Shown: positions 1-64,000 of the stretch, piece by piece
How the letters are laid out: each line of letters starts with the position of its first letter
Position numbering within the stretch: position 1 is the first letter of the stretch
Assembly (NCBI GenBank): GCA_038087875.1
Contig: CM075991.1
Coordinates: 3,782,001-3,846,000, forward strand
Source: Malacoraja senta
Lineage: Eukaryota
Reading direction: 5' to 3'
Length of the DNA stretch: 64,000 nt
The notes under the pieces: model-generated
What the model was told of the DNA's origin: nothing
Seen by the model: only the letters and a program-made list of their open reading frames with translations
Database searches by the model: none
Translations under genes and position numbers: made by a program

Positions 1-396
1 AGGATGGATGCGCAAAGAATGTTACCCAAAGTAGGGATATGAAGAACCTGACGACATAGGTTTAAGGACACAGGGACGAAATCTAACAGGAACCTGAGTG
101 TTAACCTTGTTACGACGAGGGCTGTGGGTACATGGAACGTGTTACCAGAGGAGGTAGTGATGCATGTAATATCACGTGATTTTTAAGGCAAACAAAAAGA
201 CAAAGTGCTGGAGTAACTCAATGGATCGGAGAGCATCATTGGTTGATGGAAATTAATGTAATTTAATAGGATGTGGTTGAGCAGCCTGGGAGTCTATTCC
301 TTAGGGCGCAGGAGGATGAGGGGGTGATCATATAGAGGTGTATAAAATCATGAGAGGATAGACGCAGGGATTCTCTTGCCCCAGGGTGGGGGAACA

Positions 397-1075
397 GAAA
401 CATGGGAACATAGAAAATATGTGCAGGAGTCGGCCATTCGGCCCTTCGAGCCAGCAGCGCCATTCAACACGATCAAGGCTGATCACCAAAATTAGTAGCC
501 CTTTCCTGCTTTCTCCCCATATCCCTTGATTCCGCTAGCCCTAAGACCTATATCTAACTCTCTTTAAAACATCCAGTGAATTGGCCTCCATTGCCTTCTG
601 TGGCAGAGAATTCCACAGATTGACAACTCACTGGGTGAAAATGGTTTTCCTCATCTCAGCCCTAAATGCCATACCAATTATTCTTAAACTGTGACCCCTG
701 GTTGTCGACTCCCCCAACATCGGGAACATTTTTCATGCATCTCGCCTGTCCAATACCTTTAGAATTTTATATGTTTCTAAAATATCCAATCTCATCCGTC
801 TAACTTCCAGTGAATATAAGCGCAGTCGATCCATTATTTCATCACATGTCAGTCCCGCCATCCCGGGAATAACCTGGTGAAACGACGCTGCACTGCCTCA
901 ATAGCAAGAATGTCCTTCCTCAAATTAGGAGACCCAAATTGCACACTCCAGATGTAGTCTCACCAGGACCCTGTACAACTGCAGTAGCACCTCATTGATC
1001 CTATACTCAAGTCCTCTCGTTATGAAGGCCAACGTGCCATTTGCTTTCTTCACAGCCTGCTCTACCTGGAGATGT
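397..1075 (-). mobile_element. CR1-clade LINE 3' fragment
   Basis: Reverse complement of the CR1 3' end at 33687-34312 (RT C-terminal region, 3' stem-loop region and TTTCTATG-type tail); degraded. Confidence 0.8.
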
Positions 1076-1689
1076 TACATTAAATTCCTTCGTCTAAATC
1101 GTTAATACATATTGTAAAAAAATATATGGAGAACCAGAGGTCCAAGGTCAAGGGAGGAAAAGTTAATAGGAAACCGAGGGGTAACTTTTTCCATATAACG
1201 GGCCATGGGTGTATGGAACAAGCTGCCAGAGGAGGTAGCTGAGGTAGGGTCTATAGAAATATTTAGAAAACAATTAAACAGGTACATAGATATGGGGCAA
1301 ACACAGGCCGTTGGGACGAATGTAGATGTGACATTTTGATCGGTGGGGGCAAGTTGGGCCGAAAAGCCTGTTTTCACGCTGCATGACTGTATGATCATGA
1401 TCATGGGGACACTTCTTCAGACTGATTGGGGGGGGGGCAAAGAAAACTGGAAGTGGGAGGGGCAGAACAAAGCATAGCATGTAGCAGCAGTCATTACAGA
1501 TGGAGAGCATTGAGAGGTGTTCGCACAATACCATTACAGACATTTGGATGGGTCCAATGGTAGGAAAGGTTTAGACGGATATGGGTTAAACACTTGCTTG
1601 TGGAACTAGCATATATAAGGGATTTTTGGTGACATGTTCAGTTTCGGTGCTTTATGACATTAAGGATAATATGCTGTTTGCGGAGACCA

Positions 1690-1740
1690 GTGAAGTGAAA
1701 GGTTGGACCTGCGGAACTCCGCCTCTTTTCTGAATATATA
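1690..1740 (+). promoter_or_regulatory. Proximal promoter of MSMB-like gene A: AAGTGAAAG motif, GGAACTCC motif, TATATA at 1735-1740
   Basis: Homologous block upstream of the ATG exon in copies B (~4372-4422) and C (~16527-16580); TATA-like box ~130 nt before the ATG|GT exon end. Confidence 0.6.
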
Positions 1741-1870
1741 GGACACAGGCAGCATAAACCGAGATTGGAACAAAGATTCTCGCGAGCGGAGAAGGAAGTC
1801 TGTAGGCGGTGCCAGCGACACCTATGCTGTCCGCGCAGACACTGGGGAGAGGCGGTCGGGTTAGGTGATC

Positions 1871-3179
1871 ATGGTATGTACGGGTCAGCTTTGTGCATCT
1901 GACTGATGCTTAGTCCTCAATAATCAACACAGCGCAGCTTTGAGTCGCTGCACAGTCGCCTGCCGAGGTGGCCGTGACAGGGACATGTTGCAGTGTTATT
2001 ACTTGACTACGTCGCCCAACAATCTCTCTCTCTCTCTCTCTCTGTCTCTGTCTCTCTCCCTCTCACGCTGCAGAAACTACTACTGTGCATCGCTCTGCTG
2101 CTTCCAGCGGCTCAGCTGTCGGAATCCGCCTGCTTCTTTGAGAAACAGAACACAACCGGTAATCTATCGATGTGAATCTCTGTCTCATATCCGGCAGTGA
2201 GATGAGGCCGACAGCTGGGACATTATACTGATGGCGCTACGCTAGAGCTGGTCACCCTTGGCTCCCCGCCTGTTCCTCGGTCGAGGTGGAGTCTGAGGGT
2301 GGTGAAGATTGATGCCCCGACCAAACCCCAGCTTAATGAGCGCTCCTCTTCTGGGATTCAGTTGAGGCACTAAACCTTGTACACGGGTGAATTGAAGGAT
2401 CTCCTCGGAATTAAGTGCAGCTGCCGCTGAACCCTGACCAATATTTGTCCCTCAACTACACTTGATAGAACTGGCCATCAAAGGCCAATCACTGGGTTGT
2501 GTGGGATCGCTCCCTGCACCAAATGGAAGCCACGCGGCACTACAATGGTGACAACTCACCAACTCTTCATTGGCCGCGAGACGGGTTTTGCCTGAAAATG
2601 GTGAAAGTTCCCCAGGAGTTCCTCCCAAACCCTTGACTGCATCCACCCGGCATCCGCAGCAGGACGAGTATTCGGGATCACAGCGGGTCAGGGGTTCACA
2701 CTGTAACCAGCGGCAACGGTGAAACTCACCCAATTATGGAGTGATAGACACAAAAGGCCGGAGTAACTCAGCCGTCCAGGCAGCATTGCGGGACGAAAGG
2801 AATATGTGACGTTGTCGGTCCAGACCCTTTTGCAGACCTGATCCGATGACCCGCTGACCTACTCCAGCATTTTGTGTCTACCGTGCAGCCAAGTGCCAGG
2901 TCCGGGTCAGTACACACGGGGACGGACACTGGTTCTTTCCAGTGGACTGATTGGCTCATTTCCAGGGTGTTTTTGTATCGAGTCAACGCCACTGCCCCGC
3001 CACCCGCTCGGGTCTCTCCACACCCCGACGGAACACTGACCGCTATCTTTGTCACCAACAGATGGGGGAACGTGCATTGACACAAACGACGGAACGGCTC
3101 ATCAACTCGGAGAAGGTTGGATGAACAGCAACTGCTGGGAGTGCGCGTGCGCGCGCAAAGGTTATGAATGCTGCGAACG
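1871..3179 (+). CDS. MSMB: Beta-microseminoprotein-like gene A, exons 1871-1873, 2074-2158, 3062-3179; own exon 4 deleted
   Basis: ATG|gtatgt; cag|KLLLCIALLLPAAQLSESACFFEKQNTT|gt; cag|DGGTCIDTNDGTAHQLGEGWMNSNCWECACARKGYECCER|gtaagt. Intron phases 0,1,2 and the C-x-W-x4-C-x2-C-x-C-x6-CC pattern match the MSMB family. Symbol is family-level, not orthology. Confidence 0.8.
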
Positions 3180-3805
3180 GTAAGTAATCATCCGCCGTTT
3201 AGCTCACAGGATCTGACCCCGACGGGTGAACTGGCTAAGCGTGTTCTCAGGTTGGGACCCGTCGTTCGAGTGACCGCATCTCCAGCCGCTCCCAGTCCGG
3301 GTTCATTGACTGCGACCGACTCAAAAAATCCAGGGGTTCTGCCTGGCCGCAAAATTGCTTCAGTACTGTGTCCATGAAAAAAAACCCTCCGAGATTAGGA
3401 TTATTCTACAAGAAGAGAGAGACCATAACTCCCCGTTAACTACGGCCATGCATTAATCCTCCATTATCCACGCCGCATTATGGTTGGATCTCAGGGCAGG
3501 ACCTAGATATTATTCTCCACCTGCACGCTCGGACAAGTAACAGCGTCATTTAACCTCCCGACCCGCAAGTCTCAGGGACGTGGGAAGAAATTTGAGCATC
3601 CCTAAAAATAACCCAGGCAGTCACAGGGAGAACGTAAAAAAAACATTCATCAATGGGATACAGGTGCATGTACGGAACGAGCAGCCGGAGGAGGTACTTG
3701 AGGCACAGTCTATCAGAACGGTTAAGAAGCAATTATACAGGTACAAGGGCAGGATATGATTAGATGGATATAGGCCAAACAGAGGCAAGTAGCACTAGTG
3801 TAGAT

Positions 3806-3968
3806 GGGACATGTTGGAAGGTGGGGCATGTTGGAAGGTGGGGCATGTTGGTAGGTGGGACATGTTGGAAGGTGGGGCATGTTGGTAGGTGGGACATGTT
3901 GGTAGGTGGGACATGTTGGAAGGTGGGACATGTTGGTAGGTGGGACATGTTGGAAGGTGGGGCATGTT
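3806..3968 (+). repeat. 20-bp minisatellite (GGTGGGACATGTTGG(A/T)A-type), about 8 units
   Basis: Direct tandem repeats; explains the repetitive PTCPT/HVPP ORFs. Derived from a retroelement tail that is single-copy in the paralogous unit (~16296). Confidence 0.9.
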
Positions 3969-4552
3969 TTCACGCTCTACAAATCTCTGACTAGGTGACG
4001 ATTCAGGTCGGGGCACTTCTTCAAACTGATTACAGTTGTGGGAGGGGCGGGGGCGGTGATGGAGTAAACTATAACACGGTAGGAGAAGGACAATGCGCAG
4101 CAGCAGCCGCCACAGATGGAGAGCAGTGAGACAAGTTCTCACAGTAGCATGTACAGTAGCGCGGTAGCACAGTTCTGCACAGTAGCGCAGTAGCACCCAC
4201 AGTAGTAGTAACAAAAGGCATTTGGACAGGTCCATTGAATGGAAACGTTCAGACGGACATGGGCTAAAGACTTGCGGGAGGGACTAGAGATGAAGGAGCT
4301 GAAGCATTTTAAGAGGCATGGTCAGTTTCGCTGCTCTATGACTTTAAGGATAAGTGCTGGTTGAAAGACCGGTGAGGTGAAAGGCGGGACCAGGGGGACT
4401 CCACCTCTTTTCTGAATAAATAGGTCACAGCCAGCATAAGCCAAGGTTGAAATGCAGGCTCTCAAGAGTGGAGAATTACGTCTGCAGGCGGTGCCGGCGG
4501 GACGCAGGTTGTCCTCTCCGCAACTGGGGAGAAGCGGTCTGGTTCGGAGATC

Positions 4553-7095
4553 ATGGTAAGTACGGATCGCCTTTGTGCATCTGACTGATGCTGGGTGTTC
4601 CGTAAACTTCCCAGCGCAGCTTTGAGTCGCTGCACAGCCGCCTCTGAGGTGACAGTGACGGACATGATGCAGTTTAGTTACTTGACCACGTCGCTCAAAA
4701 ACCTCTTTCTCTCTCTCCCTCTCCCTCCCTCCGCAGAAACTCCTACTGTGTATCGCTCTGCTTCTCGCTGCTCCGCTGTCGGAATCCTCCTGCACCTTTC
4801 AGCCACAGGACACAAGCGGTAACCTATGGATGTGAATCTCACTCTCAGATCCGGCAGCGAAACTCGGCCGACTGCAGGGACTGAGCAGAACATCATTCTC
4901 ATAACGCTAAAGCTCGTCACCCTTGGCTCCCCGCTTATTCCTCGCACGAGTTGTAGTCTGAGGATAGTGGAGGTTGATGCCCCGACCAATCCTCAGTTGA
5001 GGGAGCGCTCCCCTGCCGCATTCCAGCTGAGGCCCTAAACCTTGTGCACGGGTGGATTGAAGGATCTCCTCAGAATGATGTGCAGCTGCCGCTGTACACT
5101 GACCAATATTTGTCCCTCAACTGCTATTGATAGAACTAGTGATTAGCGGCCAAACACTGGGCTTGTGGGATCATGCCGTGTACCCAATGGAATCCACGCT
5201 TCCCCACAACAATGGCGACACCTCACCAGCCGCGAAACGGGTTCTTGGATGAGTATTGGGGATCCCAGTGGGTCACGAGTTCACACTGTAACCAGGGGCA
5301 ACGGCGAAACATACCCAATAATGGCGTGATGCACACGAAATGCTGGAGAATTTTGCTAGCATCGCTGGAGAAAAGGAATATGTGACGGAGAGAATGAGGA
5401 GGAGTTTCTTTCCCCAGGCCATGAGACTGCTGAACGAGGACGGGGTGTCGCCGCCCCCCCTCCCCCCCCCCAGCCCTCCAACGCCCAAACGCCCAAACCC
5501 TCCCCACCCTCCTCACCAGCACCTGCACCCCCGCCCGAACCCCCGCCTCGCCACCATCAAACACACACACATGGGTCTGAACTGGATGGAACATGCTGTC
5601 ATCACAGGTGTTCCACGGCACTTGTCACTTTGCTTGTAACAGCACTACTTGTTATGTGGTATATTTATGGGGTATGTGTTATATGTAGGTATTGTTATGT
5701 GGGTTATGTGTTATACGTGGGTGTTTTATGTGGGTTATGTGTAAGTGGGGAACCATGCACAACTGGACAGGCACTTAAGCATTTCACTACTGGTTATACC
5801 TGTATAATTGAGTATGTGACCAATAAACTTGAATTGAATTGAATTGACGTTTCCGGTCGAGACCTTTCTTCAGACCTTGGCCGCTGTCCCGCTGAGTTAC
5901 TCCGGCATTTTGTGTTAACCAGCATCTGAAGTTTCTTCCGCCACAATTATGGAGTGAGCTACTTGAATGGGCTGCTGCTTGATTTAAGGCTCCACTTCAG
6001 TCCCGCCAGCCTAATCAGTGTGCACCCAGTGCGGAGGGGAGTGGGTAGATCAGAAGATGATGTCGTGTCTTTCAACCTTGGGCTTGGCCAAACTGTCCAT
6101 TTGCAACAGACGAACGATCCACACTAGCCGTCTGCCTGCTTCCTTTCCGAGTTTACGTCGGCGCCTGGTAGGTCCTTGATAAAGAACACCAGGTGTCCAC
6201 TGACATCCGGGAGGCATACCAGGACAACCTGGCCGCCGCGAGGGATTGACTGTCTCCTGAATTAGGATCGTAACAGTGATTTGTTATTTGGTTGCTATCT
6301 TAGACAGTCTAATGTTATGGCGGTGGGTGTTTTGTTATAGTTCTGTAAGTAGTTCAATACATTGAATTTTATTTAAACATATATGGATTGAGGTCTGAAA
6401 ATCAATTCCCCAGTCGGGCCTCCGAGGTAGTGAAGCTGAGCGTTGGGTCGGGCGCTCTTGCCGGATCCGGGTGAAAAGGTTACTGTGCAGCCAAGTGCCA
6501 GGTCCGGATCAGATCACACGCAAACGGACCCTGGCTCTTCCCAATGGTCTGAATGCCTCATTTCCAGGGTGCGTTTGTATTGAGGCAACACCACTGCCCC
6601 GCCACCTGCTCTGGTCACTCTGCTCCCTCACAGGACACTGACCACCCGCTCTCTATGTCACCAACAGCTAGGGGCGTGTGCGTTGACATTAACGACGGAA
6701 CGTTTCATGAATTCGAAGAAGCTTGGATGAGCACCAACTGCTGGGAGTGCGTGGGTTCGCGCGAAGGTTACATATGCTGCGATCGGTAAGTAATCGCCAG
6801 CCGTTTAGCTCACATTATCTGACCCCGACGGCTGACCTGGAGGTGTCAGATAATGTGATAATGTTCGCAGGTGCCATGGCTTGAGCCGTGTGTGTTGGCG
6901 TTGGGTTGGGTATTGACGGGCATAGTAGACGGAACGGCTCGACCACCGGCTCTCTCCACCTCTGTACCAACCCCGGGATCTGGTTCACAGTGCGGATCGG
7001 TGGGAAAGGCTTTGCTGAGGTAGGGAAGGGGTTGGATGACGGACGCTATCGTGCACCCGAAGCGTATCGCAGAGTCACATGGGACGGACACCGGT

Positions 7096-7144
<49 letters not shown>

Positions 7145-7391
7145 AGAAAGGAGAGACGCGCCGCAATCAGGGTTGGATGTTAGGGTTGGACCTAGATATT
7201 AGTTTCCACCTGCACGCTCGGGGCCAATTGTTTATCATTGGTTCCCTGATCTGTTCCCTAGGTACTTCATGCCAGATGATTACCCGGAGGATTGTATGCT
7301 AACTTTTGATATGCACACTTGTATGTTTCACGTCAAACAAAAGGACCACCCTTCTGTCGACTGTCAAATGCAAGTAGTTGTTGGGAAATGA
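4553..7391 (+). CDS. MSMB: Beta-microseminoprotein-like gene B, complete, 110 aa; exons 4553-4555, 4737-4818, 6668-6785, 7262-7391
   Basis: Spliced product MKLLLCIALLLAAPLSES-SCTFQPQDTSARGVCVDINDGTFHEFEEAWMSTNCWECVGSREGYICCDRYFMPDDYPEDCMLTFDMHTCMFHVKQKDHPSVDCQMQVVVGK*; all GT-AG, phases consistent; AATAAA at 7479-7484. Confidence 0.88.
5388..5844 (+). mobile_element. Rex1/Babar-type LINE 3' end with (TTGAA)n tail, inserted in a Penelope pLTR inside gene B intron 2
   Basis: ERMRRSFFPQAMRLLN motif typical of the Rex1 ORF end, AATAAA plus TTGAA repeats, TGACG repeated at 5383-5387 and 5845-5849. Confidence 0.7.
7098..7141 (+). repeat. (GA)n microsatellite in intron 3 of gene B
   Basis: Direct reading. 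Confidence 0.95.
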
Positions 7392-7478
7392 GCTGGAAAC
7401 AGGCAGCCCCCTTCCAACGTGGAGACACACACCAATGAGCCTTGACTCTTGCATGTAATGTAATGACTCTTGCATCAC

Positions 7479-7484
7479 AATAAA
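7479..7484 (+). terminator. Polyadenylation signal of gene B
   Basis: AATAAA 88 nt after the stop; conserved at 15471-15476 (X) and 19253-19258 (D, minus). Confidence 0.75.
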
Positions 7485-8122
7485 CAAATGCCAAACCTAT
7501 TCTGCCATGGTCTTCTGGCCCATCATTCAATAGGGAAGCGGCGGGAGATGGAGGAGGCTCTGGGAACTTGAGTGTTTGAGGACATTTAAAGTGAATTAAA
7601 TGTAGGTTGTAAGAGAACATAACTATGAAATGTGTAAATTAACCTGAAAAGTAATAAATACGAAGGTTTTGATACGTTTAGCTTGAACATGGGGAACGAG
7701 ACCCAGCGGTTCTCCTAATCCTGTGATTGGTTCCATCTAACCCATCATTTCAATAAGAAATGGGCTGGAGAAATAGAAGGTTCTGGGAAATGTTGTGGCG
7801 TGTTTGGGAACTCGAGTGTGTGAGGAAATGTAAGTTGGAGTACGTGCAAGTAAAAATTCAAAGACTTCCAGGGAAGTGTATAAAATCATCAGGTATAGAC
7901 CTGGTGGACACCAAGAGTCTCTTGCCCAGATCAGGGAAATGGAGGAACAAAGGGCACAGTTTTACGTGAAGAGGGAAAAATATGATAGGAATCTGGGGCA
8001 TAACCTTTTGACATAAATGGATGTAGGTGCATGGGACGAGCTGCCGGAGGAGGTAGTTGAAGCACAGACTATCACAACGTTTAAGAAACAATTAGACAGG
8101 TACATGGCATGATATGTTTAGA

Positions 8123-8322
8123 NNNNNNNNNNNNNNNNNNNNNNNNNNNNNNNNNNNNNNNNNNNNNNNNNNNNNNNNNNNNNNNNNNNNNNNNNNNNNN
8201 NNNNNNNNNNNNNNNNNNNNNNNNNNNNNNNNNNNNNNNNNNNNNNNNNNNNNNNNNNNNNNNNNNNNNNNNNNNNNNNNNNNNNNNNNNNNNNNNNNNN
8301 NNNNNNNNNNNNNNNNNNNNNN
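8123..8322. other. Assembly gap (200 N)
   Basis: Run of N. Confidence 1.
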
Positions 8323-8804
8323 GAGAGTTTTTTTCAGCTCTGAAGTTGAGAAGGATTCAAACAGCTTTTAAAGGACGTTGTCGATGGGGAAGGAACAGAG
8401 GCAGAGGGGCTTCATGGTTTAACTTATTGTTGGACTGGTGAAACGTTTCTCTGCTCTAGGAACTCTCCACAAGTGCGGACATTCCGGAGATATTTTTCCA
8501 TTGTCGAGGGTGCGGTTGTCGTTGGCGGACTGCCAAGTGTGCATGGTGATCGAGGGAATGCCATAAAGTCATTTTGCTCAGGCGGATGCCGGGTTTAATG
8601 TGAAGATGGTACTGTTGAGTCCGGAAAGAATGGGATAGAGCTTCCCAAAAGCTGCTCTCGGCTGTGGACGTCTTTGGGGATTTTCTGGCTGTAGCTGGAG
8701 GCTTCAGAGTTCTGCTATTTGTTGACTGTGACTGTTTGCGGGAATTAACGTGGAGCTGAGCTGCCGGGTCGATTGGAGCTGGTTGTGCCTCTGTCAGGAG
8801 GGCG

Positions 8805-11071
8805 ATGGCTGGGGCGAGGCCGAAGAACCGGAGCTACGCAGTGGCGCCATCAGAGGCGGATGCGAGGACATTGGAGTATGAGCCTTATGTGAACTTGGAT
8901 TGGGGCAAGTTTGGTATCTCGGTCCAAACTGGGCCCCAGATGTCAAGGGGAGCAATTACCAAAGCCGTGAATGACCTTATTGGGGGGCGGGCTGTTGTCT
9001 CTTCCGAGCTTGAAAGAGGAAAGGTGGAGATGATTTTAAAGACCCAGGAGGGTGTGAAAATGGCGGTGGAGAGGCGGATATCAGTGGGGGGGATCCAATT
9101 ACAGGTGGATCCGTGGTTATCTAGGGTGAGACCGGTTCTCCTGCGGAGTTGCCCCACATTTATTTCGGATGCTGCACTTATGCCACACCTGTCTATGATT
9201 GGGGAGGTGAGGTCTAAGTGCTTTAGGCTCAGGCACCTCGGGGGGGATCCGGAGGAAAGGGGATCTTGAGTTTTAAGAGGAGGGTGTTCATGAAGGTGGG
9301 TGAGGATGAAGGCGGGGAGGAGAGCTTTGAGGTGGATTGTCAGGGTCTCCGTAGAACCGTGTATTGGAGTTGGGGGAAGGCACGGTGTCATGAGTGTGGA
9401 GCATATGGACATATCCGTAAAGAGTGTCTTTCTCGTGGGGGCGTTGCTAGAAGTTCTAGCGTAGTGGCCCAGGATTGCAATGCTGGCCCATCCGGGGTGG
9501 TACATCATGCCTCGGTGGCGCTGGGCGGCACTGCTGACCTGGCTAGGGCGGCTAGCTCTACCTCGGGGATCCGGGGCGGAAGTGATAGGCCATCTGGGTC
9601 TGAAAGTTCTGCCTTGGGGACCCGGGGCGGGGAAGGCCTAAGGCCCCTGCGTCATGAGACTGTGGAGGTGGTGGTGGCTAATGGTGAGGGGGAGGGAGAG
9701 GGTGGAGAGGGGGAGGAAAAAGATGGGGGGGGGGAGTGGGAGGTGAAGAAGTCGAGGAGGAAGAGGGGAAAGGGCCATCCAGCGAGTAAAACGCAATCTG
9801 AGAACGGGGTGCGTGTTAGATCTAGTGAGGTCCAGAGTGTGCTTGATGTGGCCCAGCAAGGCGATGAGGTCGCTCAGACGGGGGAAGGGATGGTAAAGTG
9901 TGCGGGTGGTATAGTGGATGGGGGTAGTGAGGGGGTGGAAGACCCTTCCTTTATGGAGGTCACCGTACCGCCGCATGCTAGTGGGGTAAAAAGGAATAGG
10001 CCTGGCGAGGAAGAGGAAGGGCGTGAGGCAAAAATTAGGGCAGGTGAGGGGATTGATTCCGCTGGAGTTGAGTCCTCTGGGCGGGTGGCTGTCCCTTCAT
10101 TTCAGGGGCCCTCTGATGGAGTTATCTCATCGGGTGGTGAGGTGAGCTCCCCTGGGGGTGTGTCCTCTGGGTCGGAGGAGGTCCCCTCGTTTCAGAGGCC
10201 TCTTGAGGGTGATGGAACGCCAGAGGATGAGGTATGTGCCCCTGGTAGGGGGGCCCCTGAGATGGGGGATGAGCAGAGTCAGCTGGAGGGGGGTGGTTCG
10301 GGGGCTGTGGTGTTCCAGTCTATGCTGCACATCAGTGCCAGTGGTGGTAATGGGGGGTGTGCTGCATCGCCGGATGAGGTGGAAGGGGAGAGGCTAAAAG
10401 AAAGAGGAGAGCCTCTGGGTGTTGCTAGTGGTGGCGATGCTATAGGTGTTGTGGAGGTCGGGGATAGTTCGGGTGGTGATTTCCCTTTAGGTTCAAGGGG
10501 TGGCAGTGTATCCCAGGCCCTGGGGGTGCCTAGTGTTTTTGTTTCCCCAGGCCAGGGAGTGGAGGGTGATGGTAGCGAGCAGGTGCCAAGCCAGTCAGTG
10601 GGATGCTTGTTGCAGTTGGGGGTTTTGGGGCCCTTACCTGGCATTGATCCTGGGGGTGGTGTCTTGCTGGAGGAGGGGGAGGGTGAACAGGAAAGTTTGG
10701 GTAGTGGGGGTGGAGAGCTTTTGGAGAGCTCTGGGCGTTCAATTACTGAAAGAGACCTTGAACGTTGTGATGTGGAGCCTGATGGTGCAGGTGCAAGTGC
10801 GTTGGCCGAGTGCCCAGGGTCCAAGGCCGAGTCTCTTGAATGTGAGATAAAGGTGGTTCGAGACTTTCTCAGAACAAACCGCTCCGTAAGAACAAGATTG
10901 GAGGCTGCTAGTAGGTGGTGGAAGGATCTGCCAGGTTTGATTCCGACTCTCGAGGATATTCTTGGCAGCAGGGAGAGTGATCTTACTGACTTAGAGGAGA
11001 GGCAGTTTGGGGACTTTTTGGTGTTACTCAGAGAGAAATTTGTTGTGTCTACGGGGAGTGATGGGGTTTAA
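8805..11071 (+). pseudogene. Tx1 ORF1 (gag-like), one frameshift near 9240-9266
   Basis: ORFs 8805-9269 and 9266-11071 in different frames; CHECGAYGHIRKEC zinc knuckle; long low-complexity G/E/S-rich middle. Confidence 0.8.
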
Positions 11072-11073
11072 TA

Positions 11074-14000
11074 TAGTGGGCCTTTACATTCACCGTTGCA
11101 ACATTAAACTTAAATGGGAGTAGAGCGAGTTTTCGTAGATTTCAGCTTTTATCAGTCCTTAAAGAGGGGAGATTTGCAGTGTGTTTTTTGCAGGAGACGC
11201 ACACAGTTGTTAGTGATGAACCTACCTGGAGACTGGAGTGGGAAGGGGGGGTTTACATGAGCCATCTCAGCTCGAATTCGAGTGGGGTGGCCTTTCTGTT
11301 GGCCCAGAATTTCCTGCCAACGATTTTAAAAGTGAATGAAGTTGTGCCTGGACGTTTGCTCCATCTGCCAGTGAGCTTGGATGGCATACCGTTGCATTTC
11401 ATTAACGTGTATGCCTCTAGCTCCGGTACGATGCAGGCTGGCCTAATTCAGGAGGTGACTGATCTGTTGAGCACTATTGATAGGGGAGAGTGTGTTTTCC
11501 TTGGTGGGGACTTTAATTGCACACTTGAGGCGCGAGATCGTTCTGGTACTCAGTGTGCCCCTGCTGTTGCAAAGAAGTTGAGAGGGATGATTGAATCCTT
11601 TGAGTTGGTTGATACATGGCGGAACCTCCATCCGGATTCCAATGCTTTTTCGCGGAGGTATGAGGGTGGTTCCCGTATTGACAGAATATATATTTCCCGA
11701 GCGTTTGTTGCCCGTGTCGCAGAGGCTTCAATGCGGGTGGTGCCATGTTCGGATCACTGTTTGGTGCGTGTGGACTTCAATCCGGCGCGCGCTAGGGCTG
11801 GGTCCGCGTACTGGCACTTTAACAACGGTTGCTGGAGGATCGGTGTTTCCGGGAGTCATTTAGTAGGTTTTGGGGAAGTGGAGAGAGGGGCGGAGGTGCT
11901 TCTCTTCCCTTAGGCAGTGGTGGGATGTGGGGAAGGCTCACATTCGTCTATTTTGTAAGGAGTATACGTGGGGGTCGACCGGACAGAGGGACTCAGCGGT
12001 CGCGAGGCTTGAGAGGGAGCTACGGGGTGCAGAGTCTCGCCTGGGTCGGGATGGTGAGGACTCCTGTGGATGGGGAGAGTTTCAGGAGAAGAAGGAAGCC
12101 TTGAGGAATCTGCTGCTTGAGCGGTCCCGAGGCGCTTTCGTGAGGGCGCGGGTACAGATGATGCAAGATCTGGACCGAGCTTCGCCTTTCTTTTTCTCTT
12201 TGGAGAAAGGGAGGGGAGCCTGCAAGCAGCTCGTAGAGCTGCTCGCAGATGATGGATCCTCAGTCACTGATCGGAGAGGATCAGTGAGGAGGTCGGGTCC
12301 TTTTATGGGTCCCTGTTCTCCGCAGGGGGATATAACGGGGAGGCTCAGCAGGACTTGTGGGAGGGTCTACCGACTGTTGATAGGGAGGTGGCCGATCTTC
12401 TTGATGGCCCCTTATCTTTGGAGGAGTTGACTTGTGCATTGTTTCAGCTCAGGAAGGGTAAGTCACCCGGGATGGATGGGTTGACGGTAGAGTTTGTCAG
12501 AGCTTTCTGGGATATCCTGGGGGGTGATTACATGTTGGTGCTGGGGGAGAGTCTGGCGGCCGGGGCGATGCCCCTCTCGTGGCGTAGGGCAGTTGTTGTC
12601 TTGCTGCCTAAGAAGGGTGAACTCCGCTTGTTGAAGAACTGGAGGCCGGTATCTCTCCTATGTACAGAGTATAAAGTATTTGCACGGGCAATGGCAAATC
12701 GCCTGGGCCCTGTGCTGTCTCAAATGATTCATCCTGACCAGTCCTATACAGTCCCTGGCAGGTCCATTCAGGATAACATCCACCTGGTTAGGGACCTGAT
12801 TCATATAGTTCAGGGTACTGGTCAGTCAGCTGCTTTTCTGTCTCTTGATCAGGAGAAGGCTTTTGATAGGGTAGAGCATGATTACCTATTCGGGACGTTG
12901 CAAGCGTTTGGATTTGGACCGCATTTTGTGGCCCGGGTCCGGCTTCTGTACGCTGCAGCGGAGTGCCTGGTGAAGGTTAATGGTGCGTTGTTGGCTCCCT
13001 TTCAGTTTGGGAGGGGGGTCCGTCAGGGGTGCCCCATGTCGGGTCAGTTGTACTCGGTCTGTGTGGAGCCGTTCCTGTGTCTTCTTCAGAGGAGGTTGAC
13101 AGGCCTGGCCTTACCTGGGCCGGGGTTGGAGGTGGTTCTTTCAGCGTATGCAGATGATGTCCTCCTTATGTTCACTGATCCTGGTGACCTGCGGAGGATG
13201 CGTGACTGCCAGGAGATTTTCTCAGCTGCATCTTCAGCCAGGATTAACTGGAGTAAGTGTTCTGGTCTTTTAGTGGGTCAGTGGCAGGTGGATTCCCTGC
13301 CGGAGGAGATGGAAAGGTATGTGTGGAGCACCACACATCTCCTCTATCTGGGGGTTTACCTGAGTCCCACTGAGGATGCTTGGCCGGCGAACTGGCAGGA
13401 GTTGGAGACGAAGGTGGTTGCCCGGCTGGGGCGCTGGTCGGGCTTGCTTGGAGTTCTTTCTTTCCGGGGGAGGGTGATGGTCATAAATCAGCTGGTGGCC
13501 TCTATGTTATGGTACCGGCTGGCTACTCATGTCCCACCTTCCATATTTGTAAATGCTCTTCAGAAGAAGCTGGTAGATTTCTTCTGGGGAAATAGGAAGC
13601 ACTGGGTCTCTGCAGCGGTCCTGAGTCTCCCGTTAGAGGAGGGCGGTCAGTCCTTGGTATGCGTGCGTACCCAGGTGGCGGCTCTCCGTCTCAGGACTCT
13701 GCGGAGGTAAATGTATGTAGAGAATCCGCCCAGATGGCACGCTCTGGCCACGTATTTTTTTCGTCGTGGTCGTTGCCTAGGGGGGGTCTCGCGGCTCCCG
13801 GTGGCGGGCATAAGTAGACCCGCCCTAAGGGGTGTGCCTGTTTTGTACCGAGATGTGATCAGAGTGAGGAATTTGGTTGTTTTCAGCCAGCGTGTTGTTC
13901 TACGAGGGGAGGGGGATGATGCGGCTGCGGGTGTGGCCGGTCCTCGCCCAGTCATGGCGGGTGTCGAGGAGAGGCGAGCGTCTAGAGTGGTTCTGGCTGA

Positions 14001-14780
14001 GCTTTCAATTGCTCCGTCAGATCTGCTCATCGGGCCAAGGCTCCGGGATATATCTCGGGAACCGGCTCCACACAACCTGAGCCGCCTTTCTGAGATGATC
14101 AGCATACCGTTTCGTGATGCGAAGAGACGCACATTGTATAGGATGTTCCTGCACATTCTGCACCTCCTTGCCTTTGTTTCCCGTCCTGACACACCTTGGC
14201 GGACGGTGTTACCACCTGATGGTGGGGGGGGGGGTCCCTGGTGGGGGTCCTTCTTACGGGAGTTGTCCCCCTTTACATTGGGGACCTGGGGTGGAGACTG
14301 TTGCATGGAGCGGTGGTTTGTAATAAACTTTTGAGTCGGTTCACGGGTTTGTCCGCCGCGTGTATTTTCTGTGGCAAGGAAGAAACCGTGTTCCACGTAT
14401 ACATGGAGTGTGAGAGGTTACTGCCCCTGTACCAATATCTGAAGGGGTTGTTCCTTAAGTTCTGGTTGCATTTTAGTCCCACGATTCTAGTGTGTGGGCA
14501 TAAGGTAGGGTGTGGGGAGAGCCAAGTGGGGGGCTGGGACCTCCCTGTCGGTTTGCTCCTGGGCCTGGTTAAGATGGCCATTCGTGGGTCCAGGCAGCGG
14601 GCGGTCGATGGTGAGGCGAGAGTTGGCTGCCTGCCCCTCTTCCGGGCGTACGTCCGTGCACGGGTGTCCCTGGAGCAGGAATATGCGGTGTCCACGGGGA
14701 CTCTGGAGGCCTTCCGTGGGCGATGGTCACCACGTGGGGTGGAGAGTATAATAAATAATGAATATACTGTTGTACTATAA
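11074..14780 (+). pseudogene. Tx1 ORF2 (APE endonuclease, reverse transcriptase, C-terminal zinc finger), disrupted
   Basis: TLNLNG, FLQETH, GGDFN, SRIDRIY, SDH (APE); KSPGMDG, NWRPVSLL, LDQEKAFDRV, GVRQGCP, AYADD (RT); CIFC...HVYMEC. Frameshifts near 11830, 12270-12350, 14235 and TAA at 13708-13710. Confidence 0.9.
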
Positions 14781-14911
14781 TGATGTGGTTTGATATAATG
14801 TATCTTTTGATTATGTATTGATGTGATGTATCATTGAGTGTGTTGAATAAAGTTTTTGAAAAGTAAAAAAATAAATAAAAAAACATATAATAATAATAAA
14901 AATTAAAAAAA

Positions 14912-14916
14912 AGAGA

Positions 14917-14955
<39 letters not shown>
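14912..14955 (+). repeat. (GA)n microsatellite at the Tx1 3' junction
   Basis: Direct reading. Confidence 0.95.
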
Positions 14956-14958
<3 letters not shown>

Positions 14959-15245
14959 GACCATGAATTAATTCTCTTTTATCCTCCCCTAATATTAGGG
15001 TTGGACCTAATATTACTCTCCACCTGCACGCTCAGGGCAAGTTGCAGCGTCAGTTAACCTCCTGACACGCAATTATATGGGGTATGGGAGGAAATTAGAG
15101 CATCCATAAAAATAACCACGCAGTCACAGGGAGAACATGGAAACTCCACAGTCTGGACCTGAGGTCAGGATCCAACCCGCTTTCCTAGCGCAGCGAGGCA
15201 GATCTTTCCAATTGTTTATCATTGGTTCCTTGATCTGTTCCCTAG

Positions 15246-15375
15246 GTATTCCATGCCATCTGGTTACTCGAGCGATTGTATGTTAACTTTCGATATTACG
15301 ACTTGTTCGTTTCATGCCAAAAGGAAGGACGACCCGTCTGCCGAGTGTCAAGTGGATATACTTGTTGGGAAATGA
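15246..15375 (+). CDS. MSMB: Orphan last exon (exon 4) of MSMB-like gene X; exons 1-3 presumably in the gap
   Basis: tag|g YSMPSGYSSDCMLTFDITTCSFHAKRKDDPSAECQVDILVGK*; paralogous to 7262-7391; AATAAA at 15471-15476. Confidence 0.82.
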
Positions 15376-15636
15376 GCTGGAATAAACTGACAACTCCCTT
15401 CCAATGTGGAGTCATACATCAACGAGCCTTGACTCTTGCATGGAATGTAATGTAATGACTCTTGCATCACAATAAACAAATACCAAACATGTTCTGCCGT
15501 CGTCTTCTGACCCATCATTCAATACGAAAGGGGCGTGAGGTGGAGGAGGCTCTGGGAACTTGAGTGATTGAGAACATTTAAATTGAACGAAATGTAGGTT
15601 GTAAGAGATACATCTATGAAATATGTAAATTAACCT

Positions 15637-15773
15637 TCTTCTTCTTGCGTATGGCGTGCACAGCCTAAAGTTGTAAGACAACTTGTTCTGTTTGATCTTC
15701 TGTTTGTGCACGCCAGGTTGATTGCATTTGTTGAAACAGGGTGGACCACGTGAAGGTTGCAATCTCCCACCCC
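15637..15773 (-). mobile_element. 137-bp non-autonomous retroelement with HDV-like ribozyme head and (AAG)n tail
   Basis: 11-bp TSD TAAATTAACCT (15626-15636, 15774-15784); empty paralogous site at 7635-7645; 3' GCAAGAAGAAGAA tail; internal 11-bp inverted repeat TGGCGTGCACA/TGTGCACGCCA. Confidence 0.88.
15720..15773 (-). ncRNA. Minimal (P4-less) HDV/CPEB3-like self-cleaving ribozyme motif
   Basis: GGGGUGG GA GAUUGCA ACC UUCACGU GGU CCACCCU GU UUCAA CAAA UGCAAUC: P1 7 bp with G1-U wobble, P2 7 bp, P3 3 bp, L3 UUCACGU, candidate catalytic C in J4/2. Activity untested. Confidence 0.8.
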
Positions 15774-16706
15774 TAAATTAACCTGAAAAGTAATAAATAC
15801 GAAGGCTTTGATACGTTTAGCTTGAAAATGGGGAACGAGGCCCAGCGGTTCTCCTAAACCTGTGATTGGTTCCATCCAACCCATCATTTCAATAAGAAAT
15901 GGGCTGGAGAAATAGAAGGTTCTGGGAAATGTTGTGACGCGTTTGGGAACTCGAGTGTGGGAGGAAATGTAAGTTGGAGTACGTGCAAGTAAAAATTCAA
16001 AGACTTCTAGGGAAGTGTATAAAATCATCAGACGTATAGACCTGGTGGATGCTAAGAGTCTCTTGCCCAGAGCAGGGAAATGGAGAAACAAAGGGCACAG
16101 TTTTAAGGTGAAGAGGGAAAGATATGATAGGAATCTGGGGCATAACCTTTTGACACAAATGGAGGTGGGTGCGTGGAATGAACTGCCGGAGGGGGTAGTT
16201 GAAGCACAGACTATAGCAACGTTTAAGAAGCAATTAGATGGACAATATAGGTTTAGATGGATATGGGCCAAACGCAGGTAAGTAGGACTAGTGTAGATGG
16301 GACATGTTGGTCAGGGGGGCAGTTTAGGCGTAGAGCCTGTTTTCTTGTTGGAGAGCAGTGAGACAAGTGCTCACAGTAGCATTCAAAGGCATTTGCACGG
16401 GTTCATGGAATAAAACATTTTAGACTGACATGGGTTAAACACTTGCGAGTGGGACTAAAGGAGATGGGGCATTTTGAGGCATGGTCAGATTCGGTGCTCT
16501 ATGACTATACGCTGGTTGAAAGACCGGTGAAGTGAAAGGCGGCACCAGCGGAACTCCACCTCTTTTCTGAATAAATAAAACGCAGGCAGCATCAGCCAAG
16601 GTTCAAAAGCAGGTTCTCGAGAGCGGAGAATGAAGTCTGCAGGCGGTGCCAGCGGGGCAGAGATTGTCCGCTCAGACACTGAAGAGAAGTGTCTGGTTCG
16701 GAGATC

Positions 16707-18533
16707 ATGGTATGTACGGATCAGGTTTGTGCATCCGACTGCTCTTGGTTGTTCAATAAACAACCCAACGCAGCTTTGATTCGTTGCACAGCCGCCTCCC
16801 GAGGTGACAGTGACAGGGGCAGGGTGCAATGTTAGTTACTTGACCACGACGGTCACCAAGCTCTCCATCTCTCCCTCTCTCTCTGCAGAAACACCAACTG
16901 TGCATCGCTCTGCTGCTTCTCGCTGCTCAGCGGTTGGAATCCGCCTGCTTCATTACGCCACAGCACACAAGCGGTAATCTATCGATATGAATCTCACTCT
17001 CAGATCCGGCAGTGAGATTCGGCCGACAACAGGGACTGAGCAGGACATCACTAAAGCTCGTCACACTTGGTTCCGCGGTCGGGTAGGAGTCTGACAGTAA
17101 TGGAGGTTGATGCCCAGACTAACCCTCAGTTGAGGGTGCGCTCCTCTGCCGCACTTCAGCTGAGGCACTAAACTTTGTTCACAGGTGGATTGAATGATCT
17201 CATCAGAATGAGGTACCGCTGCCCCTTTACACTGACCAGTGTTTGTCCCTCAACAGCTGTTGATGGACCTGTTCATCAGAAGCCAATCACTGGGCTGTGT
17301 GGGATCATGCCGTGCACCCAATGGAAGTCCCGCTTTCCGACAACAATGGCGACACCTCACCAGCTCTTCATTGGCCGCGAGACGGGTTTTGCCCGAAAAT
17401 GGTGAAAGTGCCCCAGGAGTTCCTCTCAAACCCGTGACTGGTCCCGGCACCCACAGCCCGGATGGGTATTGGGGATCACAGTGGGTCAGGGGTTCACACT
17501 GTAATCAAGGGGCAACTGTGAAACCTACACAATTATGGAGTGACAGACACAAAATGCTGGGGTAACTTGTCGGTTCAGGCAGCATCTCTGGAGAAAAGGA
17601 ATAGGTGACGTTTCGGGTCCAGACATTTCTTCAGACCGCACCCGCGGACCCGCAGAGTTACTCCAGCATTTTATGTCAATCTTCGGTGCAAACCAGTATC
17701 TGAAGTTTCCTCCGACACAATTATGGAGTGAGCTACTTGTATGGGCTGCTCCTTGCTTTCTAGCTCCACTTCAGAACCACCCTGTGCAGAGGAGAGTGGG
17801 TAGATCAGAGGAGGACTCGTGTCTATCAACCTTGGGCCTGGCCAACCTGGCCATTTGCGGCAGACGAGGGCTCCACACTAGCCGACTGCCCGCTTCTTCC
17901 CCGAGTTTATGTTGGCGCCAGTTTGTCCTTTGAAAAAGAACACATAGTGTCCATTGACATCCGGGAGGCGATCCAGGACGGCTGGCCGTCGCGAGGGCCC
18001 GACTGTCTCTTGAATCGTAACATAGTGATTTGACATTTGTTTGCGATCATTGACAGTCTGATATTATGGCGGTGGGTGTTTTGTTATAGTTCCATGCTTA
18101 AAGAATTCTGTAAATAGCTGAATACATTGAATTTTATTTAAACAGATGTGGATTGAGTTCTGGACATCAATTCCGCAGTTGGGCCTCTGAGATGAGTAAC
18201 AGGGCGTTGGGTGGGCTGCTGATGTCCGAACCCGGCTGAAACGGTACCGTGCAGCCAAATGCCAAGTCCGGGTCAATGCACACGCTCTTCCCAATGGTCT
18301 GAATGGCACATTTCCAGGGAGAGTTAGTAGTGAGGCAACACCACGGCCCCGCTACCCCCGAGGGTCACCACTCCCTGACGGGTCAATGACCTCCCGCTGT
18401 GTTTGTCACCAACAGCTAGGGGCGTCTGCTTTAACACACATGACGGGACGTCTCATGAATTCGGGCAACATTGGAATAGCTCCAATTGCTGGAAGTGCGT
18501 GTTTTCGCTCTTTGGTTATATTTGCTGTTACCG
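16707..18533 (+). CDS. MSMB: Beta-microseminoprotein-like gene C, exons 16707-16709, 16889-16973, 18416-18533; no exon 4 found
   Basis: MKHQLCIALLLLAAQRLES-ACFITPQHTSARGVCFNTHDGTSHEFGQHWNSSNCWKCVFSLFGYICCYR; open frame, canonical splice sites; may be a pseudogene. Confidence 0.72.
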
Positions 18534-18845
18534 GTAAGTAATCATCCCCCTTTCAGCTCACAGGATGTGATCCCGATCACGGAGCTGGCATCTCAAGGCT
18601 GAAGGGGGAGTCGGAGGGAGAGTTGGGGGGGGGGGGGTAGGGAGACAGAGATGTGATCGCAACACGATCAGGGTTGGATCTTAGAGTTGGACTTAGATAT
18701 TAGATCTCCACCTGCAAGCTCGGGGGTGGGGGGGCAGGGGGTGGGGGGCGGGGGTCGAGGGAGGAAGGGAGAGAGGGAGAGAGACATACAGAGAGAGAGA
18801 GATAGACATACAGAGAGAGGGAGCGGCATACAGAGAGGGAGGAGA

Positions 18846-18991
18846 GGGAGAGTGTTGCACAGAGCCGTGGTGCGTAATGAACTTTTGAGTCGGTTCACGG
18901 ACTCGCGCCGCCTGTAATATCTGCGGCGACAAAGAGACCGTGTTCCACGTGTATATGGAGTGTGAGAGGTTGCTGCCCCTGTCCGAATATA
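18846..18991 (+). mobile_element. Short Tx1 ORF2 fragment (zinc-finger region) after a GA-rich tract in gene C intron 3
   Basis: Aligns by eye with 14293-14438 (e.g. AACTTTTGAGTCGGTTCACGG, ACCGTGTTCCACGT, ATGGAGTGTGAGAGGTT) but is diverged from it. Confidence 0.8.
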
Positions 18992-19353
18992 TTCATTTAG
19001 ATAGTACGTCTTGGTTGAGCGCTTATCCTGGTGTAAAAGCACGTATTTTGTGTTTTTAATTGTTTCCTAGATTTTGTAACTAATATTAATGTTATCGACC
19101 CTCACTTCCAACTGAACACATTCTCAGAACTTTTACTTGCACGCCTTCCAGCTTACAATTTGTCAGACGCTCAAGTTCCCAAATGCTCCCAGTCTCCTCA
19201 TATTCACCCCCCATTTCTTATTAAAATGACGACAGAATGGGTTTGGTATATGTTTATTGCGATGCAGACATTCATTACATGCAAGAGGCAACGCTTCTGT
19301 ATCCCATTGAGGAATGTCTCCACATTGGAAGGGAGCTGCCGGTTTATTGCAGC

Positions 19354-19776
19354 TCATCTCCCAACAGCTGCAAGCACTGGACACTCGACAGACGGGTCGG
19401 ACTCCAAGTGGACTCGAAACTCACAAGCCTTACGATCGAAATATATGGTACAACCACTTGCGAAACTAGTTGACTTGGAATACCTGTGGAATATATCAGG
19501 GATTCAATGATAACCAATTCGAAATGTCAAAGTCACAGAAATGATGCTTACAAAAGGATGCCACCCCCCCCCCCCCAGCTTCTTCTCTGCAGCTATCAGG
19601 TTATTAAACACAACGACCTCCAAATAAGCTCCAGACTACATTGACCTAGGGGTATTGTCCCTGTCTTTTCGCTATTATTGTCTGTATGTATGCAATAGTA
19701 ATCGGTTATGGTGGACAATCGTCAATAACGGACACTACCTCATGATCAATTGTAACAAGGGTTTATATATAGATAA

Positions 19777-19860
<84 letters not shown>

Positions 19861-21816
19861 AATCATTTTGAAAAAGGCGCAAAAGTGCTGGAGTAACTCA
19901 GCGGCTCAGACTACAACTCTTGTGCATCATACATAAGTAAGTTTGGATTTCATTTTTCTATCTGGGATATATGACAACCAGACACTCTTGAACCAGAAGG
20001 TCTCGACCCGGAACACCAGAAGGTCACGCATCCTCTCCAGAGATGGTCCCTGTCCCGCTGAGGTACTCCAGCATTGTGTGTTTCCCTTCGATTTAAACCA
20101 GCCTCTGCAGTTCTTTTCAACACGAGACATTCTTGGCTCTTCACCCTCCTGTCTACGCGACTTTTCCAATTAGTCCCAGTCGGTGACCAGGAATGGGAGC
20201 GGCCGGAGGTGCAGTCACTCTGAGGTAGGGTCCAAACCCGAAAATTCGCTTATCCATGTTCTCCAGTGATGCGGCCTGCCCCACTGAGTTCTCCAGCCCA
20301 TACGTTTAAAAAAAATAATAAACGAGCATCTGAAGTTCCATGTGTCTACATGTTAAATTTAAATGGGATAGAGTAGGATTCGAGTAAATGGGTAGTTGCT
20401 GGTCGGCATGGGCTCGGTGGATTGAAGTGCCTGTGTCCTTGCCGTGTGCCTCTATGGCTGGCTTCGACTGTACATTACTGTCCCCAATGCAGTTCCTATT
20501 TTCCTCCCTCCAACAAGACTTCTCCACCGAACCCAACCTAACACCAGTTTCAGGCCCGAGCCTGCGTATCGGGTTTAGCACAGAGATGGGGAGAGTCGGC
20601 GCTCGGGCCGTTCCGTCGACTGTGCCCATCAAGTCCCAATCCCTCACCAACCCCACACGGCTCATTGACTGACATCGGCAATACCCACCCAAGTCCATTT
20701 CAGTCGCAGAGGTCAGATCATGTGTCTGGATGGCGGAGGATTACTTACAGTTCACAGCATTCATAACCATCAGATGAACACTCGCAGTTCAGACAGTTGG
20801 AATTTTTCCAACTTTCTCCGATGTAATGAATCGTCCCATCGAATTTATCAAGGCACCTCATGAGCACCCGGGGTTTGCCTCTGGCTGTTGGTGATAAAGA
20901 CAGCGGATGGTCAGTGTCCCATCAGGGAGTGGATGACCCGAGGACATGGGATGGAGAGGGTCTCTTGAGTTCGCTCAATACCAACGCACCCATGAAATGC
21001 GCCGTTCAAACGTGTGAGAAGAGCCAGCATCCAGCCTCATGTGCACTGACCCGGACCTGGCCCTTGGCCACACGGTATCGTTTCACCCGGGTTCAACCCT
21101 CCGCCGCCCCAGTCAATCCCCCGCGGCGCCCAGCGCTCCTGGAACGCCACCATGGATGCCAGTGGGCACTGCGTGTTCTTTTTCAAGGGACAGCCGGGTG
21201 CCGTCGTAACCCCGGAAAAGGGGCAGGCAGTCGGCTCGGGTGGAGCCGACTGCCTGCCTGGCGCCGGAACCTACTAATGGCTAACTTACGCGGCACAGCA
21301 GCGCAGCGGAAGAGTTGCTACCTTACAGCACAAGGGACCAGAGTTCAACCCGGATTACGGGTGCTGTGTGTAAGGAGTTTGCACATTCTCCCTGTGACCG
21401 CGTGGGTTTTCTCCGGGCGCTCCGATTTCCTCCCACATTACAAAGACCTGCAGGTTAATTGGCTAAAGTACATTTTCCCTAGTGTCTCGGGTAGAACTCG
21501 TGTACGGGTTGGTCGTCGCGGTCTCGGTGGGCAGAACTGCCAGATCTGAGAGAGATTCACATCGATAGATTACCTCTTGTCTTCTGTCGCTGAAAGAAGC
21601 AGGCGGATTCCGACAGCTGAGCAGCGAGAAGCAGCAGAGCGATGCACAAAAGGAGTTTCTGTGGGGGCAGGGAGGGAGAGAAATAACGAGCTTGATGTTC
21701 GCCGTGGTTAAGGAACTAAGACTGCAACATGTCCTTGTCACCATCACCGCGGAAGGCGGCTGAACAGCGGACACCCAGCAACAGCCAGATGCGCAAAGCT
21801 GATCCGTACATACCAT
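19354..21816 (-). CDS. MSMB: Beta-microseminoprotein-like gene D, complete, 117 aa; exons 21816-21814, 21658-21574, 20884-20749, 19483-19354
   Basis: MKLLLCIALLLLAAQLSES-ACFFQRQKTRARGKPRVLMRCLDKFDGTIHYIGESWKNSNCLNCECSSDGYECCELYSKSTSFASGCTIYFDRKACEFRVHLESDPSVECPVLAAVGR*; all 10 canonical Cys; AATAAA at 19258-19253. Confidence 0.88.
19784..19858 (+). repeat. (GT)n microsatellite
   Basis: Direct reading. Confidence 0.97.
21290..21540 (+). mobile_element. tRNA-derived V-SINE (HE1-like) in gene D intron 2
   Basis: A/B-box-like head plus central TCTCCCTGTGACCGCGTGGGTTTTCTCCGGG...TTTCCTCCCAC domain shared by many copies in the window. Confidence 0.75.
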
Positions 21817-22489
21817 GATCTCCCAACCAGGCTGCTCCCAACCAGTGTCTGAGCGGCCAACCTCTGTCCCGCTGGCACCGTCTGCAGACTTTATTCTCCG
21901 CCTTGGAGAACCAGTCTTACAACTTTCACTAACAGAGGTGGAGTTTCTCTGGTCCCACCTTTCAACTCACTGACCTCCACAACCTCCTTATCATCCTTCG
22001 AGTCATAGAGTCATGCAGCAACGAAACTGCCCCTTAGCCCAACTAACCCATGTCTGCCGACCAACATATCCCACTCATGCTAGTCCCCGCTACATGTGTT
22101 TGGTCCATGCCACTTTCAACCTTTCCCATCCATGAGCCCGTCTAAATATATTTTAATGCCATAGCGAGACCTTCTCTCACTGCTCCCCCTTTGTGATCCA
22201 TGCTGCTACATGCTACGTTTTGTCCTGGCCCTGATATTTTCCAGTCTCCTCCATGCTCAGTCTGAAGAAGTGTCCCTGTAGAGGCAGTTTCGGTGTTGCA
22301 TGACTCTATGTCTTTAAGGATGATATGGTTGTTCACTGACATATTTCATCTTTCCCTACGTTCTGACATGCGCACTTGCTTCAAGAAGACCAGTGCCGTG
22401 TAAAAACAATATCGCGTGCCTTGACGACTGCCGTCCAATGGCCTTGCCATCACCATCATGAAACGCTTTGAGAGGCTGATTAAATCAGC

Positions 22490-23085
22490 CGTTATGTTTT
22501 GTGTTGCCTTGAGTCTATCTTCAAGACAAAGAACGGAGACAGTACTCTGCGTGGTAGTTCTTTTACTAATACACGGTTCTACAAGCTTCCCATTCTGCAA
22601 CTGTTCGCATGATCTAGATCACGACTTAACTGCGTAATGCACTCAATTTGCATGTCCAACCCAGTTTCAATTGTAACAATATAACATTCCCCCCTTCTTA
22701 AACAAAACGTGTTACATTTCTAACAATCAGTGTAAGATAACAGTTGCAAAACATAACAGTTCGGTTTGTTCTATTCTGTGTATCCAGTTTTGCTTTGTTT
22801 GCTCTGCCTTTATTTGTAATCGGCATCGTATTATCTGTCTCGTGGTCTTGTGTTCTTTCTGGTTCTTTTAGATGTGGTATTTATGTCAGTTCTGTATTCT
22901 TCGTCTTTTAACTCATTTGTCTTGACATCTGGTGACATTGCAGATTGTGTGTTTTATAGCGATATTGGTGTTGTGCTTGATGTTGTCGATGTGGCTGTAG
23001 GTGTGTTGGTTGTTGGTGGTGTTGATGGCAAACTTCACCAGATCATGTGTTGGTCGGATGTGACCCCTATTTCTTCTTAACTGCA
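22490..23085 (-). mobile_element. Gypsy-type LTR retrotransposon 3' remnant (integrase tail, PPT, ~197-bp LTR)
   Basis: Minus strand: LRRNRGHIRPT integrase C-terminal-like motif, polypurine tract AAGAAGGGGGGAA (22699-22687) followed directly by TGTTAT..., ending ...CATAAC at 22491. Confidence 0.65.
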
Positions 23086-23161
23086 TCCCAGTCCCCGTCA
23101 CTCCACCACCTGCATCTTTTTTTTTGTAAACCAGCATCTGCAGTTCACTGTGTCTACACCA

Positions 23162-23475
23162 GGGCGGCACATTTGCGCAACGGTAGAGTTGCTGCCTTCA
23201 GTGCCAGAGACTCGTGTTCGATGCTCACTACGGGTGCTCTCTGTACGGAGTTGTACGTTCTCCCTGTGACCGAGTCGGTTGACGCCGGATGCTCCGGTTT
23301 CTTACCACATTGCAAAGACGTGCAGGTTTGTAGGTAAATTGGCTTCAGACTGTGAACTGTGAACGTGAACTCAAACTGTGTGCAGAAAAGAACTAATGTA
23401 CATGTAATCGCTGGTCAGCGCGGACTGGGTGGGCCGAAGGGCCTGCCTCCACGCTATATCTCTCAAACTAAACTA
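23162..23475 (+). mobile_element. V-SINE (HE1-like), near full length
   Basis: GGCGGCAC head, GTTCGATG B-box, V domain, (AAACT)n tail. Confidence 0.8.
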
Positions 23476-23876
23476 TATATTAGGAAAAAATAAATGGGTC
23501 AGGGTCGGATTCGTGTAAATGGGTAGTTGATGTTCGGCATATACCTGGTAAACTGAACTGAATAGCCTGTGTCCGTGCGGCGTGGATCAATGGTTTGCTT
23601 CGACTGTACTGTGCCGTTCACCATCCATCCCCATCCCTATTCCCTTCCCTCCGCCAAGCCTCCCCAACTCAGAACCAGATCTGGACCAAGCTTCCCCGTG
23701 TCTCGGGTTTGGGACAAAGATGGGGAGAGCCGGTGTCCGGCCCATTCCGTCTACTGTGCCCAATTCCCAACCCACACGGCTCACTCATTGGCATCGGCGT
23801 CACCCACCCGAGCCCTGCGTTGCCAGTTCAGCCGGCGAGGTCAGATCCCCTGCGCTGAAGGCGGAGGATTACTTAC

Positions 23877-25204
23877 CGTTCACAGCATTCATAACCTCGG
23901 GGCGAACATACGCAGTGCTGGCAGTTAGAGTTCATCCAACTTTCTGGCAGTTGATGAACGGACCCGTCGACTAAGTCGACGCATTTGTGGGGACGCCCAG
24001 ATTTGCCCTTTGCTGTTAATGATAAGGAGAGCGGTTGGTCAGTGTCCCGCCTGGGAGTGGAGTGACCCGAGGGAGTGGAGTCCCTTGGTGTTGGTTCAAT
24101 ACCAATACATCCTGGAAATGAGGCATTCAGACCTTTGGGAAGAGCCAGGGTCTGCCCCAGTGTGTACTGACCCGGACCCGGCACATGGCCGCACGGAGAG
24201 AAAAAAACAAAGTCTGGAGTAACTCAGCGGGACAGGCAGCATCTCTGGGGAGAAGGAATGGTGACGTTTGGAGTCGAGATCCTTCTTCAGACTTGTCCGC
24301 ACGGTACCGTTTAACCCGGGTTCCGTCTACAGTGACCCGACCTACCCCCACCTACTTAATCCCCTTGGGCAGGCAGTCGGATCGGGTTGAGCGCTCGTCC
24401 ACCTGGCGCCGTGACCAAACTAATGGCCGGGTTGGCCTGGCCCAGAAGAAACCCAACCCAGGACATCCTCTGATCTCCCCACTCCCTTCCGCACTGGGTG
24501 CCCAAAGATTAGGATGGTGGGATTGCAGTGGAGCCAGAAAGCAAGGAGCAGCCCCTTCCAGTAGATCACTCCATAATTGGGTAGGTTTGGCCGTCATCCC
24601 TGGTTATTGTGTGAACCCCTGACCCAATGGTATCCCCAATATTCATCCAGGCTGTGGGTGCCGGAACCAGTCACTGGTTTGGGAGGAACTCCTGGGGCAC
24701 TAAACTTATTTTCAGGGAAAACGCATCAAACCCGGCGAGGTGTCCCCATTCTTACAGGGAAGCGTGGCTTCCATTGGGTACACAACATGATCCCACACAG
24801 CCCAGTGATTAGCCTGTTCCATCAACACCAGTTGAGAGCCAAATATTGGTCATGGATCAGGAGCAGCTCCAAATCATTCAGAGCAATCCACCCGTGGACA
24901 ATGTTTAGTGCCACAGCTGAAGTGCGGCGTAGGAGCGCACCATCAGTTAAGGATTGGTCGGAGCATCAACCTCCACTACCGTTCAGACTCCAACCGGATC
25001 GAGGAACAGGCGGGGAGCCAATGGTGACCAGCTTTAGCGTAGCGCCATGAGTATGATGTCCTGCTTAGTCCCCGCTGGGAGTGAGATTCACATCGATAGA
25101 TTACCGCTTGCGTCCTGTTGCTGTTTGAGCCAGGCGGATTCCGATAGCTGAGCAGCGAGAAGCAGCAGAGCGATGCAGAGTAGGAATTACTGCGGAGAGA
25201 CGGA

Positions 25205-25249
<45 letters not shown>

Positions 25250-25479
25250 ATGAGCGATGTAGTCATGTAACTAACTATGTCACTGTCACCTCGGAAGGCG
25301 GCTGTACAGCGACTCAAAGCTGCAGGTACACAAAAATGCTGGAGAAATTCAGCGGGTGCAGCAGCATCTATGGAGCGAAGGAAATAGGTAACGTTTCGGG
25401 CCGAAACCCTTCTTCAGACTCAAAGCTGCGCCGGGTTGTTTATTGAACACACAGCAACAGTCTGATCCGTACATACCAT
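23877..25479 (-). pseudogene. MSMB-like pseudogene E, exons 25479-25477, 25189-25105, 24012-23877
   Basis: First codon of exon 2 is TAA (AAA in paralogues), Cys2 codon is TGG, TATA region mutated, exon 4 not found; exon 3 still open (KGKSGRPHKCVDLVDGSVHQLPESWMNSNCQHCVCSPRGYECCER). Confidence 0.85.
25324..25416 (-). mobile_element. Solo Penelope pLTR fragment with hammerhead core, 13-bp TSD
   Basis: TSD GACTCAAAGCTGC at 25311-25323 and 25417-25429; absent from paralogous intron 1 copies; sequence matches the end of the GIY-YIG element at 48974-49066. Confidence 0.8.
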
Positions 25480-25989
25480 GATTTCCCAACCGGGCCGCTT
25501 CTCCTCGGTGTCTGAGTTGACAACCTCTTTTATTACGTTGGCACCGCCTGCAGACTGTGTTCTCCGCCCTCGAGAACCGATCTTTCAACGTTTCCTTCGG
25601 CTGCTTGTGTTCTGTCTATGCAGAATAGAGGTGGTGTCTCCCTGGTCCTACCTTCCACCCCACTAGTCACCACAACCAGCTTATCACCCTGGAGTCATAG
25701 TCAAGCGGCACCGAAACTTGCGCTTAGCCAGCTCGCCCATGCCAACCAAGATGCCCCATCTACGCTAGACTCACCTGCCTGCATTTGGCCCATGTCCCTC
25801 TAAACCTTTCCTATCCATTGACCCGTCGTGTTGTCTTCTAGTGCCACTGTGAGACCTTCTCTCACTGCTCTCCGTCTGAGATGACATACTTTGAAGATGT
25901 TTTCCTCCTCACTCCGATGGGAGTTCTGTGATACCCTCGCTCACTACTCCCACTCCATGAACCCTGCTTCTACCTTCTGTTATTTATCC

Positions 25990-26950
25990 TGCCCCTCCGC
26001 TTTGGCTATCTAACTCTCTCTTGAAAACATCCAGTGAATTGGCCTCCACTCCCTGTGGCTGAGAATTCCACTGATTCACAGCTCTGGGTGAAAAAAAAGT
26101 CCTCATCTCAGTCCTAAATGGCCTATCCCTTATTCTGAAAATGTGACCCCTGGATCTGGATTCCCCCAACATTGGAAACATGTTTCCTGTATCTAGCCTG
26201 TCCAATCCTTTAAGAATGTTATATGTTTCTGTAAGATCTCTCATCCTTCCAAACTCCAGTGAATACAAACCCAGCCGACCAATTCTTTCACCATATGTCA
26301 GTCCCGCAATCCCAAGAATTATGCTGGTGAACCTACGCTGAACTCCCTCAATAGCAATAATGCCCTTCCTCAAATTAGCAGACCAAAATTGCACACAATA
26401 CTCCAGGTGCAGTCTCACCAGGGCCCTGTACAACTACAGTAGGACATCCTTGCTCCTAAACTCAAATCCTCTCTCAATGAAGGCCAACATGCCATTAGCT
26501 TTCTTCACTGCCTGCTGTACCTGCATGCTTACTTTCAGTGACTGATGTACAAGCACACCGGGTCTCGTTGCACCACCCATTTTCCTATTCAGACACTATT
26601 CAGATATTAATCCGCCTTCCTGTTCTTGTCACCAAAGTGGAAAACCTCACATTTATCCACATTATACTGCCATGCATCTGCCCATTTACCCAACCTATCC
26701 AAGTCACCCTGCAGCCTCATAGCATCCTCAACGCAGTTCACACTGCCACTCCAGCTTTGTGTCATCCGCAAATTTGGAGATGTCACATTTAATTCCCTCG
26801 TCTAAATTGTTAATATATACAGTATTGTAAATAACGGGTCCCAGCACCGAGCCTTGCGGCACCCCACTAGTCTCTACCTGCCATTCTGAAAAGGACCCGT
26901 CAATTCCTACTCTTTGCTGCCAACCAGTTCTCTATCCATGTCAATACCAT
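25990..26950 (-). mobile_element. CR1-clade LINE RT 3' fragment
   Basis: ORF 25984-26433 YRALVRLHLEYCVQFWS...LGLYSLE...NQWNSQP is a CR1 ORF2 C-terminus. Confidence 0.88.
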
Positions 26951-27356
26951 ACATATCTCAACTGCAGTGCCTCCTCTGGCAACCCGTTTCATGGACCGGG
27001 AACCTATTAAATATTGCCCCTCGCTCCTTAAATCCATGTCTTCTCGTTTCTTATTCCCCTACTCTGCGTAAAATACTCTGTATTTTCATCCTATCTACCC
27101 CCTTATGATTTCAGACGCCTCTCCAAGCTTACGCCACAGCCTCATGCGTTATAAGAGATAATGTCCTAACCTGCCCAACCCCTCCCTGTAGCTCAGGTCG
27201 TCGAGTCCTGGCAACATTGTTGTAAATCTAACCTGCACTCTTTCCACCTTAATGACATCCTTCCTATAGCAGGGTGATCAAAACGGAACACGATACTCCA
27301 AACGCGGTCTCGCCAACGTGTTGTTCAACTGTAGCACAACATCCTAACTTCTATGT

Positions 27357-27463
27357 TGTTTATGAAGGGTCTGAAGAAGGGTTTCGGCCCGAAACGTTGC
27401 CTATTTCCTTCGCTCCATAGATGCTGCTGCACCCGCTAAGTTTCTCCAGCATTTTTGTGTACC
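27357..27463 (+). mobile_element. Solo Penelope pLTR fragment with intact hammerhead core, 15-bp TSD
   Basis: TSD TCCTAACTTCTATGT at 27342-27356 and 27464-27478. Confidence 0.8.
27366..27402 (+). ncRNA. Minimal type I hammerhead ribozyme motif
   Basis: GGGU CUGAAGA A GGGU-UUCG-GCCC GAAA C GUU GCCU: CUGANGA box, stem II hairpin, GAAA box, palindromic AACGUU stem III, NUH triplet. Confidence 0.65.
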
Positions 27464-28203
27464 TCCTAACTTCTATGTGTTGGAAGGAACTGCAGATGCT
27501 GGGTTAAATCGAAGGTGGACACAAAAACCTAGAGTGACTCAGCGAGTCAGGCAGCATCTCTGGAGAAAAGGAATATGTGACTTTTCGGGTCGAGACTCGA
27601 CTATGAAAAAGGGTCTCGACCCGAAACGTCACATATTCCCTTTCTCAAGAGATGTTGCCTGATAGTGCAGAGTTACTCCAGGTTTTTCTGTCTATCCCAA
27701 CGTCTGTAGTCAATACCCTGAGAGATGAAGGCCAGCATTCTGAAAACTAACTTGATAGGGTTATTGTTCCGTAACACCACTTTCATGGAACTACGTGCAT
27801 GTGTTTAGGTTCCTGCATGTGAATGAGGGAGGGGAGGCATTGTCAAGTATTGCCCTCCACAAGTTTACAGCGGAATGTGCCAGGGGTCAGGAGGGGAGGG
27901 TGGGACGGGATGAACACAGTGACGTGAGCCACGAAAAGGGCAGTCCATGCGGAAAGCAGAATGGGTAGGAGAGGGGGAGAATTGGCCACTGATGAGATCC
28001 CATTGGAATGGTGAGAAGTTGGGAAGGGTGCTGTGCTGGTTGTGGGAGCTATTGGGGCGAAAGATAGGACCAGGACTCCGCCCTTGTTCTGAACAGAAAG
28101 GACAAAGGCAGCTTAAGCTAATGTTGAAAGACTGGTTCCCAAGCACGGACAATAAAAGTCTGCAGGCGGTGGCAGCGGGAAGAAGCGGGCTGGTTGGGAG
28201 ATC

Positions 28204-28650
28204 ATGGCATGCACGGATCACCTGACAGTTGTTTGGTCTGCAGTAAACGGCCAAGCGCAGATTTGAGTCGCTGCACAGCCCCCGTCCGAGGTGACAGTGA
28301 CAGGGACATGTTGCAATGCTAGTTACTTGACCAAGTCGCTCATTTCAGCTCTCCCTCTCCCTCTCTCTATCATCCCCAACTTTCTTCCATTTAAAACAAT
28401 CAGCCTGTTGCTTGGTCTTCAGTAAACTGCCCAGCGCAGCTCTGAGTCGCTGCAGATAACCCCATCTGAGGTGACGGTGAAAGGGACATGTTGCAGCGTG
28501 AGTAACATGACCACGTCGTTCATAACTGTATCTCCTTCTCGCCCTCCCTCCACAGAAACACCTACCGTGCATCGCTCTGCTGCTTCTCGTCGTTCAGCTG
28601 CCGGAAAGTCCCTGCTTCATTCAGATAAATGACAAAGACCAGTGTGAATC
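28204..28650 (+). pseudogene. MSMB-like pseudogene fragment F (exon 1 and exon 2 only)
   Basis: ATG|gcatgc (donor GT>GC), ~100-bp duplication in intron 1, exon 2 from 28556 KHLPCIALLLLVVQLPESPCFIQ with its donor deleted, truncated by a SINE at ~28697. Confidence 0.75.
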
Positions 28651-30724
28651 TCACTCGCGCATCCGACAGTGATACTCGGCCGACGACAGGGACTGGACGG
28701 TTCCGTGGCGCTGCTGCCTCACAGCGCCAGAGACCCGGATTCGATTCTGACCTCGGATGCTGTCTGCGTGGAGTTTGCATGTTATTTCTGTGACCGCGAG
28801 GGTTTCGGCCGGGTGCACCGGTTTCCTCCTTCATCCCAAAGCCAGGCGGGGTTGTGGGTTAATTGGCTTCTGTAAATTGCGCCGCAGGGAGTGGCGACGA
28901 GGGTGGACCAATTCTCTGGATTCAAGAGATAGTGAGATTTAGCTCTTAGAGCTAACGGAATCAAGAGATATGGGGGGGAAGCAGGAACAAGGTACTGATT
29001 TTGGATGATCAGCCATGATCATATTGAATGATAGTGCTGGCTCGAAGGGCCGATTGGCCTACTCCTGCAACTATACACTCCTGCAACTCTACTTCTGCGC
29101 CACTGTGTTGCCCTGCACGGCACGAACATAGGCCCTTCAGTCGAGCGAGTGCATGTCACCCATCAACCCCCCATTTACACTCACCCTTCCCTAACCGACT
29201 TAATGCTCACAACATGTCCCTCACTTCCCTTCAAATTCTGCCAATCCACTGAACACATTATAATGGCGAACTAACCCATCAACCTGCACGTCTTGGAAAC
29301 CAGAGCACAATGGGCTGGAGTGGGTGAGGGATTGAGAAGGGTGTGGGAAGGGAGTGTGTGTGTGGGGGGGGGGGGGTGGACGCAGAGAGATGGAGTGCAT
29401 CGGGGGAAGGGATGGACGGGGAGGATGGGATGTTGAGAGGAAAGGACTGGAAAGAGGAAGGGTGGAGGGGATTGTGGAAACTGCCTGGGAGCAGCGCGGC
29501 TTCCATTCAACCAGGACGCACGGTTGCAGCACAATATTCCGCCGACAGGGGGACGTGGGAGAGACTGCTCGAGTTGTTCCTTCCTCTGGCCTTGCCGTTG
29601 CCCCTCTACAACTGGACCGTCGCGGGATTGTCAATGGGGACACGAGGAAGTTATGAATGGTTGTCAGTCAATTCGCGGGACCCATTGGGTCTTCAGCTCA
29701 AGATGAAATAACTCAGTGAAGCTAAGGAAGGCCATTTGGCTCCTCCATCCTGTTCGACCATTCGACAAAGTCGTGGCTGAACCTCTACCTCAAGGTCATT
29801 TACCTGTGTTAGAGTTAACTAGTACCTTGGTGAGACCATCTCTGGAGAATTGTATCTACTTATTGTCTGATTACCTGAAGAAGAGTATACTTGCTGCTGT
29901 TGGCTTTCAGCAAATATTCTACCAACTCATGGATCATAGAAAGCGACGCAGCACAGAAACAGGTCCCTATACCCACCAATTCCATGCCACGTATCAAGCA
30001 ACCATTGTTATATTTATCCTCCACTAATCCCATTTAATTCTTATCATATTTGCACCAACCTTCCCCCGAACCACGCATCTTGGAGATGTGTGGACTGTCA
30101 GAGGTAACTCCACTTAGCAGAACCAGGACATAATTTTCATGCATTTATAGGTTTGCCTATGTTCCAAAATTTAAAAAAAACAAGGCACTGGAAACTCTCA
30201 GCAGACCAGGCAGCATCTACGGAGAGAGAATCCACGTTAATGTTTCCACCAGTAGGCTTCATCAGAATGTTTTGGTTCAGTTTCACTACCCATTCAATCC
30301 TCCAAAGGTCTTAGTGATTACCTGTGGCTCCTTCCAGCAAGGCTTCCAAATCAGAATGCTAGAAGAACTCAACTGTGGAGGCAAGAATCAGCATTTTGGT
30401 CCTGATGCATGATCTTGACCTGAAGATTCAACATAAAGCACTGCCTCTGCCTCTACTGATGTTGCTTGATCTGCTGAGCTCCTCCAGCATATGCCCTTAG
30501 TTCCAACATCTACAATCTGTTTTGTCTTAAAGTCAGGCTTCAGTTTGGTAAATTTACAGAAGATATATCCATGTTTTATGATCAGTTTACAGTCAATAAT
30601 GAAGTGACAGCAATAAACCATTACCAATATCAATACCTCAAAACCTGAAAGAACCAATACTCAGGAACTAAATGAGCAGGAAGGTACACGCACTGTGACT
30701 GAGATATGATCTTTATGGAATATG

Positions 30725-30730
30725 TTTATT
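30725..30730 (-). terminator. Polyadenylation signal of gene G
   Basis: AATAAA on the minus strand 55 nt after the TAG. Confidence 0.65.
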
Positions 30731-30785
30731 GTTTGAAGAAAATGAGACATCGTTCACCATTTCGGCTAATCCAAGCGACAAATTT

Positions 30786-30933
30786 CTACATTGCAATCTT
30801 ATTATATTTCCATCCAACTGGCCACACTGGGCATTCAACAGAAGGGTTGTTTCTCTTGTGGACTCGATACCGACAGCCTTGGTGCTCAAAACTGGCCACG
30901 CAATCAGTTGGGTAATTGCTGGGCACGGAATAG
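30786..30933 (-). CDS. MSMB: Beta-microseminoprotein-like gene G, exon 4
   Basis: ttacag|c YSVPSNYPTDCVASFEHQGCRYRVHKRNNPSVECPVWPVGWKYNKIAM*; phase matches exon 3. Confidence 0.9.
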
Positions 30934-32305
30934 CTGTAACAGAGACCGGTAAAAGTAATGATAATGATAAACAGCGTGGAAGTTTAATATGCCGCAGTAT
31001 GTAAGAGTTAATGATGCATGGAATAAAAAGTAGCAAATGCAGGAAATACTCAGCATAGCAGAAGACATGTGGTGGATGGTCATCCATTTGAAAAGTTAAC
31101 ATTTTTTCTCTCTTCACAGATGTTGCCTGAGCTGCTGAGTTTTTCCAGCAATCTGTGTTTATTTCAGATTTCCAGCAACTGCGGCATTTTGCTTTTAAAC
31201 ATGCATGGTTCTGGATTTTGAAGATTGTGTTGCCAATTTTCTCTATTACCTGAACCTATATTTTATTGCACATACATCACAGAGTCGGTTGAGGTATTTG
31301 CGGCTTTAGAATGCATCAAAGGTCATGGAAATAGGAGTATGTCACAGGCTCATCAGTTCTGCTCCACCATTTAGAAAGCCATTGTTCCACCCCATCCTCT
31401 CTGTCTTGTCTAGTTATCACATCCCTTCAGTTTCTGACAATTCTGCTATTCAACAATGCCAAGCAACCTGTGTGTTGGCTTTTCTGGCGACGTGACATGG
31501 GTATTGAGGTGCCTAGTCTTCACTGTTCAATAGTTCTTTGGATGTTTATCCGCCCTTAATCCTCTGTTGCAAGGATCAACCCAGTTTGGTATGCCATAGA
31601 TAAACCCATCATAATGAATGTCTGGGTCATAAAATGAGTAAAACCACATCCGTTCAACACCATCCAGTTACCAAACAGTACCCACTTTTTCTTTATTTGA
31701 ATTCCCCTCCTATATTAATTACTTCGAAGAAAGAACATGGGAATAGGCTCTTTGGTCCACTGAGTCCAAGCCAACCAGCAATCACCCATTTAAACTAAAT
31801 CTATGTTATCCCACTTTTTCATCTACTCCCTACACATTAAGGACAATTTACAATGGCTAATTAACTTACAAACTTGTACATCTTTGGGATGTGCAAGGAA
31901 ACTGGAGCACCCGGAGAAAACCCATGCCGTCACAGGTAGAATGCGCAAACTACACACTGACAGCACCGGAGGCGAGGATTGAACCTGGGTCTGTGCCGCT
32001 GTGAGGCAGTAGCTATTCTAACTGTAACACTGTGCTGCCCTGTAACTATATGTTAATAAGACCAGGATTCTGTACTTCAATAAGGGGCAATATGGATGTG
32101 TGTAAGGTCAAAGCTGTGTTGGAGTACAAACAGAATTATGCAGAGTTATGGAACAGAAACAAGACATTAGGACCATCTGATTTGTGCTCATACTTCTGCT
32201 CTACCTTTGTGCTTCTTGTACACACTATTGGGTTCAGGCATCCAAAATAATGATGACTTGGAGGTCCAACAAATGAGTGGTGGTGCTAGCAAGAATGGTA
32301 CCAAC

Positions 32306-32417
32306 CTATCCCAGCAGGCCACAACAGTATGGAAGCATTTACAGAGCTGGCAGTTAGAGTTTCTCCACTTTGATCCAATCTTGTGCATTGTTCTATCAAT
32401 CACGTCCTTACATCTAC
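32306..32417 (-). CDS. MSMB: Beta-microseminoprotein-like gene G, exon 3
   Basis: ctctag|gt RCKDVIDRTMHKIGSKWRNSNCQLCKCFHTVVACWD ag|gttggt; phase 1 to phase 2. Confidence 0.9.
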
Positions 32418-33229
32418 CTAGAGCAAAAAATAAGGCTTCAATAATTTGGAAAGCTGGTGGACTTCATCCAAGTGGATTCAAATTATCTGATGGTTAGACA
32501 TGTAGCACTACCCAATTATGACGCAGCTCATATTACTCTCTGATTACATTATACTGTAGCACAATGTATTGAGTTTTGAAAGTTACAAGCCCTTTCATCT
32601 TTGAAATACGTTTTTGTTCCATGTTTAAAGGCATGTTATGTCATTGCAAATTTATGCATGTATTGCATCCACAGTTGAGAATTTGAGTAACTTTGCTCTT
32701 GACAATGTCTTAACACATGTCTGTGTGGTGTTCGTACATTCTCTGCGTGAATGTGTACGTTTCCTCCTTACGGTCTGGTTTCCTCCCACGCCCCAGGGAT
32801 TTGTGGGTTGGTAGGTTAAGTGGACGTGGCAAATTTCCCCAGGTGAGTGATAAATGAGTGATAAAATCTCGGGGGAGCAAACAAGGATAATAAAAAAAGG
32901 TTAGGATAGGATTAGAGTAAAATTGGTTGTTTGATGATTAGCATGGACTTAGTGTCCTGAGTGGTCAATAGTCAAGTGTTTTATTGTCAGGTGTGCCAGA
33001 TAGAACAATGAAATTCTTCCTTGCTGCAGCATGACAGAATATGTAAACACAGTACACTGGAAACAGTATGATGAATGAGAGGAAAAAAAAGTTCAGTGTG
33101 TATATATATATATACACACACACTTACCCACACGTACACACACACACATATATATAATTCGACGTGGTAATATATATATACACATACACATACATACTAA
33201 AATAATAAACAATAGTAATAATAATAATA

Positions 33230-33640
33230 ATACTAGTCTATTGTAGTTGAGAGCTTATTGGAGGTTGTAGTGTTTAATAGCCTGATGCCTGTAGGGAACA
33301 AGCTGTTCCTGAACCTGGACGTTAGAGTTCTCATGCTCCTGTACCTTCTTCCTGATGGCTGGGGTGAAATGAGTGTGTGGCCAGGATGGTGTGGGTCTCT
33401 GATGACGTTGGCTGCCATTTTGAGGCAGCGACTCTGATAAATCCCTTCGATGGTGGGGAGGTCAGAGCCGGTGATGGACTGGGCAGTGTTCACAACTTTT
33501 TGCAGTCTTTTCCGCTCCTGGGCATTCAAATTGCCGAACCAGGCCATGATTCAACCAGTCAATGTGCTCTCTACTGTACACCTGTAGACATCCAAGAGAA
33601 TTCTCCCTGACATACCGTATCTCCCTAATCTCGGGAAGTA
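33230..33640 (-). mobile_element. Rex1/Babar-type LINE 3' fragment
   Basis: ORF 33233-33547 AWFGN...LQKVVNTAQSITG...DPHHPGH...SGRRYRS...FRNSLFPTGIRLLN. Confidence 0.82.
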
Positions 33641-33686
33641 GGGATGTTTTTTTCCATGCTGTCATTCTCTATGCTTGATTCGTAGC

Positions 33687-34312
33687 AAAAGGATTTGAGT
33701 ATAAGAGCAGGGAGGTTCTACTGCAGTTGTACAGGGTCTTAGTGAGGCCACACCTGGAGTATTGCATACAGTTTTGGTCACCAAATCTGAGGAAAGACAT
33801 TCTTGCCATAGAGGGAGTACAGAGAAGGTTCACCAGACTGATTCCTGGGATGGCAGGACTTTCATATGAAGAAAGATTGGATAGACTCGGCTTGTACTCG
33901 CTAGAATTTAGAAGATTGAGGGGGGATCTTATTGAAACTTACAAGATTCTTAAGGGGTTGGACAGGCTAGATGCAGGAAGATTGTTCCCGATGTTGGGGA
34001 AGTCCAGAACAAGGGGTCACAGTTTAAGGATAAGGGGGAAGTCTTTTAGGACCGAGATGAGAAAATCATTTTTCACACAGAGAGTGGTGAATCTGTGGAA
34101 TTCTCTGCCACAGAAGGTAGTTGAGGCCAGTTCATTGGCTATATTTAAGAGGGAGTTAGATGTGGCCCTTGTGGCTAAAGGGATCAGTGGGTATGGAGAG
34201 AAGACAGGTACAGGATACTGAGTGGGATGATCAGCCATGATCATATTGAATGGCGGTGCAGGCTCGAAGGGCCGAATGGCCTACTCCTGCACCTATTTTC
34301 TATGTTTCTATG
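33687..34312 (+). mobile_element. CR1-clade LINE 3' end, young-looking
   Basis: Open ORF 33727-34221 LVRPHLEYCIQFWSP...LGLYSLEFRRLRGDLIETYKI...VVNLWNSLP; TTTCTATG tail. Confidence 0.92.
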
Positions 34313-35291
34313 ACATACAGTACACAGTGATATATATTTTATTGGGAATCAGGAGTCTTTCTTCTCACAAGCAAAACCCACCATGTGCTTTCTGATGCAT
34401 GGCCCTTTCAGTGTATAACTTGAAAACATCTCTTCAACATTTTGTTGGCCAGATCCTGGCATGAAAGCCTCGAACTTATGTCAGCGGGCAATAACATTGT
34501 TTCTGTGAGTTTTGTTTGCAATTCTATTTTGTATATACAAAGCACAGGTAAAACTGCAGCACCATTGGATATGTTACATGTCAGCTCCAAGCTTTGTAAG
34601 GTCAATAATAGAATTATACAGGGTTATAGCACTGAAAAAGCATATTAGGATCCTGATTCATGCTGGTGTTCCCAGCTGTAATCAGGCAACTGAATCATCC
34701 TACACAGTTGGAGAGCAGTCGTAAACTACTAACTACCTCATTGGAAACCCTCAGATTTTCTTTGATCGGATTCCACTGGACTTTATCTTGCACTAAACAT
34801 TACTCACTAAACATTAGCACGCAACTAAAGCTTTTGATTGTACCTCAGTACACTTGAGTTAAACTAAACTGAACTCCTTTGTTCCTGCTCTACACAGCTG
34901 TCTTTTACCCTTCAGCACCTTTCTTACATCTGCTAGTAAATGCAATTACACAATGGGGGATTGAACTTTGGCCCTTCGACCCGCAATGTCTACGCCAAAC
35001 ATCACACCACATTAAACTAATCTCTACTGCCTGCACGTGATCCATATCCCTCCATTCCCTGCATATCCATGTTGCCTCTCTAAAAGCATGCTAATGCCAC
35101 CATCGTATCTGCCTCCACCACCACACCTGGCTGTGTGTTTTAGGCATGCACTACTCTTTGTGTAAATAACCTGCCCTGTGCATCCCTTTTAATCATTGCC
35201 CCTCTCAACTTAAAGCTATGCCCTTTAGTCTTTAACATTTCCACCCTGTGGAAATAGATCTAGGTACAATATGCCTCTCAAAATTGATATA

Positions 35292-35293
<2 letters not shown>

Positions 35294-35362
<69 letters not shown>
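35294..35362. repeat. T34-G-A34 palindrome flanked by a 16-bp direct repeat
   Basis: AAAATTGATATATCTT at 35280-35295 and 35359-35374. Confidence 0.85.
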
Positions 35363-35368
<6 letters not shown>

Positions 35369-35850
35369 TATCTTGACTACTAAACATTTGCTATTCTCAG
35401 TAGAAGTTATTTGTAGGTTAATTATTGAATTTATTGGTGTTTTCTTAGGTCTCCTATGAGAGAATATCGATATAACTAAAAGTCTCATCTTGACCACTTC
35501 CTTTCTGCGCTGTGTATTGATTTCAGAAAAAACGCTACCATATATCGCTATGAATTTTGGCCATCTTACTCACAGTCCTCCTCCGCTGAGGCAGCCCCGA
35601 GGATTTTTCCGATCGATGAAAAATAAAAAGTTATGAGTGTTTAGTTGATTGGTCCTCTCGCCTGTCAATCACCATGATGAAGGTAACATCCCTTCCGGGG
35701 GGCAGAACCATAAAACCCCGGATGCTTGGACGTGAGTCAGTCACTCTGGAAGATCGTGGGAGAGAGGCCACAACTGTGATTCTAAGCTGTAAATCAACTG
35801 ACCTGTGAGTCTTCAATGTACTTGCAATAAATGATTTATTAGCCCTTAAT

Positions 35851-36235
35851 GACAATGCAATGAGTTGTTTGGCTTGGCCTGTCTGTGCTTGAAACTGCAA
35901 TGCAAAATTGGAAATGAAATAACAATGCAATGAGTTGTTTGGCCTGCCCTGCCTATGCTTGAATGCAATGCAAAATTGGAAATTAAATGACAATGCGATG
36001 ATTTGTTTGGCCTGCCCAGCCTGTGCTTGAAACTGCAATGCAAAATTGGAAAAGAAATGACAATGCCATGAGTTGTTTGGCCCACCCACCCTGTGCTTGA
36101 AACTGCAATGCAAAATTGGAAATGAAATGTCAATGCCATGAGCTGTTTGGCCTGCCCTGCCTGTGCTTGAAACTGCAATGCAAAATTGGTAATGAAATGA
36201 CAATGCAATAAGTTGTTTGGCCTGCCCTGTGCTTG
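35851..36235 (+). repeat. ~70-bp tandem repeat, about 5.5 units
   Basis: Units start at ~35851, 35921, 35989, 36059, 36129, 36199. Confidence 0.92.
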
Positions 36236-36812
36236 AAATGGATTAACTTGACTTTAAATGGATTGACTTGACTTAACTTCAAATGGATTGACGACTTGAA
36301 ATGACTTGACTTGAAATGGATTGACTTGACTTGAAATGACTTGACTTGAAATGGATTGACTTGAAATGGATTGACTTGAAATGGATTGACTTGACTTGAA
36401 ATGCATTGACTTGACTTGACTTGAGGACTTGAAATGGATTGACTTGACTTGAAATGGAATGGCTTGACTTGACTTGAAATGGATTGACTTGAAATGGATT
36501 GACTTGACTTGAAATGACTTGACTTGAAATGGATTGTCTTGACTTGAAATGACTTGACTTGAAATGGGTTGACTTGACTTGACTTGACTTGAAATGGATT
36601 GACTTGACTTGAAATGGATTGACTTGACTTGAAATGGATTGACTTGAAATGGACTGACTTGACTTGACTTGAAATGGATCGACTTGACATGACTTGAAAT
36701 GGATTGACTTGACTTGACTTGACTTGAAATGGATTGACTTGACCTGACTTGAAATGGATTGACTTGACTTGACTTGACTTGAAATGGATTGACTTGACTT
36801 GAAATGGATTGA
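36236..36812 (+). repeat. Compound pentamer satellite (GACTT/GAAAT/GGATT)
   Basis: Direct reading; source of the spurious SSQ/VNPFQ ORFs. Confidence 0.95.
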
Positions 36813-37427
36813 AATTGATTGATGGCCCTGCACTCACTGTGCTTGACTTGACTTAACCCACAATGCCCATGCTAGCACTCCAGAAAGCCCTCCCCCCCTC
36901 CCCCACTGGCCAGCAATATTGGAATTGGTGCAGGTGGAATATTGCGTTGGGGGACCAGCCCTCCTGTGTGAAGCTAGGACCCAACGGGTCCCACTTAGTC
37001 CCGTATATAATATATATGTGAAAATATCATAGTTATACATACATCTAATCTCTTCCTGACCAACCACCCTCTGTTAACTCAGCCCATTAAACTTTTCTGT
37101 CCATTTCCTGAAAGATATACCTTCCAGTTCTGCCTAATTCTTGTGATTCCTTTGCCCATTTTTCGCAGGCCATCTTTAATTGTAATAAGAATCAGACATT
37201 CTGGGTGGTACTCAAGGTATGGTCACACTGTTTAGCATGCTTCATATCAGTGATATAGTATGCTTCATTTCTTGCTGCTGAACTCATTATGTTACCATTT
37301 AGTAGGTGACATTAAAGTACCAATGAACCATTGAATTAGAAACTTGGGGTCTCTTTGCTCTGATTGAGGCTTGGTCCTCTCGCAGACCTCAGAATTCATT
37401 GCAGTTTTATGCCCGAGAACAACGTAC

Positions 37428-37509
37428 CTGAATCTTTCCTGTAGATTACGACCGATGATTCAATGTTTGTGATGGATGTCAGGAGCAATGCAAGGCAGAT
37501 GATGAACTT
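37428..37509 (-). CDS. MSMB: Beta-microseminoprotein-like gene G, exon 2 (signal peptide)
   Basis: tttcag|KFIICLALLLTSITNIESSVVIYRKDS g|gtacgt; homologous to KLLLCIALLL..ES of the paralogues; an in-frame ATG also lies at 37527-37525. Confidence 0.85.
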
Positions 37510-37611
37510 CTGAAACGGAAACACCATGTATTAAGGGTACTTGGTCATAACATATATTAACGGAAGAAAGTCCTGCCCTGGTTTGACATCTCAATATGTA
37601 ACACTTCATAC

Positions 37612-39345
37612 TTACAGTATGCCCATTAACTCCATTAGCCATTCCTCAGCCCAGTTGCCCAGTTGATCAAGATCCTGCCGTAATTCTCGATAACCATCTT
37701 CATCGTCCACTGTACCATCTACTTTAGTCTCATCTGCAAACTTACTAATCATGCCATGTACGTTCTCATCCAAATCATTGATATATATCACAAACAGCAA
37801 TGGGCCCAGAGGTGATCCCTGAGCAGCATCACTAATCCAAGGCCTCCAGTCCAAAAACAACCTTCTACCATGACCCTCTGCTTCCTTCCATGAATCCAGT
37901 CAGCTAGCTCTCCTTGGATCCCATGTGATCTAAAACCTCAGAGCAGCGTACCTTGTGGAAATTTATCAAAGACCTTACAGAGGTCCACATAGTCAACAAC
38001 TGCAGTGTTGCCCGCATCAACTTGGTTACTTCTTCAAAAAACTCAATCAAATTCGTGGGACATAATCTTCCACATACAAAACCATGCTGACCATCCCTAA
38101 TCAACACTTGTCTGTACAGGTATTCTTCAGAATCCTCTCCAATAACTTAACCACCATAGATATTAGGCTCACTGATCTATAGTTCCTTGGTTTTTTCTAT
38201 GTGGTCCTTCTTAAACAGAGGTATATCATTAGCCAACCTCCAGTTGGAATCTCATCAAAGACCTTGCAGAGATCCACATAGTCAACATCTGCACCTCACC
38301 CATGTCGAATGATGATTCATATATCACAGCCAGGGGTCTTGTTATTTCTTCTATAGCTTCCCACAGTGTCCTTGGAAATATCTGATCAGGTCCAGGATAT
38401 TAATCTACCTTCATATGCCTTAGGACATCCAGCACCTCCTCGAATGTCCTCAAGACATCTCCGTTAACTGCCTCAGGTTCCCTAGTCTTCATGCCTTTTT
38501 CCGGAGGAAGGAAAGAAGATAAATAAAAAGAAGATAAATACTCATTGAGGACCTTGTCCATATCCTGTGGCTCCAAAGAGCCACTTGGGTTTCTGAGGGG
38601 TCCTGCTTTCTCACTAAATACCCCCTTGACCTTAATGTACACAACATCTCAGGAATTTCCTCTATTATCTGCCAGAGCTATCTCCTGCCCTTTCTGCACA
38701 CCCGATTTCCTTCTTACGAATGTTCCTCAGTTCCTAAACCTCCTCCAGGGATATACATGATGCCAGCTGCCTATGCCTGTCCCATGCCTTCTTCTCTTAT
38801 TAAATGAGAGCCACTCGTCATCCAAACTTCCTTACTCACACCTGCCTTGCCTTTCACTCTAACAGGAACTTGCATGCCTTGAAATCTTGCCATCACACTT
38901 TTAAAAGTATCCCATTTTCTGGAAGTCCCTTTGCCCCCAAACAACCTACTGCAATCAACTTTAGGAAGTTCCTGTCTAATACCATAAAAATTGGTCTTTA
39001 TCAATTCAGAATTTTAACATGGGCCAAACCCTGTCTTTTTCCATTACTATTTTAAAGCTAATAGAACAGTGGTCGCTGGTCCCAAAAGGCTCGCCCATTG
39101 ATACTTCAGTCATTTGCTTTTCCCAGTTTCCTAAGAGTACATCAAACCTTGCCCTTCTCCCTTGTAAGGCCCTCTACAAATTGCCTGAGGATACTTTCCC
39201 GAACACATTTGAAAATTTCTATCCCATATAAGCCCTTGGCGCTATGACAGTCCCAGTTTATATTGGTGAAGTTAAAATTCCCATCTATGACAACCCTATT
39301 AGTTTTATCCCTCAAATTCTTCTCCTGTAACACACCTACCACAGA
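37612..39345 (-). mobile_element. Old degraded CR1-clade LINE ORF2 (endonuclease to RT)
   Basis: Fragments GNFNFTNINW, QHGFVCGRLCPTNLIEFFEEV, QGSPLGPLLFVIYINDLD, KFADETK. Confidence 0.85.
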
Positions 39346-40683
39346 TGTAAGGCCGCAGGTCTATGGTTGCAGGTTTTTCATTGCATTTCTTCTTAAATAG
39401 AGGCACAACATTAGCCACCCTCCTGACATCCGGCACCTCATTTGTGTCCAACGATAGTTTATTTATCTCAGCTAGGCTTTCTTATTCTGACAAATTACCA
39501 GTGAATACCATTCTCAAATATTTAGATGACTGTGAAACATGATGAGATATTCTGAATGGGATGTGGGGACTGCTGTAGAGGAAAAAGTCCTCCTTTTTTT
39601 TCTTGCAAATAAAACTTCCTCCATCCATGAACAGGATCAATGGCAACGTTGATGCAAGACATGGGTGGAAAATTGAAGTTTGGGGTGTTGTGATAGGTTT
39701 GGAAACTACATAATCATTCTGTGGGAGGCGTGGTCATTGTGACCTTCCATTTGCATTGATGAAGACTTGAATATCACCTGTGAAATGGACAGCTCAAGCC
39801 TGCCAGGAGTTCAATGATAGCAGGGAGGTTCACCCTTTGCAGCCTAGTGCACCTGGAACAGCAAGGAAAAAGACTTGGGAGGTCATGGATTAGAGACCAG
39901 GACAGCCAGGAGCAGATTACAAAGGATGTGAATAAGATGTGATGGCAGCACAGTGCATCAGCTGGAAGAGCAGCTGCCTCACAGCACCAGAGACCCAGGT
40001 GCTGTCTGTGGGGAGTTTGCATGTTCTCCCTGTGACTCTTGCTGGTGTACTTGCCGATATTTCATCTCTCAATCACAAGCATGATGTGATCTTTCTCACG
40101 TTACTCTCTATGAGCTCCTGATGTGTACTGCACTCTCTACATGGCCCGTGCTTTAAACAGCCTCCATTGGCTGAAATGGGACCTCATGAAAACTGCTTTA
40201 TTATAAAGCTATAAGTTCATGTCATAAGAGCAAAATAGGCAATTCGGCCCATTGAGCCTACCCCGCCATTCAATCAAGACATCTATCTTTCCTTCAACCT
40301 CATTCTCCTGTCTTATTCCCATAACCCCTGACACCCTTATTAATCAAGAATATATCAATCTCCACTTTAAAAATACCCAATGACTTGGCCTCCACAACTG
40401 TCTCTGCCAATAGATTTCACAGATTCACCACCCTCTGACTACAGAAAATCCTCCTCAGTTCCTTTCTAAAGGTATGTCCTTTTATTCTGAGGCAGTGCCC
40501 TCTGGTCTTAGACTCTCCCACTAGTGGAAACATCCACTCTATCAAGGTCTCAGCCAATCTCTCTGGAAAAGCTCTCCGATACCTGGAGCATGCCAAGAAC
40601 GCAAGTGGAAATGTAATCACGCTTTATAATTCGCAAGCAATTCAATTTAAATCAACACTGACAATTAAATTTGATGTACGTAC

Positions 40684-40686
40684 CAT
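40684..40686 (-). CDS. Candidate ATG-only coding exon 1 of gene G
   Basis: attATG|gtacgt is the best ATG|GT junction I found upstream of exon 2, and it matches the family exon structure. No clear TATA box; alternatives exist. Confidence 0.35.
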
Positions 40687-43600
40687 AATTGCAGCAGGGT
40701 GTCCGGAGCTCAGTTGAAAGGAGAGCTGGTGCCCAGTGTGTGTGAACTTACCTCAGCTTCACTCCTGGCTGGTTTGGACGAGCAGGGGACTGTGTTCAGA
40801 GGAGGAAAGGCAGCTGACTGATGGTTGATTAGCTGAACGCAGTGACCATAAGTACCAAAAACATACACAGGATGTGATCTTCTAAACACTGAACCTGGTT
40901 CCCGCTTCCCACCACTCTATTTACCACAACAGCCACAGATGTAGATAGGAGGTAGTCGCTGAGTGATTCGATCCATGTCCAAATTCATATGAATATTAGA
41001 GCTGTAAAGAGCCAAAAAGCAAAGCTGCAATGAATCTCACCTTCTTCCCTGGCCTTAGCCTGCCCCATGTCCTGTTTGGAACACAGCCCAAGTTGCAATC
41101 TCTGCAGTAAGGTCAGTCAGGCAGAAATCTTTCCGAAGGTGGACATGAAATGCTGGGAAAACTCAACGGGTCAGGCAGCATCTCTCGAGAAAAGGAATAG
41201 GGGTCGTTTCGGGTCAGGACCCTTCTTCTTCAGACTGAGAGTGAGGGGAGAGAGAAACTACAGGTATGAAACGGTACAAAGAACAAATGAATGAAAGGTT
41301 TGAAAATAACAAATCAAAGGCAGCAACGTGATCAAGGAGAGTTGGAATCCACAATGGTCCATTGTTAACTGCAGAAAATGTGATAAAGAGTAGATACAAA
41401 CAGTGAAACTAAGCATGATAACAGAGAAACTATTAGGATGAATTGGGTGGGGGAGGGACATAGAGAGAGAGGGGATGCAAGGGTTACTTGAAATTAGATA
41501 AATCAAGACTCCTACCGCTGGGTTGTAAGCAGCCCAAGCAAATTATGAGATGCTGATCCTTGGTATTGTTGCTCACAGGAGTGTCAAAGGTTTGAGTCCC
41601 TGACAACAGACTGAGAAAGGCTTTTTGGTGAGGCTCTTCCCCTGGTGAAGTGGCAAGGGGTAGAGATTGACGTCTCAACTCAGCTTAGTGAAAGGGTTTT
41701 TGTATTTGAATTAAATTCCTACATAGGTCATCGTGTAGACGGAACTGTCTCTTCCAGATGAACTGTTCCAGATGCCCTCCCAGCCTGCTCCTTCTGATTG
41801 TGTAGGGAAGAATTGCAGATGCTAGTTTAAATCGAAGACAGACACAAAAGGCTGGAGTAACCCAGCGGTACAGGCAGAATCTCTGGAGAGAAGGAATGGG
41901 TGGCGTTTCGGGGCGTGACCCTTCTTCAGACTTCAGTCTCAACCCAAAACGTCACGCATTCCTTCTCTCCAAAGATGCTGCCTGTCCCGCTGAGTAACTC
42001 CAGCTTGTTGTGTCTATCTGCTCTTTCTGATGGTCTGAGCTGCTAAAACTGTTCTGTGCCTCCTTATCATTCTTCTGTTAACTTCGCAATGTGCCAGATA
42101 CAAACACAGCATGGTAATTAGTTACTATATAGTGCTTCTACACTTACTGGGAGGTCGGATATTTCTATCCACTCTGGGAGTGTCACGAGCTCTGAAGGGG
42201 AGTGGGACGAAAGCTGAATTAACAACTTGGTTCTTGTTAACTGCACCAAGGAAGACTGAAACTTAGATTTTGAGTGAAAGATACAGCATGGAAACAAGCC
42301 CTTCATCCTATCAAGCGCACACCGACTTGTGATCACCCATTCATGCAAATTCTATCTTACCCCACTTTCTCATCCACTCCCTACAAATTCACGGGGAATT
42401 CTACTGAGACCAATTAGCCTTCAAACATACACAGTTGTTCAAACATACAAGGTTAATGTTCAAATATAATGTTTGAAAATTAACCTTCAAACATAACATT
42501 GAAAGTGGCCTAAAGTGCATGTGGAGTGGATGTTTCCATTGGAGGGAGAGTCTAGGACCATATGGCACAGCCTCAGAATAAAAGGGCATACTTTTAGTAG
42601 AGGAGATGAGGAGGAATTTCTTCAGTTAGTGGGCGGTGAACCTGTGGAATTTATTGCCAAGGACAGTTGTGGAGGCCAGGTTTCAGGGTATTTTTAAAGC
42701 ATAGATTGATAGGTTCCTGAATAGTAACAATGTCAAAGGTTATGCGAAGAAGGCAGGAGAATGGGTTTGAGAAGGAAAAATAGATCAGCCATGATCAAAT
42801 GGCGGAGCAGACTCGATGTGCAGATTGGCATAATTCTGCTTCTATGTCTATGATCTTATGATATATCCGATTCAACCAACTTCATTTACAGATTATCTGA
42901 TATTACTCATCATTCCTCCATGCTTTTGTCATTACACCAGTAAGTATTCCACAAACTTCACTTTTGACCTGAAAAGACATCTGTCCATACCCTCCAAAGT
43001 TGCCTAGATGGCCATTCTTAATCTAGCATGATGGTGGTGAGCTAAAATGCCTCCCCCACCACTGCAAATATCTATAATTCATATCTACCTCGTAATCTCA
43101 TCTACAGTACATCCTGTTGCTGTGTTGATTGAGCTGGAAGCCAAAATGGTGAATGTAAAAATCATAATATTTTCAAGTACTGTACTTAATGTTCCAAAAC
43201 AGAATTGCTCCAGTAATCTCAGAGGCTGTGACTTCAGCTGATGAGGCTCTGAGTTCTGCAATACTCTCTCTAGATTTGTTCATGCACCTGCAGAATGACT
43301 GTGTTTCCCACAGATTTTCTTGCAAAACTGCAAAAGCGAGTTGTATTTTTATGACGATCTGGTATTTTCATTTCTGACACTAACCTTTTATACCATATGC
43401 ATAAATGAGTTGGTTGCCATGATATGATTTAAGCTTATGTAAAACATTAGCCGAGTGGAATTGCTGCCTCATATCACCAGCGTCCCAGGTTCAATCCTGA
43501 TCTCCAGTGCTGTCTGTTTGGAGTTTTTATGTTGTCCCTGTAACTACGTAGATTTCATCCGGATTCTCTTGTTTCCTCCTATAGTCCAAAGATTTTTGGA

Positions 43601-43695
43601 TGCTGTAAATTGCCCTGTGTACGTGATGGTAAAATTTGCAAGGCTTTGTGAGAATGCGGGGAGAATCAATAAAATTAAGTGATGATTGGAATTGG

Positions 43696-44005
43696 AGGCA
43701 CAGTGGTGCAACTCTGCCTTACAGAGCCAGAAACCCAGGTTCGATCCTGCCTATGGATGATGTCTGTACGTTGTTTGTACGTTCTCCCTGTGACCATGTG
43801 GGTTCTCTCCTGGTGCTCTGGTTTCCTCTCACACTCCAAAGACGTACAGGTTTGTATGATAATTGGCTTTGGTAATTTGGAAAAATTGGAAAATAGTCTC
43901 TAGTGGGTGGACTAGTGCCAGTGTACGAGGTGATTGCTGGTCGGCACTGACTTGGAGGGCTGACGGGCCTGTTTCCGTGCTGTACCTCTGAAGTCTAAAG
44001 TCTAA
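43696..44005 (+). mobile_element. V-SINE (HE1-like); further copies near 28697, 31730, 45690, 54245, 57225, 60560, 62055, 63132
   Basis: tRNA-like head with GGTTCGATCC B-box, conserved V domain, short-repeat tail. Confidence 0.8.
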
Positions 44006-47000
44006 AGATTGCTCTTTGAGACTCAATGGGCTGAACGTACTTCCTATGTGGAACATGGACTCTTTGGGTTACGACTACTCCACTGTACCTCATGAAAACA
44101 ATAATATATTTGCCTCCCTCCTCCCTTAAGAAAGATTTTACTTCTTTGACTCGAGCTTTGTTCATTCATTCCAAATTTTGATGACATTCCTGTGTAGTAC
44201 TTTTCGCTGCTTTATAAGCACGGGTTGTGTTAGTTGGGCTGAGGATCCGTTCTGTCAGACAATAAATCTGTTTCTGATGTTCCTCGTTCTGGAGGGGTTA
44301 TTTCAATGGATGGCATTCTGTGCTAGTTTTACTTTGTCAAGGATGTTGTTGATTCACTTTAAAAGGCAAGTGTTCTTTGAGAGTCGACAGGGCAGCCTGT
44401 CTCCCCATTACAATAACAGGCCCTCCTTTGTTGCCAATTTGCTCAAGCTAGTCTGTGTGTTGGTGTCACATGCACTATCACTCTGCATCCAATAACACTA
44501 GCATTCAGCTGCTTCTGTGTAACCCCTTATTTCCCTAATAGGTTGTGTAAAATAAAATATAATGTCTCATTAAAGCTACTTGTGGAGTTTTAACACCCAA
44601 GATACCGCAGATGCCACACGTTAGTCATACAGTATTGAAACAGGCCCTTTATCCCACCTCGTCCATGCCGACTAAGATGCCCGATCTAAGCTAGTCCCAT
44701 TTGCCCGTATTTGGCCGATATCCCTCTGAACCTTTCCTATCCATGTACCTGTCCAAATGTCTTTTACATTTTGTTTAGTTGAGTTAAGTTTATTGTCATG
44801 TGTACTGAGGTACAGCGAATAGCTCTTGTTGCATGCTGACCAGTCAGGAGAAAGACAACACAAGGTTATAAGAGAGCCATCCGTGTTAAGGGAATCTTAA
44901 CAGATCCGTGTTAAGGGAATAACGTGAATAACGTTTAGTTCAGGGTAAAGCCGTATAAAGTCCAATTAAATAGAGTCCGGGGATCTCCAATGGGGTAGAT
45001 AGTGGCTCAGGACTGCTCTCTAGTTGGTAGATTGGTTGAGTGCCTGGTAACAGCTGGTAAGAAACTGTCTTTGAATCTGGAGGTGTGTGTTTTCACACTT
45101 CTGTACCTCTTGCCTGATGGAAGAGGGAATGGCCAGGGTGTGACTCATCCTTGATTATGCTGGTGGCCTTGACGAAGCAGCGTGAGGTGTAAATGGAATC
45201 AATGGAAGGGAGGTTGGTTTGTGTGATGGTCTGGGGTGTGTCTGCAATTCTCTGCAATTTCTTGTGGTCTCGAGAAGCTCGTTCCATATACCTACCACCC
45301 TCTGAGTGAAATATAAACAGAATTACACAGCTGGTCAGGCAGCATTTGTGACAGGATGAATGCTTTTAATTTTCATGTCAGTGATCTTTTATCAGAACTA
45401 ATTGTGAATAATAGCAGTGCACTTGACAGGTCATGAAGGATGAAATGGGCTTCTCTAATGCAACAACTCAGGGGCTTTGGGTGCTGGAACAGGCCGAGCT
45501 TAAATGTTGATGCAGTGCTGATCATTTAGTTGAATCGCACATGGCAAATAGACACTAGATATTTCTATAGTTGCTCTACAGTTCCAAAGTTGATCAACAA
45601 TTCATTTCAATGTCTTGGATGCTGATCATGAAAAGATTCTAATATTGAGCTTTTTTTATTAGAACTACAGCTTGGAAACAGTGTCGGCTTTCTTCGGATG
45701 CTCCGGTTTCCTCCCACACTCCAATATGTAGGTTAATTGCCTTCAGTAAATTGCCCCTAGTGTGTAGGCTAGAAGTAGTGTATAGTGATTGCTGGTCAGT
45801 GCGAACTCGGTGGGCCGAAGGGCTTGTTACCACTCTGTAGCTCTAAACTAAACTAAAAGAGACATCATGGGCCGCAACACCAGAGGCCGGCAGTAGGGGA
45901 CAGCTCTCTCCATTTGTTTTCTTGTAGTGGTGGCCTTCAGAGGGCATCTTCACCCTGTGTGCCTATGAGATCCCGGGAAGATCTGCTCCACCATTATGGA
46001 AAGATTTGGTGTCTTGAGCCAGTCTGAAATTGATACAGATGGGCAGACAGATGGACAAGATTCCCTGTATAATCCATGCCCTCCCCTGAGGCCATACAGA
46101 GCACGTGTTGCTTTGTGTTAAACACTGAACAATGTTTTTAAATAGTAATTTAAGTGAGGTGCATTCAGGGTTTGCTGTTAACCCATTGCACCTTCTCCAA
46201 TATCAAAGGGCCCTCGACTCTCTCAAGTCTCACTTGTCTTCACAAGGTGTGAAGAAGGGTCTCGACCCAAACGTTGCCCGTTCCTTCTCTCCAGAGATGC
46301 TGCCTGTCCCGCTGAGGTACTCCAGCATTTAGTGTCTATCTTCTGCGCACAACTCTGGAAGTGACCGATGACTCTCGCAACACACCCTCCCTTGCAGCTG
46401 TTTACAGCTGTTTACAATACAGCATCCAGAGGAACACGTGAAAGTGACGCAGGGGTGCTAAACTTTGTACCCCAAAATGCAATTCAGTTTGCAAAAAGAT
46501 TCCAACTCAAATTATACCCCTTGCGTAATGCTCATAAAAAATATTTGTTTCTCACTTTTTCCTCTTTCTCTTTCTCCTTCTTTTCTAGGGTCTATTTCTT
46601 AACTCTTTTTCTTTTGTTTTTAATTTTGTTCTTATAGGGTCTTCATCCTTTTTTGTTGTCACATTTTCTACACTCTCACTTTTTCCTTCACTTTCTTCTT
46701 TCTTTCAATCTTATCTTTTCCTTTTACTAGTGTAAAAAACAAATGGAGTACATTAATTGTAAGAAGACATGTGACGAGTACTAATGTATGTGGTTGTAAT
46801 GTAATGTACTTCAAATAAATATATATATATTTTTTTTAAATAAAAAAAATTTAAAAAAAGTTATACCCCTTTTTAGGAGTTAAAGTACATTGTAAAGAAA
46901 AACAAAGTAATGATTTACTTTTACATGTAGACCCCATTTTCAGTCCAGTACGTTGATGGATAATCATTCAGTTTTTTAAGAGCATGCATTCCTGCACTGA

Positions 47001-48153
47001 CATTTCTGTTCTGGGGTTCCTTCATTGTCAAAGTGAGGCCAAACGCAAATTGGAGGAACAGCACCTCATATTTCGCTTGAGCAACTTACAAGTCAGCAGT
47101 ATAAATTTTGATTTCTCTAACTTCAAGTAACCCTTGCATCACCTCTCCCTCCATCCCTCCCCCACCCTCGTCATTGTACTACTAGTTTTACTGACATCCT
47201 GCTGAGTTTCAGTTTGTATCCCTCATTATCACCTTCACCACCGCCAACAATGGACCATTGTGGGCTCCACCTTTCCTTGATCATCGTTGCTTTTTGCATA
47301 TACTTCATTCATTTGTTCTATGTACCTTCTATATCTCTCAATTCCCTCTCCCCTGACTCTCAGTCTGAAGAAGGGTCTCGACCGGAAACATCACCTATTC
47401 CTTTTCTCCAGAGATGCTGCCTGGCCTGCTGAATTACTCCAGATTTTTATTTCTATCTGCACATGTATAAATATGTTTGTGCATTTGTTATAAAAGTATG
47501 AAGTATAAATGAGACATTTAAAAGACATTTGGACAGTAACATGCACAGAAAAGGATTAGATGGATATGGGCCAAACATGGGCAGGTGGGACAGGTTTAGA
47601 TGGGGCATCTTGGTCGGTTTTGGCAAGTTGGGGAAAAGGGCCATTCTGGATGACTATTGCTCACGTTCACAAGTTATAGGAGTAGAATTAGGCCATTTGG
47701 CCCATCGAGTCATGGCTGATCTCTGCCTCCTAATCCCATTTTCCTGCCTTCTCCCCATAACCCTTGACACCCATCAAGAATTTGTCTATCTCTGCCTTAA
47801 AGATATCCACTGACTTGGCCTCCACAGCCCTCTGTGGTAACGAGTTCCACAGATTAACTACACTCTCACTAAAGAAGTTCCTCCTCACCTGTTTTCTAAA
47901 AGAGCGCCCTTTAATTCTTAGACTACGACATCTGGTCATAGACTCTTTCACCAGTGGAAACATCCTTTCCACATCCACTCTATCTATGCCTTTTGTTATT
48001 CTGTAAGATTCAATAAGGTCCCCCCTTAACCTTCTAAACTCCAGTGCTGTCAAACGCACATCCCTGTTTTCAAGAGGGTTAGATTTAGTTCTTAGGGCTA
48101 AAGGAATCAAGGGATATGAGGAAAAAGCAGAAACGGGGTACTGATTTTAGATG

Positions 48154-49066
48154 TTTAAGAAGGATGCTGGAAAATCGAAGGGACACAAAAATGCTGGAGA
48201 AACTCAGCGGGTGCAGCAGCATCTATGGAGCGAAGGAAATAGGCAACTTTCGGGCCGAAACCCTTCTTCAGACTGATGGGGGGTGGGGCGGGGAGAAGAA
48301 AGGAAAAAGGAGGTGGAGGAGCCCGAGGGCTGAGGGAGAGCTGGGAAGGGGAGGAGACAGCAAGGGCTAACAGAATTGTGAGAATTCAATGTTCATGCCA
48401 CCAGGATGCAGACTCCCCAAGGATATGAGGTGTTGTTCCTCCAATTTCCAGTGTTGCTCACTCTGGCCATGGAGGAGGCCCAGGACAGAGAGGTCGGATA
48501 CGGAATGGGAGGGAGAGTTGAGGTGCTGAGCCACCGGGAGATCAAGTTGGTTAATGTGGACCAAGCAGTCGTCCCAGGTGCGACAGAGGTTCACCTGCAT
48601 CTCCTCCAACCTCATCTATTGCATCCGCTGCTCTAGATGTCAGCTGATCTACATTGGGGAGACCAAGCGTAGGCTTGCCGATCGTTTCGCCGAACACCTC
48701 CGCTCAGTCCGCATTAACCAACCTGACCTCCGGGTGGCTCAGCACTTCAACTCCCCCTCCCATTCCATATCCGACCTCTCTGTCCTGGGCCTCCTCCATG
48801 GCCAGAGTGAGCACCACCGGAAATTGGAGGAACAGCACCTCATATCCTTGGGGAGTCTGCATCCTGGTGGCATGAACATTGAATTCTCACAATTCTGTTA
48901 GCCCTTGCTGTCTCCTCCCCTTCCCAGCTCTCCCTCAGTCCTCGGGCCCCCACCCTACCCCACCCCCATCAGTCTGAAGAAGGGTTTCGGCCAGAAACGT
49001 TGCCTATTTCCTTCGCTCCATAGATGCTGCTGCACCCGCTGAGTTTCTCCAGCATTTTTGTGTACC
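48154..49066 (+). mobile_element. Penelope-like element 3' part (GIY-YIG endonuclease) with inverted duplicated end
   Basis: ORF 48554-48901 NLIYCIRCSRCQLIYIGETKRRLADRFAEH; ~48182-48553 is the reverse complement of ~48713-49066; 15-bp TSD TACTGATTTTAGATG at 48139-48153 and 49067-49081. Confidence 0.9.
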
Positions 49067-49339
49067 TACTGATTTTAGATGATCAGCCATGATCATATTG
49101 AATGGCGGCGCTGGTTCGAAGGACCGAATGGCCTACTCCTGCACCTAGTTTTCGATGCTTCTATGTTTTTATGATATGCTAACCCATTCATTCCTGGACT
49201 CATGCTTGTATCTATATGTATGCTTCTATCAATGTACATAATACATATTCTTGTGTACATATTTAAGTGTGCGTGTTATACACATTTTCTACAAAGAGTG
49301 TGTGCCTTTAAATAGCAGCTGACACATAGTCTCAGCGGT

Positions 49340-49572
49340 GCCCTCCTCTAGTCCTCGTTCATTGGTCGTTCGGCGTCACCGTTACAGGCAGCGTTGCCTG
49401 TCGTCTGCTGCATTGATTGCCCGCCTGGCTCATCAATCACCTGCAACGCGCCCGGCCCCCGCTGTCCGTTTAAAAGGAGCCGGGGCTATGGCTTGGAATT
49501 CTTGAAGCAACTTCTCGCCGAGGTGCGACTGCTGGCTCGGCGCATCGAAAGAATAAAGAGGCTTCGAACCAG
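49340..49572 (+). promoter_or_regulatory. CpG-rich promoter and non-coding first exon of the RASSF2-type gene (donor at 49573)
   Basis: ATTGG, CGTCA half-CRE, GC-rich tract, TTTAAAA at ~49469, then CAG|GTAATA donor; upstream of the first coding exon on the same strand. Confidence 0.55.
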
Positions 49573-50306
49573 GTAATAACAGACGTGGGTCTCCCTGCTG
49601 ACGCTCGGATTAAACTGTAGGACTGATGTATCTTTCGCTGAAGTCTGGACCCAGGAGGAAAAGTGAACGCGCAGTAATGTCACGGGTTTCCCTGTGAAAT
49701 TAACATCTCTGTGTCTCCACCAGCTTCACGTTGCTCTCGGAAATGGGGAGCTCCCGTTGCAAAGAGACTTATTGCTTTCTTAAAATTGTCGTGGATTTGT
49801 ATGTTAAACAACTGCAGCTGACTCGCTCTGCAGTAAATACCAAGGGTGGTTTTAATTTAGGTTTGGGGTGGAGGGAGGAAGAGTTAACCGTTCAGTAACC
49901 AGTTCCGATCCTGATGCTCTCTCCTCTCCTGCTTTGTGGAGCTGAGGTTACCGGAGGTTGTCCGTTGCCCAAGGGTTGCACAGTACTGGCAGCGGAACAA
50001 TACAGTTCTTGCTCGCTGCGGCTTAAACAGGCCCGCGAACGCAACACACGAAAACGCACAAATAATATATGTAATAATTCTGGAGGAAAAAAAAAATCAA
50101 TAAACGAATACTGGTGCCAAAAAAACAAACAAAAACTGCCCCGCTGTGCTGGGGCGAAGAGGCAGAGAGCTGAGGATCTAGGCACATGGACATTTTAAGG
50201 GAACATTCTTTGAGCCCACCAAGGTCCCAGTTTAAAAATAAAGTGCTGTCTTTTAAAAAAATAAAAATAAAAATGAACTAACTGGCTGTTTGTGTTGGTG
50301 AAGTTT

Positions 50307-50339
<33 letters not shown>

Positions 50340-51533
50340 GCAGCAGCTGCACATTTGCATCTTGCCTGCTGTCCGGCTCAGACCACACTGACTCCGTGGG
50401 GAGGAGGGGGCATTGTGGTGGTGCCGACGCCGCTGACAGCTGAGCGGCGGTCCCTGACATTGTGAGGCAGTACTTCGGGCACAGAAGGGCCTCTGGTGAT
50501 TGGAAAGAGGAGGCACCCAAAACATCCAGCCCACTGCGCCCTTGAAAGGTGGCGAGTTACTCCAGCACTTTGTGTCTTTATTTTTTGTCTGCCTGCATCT
50601 GCACGTTCGAGTCGTGTTCCTGACCCGTTGTTGGTATTGGTTGCAAGCCACATTCGGATGCCGATTGTTGGATCGAGTGTAAAGAAGGGGCCCGACCCGA
50701 ATCGTCACCAATCCATGTCCTCCAGAGATGCTGCCTGACCCGCTGAGTTACTCCAGCACTTTGTGTCGAAAACAATACCTTTATTTCTACACTGATTTTA
50801 CTAATGAGTCTAAATAAGTCTGGCCCTAAACGTCCTCTGTCCATTTCCTCCAGAGAAATTACCTGAATCACCAAGTTCCTCCAGCACTTTGCTTTTTTAT
50901 TTCACGATTCCAGCATCTGCAGTTAGTTCACGGAGACATGGCTCCAGGGTGACCAAGGCTGGGAGCTGAACATCCAGGGATATTCAATATTCAGGAGGGA
51001 TAGGGAGAAAGGAAAAGGAGGTGGAGTAGCGTTGCTGATTAGAGAGGAGATTAACGCAATGGAAAGGAAGGTTGAAAAAAAACTTAAGGGTAAGGGGGAA
51101 ATCCTTTAAAACCGAGATAAGAAGAACTTTTTTCACACAGTGGTGAATCTCTGGAACTCTCTGCCACAGAGGGTAGTCGAGGCCAGTTCATTGGCTATAT
51201 TTAAGAGGGAGTTAGGTGTGGCCCTTGTGGCTAAAGAGATCAGAGGGTATGGAGAGAAGGCAGGTACGGGATACTGAGTTGGATGATCAGCCATGATCAT
51301 ATTGAATGGCGGTGCAGGCTCGAAGGGCCGAATGGCCTACTCCTGCACCTAATTTCTATGTTTCTATGTTTTTCTTCCATCCACACCTCTGCACTGAGGA
51401 TCCCAATATTGCTGGTGTAACTTGATGGGTCAGGCAGCACCCTGGAGAACATGCATAGGTGACATTTTAGGTCAGGATTCTTCAGACTGAAGGATCAAGT
51501 GAGCTTTCCTGATCACTGGTTATGGAGTAGGCA

Positions 51534-52280
51534 ACTTGTCGCTTTACCTCTTTTCGCCACCTCCAACGTGACTCCACCACTTGCCACATCTTCCCATCTT
51601 CCCCCCCGGTCTGCTTTCCACAAAGACCGTTCCCTCCGTAACTTCCTTGTCAATTCTTCCCTTCCCTCCCGCACCACCCCCTCCCCGGGCACTTTCCCTT
51701 GCAACTGCAAGAGATGCTACACTTGTCGCTTTACCTCCCCCCTCGACTCCATTCAAGGAACCAAGCAGTCGTTCCAGGTGCGACAGAGGTTCGCCTGCAC
51801 CTCCTCCAACATCTTCTATTGCATCCGCTGCTCTAGATGTCAGCTGATCTACATCGGGGAGACCAAGCGTAGGCTTGGCGATCGTTTCGCCGAACACCTC
51901 CGCTCAGTCCGCATTAACCAACCTGAACTCCCGGTGGCTCAGTACTTCAACTCACCCTTCCATTCTAAATCCGACCTCTCTGCCCTGGGCCTCCTCCATG
52001 GCCAGAGTTAGCACCACTGGAAATTGGAGGAGCAACACCTCATATTCCGCTTGGGCAGTCTGCACCCTAGCAGCATAAACATTGAATTCTCCAATTTCCG
52101 GTAGCCCTTGCTGTCTCCTCCCCTTCTCAGCCATCGGGCTCCTTTTCCTTTTTCCTTTCTTCTCCACCCCCCCCACCCTCCATCAGTCTGAAGAAGGGTT
52201 TCGCCCAAAAAGTTGCCTATTTCCTTCGCTCAATAGATGCTGCTGCACCTGCTGAGTTTCTCCAGCACTTTTGTCTACCA
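51534..52280 (+). mobile_element. Penelope-like element 3' fragment (GIY-YIG plus pLTR)
   Basis: ORF 51499-52011 GTFPCNCKRCYTC...NIFYCIRCSRCQLIYIGETKRRLGDRFAEH; ends in the pLTR sequence. Confidence 0.9.
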
Positions 52281-55200
52281 ACAGTGGTTATAGTCATATT
52301 GTTCACCTCTGTGCTACATCCCCAAACATATGATCCTTCCCCTTGCCCTCCAAGCATTCATAGAAATACCATCAATCCTTGCCTTGTCTATATATTGCAG
52401 GTCCCTACTTATACGCAATGTGGAAGCACCAACAATGGCTCGCCTTCTCAAGGGCAATGAGGTGTGGGTAGTAAATACTGACCTTGTTCTTTCTGAAAGC
52501 AGGTTAAAATAACATAGGCGTGAAAGTTAATTTGGTTTATTAAGGCTAGATCACAGAGTCAGCAGCTCGCACTCTCCCACACAGAATAGATCAGTGCACT
52601 CATTGAATGCAAGTCCACACTAATCAATAGGGACAAAACAGCAGAAAAAACTGGCTGCCTGCAATGTATAATGATGCCTTGTGTTCAGGCAAGGATTTCA
52701 ATGTGATTCAATGTCGGGCAAAAAAATGACAAATGACTTTGGGGATTCCAGCCATCAGTCGGTCCCACTCCCCCACCCTCGAGACTCTTGCTGTCTCATT
52801 TCAATGTCGTCTGATAGGCAGTGTTTGCTCAATTAATTCTGTTCCACCGAGCTGACTTTTGGGGAGGGGAGAGGGGGATTGAGTGGTTCTGCTTTAAGGG
52901 GAAGAACACAGTCCTCTGAAAGTGCCTGGCAGATTGGGCTGGGAGTCAGCACTGCTAAGATAGGCTCATTCTCAGAGTCTGTGGAGGACGTGTCTTGGCT
53001 CGAATACCAGACGCAGCTGGGACAACGGATTACAACAGCAGTCGAGCAACAGCAGTGAGGCAAGGTCGACCGTTTCCCTTAAATCATCAGAAGATGTTTG
53101 GCAAATGAGGATCTGAAAGCGTTGAACATTTGTCCATCTCAAACCAACTGCAAGGCTGCCACTGGGTTTGAGCTCCCCCACCCCCCTTGCCATTTGTTCT
53201 TCCTTTTTCCAAACTAATTTCTGTTTCCTTTAGTCTGGGTTGTGTGGTCTGCATAAGTCTTCCAGCCACGGCAGCACAGGGAAGCAAAGTGTCTCTGTTA
53301 CTGGATTTGCAGAGGGTTGGGCAAATGAGCTAGGGTTTAAATCTCCACAAAAGCTGGAAAATTCAGATAGTTTAAAAACCTTTTTTTATAGAAACACACA
53401 ATCTGGAATATAAGTATTGGTAACCGTAGCCGTGAGACAACTAGATCATCTCCAGAATACATCTGGTTTGCACATGTCCTTCATGGAAGGAAATCTGCTA
53501 TTCCTTTTATGTGACTGCTGGCCCAGAGCAATGAAATGGGTCCTGGCAACTCATTCTGTCCAAGGGACTTGGGGACAGTCAATAAGAGCTGAAGATAGAT
53601 GCAAAATGCTGGAGGAACGCAGCAGGACAGGCAGCATCTATGGAGAGAAGGAATGGGTGACTCTTCGGGTCGAAACCCTTCATCAGACAGAGGAGGGACA
53701 ATAAGAGCTGGGCTGGTTAGCAATGTCCATTTCCCTTTCATGGGTAGCTGTCGGCAGATTAGGCCTGCTCTGCGTTTATCTTTTGTGTGGGTTTTGACGA
53801 GGTTGTCATGGGATGGCATCTTGGCCATGCGCTGCATTAGTTCAACACCCAACTTTTGCAGCATCCAAAGAACTGCTCTTGCTGCGGCAAGGGACAGGGG
53901 GCTGAACTGACTTGTGTCAATACTTTTGCCCTACATGAGAACAAAGAGAAAAATACCAGAGTGCAGAATATAGTGCTCGAACATTGTAGTTTTACAGTTA
54001 CTGCAAAGAGCAGATTAAAAACAAAATCACAAGGGCCACTTTGAGGTAGGTTGAAAGATCAAGACTACACCCGAAGCTTATGAGAGGGGTGTTGCTAGTA
54101 GGAGAAAAGCTGTTCTGTAATCTGGTGGTATGTTTACAAGCTTTTGTATCTACTGCCCAATGAGAGAGTAGTGGAAGAAGAAATAACAATATATTTAAGC
54201 CAAAATCAATATTAAGGCAACAGATTGTTATTATACTTGGTTGAGTTTAGAAATGCAGCATGGAAACAGGCCCTTCAGCCCACCGAGGCTACACTGACCA
54301 GCGGTAACCCACACATTAGTTCCGTCCTACACAATTTACAGAAGCCAATTAACCCATAAACCTGCACGTCTTTCGAGAGTGGGAGCAAAGCAGAATACCC
54401 GGAGAAAACACGCATGGTCACGGGGAAAATGCACAAAGTCTGTACAGACACCACCTGTGGTTAGGATCGAACCCAGTTGCTGGTCATGTAGTAAAATGTC
54501 TCCTTGACAAAGATCTATAGGCAACAGGAAGTGCAAAGCCATTGTGGAGAGATAACTAGCCTGGATTATTTTACTTGTAAGGTTTATGACTGTATGGCAC
54601 TTGCTCTCAAAATCCCAAAACAGCAGCTGCTGGAAATCTGAAACCCAAACTGAAAATGGCATGTCGGGCAGCACCTGTGGAATTAGAAATGGTTAATATT
54701 TCTGGCTGAGTGCACTTTGTCCTCAAAAGTTACCCTGGTTTCCCTTTCCATAAGTACTGCCTGACCTGCAGAGTGCTTCCAGCATTCTGTTGCTCCAATC
54801 TGACATGTCTAGTTTCGTGCTTCTGACCCAAATTTGCAGGATCATGTCCTGCTCACAGCACTTGAGCACCCAAACCTGGCCGTGATAGAAAGGGGTGGCT
54901 GCACTGTAAGATATACTGTGTTGTGTAGGAAGGAACTGCAGATGCTGGTTTACATCGAAGATAGACACAGCGGGACAGGCAACATCCCTGGATAGATGGA
55001 GTGGGTGAAATTTCGGGTCGAGACCCTTCTGAAAAAGGGTCTGGAACTGGAATTTCATCCATCCAGAGATACTATGTTGTTTGACATCCTGTCTGCAGAT
55101 ATCTGCATTCAAGGGCAGTGGCATTTAAGGGACATTTTGGATATGGAGGGAAATGGATCACATACAGAGAGATAAGTGTTGATCTTGATATCATGTTTGG

Positions 55201-55465
55201 CACAGAAGTTGAATGTGCAAACTCCACTGATAATGTCATTGGTCCATTGAGCAGTACAATGTGGGGCTGAGGGTGAAAGGAAAGGTTGGTGCTGGCTAAA
55301 ATGGAGATCTTCAACAATGGTATCGGCTCTTGGAACACTCGTTCAGAGTTGTGATATTCGGAGACGAAATTCACCCTGGCAGAGACCTGGGGCATTGTGC
55401 CCACCATTGTTTCCATCTTCTCAAAGTGCCATCTTTTCTGTCTTTCTCCCCAGAGCCTGCTCGTG

Positions 55466-55527
55466 ATGACAGTCCCACCCATGATGGAGGATCCTGTTCA
55501 GATAGGGGAGGACAAGTACATTCCCAA
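55466..55527 (+). CDS. RASSF2: Ras association domain family member 2-type, first coding exon (exon starts 55454)
   Basis: cccag| ... MTVPPMMEDPVQIGEDKYIP aa|gtgagt; resembles the RASSF2 N-terminus (GQDKYISK); phase 2 fits the next exon. Confidence 0.85.
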
Positions 55528-55647
55528 GTGAGTCTCCTGGGCAGAGAGTTGGATTAATGCTTACTGACCACGTGTTGCAGCCATTGTGTATGTGGTGGTT
55601 GAACGAACAGAGGTTGTGGATGGAATGTTAATCACCAGGGGCGTCAG

Positions 55648-56476
55648 ATGATGGCAGCCTCTGTCTACAGTCTGTCTGTTATTTCGTCTTTTTGTTATTT
55701 TTAGTCTGTTTAAAAGTATGTTTTAGGAGGTTTCTTAGTGTTTTTATGTGGGGGAGGTGGGGAGGGTAAGGGGGAAACCGTTTCTCAGTCACTTCCTGGT
55801 CAAGGATGCGTCTATTCTCCGAGTCGCATCTTCGCGCCTCCTCCCCCCCCCCCCCGCGGCCTACCATCTGAATTGGCGCGGCCTTTCCTGCCGGAGACCA
55901 ACCAGAGCTTCAGCAGCGGGCGCAGCACTGATTTACCATCGCGGAGCGGGCGATGCCTTAATGGGGATCGCCGTGTTGAAGCTCCGGGAGTGTTGGGCCT
56001 GCTGCTTTAACATCGTGGAGCTGTGGTTGTGGAGCTTCCAGCCGCGGGCGGCGCTGACTTTAACATCGCGCCGTCCTGGGATCCCTTTGCTGAGGGCCGC
56101 CGGTGTTGAATCTCCGCCCAGCTCGGCCTGTAGACTTCGGGAGCCGCGGTAAGAAGTGGCCGATTCGGAAACTCCAAACCGCTGAAAATGTTCTTCCGTT
56201 CGGACGTCGGAGTTCCGATCATCCCAGCGAGAGGGCCTGAACATCGGGCCGCCGTAGCGGTGACTGCAGAGGGCTCAAAAGGCTCTGATCGCGGGTGAAC
56301 AAAGGGGAAGATGACTGAACTTTATTGCCTTCCCTCACAGTGGGAAACGTTGATTCCACTGTGTGGGGATGTTCGTGTTAAATTCTATCCTGTGTTGTGT
56401 TTTATTCGTATGGCTGCATGGTAACTCAAATCTCGCTGTACCAATTGGTGCATATGACAATAAATGTAACTTGAAC
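55648..56476 (+). mobile_element. Unclassified GC-rich interspersed element with LINE-like 3' tail
   Basis: Sharp CpG-rich island in the intron ending in ...CATATGACAATAAATGTAACTTGAAC, similar to the Rex1-type tails in the window; no TSD seen. Confidence 0.4.
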
Positions 56477-59400
56477 ATAATTAACAGGACTGCTTTACCC
56501 TGGGTGGTGTTGAGCTGAGCCTGACTGTGACAGTTGCCCCTACCAAGTATCTGGATGGACATCCATAACTGGGAATCATCTCCGCCCCAGCTAATGTAAG
56601 ATTGTTTCCTTGAATTGGAGGGATTAAGAGGTGAGGTCTCGGTCTCTCACTGAGAAAGATATGTCCCTCACAGTTGCAATGAAGAGAAACCCCTCTGTTT
56701 CTTAAAATGCCTTGTTTGTAATCTTAAGAAAAGTCTTCTTGTAGAAAAGTGCATTATGAAGACAAGAGGGGGGGGGGGGGGGTTGGAAGAAGAGTTGGGG
56801 CTGGACTATCGGATTCAAAATAACAACAAAACAATTCCAGCAAGATTTTCAAAATTAAATATGTTGGACAGAACTGCAGATGCTGGTTAAATCAAAGGGA
56901 GACACAAAAGCTGCCGTGCTCAGGGGGCCAGGCATCATCTCTGGAGAGAAGGAATTGGTGATGTTTCGGGTCGAGACCCTTTCTCAGACTGATGTCAGGG
57001 GAGGGGGTGGGACAAAGATAGAATGTAGATACACACAGTAAGACTAGTGGGCAAATTGGAGGAACAGTACCTCGTATTTTGCTTGAGTAGTTTACACCCC
57101 AGCGTATGAACGTTGACTTCTCTCACTTCAGATAGACCTTGCTTTCTCTCTCCTGCCCCCTCCCATTCTCCCACTAGTCTTACTGTCTCCAAAATTCTGA
57201 CGGGCATACTATTGATTAACAACTTTAGACTTTACTTTGGATACAGTGCAGAAAAAGGCCATTCGGCCCACCGAGTCCACACTGATCTGCGATCCCTGTG
57301 TACTAGCACTTTCATACATACTAGGGACAACTTACAATTTTACTGAAGCCAATTAACCTACGAGCCTGCACGTCTTTGGAATGTGGGAGGAAACCGGATC
57401 AGCCAGGGGAAACCCACGCGGTCACATGGAGAACGTGCAAACTCCGTACAGAGAGCACCTGTATTCGGGATTGAACCTGGGTCTCTGGCGTCGTAGGTTG
57501 GAGCTCGGACCGTGTGGAGAGTGACCTCTCCCAGGCAGTGAACACTGAAGCGGAGGGGAGCAGCTGGCTCTTTGTTTAATTATAACCGGGTTAATGTCAT
57601 TGTTCAAGCTTCTCTGCTCTGGGACTTGTTTTCTGTGACAGTGCGGAACAGTTCCTTAAAGCAGAGTTTGCAGTTCCCCTTTTCATTCTGAGCTCACAGT
57701 GGTGTCTGTAATCACAGGCCTGTACTTTTGAATCATGAGCTCCGTGTGACAAGCCTTTGGAAAGTGCAGACTGAAAACTGATCAAGCAACTCCATAGGCT
57801 GCCCTTTGTCTGGTCCCTGACTCCATGGCAACAGCTGACATCAAAGCTTGTCCGTTTCTTCTTTAACAAATTCTTGAAACCACAGACCATTTGATATTCA
57901 TGCCTTGTAATCCTGACCTTTTTTTTGCGTGCCCATTTTTAGTTGTTGTACGACTGGTGGCTGCGTCTTTACTCCAAGCTTTGAAACTGCCTCCAAAAAC
58001 CATGGCAGCTTTCCTAATATTTCCTTAGTATCTGATTCTGCCCATTTGAAAAGTTTTCGATGCATTGTTGCTGTTTGAACTGTGACCCGTGTGGAATCGT
58101 GGAGTAGAATAACATTTGTTGTGCGACAGGAACAAGTGGTGTGAATGGGTGCAGAGGAGCACTGGGAATTGGTGACGTTGCTGTGGTGGGAAGACCACAA
58201 CTGTTTGTAGCTCAGCTGGAGTAAAGATATGTTTAACATGTAGAAGCAAAGAACTGCAGATGCCGGTTTATACCAAAGATAGCCACAAAGTGCTGGTGTA
58301 ACTAAGCGGGTCGGACAGCATCTCTGAAGAAAAAGGATGGGTGCTGTTTTTGCTGCCATTGCTGTTCCACCGTCATCCCTGCTAGGGTCCCTTTCCAGTC
58401 AACTTTGGCCAGCTCTTCCCTCGTGCCTCTGAGGTCCCCGTGCCCAGCTGCAATACTGACACATTCGATTTCATCTTCTCCCTCTCTCAAATTGCAGGTT
58501 AAATCTTGTATTGTGGTCACTACATCCTAGTGGTTCTTTACCTTGAGTTCCCTTGTCAAATTACACAACATTGCATTCAGAATTGCCTTTTCCCTGGTAG
58601 GCTTCACTACAAGCTGCTCAAAGAAACCATCGTGGAGGCACTCTACAAAATCCCTTTCTTGGGGTCCAGTACCAACCTGATCTTCACAGTCTACCAATGC
58701 CCACTGCAGCATTGCCTTTCTTGCATGCCATCGTCTGCAGAACTTATTTGCTTCCACCTATCACCTCCCAACCTCTGTCACTATTTCCACCCATCCCTCC
58801 TATCAGCCAATCAGCCAGTCCTCACCTGGATCCATTTGCACCTCCCCATTACTACTTTATACTGGCCATCTCCCCTCAGCTTGTTCAGTCCACATTAAGG
58901 GCCAGGACCCAAAATGTTGACTGTCCATTCCCCTCCACAAATGGTGCTTGCACATAGATCCATTCCTCCAGCCGGTATGGTTTTTGCTCTGGATGCATGT
59001 TCTGACCCAAAACGTTACTATTCCAGAGATGCTGCCTGATCTGCTGAGTTACTCCTATATTCTTGTCTTCAATGGGCTGGCAGTGGGTATGCAATTTGTT
59101 TGCTCTTGCTGCATTCAAGGCACCACATGAATATAATGTGTTATTGTCTGAGCTTGAACAAGACTACCCTGTCAACTCTACAGGCTAAATAATTGGATGC
59201 AGAGCAGTGTGTGCTGGATGTGCAAATCTTCTGTTCCCTTCTCTCCAGTGATGCTTCATGTTTTGAGTTAATCCAGCATTTTCTATCTACCTGTCTGTTC
59301 GCTTCTGCAGTCTCAGTTACATTGTGCTCTATGTTGTTAGTGGTGAAGCTGGGATGAGTGGTGCTCCACTTTGGGATGTAAAAGACAAAAGAACTGGCAG

Positions 59401-60172
59401 TGTGGAATAATGTTGGAGTGTTGTTGAGGTGATGGAGGTGAAGGTATGAATAGTTTTAAAATTGGGGGTGAATGTTGAAATAGAAGCATTTCCGAGACCG
59501 TATTTGGTGTCATCAGGAGACTCGGGGGTCCATGGGGAAATGGGTCTGACACTGACAATTAAAGGGGTACATCTCCAATGATGCTGTCTCTATCCAAGCC
59601 TCTGGTTGTCCCAAAGTACTATCCAAGCACTGAAGCTTCTTGTTATAATGTAATACATCACCCAAGTTGGACAGTGCAAGCATTGGCATAATAATTCAAT
59701 AATGGCAAGCTTTCTGTTTTAATTGTGGTGCTGATTGGACAAATATTAGCCAGGGCACCAGGGTGGACTCTAGATATGTTCCGTGACAGTGTTATGATTT
59801 CATTTACTTTGTCCTGAGATGCTCACCAGGGCCACAACTTTGTTCCTCAGAGGCACTGGTGAAGGTGTAGCGTTCCCTCTGTTCTGCACAGTTAATGCCT
59901 GGTCTCTGGCGAGTGACATCACTCTTGGCTGGGAGGCTGGCACCTGCTGAGACCTCTGCTGTGAGACGGTGGTAGTGCCCAATGGTATGAACACTGAATT
60001 CTCCAACTTTGGGTAACTATCTTCACCACCCCCTCCTCCTTCTCTGTACATCCAATTCGTGGTCTTCACTCACAATCGTGATCATGAGGATATAACCACA
60101 AGATCTGGCACTGTAATTTAAAACCTAAGTTAATAACCAAATAAGGTTAAGGCTGTTTCTTCTCATTCCTAG

Positions 60173-60248
60173 GAAGGAGCTCCTGGGCCACTTGAAGATG
60201 TACAACTATTACCATGAGGGAAAGACAGCACAGCTTCGTCACAGGGAG
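60173..60248 (+). CDS. RASSF2: RASSF2-type coding exon 2
   Basis: tag|g KELLGHLKMYNYYHEGKTAQLRHRE|gtaagc. Confidence 0.93.
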
Positions 60249-62965
60249 GTAAGCTCTCCTCAGCAGGGTTTGCCTTCTCCCAGCTAACAATGGTCTATTC
60301 TACATTTTCCTTCATTGTATCTCTTTTTTATCTCTTACTTCTTTATCTCTGTAACTCCCTCTCCCCTGACGTTCAGTCTGAAGACGCGTCTCGACCCGAA
60401 ACGTCACCCGTTCCTTTTATCCAGAGATGTGCCTGTCCCGCTGAGTTACTCCAGCATTTGGTGTCTATCTGTAAATGCAAGGGTGACTGGATTGATGACA
60501 ATGAAGTGTGGTAGTTAACCTGCATGTGCACACTTGGTGAATCTTTGTACTTCATTCATTTAGTTTAGAGATACAGCATGGAAACAGACTTTCCGGCCCA
60601 CCGGGTTAGCGCCGATGAACAATCCCCATCCACTAACATTATCTTACACACTAGGAACAATTTACAATTTTACCAAACCAATAACCTTCAAACCTGTACA
60701 TCTTTTGAGTATGGGAAGAAACCAGAGCACCTGGAGAAAACCCACACAGGTCATGGGGAGAACGTACAAACTCCGTATAGACATCACCATTATCGGGATC
60801 AAACCCGCGTGTCTGGCGCTGCAAGGCAGCAACACGACCACTGCACCACCATGCTGCTTACTTGGCACTGCTGACAAGGCCAATATGGTCACCAATTCTT
60901 AAATTCCCTTGAAGTTTTGGTTAGTGAAGATCTTGAACATAGTCCTCCCAAGGGCAGCCTCACAAAGTGAGTGAGTGACTCGTAACTGTCTCATTGGCTC
61001 AGAGGGAACTGCGTTCACAGTGTGAATGGATATAGAACTGAAAATCGTCAAGCTGGTGGAATGGGAGTGGGGTGAGGGACGGTAATGCAATTTAATGCAT
61101 ATAAATGTGGTGTTAATTTGTTTCTTTGGGAAGCATAGAAGGGGGGAGGAACTAAAGGGCCCAATTCCAAATGGAGGTACAAGAGAGATCGTGGGATATA
61201 GAGGAGACAAAGCTGCAGATGTTAGGATCTTCAGCAAAACTAAAGTGCTGGAGGAACTCAGTGGGTTAGGTAGCATCTGTGGAGATAATGGACAGATTAC
61301 TGTTCTGTCATCAGTCCATTCCCTCCACAGATGCTGCCTGCTGAGTTCCTGAACACTTTGATTATTGAAAATGTGTTTTGATTTATTTTTAACCAATCTA
61401 CATATAGAAAGTAGGTTAAAGAGCACCTTGGCTGTGAGAATAGTGGCAAAAGCAAGTAAGTCATGGCTGTCCTTTATGAAATGCTGGTTTGGCTTCAACT
61501 GGGGTATTGTGCCCAGTTCAGGGCACCACACTTGGCCTCCTTCAGTGTTAAGCAAGGATCCAAGGAAAGGGTTACAGAGCGTGGCCAATGAATTGATGAA
61601 CTGAGCAACAAAAAAAAGGCTTCCTGTTCACTGTGCTGCTGACACGCATCTTGTGAATTTGTGGTGGTTTCTATTTTAAACGTGCTGCCTGTGGTGAAAA
61701 GCAGAACCAGCAGTTTCAAACCACTGACGACTTTGCCCAAACTTCTCAGATCCATGCTGCCTCGCCCACTGTGGGTATGAACCAGGCTACCAACTCTCCC
61801 ATCCTGGGCAGTCTCCCAGGCACCAGATTTTCCCTATTGCCTATTTTTATTTATTATATATGTTATTTGCCTATTTCCTTCGCATATTTCCGTTGTCTAT
61901 TTATTTCGCTCCATAGATGCTGCTGCACCCACTGAGTTTCTCCAGCACTTTTGTCTACCAGATTTCCCTCTCTTCCCCCCCCCCCTCCCCCCCTCCATGC
62001 TCTCACCCCCTTCCCAAATTACTACCTATGATGGTGACTTTAGCAATTCAACTCAGCAGCTCAGTGGTAAAGCTGCTGCCTCACAGCACTGGAGACCCAG
62101 GTTCGATCATGACCACAACTGCTGCCTGTGTGGAGTTTTCACATTCTCCCTGTGACTGCATGGGTTTTCTCTGGGTGCTCCAGTTTCCTCCTACATCTTA
62201 AAGACGTGCAGCTTTGTAGGTCAATTGACCTCTAAATTGCATTTGCTGTTTAGGGAGTGGGTGGAAAAAGTGGGATAACATAGTGTGAATGGTCAACGTG
62301 GACTTAGTGGGCCAAAGAGCTTGTTTTCACACTATATCTAACCTCCATCTATGCATTGAGTTGAGAAAACTGAGACACTCTTATTCTTGCAAAATCTTCT
62401 AGGAGCTTGCTGGAGTTGATCTGGAGACAATGTGTCAACACCATTCTCGTGCTGTCTTCCTGTAACCTTCAACGCCCTTGCTAATCATTAACCTATCAAT
62501 CTCCGCTTTAAAAATATCTTCTGACGTGGCCTCCACCACTGTTAGTAGCAATGAATTCCACAGTTTCTCCACCCTCTGGCAAAATAAATTCCTCTTCATT
62601 CTAAAGGTAATTTTAATCTGAGGCTGTGCCCTCTGGTACTAGACTCTACTGGGAATGTGGGCAAAAGTGGTGAAGAAACTCAGCGGGTGCAGCAGCATCT
62701 ATGGAGCGAAGGAAATAGGCAACGTTTCGGACCGAAACCCTTCTTCAGACTGATCTTTACTGGAAATATCCTCTCCGTATCCACTCTATCCAGTCCTTTC
62801 ATTATTTGGTAATTTTAAATGAGACCCCTCCCCCTCATCCTAAACTCTAGTGAGTACAGGCCCAGAGCCATCAAATGCTCCTAGTGCGTCAATCCAGGTG
62901 GGACAGGGTTGATTCTCTTAAACTGAGGATTGTGGAAACAAAGAATGTGTGCTCTTCACCTTCAG

Positions 62966-63117
62966 GAGGAGGAGGAGCTGATCATTGAGGGTCTCCTGAA
63001 CATCTCGTGGGGACTGAGGAGGCCAATCCGGTTACAGATGCAGGATGACAACGAGCGAATCCGACCGCCACCCTCTTCAACCTCCTGGCACTCTGGGTGC
63101 AGCGTGGAGACACAGAG
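62966..63117 (+). CDS. RASSF2: RASSF2-type coding exon 3
   Basis: cag|[50 protein letters not shown] ag|gtaggt; [18 protein letters not shown] is RASSF2-like rather than RASSF4-like. Confidence 0.95.
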
Positions 63118-63616
63118 GTAGGTGTGCAGAACGGTGGAGCAGCAGTAGAGTTGCTGCCCCACAGAGCCAGGGACCTGGGTTCAATCCTGACAGTGGGTGC
63201 TGTCTGTACGCAGTTTGTACATTCTCCCTGTGACCACGTGGGTTTTCTCCGGGTGCTTGGGTTTCCTCCCGCACTCCAGACATACAGGTTTGTACGTTAA
63301 TTGGCTTCTGTAAATTGTCCCTAGTGTTTAGGATGGTGTACAATTCGATCGCTGGTCGGCGTTGAATCGGTGAGCCGAAGGGCCTGTTTCCATGCTGTAT
63401 CTCAAGGGGGGGGGGGGGGGAGAGTCTGTTCCTTTCTGAGCCTGGAAGGGCAGCAACAGAAGAGGGGGGGGGGGGTGGTGGTGGAGATAAGGGGCACATG
63501 TTGGAAGTAAAATCTGTTTCACGCTGTGGGATCAGTTTTGTGGTTTAATTGAACTCCAGATCCTGGCCGACTGTTTGAATCGTTGGTTTCTTTCTCTTTG
63601 CTTTCCTCTCCCTTAG

Positions 63617-63711
63617 GCCAACTAAGTTGACGTGGGTGCTGCCAGATATCAAGGTGGAGGAGTCGGAGAGCCCACCTGACACCAGTGGTTCTACTGCACC
63701 TGATGATGCTA
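63617..63711 (+). CDS. RASSF2: RASSF2-type coding exon 4 (variable linker); gene continues beyond the window
   Basis: Long pyrimidine tract, ttag|g PTKLTWVLPDIKVEESESPPDTSGSTAPDDA a|gtaagc; phase 2 to phase 1, open frame. Confidence 0.75.
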
Positions 63712-64000
63712 GTAAGCCTGCTCGCAATGCAGTGGATGTATTGGGTCAACTTACCATTCACACCTGGACACCATGAGTGACCATAAGTGATGGGAGCAGA
63801 AATAGGCCATTCGGCCCATTAAATCGACTCTGCCATTGAACCATGACTGATATATCCCTCCCTCCTAACCCCATTCTCCTGCCTTCTCCCCATAACCTCT
63901 GACACCTGCGATGTCCCTGATATTTTATCTGGTTCCTGCAGTTTAATTTGGTTTAGAGATGCACCATGGAAACAAGGCTTTCAACCCACCAAGTCCACAT

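What the first reader, a model, noticed from the sequence alone, without database searches (positions are those of the whole stretch)
15637..15773. 137-bp mobile element headed by a minimal HDV/CPEB3-like ribozyme
Seen: the insertion has an 11-bp TSD and an empty paralogous site at 7635-7645, so its ends are exact. On the minus strand its first 54 nt form a nested double pseudoknot: P1 GGGGUGG/CCACCCU with a G1-U wobble, P2 GAUUGCA/UGCAAUC, P3 ACC/GGU, L3 UUCACGU, then GU, a 5-nt linker replacing P4, and J4/2 CAAA. The rest is an 11-bp stem (UGGCGUGCACA/UGUGCACGCCA) and an (AAG)n tail; no pol III A/B boxes. Known: UUCACGU followed by P1'-GU is, from memory, the CPEB3 ribozyme core; HDV-like ribozymes cleave 5' of G1 and process the 5' ends of R2, RTE and L1Tc transcripts. 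Inference: the element's 5' end is the cleavage-site G, so this looks like a promoterless SINE-like family that cuts itself out of host read-through RNA and borrows a LINE (RTE-type tail) for insertion. A P4-less version in a vertebrate repeat would be notable; I cannot confirm it is undescribed.
Basis: partly seen in the sequence, partly recalled or inferred. Interest (0 to 1): 0.92.

Follow-up and report, generated by a model that had tools for sequence, protein, structure and literature searches.

The report
Ribozyme-headed short retroposon, LINE partner found
This 137-base insertion is one of several thousand copies of a short retroposon whose first 54 bases fold like a stripped-down hepatitis-delta-type self-cutting RNA, inherited from the 5' end of a 3-kb LINE that also supplies its tail; self-cutting itself has not been shown.

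Summary
Window 15637-15773 (minus strand) is an exact insertion with a 10-11 bp target duplication and an empty paralogous site at 7635-7645.

It belongs to a family of several thousand copies, some 100% identical. About four in five copies start at G1.

The first 54 nt satisfy an HDV-like descriptor. That descriptor matches nowhere else in the window and in 0 of 79 shuffled windows.

I found the autonomous partner. It is a ~3.1 kb, APE+RT, RTE-like LINE with the same head about 106 nt before its ATG and the same 3' tail. The short element is therefore an internal-deletion derivative, not a pol III SINE.

Distant relatives of this LINE in metagenome contigs carry HDV-like ribozymes at the same place, with covarying P1, P2, P3 and a P4 hairpin. 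A covariance model built from them alone hits the window only at G1 (E 9e-5). Two of them hit Rfam's CPEB3 model below threshold.

P4 loss is thus derived in this lineage.

Cleavage is not shown. In one poly(A) RNA-seq run of a relative, reads mostly run across G1 and no 5' ends pile up there.

Verdict: a new variant of a known kind, of moderate to high interest.

The parts
15637..15773 (-). Whole 137-nt non-autonomous retroposon copy (young subfamily 'A')
   Evidence: exact insertion; 40 of 40 scored genome copies are 98-100% identical, out of 2485 first-look candidates.
15720..15773 (-). 54-nt P4-less HDV-like ribozyme fold (nt 1-54); predicted cleavage 5' of G1 = 15773
   Evidence: Descriptor hit unique in the window. 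CM R1, built from non-fish relatives, hits 15773..15692 at 28.6 bits, E 9.2e-5.
15767..15773 (-). P1 5' strand GGGGUGG (nt 1-7)
   Evidence: Pairs with 15738-15744. The pair at nt 5/32 is U-A here and U.G in the G32 subfamily.
15758..15764 (-). P2 5' strand GAUUGCA (nt 10-16)
   Evidence: Complement of 15720-15726. Relatives have other letters here but remain complementary.
15745..15757 (-). P3 ACC / L3 UUCACGU / P3' GGU (nt 17-29)
   Evidence: L3 is identical to the L3 of Rfam's CPEB3 consensus as printed.
15738..15744 (-). P1 3' strand CCACCCU (nt 30-36)
15731..15737 (-). G37 U38 (P1.1 partner of C22, with a U.U) and the 5-nt linker UUCAA where relatives have a P4 hairpin
   Evidence: relatives carry 19-40 nt with a hairpin here. 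Family consensus is UUCGA.
15727..15730 (-). J4/2 CAAA; C44 (15730) is the predicted catalytic cytosine
   Evidence: The first letter is C in every subfamily and in 10 of 12 relatives. The second letter varies freely: CGAA, CUAA, CAAA, CCAA.
15720..15726 (-). P2 3' strand UGCAAUC (nt 48-54)
15652..15715 (-). 3' domain: 11-bp stem (nt 59-69 with 112-122) enclosing a 7-bp hairpin (nt 90-106)
   Evidence: -23.6 kcal/mol, z -3.45.
15637..15675 (-). About 35-nt 3' end plus (AAG)n tail, shared with the LINE partner (ACAACUUUAGGCUGUGCACGCCAUACGC(AAG)n)
   Evidence: 99 genome sites have this tail behind LINE sequence. RVT_1 domain upstream.
15774..15784 (-). Target-site duplication, 5' copy (aggttaattta)
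15626..15636 (-). Target-site duplication, 3' copy (first AG shared with the tail)
7635..7645 (-). Empty paralogous target site

Best explanation
The insertion is a copy of a non-autonomous, internally deleted derivative of a ~3.1 kb RTE-like LINE (APE + RT in one reading frame).

LINE and derivative share two things: the first ~54-90 nt, and the last ~35 nt with the (AAG)n tail.

The shared head is a P4-less HDV-like self-cleaving ribozyme with a CPEB3-like core. Its features are P1 7 bp with G1.U36, P2 7 bp, P3 3 bp, L3 UUCACGU, P1.1 G-C plus U.U, a 5-nt linker in place of P4, and J4/2 C-N-A-A.

Proposed mechanism; these steps are inferred, not shown. The element has no promoter of its own and is transcribed as part of longer host RNAs. 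The ribozyme cuts 5' of G1 and so sets the RNA's 5' end. The LINE's reverse transcriptase recognises the 3' stem-loop and (AAG)n tail and copies the RNA into a nicked target, which gives a 10-11 bp duplication.

Shown here:
- the exact insertion;
- the family and its 5' ends at G1;
- the LINE partner;
- the fold;
- its homology to P4-bearing ribozymes at the same position in related LINEs.

Not shown: catalysis, read-through transcription, and which LINE copy drives the youngest subfamily.
For: 1. Family and 5' ends.
- There are 2485 first-look candidates; all 40 scored are 98-100% identical and 32 of 40 cover nt 1-137.
- An exact 18-mer of L3-P1' occurs 564 times (A32 form) and 912 times (G32 form), in searches that each see only the half of copies with a purine at a fixed flank position.
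- By eye, about 75-85 of each 100 listed rows reach G1, about 5-7 stop 1-2 nt short, and the rest are truncated further.
- 19 of 20 older-subfamily copies are full length at the 5' end.

2. Partner LINE.
- 99 sites have the tail behind non-SINE sequence with variable 5' truncation.
- An RVT_1 domain lies upstream, E 5e-15.
- L086 shows head, about 45 nt, then the ATG of an ORF with Exo_endo_phos_2, E 4e-8.
- All 15 LINE 5' ends examined carry the head.
- Homologues are ~1000-aa APE+RT proteins on 3.2-3.4 kb contigs.
- Some SINE subfamilies equal the LINE 5' UTR joined to its last ~28-43 nt.

3. Fold.
- The descriptor is unique in the window and matches 0 of 79 shuffles.
- Between subfamilies the head changes at nt 32 (U-A to U.G, pair kept), nt 42 and nt 45 (a position free in the family). 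The adjoining body differs at many sites.

4. Comparative evidence.
- In 35 upstream regions of distant relatives, a scan for P1+P3+L3 only finds 12 sites on the sense strand and 0 on the antisense strand, 74-147 nt before the ORF.
- 12 of 12 then have a P2 partner. Shuffled 5-mers find one in 2.5-9.5% of trials, and in 74% for one site.
- Relative to these, the window differs by double compensatory changes in P1, P2 and P3.
- CM R1, built from 6 relatives only, hits the window once, starting at G1, at 28.6 bits and E 9.2e-5.
- R1 gives 28 hits in the 80 loci, all on the sense strand.
- On those, 89% of cells are paired against 80.7% in shuffles (0 of 500). 14 pairs have changes on both sides against 6.0 in shuffles (0 of 500). 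Slid controls pair 45-57%.

5. CPEB3 likeness. Rfam RF00622 hits two relatives at the ribozyme (27.6 and 24.8 bits, gathering 35). Its printed consensus shows UUCACGU, CCCCUGU and CGAA. U20, C22, G25 and the G-C + U.U P1.1 match the CPEB3 description in PMC4836649 (passages read).

6. P4-less drzs are known and described as a class (PMC10879173, passages read).
Against: 1. RNA data. I laid raw poly(A) RNA-seq reads of a relative (X24; 614 reads at 90% likeness or more).
- 94% run on into unlike flank.
- 188 reads continue beyond G1, against 163 listed beyond the tail.
- The tool reports no place where molecules begin or end.
- At most a minority of sense reads there can start at G1.
Limits of this test: copies of all ages and both orientations are mixed; the library would miss a short RNA without poly(A); the organism is a relative, not the source of the window.

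2. No Rfam HDV or CPEB3 hit for the window copy, even at E up to 10.

3. Nested-fold energy of the head is ordinary: z +0.22, with 108 of 200 shuffles as good. P2 is not scored by that tool.

4. LINE copies keep G1 less often. 2 of 15 are exact, 3 are near-full, and 10 lack 4-17 nt.

5. All 25 distinct relatives keep a P4, so loss of P4 could mean loss of activity.

6. No intact (~1000 aa) copy of the partner LINE was seen among the hits scored; the longest open frame at 70% identity or more is 524 aa. The youngest SINE copies, meanwhile, are identical to each other.

7. The window copy itself carries CpG-decay changes at nt 42 and 45.
Confidence: 0.74

Rival explanations
1. Fossil fold. The head descends from a true HDV-like ribozyme, but losing P4 killed or crippled catalysis. 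The conserved head now serves another purpose: an internal pol II promoter or initiator that starts at G1, a protein-binding or 5'-protecting structure, or a template-end signal for the reverse transcriptase.
For: RNA-seq shows mostly uncleaved read-through and no ends at G1. All 25 distinct relatives keep P4. The L1Tc Pr77 region is both a promoter and a ribozyme (PMC3383444, abstract only), so a promoter role at a LINE 5' end has precedent.
Against: The letters needed only for catalysis are kept in every amplifying subfamily and in the LINE: C44, the AA after it, U20, C22, G25 and the G1.U36 wobble. The position after C44 drifts freely, which is the pattern expected for an active J4/2. Natural P4-less drzs exist as a class (PMC10879173, passages read); that some were shown active is my recollection of Riccitelli 2014, which is not held. 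The predicted cleavage site coincides to the base with the copies' 5' ends.
Confidence: 0.17
2. Ordinary pol III SINE. The 5' end is a pol III transcription start and the fold is incidental.
For: The element is short, abundant, has a sharp 5' end and a LINE-type tail.
Against: There is no tRNA, no B-box-like match inside the element, and no Rfam 7SL, 5S or tRNA hit. The same head starts a 3.1-kb protein-coding LINE whose 5' UTR holds two T4 runs; pol III would stop there, by established knowledge. Homology to ribozymes of related LINEs is shown.
Confidence: 0.03
3. Chance complementarity in a repeat head. No real structure.
For: The nested MFE z-score is ordinary. There is no Rfam hit.
Against: 0 of 79 shuffled windows match. 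The independent CM hit starts at G1. Covariation with relatives in all three helices.
Confidence: 0.01

Closest known systems
HDV-like ribozymes at the 5' ends of non-LTR retrotransposons (R2, RTE, Baggins; Ruminski et al. 2011, not held; as summarised in PMC6765202 and PMC7761336, passages read)
   Same: The ribozyme is the first thing in the element, and cleavage 5' of G1 would free the element RNA from a co-transcript. The host element is promoterless and of RTE type. The ORF starts about 100 nt downstream.
   Different: P4 is missing here. The host is a vertebrate, probably a cartilaginous fish. The same head also drives a very abundant short derivative.
SIDEs of R2 (PMC3414825, listing and abstract only) and NARTc/SIDER of trypanosomatids (PMC3185411, PMC4035085, abstracts only)
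   Same: Non-autonomous elements made by internal deletion. They keep the LINE's 5' ribozyme and its 3' RT-binding end.
   Different: A different LINE clade and host. Copy number is in the thousands, with dispersed rather than rDNA-specific insertion. Later subfamilies remodelled the middle into an 11-bp stem.
Mammalian CPEB3 ribozyme (Rfam RF00622; PMC4836649, passages read)
   Same: The layout is the same position for position up to nt 38. L3 UUCACGU, CCCUGU after P1, and J4/2 CGAA in the family consensus all match. P1.1 is one G-C plus U.U. Relatives of this ribozyme are the only things in the searched loci that hit RF00622.
   Different: CPEB3 is a single-copy intronic element with a P4 hairpin. 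The window copy does not hit RF00622. The relatives' hits are below the gathering score. Common descent is not shown.
Minimal (P4-less) HDV-like ribozymes: drz-Mtgn and phage theta ribozymes (PMC10879173, passages read; Riccitelli 2014 not held)
   Same: A double pseudoknot without the P4 domain, about 50-60 nt long.
   Different: That paper reports that nearly 99% of such sequences were confined to bacteriophages, where they sit beside tRNAs. Here the ribozyme is in a vertebrate retrotransposon and is visibly derived from a P4-bearing ancestor.
Ribozyme-headed retroposons of other ribozyme classes: Schistosoma hammerhead SINEs and twister variants in RTE-type elements (PMC8501958 abstract; PMC7761336 passage)
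   Same: The logic is the same: a self-cleaving motif at the 5' end of a promoterless retroposon.
   Different: A different catalytic fold.

Membership tests
HDV-like (delta-like) self-cleaving ribozymes | Nested double pseudoknot: P1, P2, P3 and P1.1 in the order P1-P2-P3-L3-P3'-P1'-P1.1-(P4)-J4/2-P2' | tested here: met
   Descriptor parse. Unique in the window; 0 of 79 shuffles match.
HDV-like (delta-like) self-cleaving ribozymes | G at +1 forming a G.U wobble at the base of P1, with cleavage 5' of it | tested here: met
   G1.U36. The element's TSD-defined 5' end is this G, and about four in five copies start there. The cleavage itself was not tested.
HDV-like (delta-like) self-cleaving ribozymes | Catalytic cytosine as first nucleotide of J4/2, followed by purines | tested here: met
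   C44-A/G/U-A-A in all subfamilies and in the LINE. C is at this place in 10 of 12 relatives found without asking for it.
HDV-like (delta-like) self-cleaving ribozymes | L3 with U20, C22 (P1.1 with the G after P1') and G25 | tested here: met
   UUCACGU followed, after P1', by GU. Same numbering as CPEB3 in PMC4836649.
HDV-like (delta-like) self-cleaving ribozymes | P4 helix | tested here: not met
   A 5-nt linker stands in its place. P4 is not required of the minimal subclass (PMC10879173).
HDV-like (delta-like) self-cleaving ribozymes | Covariation supporting the helices | tested here: met
   Within the fish family there is only one one-sided change (nt 32). Against relatives there are double changes in P1, P2 and P3. 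Among 25 distinct relatives, 14 pairs show double changes against 6.0 in shuffles, 0 of 500.
HDV-like (delta-like) self-cleaving ribozymes | Match to a curated Rfam model (HDV, CPEB3, drz families) | tested here: not met
   No hit at gathering score or at E up to 10. P4-bearing relatives reach 24.8-27.6 bits on RF00622, gathering 35.
HDV-like (delta-like) self-cleaving ribozymes | Mg2+-dependent self-scission, abolished by the C-to-U change in J4/2 | not testable with these tools
   Needs a bench assay. RNA-seq gave no sign of cleaved ends.
SINE in the strict sense (pol III, tRNA/7SL/5S-derived head) | Internal pol III promoter or small-RNA-derived head | tested here: not met
   The head is the LINE's own 5' end.
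SIDE-type non-autonomous LINE derivative | Shares both the 5' end and the 3' end with an autonomous LINE in the same genome | tested here: met
   Head: 15 of 15 LINE 5' ends. Tail: 99 LINE-type tails. Intermediates equal to the LINE 5' UTR plus its last ~28-43 nt.
RTE clade of LINEs (the partner) | About 3.2 kb, a single ORF of ~1000 aa with N-terminal APE and RT, short UTRs, short-repeat tail | tested here: inconclusive
   Size of ~3.1 kb inferred from L086 plus L081. APE and RT domains found. Homologues of 990-1040 aa sit on 3.2-3.4 kb contigs. No phylogeny with named RTE references was possible.

The most novel reading that the evidence does not exclude
RTE-type LINEs carry an old lineage of HDV-like ribozymes with a CPEB3-type core (L3 UUCACGU, CCCUGU, CGAA). 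The mammalian CPEB3 ribozyme would then be a domesticated copy of such a LINE head. This cartilaginous-fish lineage shows that the same core still works in nature after shedding P4, and that it drove thousands of recent insertions of a promoterless 137-nt retroposon.
Probability: 0.2. Interest if true: 0.8.

Novelty: new variant of a known kind. Interest (0 to 1): 0.62.

Why it matters
Ribozyme-headed LINEs and their deletion derivatives are known mainly from insects, trypanosomes and flatworms. [quoted passage not shown]

Here both come together in a vertebrate. A P4-bearing ancestor can be seen in related LINEs. The stripped-down form is kept in several organisms' data and in every amplifying subfamily. 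The short derivative has copies that are still identical to each other.

If the head cleaves, three things follow:
- it is a natural experiment on the minimal HDV fold;
- it is a compact 5'-end-defining module for LINE-based RNA templates;
- it is a concrete lead on where the CPEB3 ribozyme came from.

If it does not cleave, the strict conservation of catalytic letters needs another explanation.

Tried and rejected
- Rfam on the window (gathering score) and on 15550-15850 (E up to 10): no ribozyme hit. Only chance sRNA/snoRNA matches appeared.
This found older SINE subfamilies, not the LINE, because my exclusion letters by chance also excluded the LINE.
- Walking up the LINE from the tail. L081, L082, L083 and L084 were all 5'-truncated. 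L085 is a truncated LINE joined to an inverted SINE piece, not a true 5' end.
- Printing whole elements through a long pattern: the output is cut at 80 letters, so heads were not seen. It was useful only for counts and subfamilies.
- A second RTE-like family with an 886-aa open frame (L181): it has a different tail and no 5' UTR in the copy fetched. It is not the partner.
- The look-up of sequencing runs, kind rna: no RNA holder listed for the 801-nt stretch. Small-share rows are guesses.
- MAFFT alignments that include the P4-less head misplace J4/2 and P2', so I counted pairs by script instead.
- The search of earlier findings: nothing on this genome.
- Papers not held: PMC3308841, PMC3159031, PMC3256349; Riccitelli 2014.
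- Literature searches found no paper in the held library describing an HDV-like ribozyme in a fish or shark LINE or SINE, or a P4-less one in a vertebrate.
- Dfam and Repbase cannot be searched here.
Full report
**1. The observation**

Read on the minus strand, window 15773..15637 is a 137-nt block. It lies between two copies of aggttaattta (15784-15774 and 15636-15626); the first AG of the 3' copy can equally be counted as the end of the (AAG)n tail. The paralogous site 7645-7635 has the same 11 letters once, uninterrupted.

The repeat finder puts the flanking paralogous blocks in register. 7453-7616 matches 15445-15608 at 90%, and 7635-7892 matches 15774-16031 at 97%. Their spacing changes from 7992 to 8139, which is +147 = 137 + 10. 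The insertion and its ends are therefore exact.

- P1: nt 1-7 with nt 30-36, G1.U36 wobble.
- P2: nt 10-16 with nt 48-54.
- P3: nt 17-19 with nt 27-29.
- L3: UUCACGU.
- Then GU, a 5-nt linker, and J4/2 CAAA.

The 3' domain is an 11-bp stem (nt 59-69 with nt 112-122) around a 7-bp hairpin. Its MFE is z -3.45, with 1 of 200 shuffles as good.

**2. Is the fold more than chance?**

I wrote a descriptor for the HDV-like topology:
- G1, a 7-bp P1 ending in G.U;
- J1/2 of 0-8 nt;
- P2 of 5-8 bp;
- a 3-bp P3;
- a 7-8-nt L3 with U, C and G at positions 1, 3 and 6;
- a G after P1';
- J4/2 of the form C-N-R-A directly before P2'.

The descriptor's rules come from my knowledge of the family and from passages in PMC4836649 and PMC10879173.

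In the 64-kb window, both strands, it matches one place, with G1 at 15773. With A, G or U in place of the catalytic C it matches nothing. In 79 dinucleotide-preserving shuffles of the window it never matched with C, and matched once with U. With the L3 letters relaxed, the expectation is 0.22 sites per shuffled window.

Nested-fold energy alone is unremarkable. The MFE reproduces P1+P3, but z is +0.22; that tool cannot score the P2 pseudoknot.

Rfam gives no HDV or CPEB3 hit for the window copy, at gathering score or at E up to 10.

**3. The family**

The window lies in a 1.94-Gb genome. A search with the 137-mer gave 2485 first-look candidates. All 40 that were scored are 98-100% identical; 3 are 100% identical, and 32 of 40 cover nt 1-137.

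Of the 30 loci returned, my script printed the 20 that hold an exact 16-mer anchor; the other 10 were not looked at. Of those 20, 17 begin GGGGTGGG and 3 differ in the first two letters. Flanking duplications are visible. J4/2 is CGAA in 12 and CAAA in 8.

Older subfamilies exist, with 141 hits to a pattern that excludes the young body. In 20 of them fetched, 12 begin GGGGTGGG, 7 are full length with 1-3 changed letters, and 1 is truncated.

Two searches were anchored only on L3-P3'-P1' and so are blind to the 5' end:
- the A32 form occurs 564 times;
- a G32 form occurs 912 times.

Each search saw only copies with a purine at one fixed flank position. By eye, about 75-85 of each 100 listed rows run to G1, about 5-7 stop 1-2 nt short, and the rest are truncated further.

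In the G32 form the P1 5' strand is unchanged. The nt 5/32 pair is therefore U.G there and U-A in the window copy and the LINE, so the pair is kept.

An exact 25-nt tail anchor occurs 1202 times in the purine half.

**4. The autonomous partner**

I asked for the tail behind non-SINE letters. This found 99 sites of a second family that shares about 35-43 nt of 3' end plus (AAG)n and is 5'-truncated at many different points. It encodes RVT_1, E 5e-15.

After several truncated copies, locus L086 gave the 5' end:
- the head, lacking its first 8 nt in that copy;
- then AACCCGAGGTGCACAAACAAATAGATGTAGTGTTTTGGTGTCACTTTTGATC;
- then the ATG of an ORF with an Exo_endo_phos_2 domain, E 4e-8.

G1 to ATG is about 106 nt, and the whole element is about 3.1 kb.

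A search with this 5' region found further copies. I fetched 14; with L086 that makes 15 LINE 5' ends, and all 15 carry the head. Of these, 2 are exact to G1, 3 are near-full with changed letters, and 10 lack 4-17 nt.

Homologues of the APE region are 990-1040-aa APE+RT proteins on 3.2-3.4-kb contigs. That is the RTE architecture as I know it. No phylogeny was possible.

Some SINE subfamilies are simply the LINE's first ~90 nt joined to its last ~28-43 nt (rows; L052; compare). The short element is thus an internal-deletion derivative of the LINE. Later subfamilies, including the window's, remodelled the middle into the 11-bp stem.

It is not a pol III SINE:
- no tRNA;
- no B-box-like match inside it;
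- the same head starts a coding LINE whose 5' UTR contains two T4 runs.

**5. Comparative test of the ribozyme**

I aligned the LINE's APE region with homologues and fetched 80 loci of distant relatives from metagenome contigs, 35-61% identical over the matched segment.

In the 35 loci that hold sequence upstream of the ORF, I scanned for P1+P3+L3+G only, with no P2 requirement:
- 12 sites on the sense strand and 0 on the antisense strand;
- all 74-147 nt before the ORF;
- all 12 have a 5-bp P2 partner preceded by A; shuffled 5-mers find one in 2.5-9.5% of trials, and in 74% for one site;
- 10 of 12 have C as the first letter of J4/2.

Parsed side by side, these ribozymes share the window's layout: J1/2 of about 2 nt, P2 of 5-7 bp, a 3-bp P3, L3 UUCACGN or UCCCCGU, G after P1', and C-N-A-A. 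They also have a 19-40-nt insert with a hairpin (P4) where the fish family has 5 nt.

Against them the window shows double compensatory changes:
- P1 pair 5: U-A versus A-U;
- P3 pair 3: C-G versus G-C;
- P2 pairs 3-5: G-C/U-A/U-A versus U-A/A-U/C-G and others.

I built a covariance model from six of these relatives only, with P1, P3 and P4 as pairs and no fish sequence. Over the whole window it gives one significant hit, 15773..15692 on the minus strand, at 28.6 bits and E 9.2e-5, starting at G1. The next hit has E 1.9. The model's 3' part is misplaced there, as expected without P4.

In the 80 loci the model gives 28 hits, all on the sense strand. On their alignment, with P2 added as a pseudoknot that the model does not contain:
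- 89.0% of cells pair, against 80.7% in shuffles (0 of 500 shuffles reach it);
- 14 of 20 pairs show changes on both sides, against 6.0 ± 1.4 in shuffles (0 of 500);
- slid controls pair 45-57%.

The innermost P2 pair reads AU:12, UA:11, GC:1.

**6. CPEB3 likeness**

Two relatives, L153 and L103, hit Rfam RF00622 (CPEB3 ribozyme) exactly at the ribozyme, at 27.6 and 24.8 bits. This is below the gathering score of 35. Among nine loci, these were the only ribozyme-family hits.

The consensus printed there shows L3 UUCACGU, ...CCCCUGU, and CGAA before P2'. These are the same motifs as in the fish family.

PMC4836649 (passages read) describes CPEB3 as having a U20.G25 wobble, C22 in P1.1, a P1.1 made of one G-C and one U-U pair, and a 4-nt J4/2 starting with the catalytic C. 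The window has the same letters at the same numbers. Whether this reflects descent or shared constraint is open.

**7. RNA evidence**

No run is on record as an RNA holder of the 801-nt stretch. One raw poly(A) RNA-seq run of a related organism (X24) and three contig sets from other coded organisms were laid on 15607-15803 at 90% likeness or more.

The contig sets hold the element without any inserted letters at the P4 site. Their majority letters are G32, G42 and G45. Loose ends also show the LINE tail junction in two of them.

In X24:
- 614 reads were laid, and 94% run on into unlike sequence;
- 188 reads continue beyond G1, against 163 listed beyond the tail;
- the tool lists no place where many molecules begin or end.

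Depth in the last head bin is 107 and 133 for the two read directions. Whichever direction is sense, more than half of the sense reads there cross G1.

This speaks against efficient cleavage of the bulk of copies in that tissue. It is a weak test, for three reasons: copies of all ages and both orientations are mixed, a short RNA without poly(A) would be lost, and the organism is a relative.

**8. Mechanism, with what is shown and what is inferred**

Shown:
- the exact insertion with a TSD;
- thousands of copies with 5' ends at G1;
- the head and tail shared with an APE+RT LINE;
- the HDV-like fold and its homology to P4-bearing ribozymes at the same place in related LINEs;
- conservation of the catalytic letters through all amplifying subfamilies, while the position after C44 drifts (CGAA, CUAA, CAAA).

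Inferred:
- transcription as part of host RNAs;
- self-cleavage 5' of G1 that sets the template's 5' end;
- recognition of the 3' stem-loop and (AAG)n by the LINE's RT;
- target-primed reverse transcription.

Open question: which LINE copy drives the youngest subfamily. No intact ORF of this LINE was seen among the hits scored; the longest open frame is 524 aa at 70% identity or more.

**9. What is known, and novelty**

HDV-like ribozymes at the 5' ends of R2, RTE, Baggins and L1Tc are established, as is their use by non-autonomous derivatives. Sources: PMC6765202 and PMC7761336 (passages read); PMC3414825, PMC3185411 and PMC4035085 (abstracts only); Ruminski 2011 not held.

P4-less 'minimal' drzs are known. 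[quoted passage not shown]

Five literature searches found nothing in the held library on such a ribozyme in a fish or shark LINE or SINE. Dfam and Repbase could not be searched.

The host is a vertebrate, probably a cartilaginous fish. The window's other LINE has its best named homologue (72%) in a stingray, then turtles and bony fishes.

I file this as a new variant of a known kind: a P4-less, CPEB3-core HDV-like ribozyme heading an RTE-like LINE and its abundant, recently active deletion derivative in a vertebrate.

Noticed in passing
window 9227-14334 (+), with direct repeats 7224-8096 and 15208-16238: An L1/Tx1-like LINE lies between two ~0.9-kb direct repeats that are 82-97% alike: an ORF of 614 aa with no Pfam hit, then Exo_endo_phos, then RVT_1. 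The 'empty site' and the filled site sit in these two repeats. Whether the repeats are a tandem duplication that includes the LINE was not resolved.
   Followed up: partly
L085 2660-2760: A 5'-truncated copy of the partner LINE is joined to an inverted fragment of the SINE, with a short palindromic junction at AGATTGCAACCTTCACGT. It looks like a template switch or rearrangement, not a true LINE 5' end.
   Followed up: partly
own genome, rows (e.g. C1:77956598, C1:278505662): In some copies G1 (or G2) is directly preceded by the (AAG)n tail of another copy, giving head-to-tail tandem pairs.
   Followed up: no
L181 (own genome C6:42558900-42562700, minus strand): A second RTE-like family, 48-50% identical in the RT N-terminal region, has an 886-aa open frame, a different 3' end, and TTGA-type repeats at both ends. 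Several such families with long open frames exist in the genome.
   Followed up: partly
L101-L180 (metagenome contigs): 28 of 80 loci of RTE-like relatives carry a P4-bearing HDV-like ribozyme on the sense strand before the ORF. The rest either lack upstream sequence or have something else there (twister variants are reported for RTE elements, PMC7761336).
   Followed up: partly
L103 139-240: A long, near-perfect hairpin upstream of the RTE-like element hits many unrelated miRNA precursor models below their gathering scores. It is most likely just an inverted repeat.
   Followed up: no
own genome: SINE versus LINE ages: The youngest SINE copies are 99-100% identical to each other, while copies of the partner LINE are 81-97% identical to the query copies and broken. 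The current driver of the SINE was not identified.
   Followed up: partly
protein P0054: A protein annotated in a deep-sea eel genome is 83% identical to the LINE's APE region over 30% of the query. This is far closer than the other named hits, which are insects and arachnids at 35-44%. It may mean the LINE lineage is shared among fishes or has been transferred.
   Followed up: no
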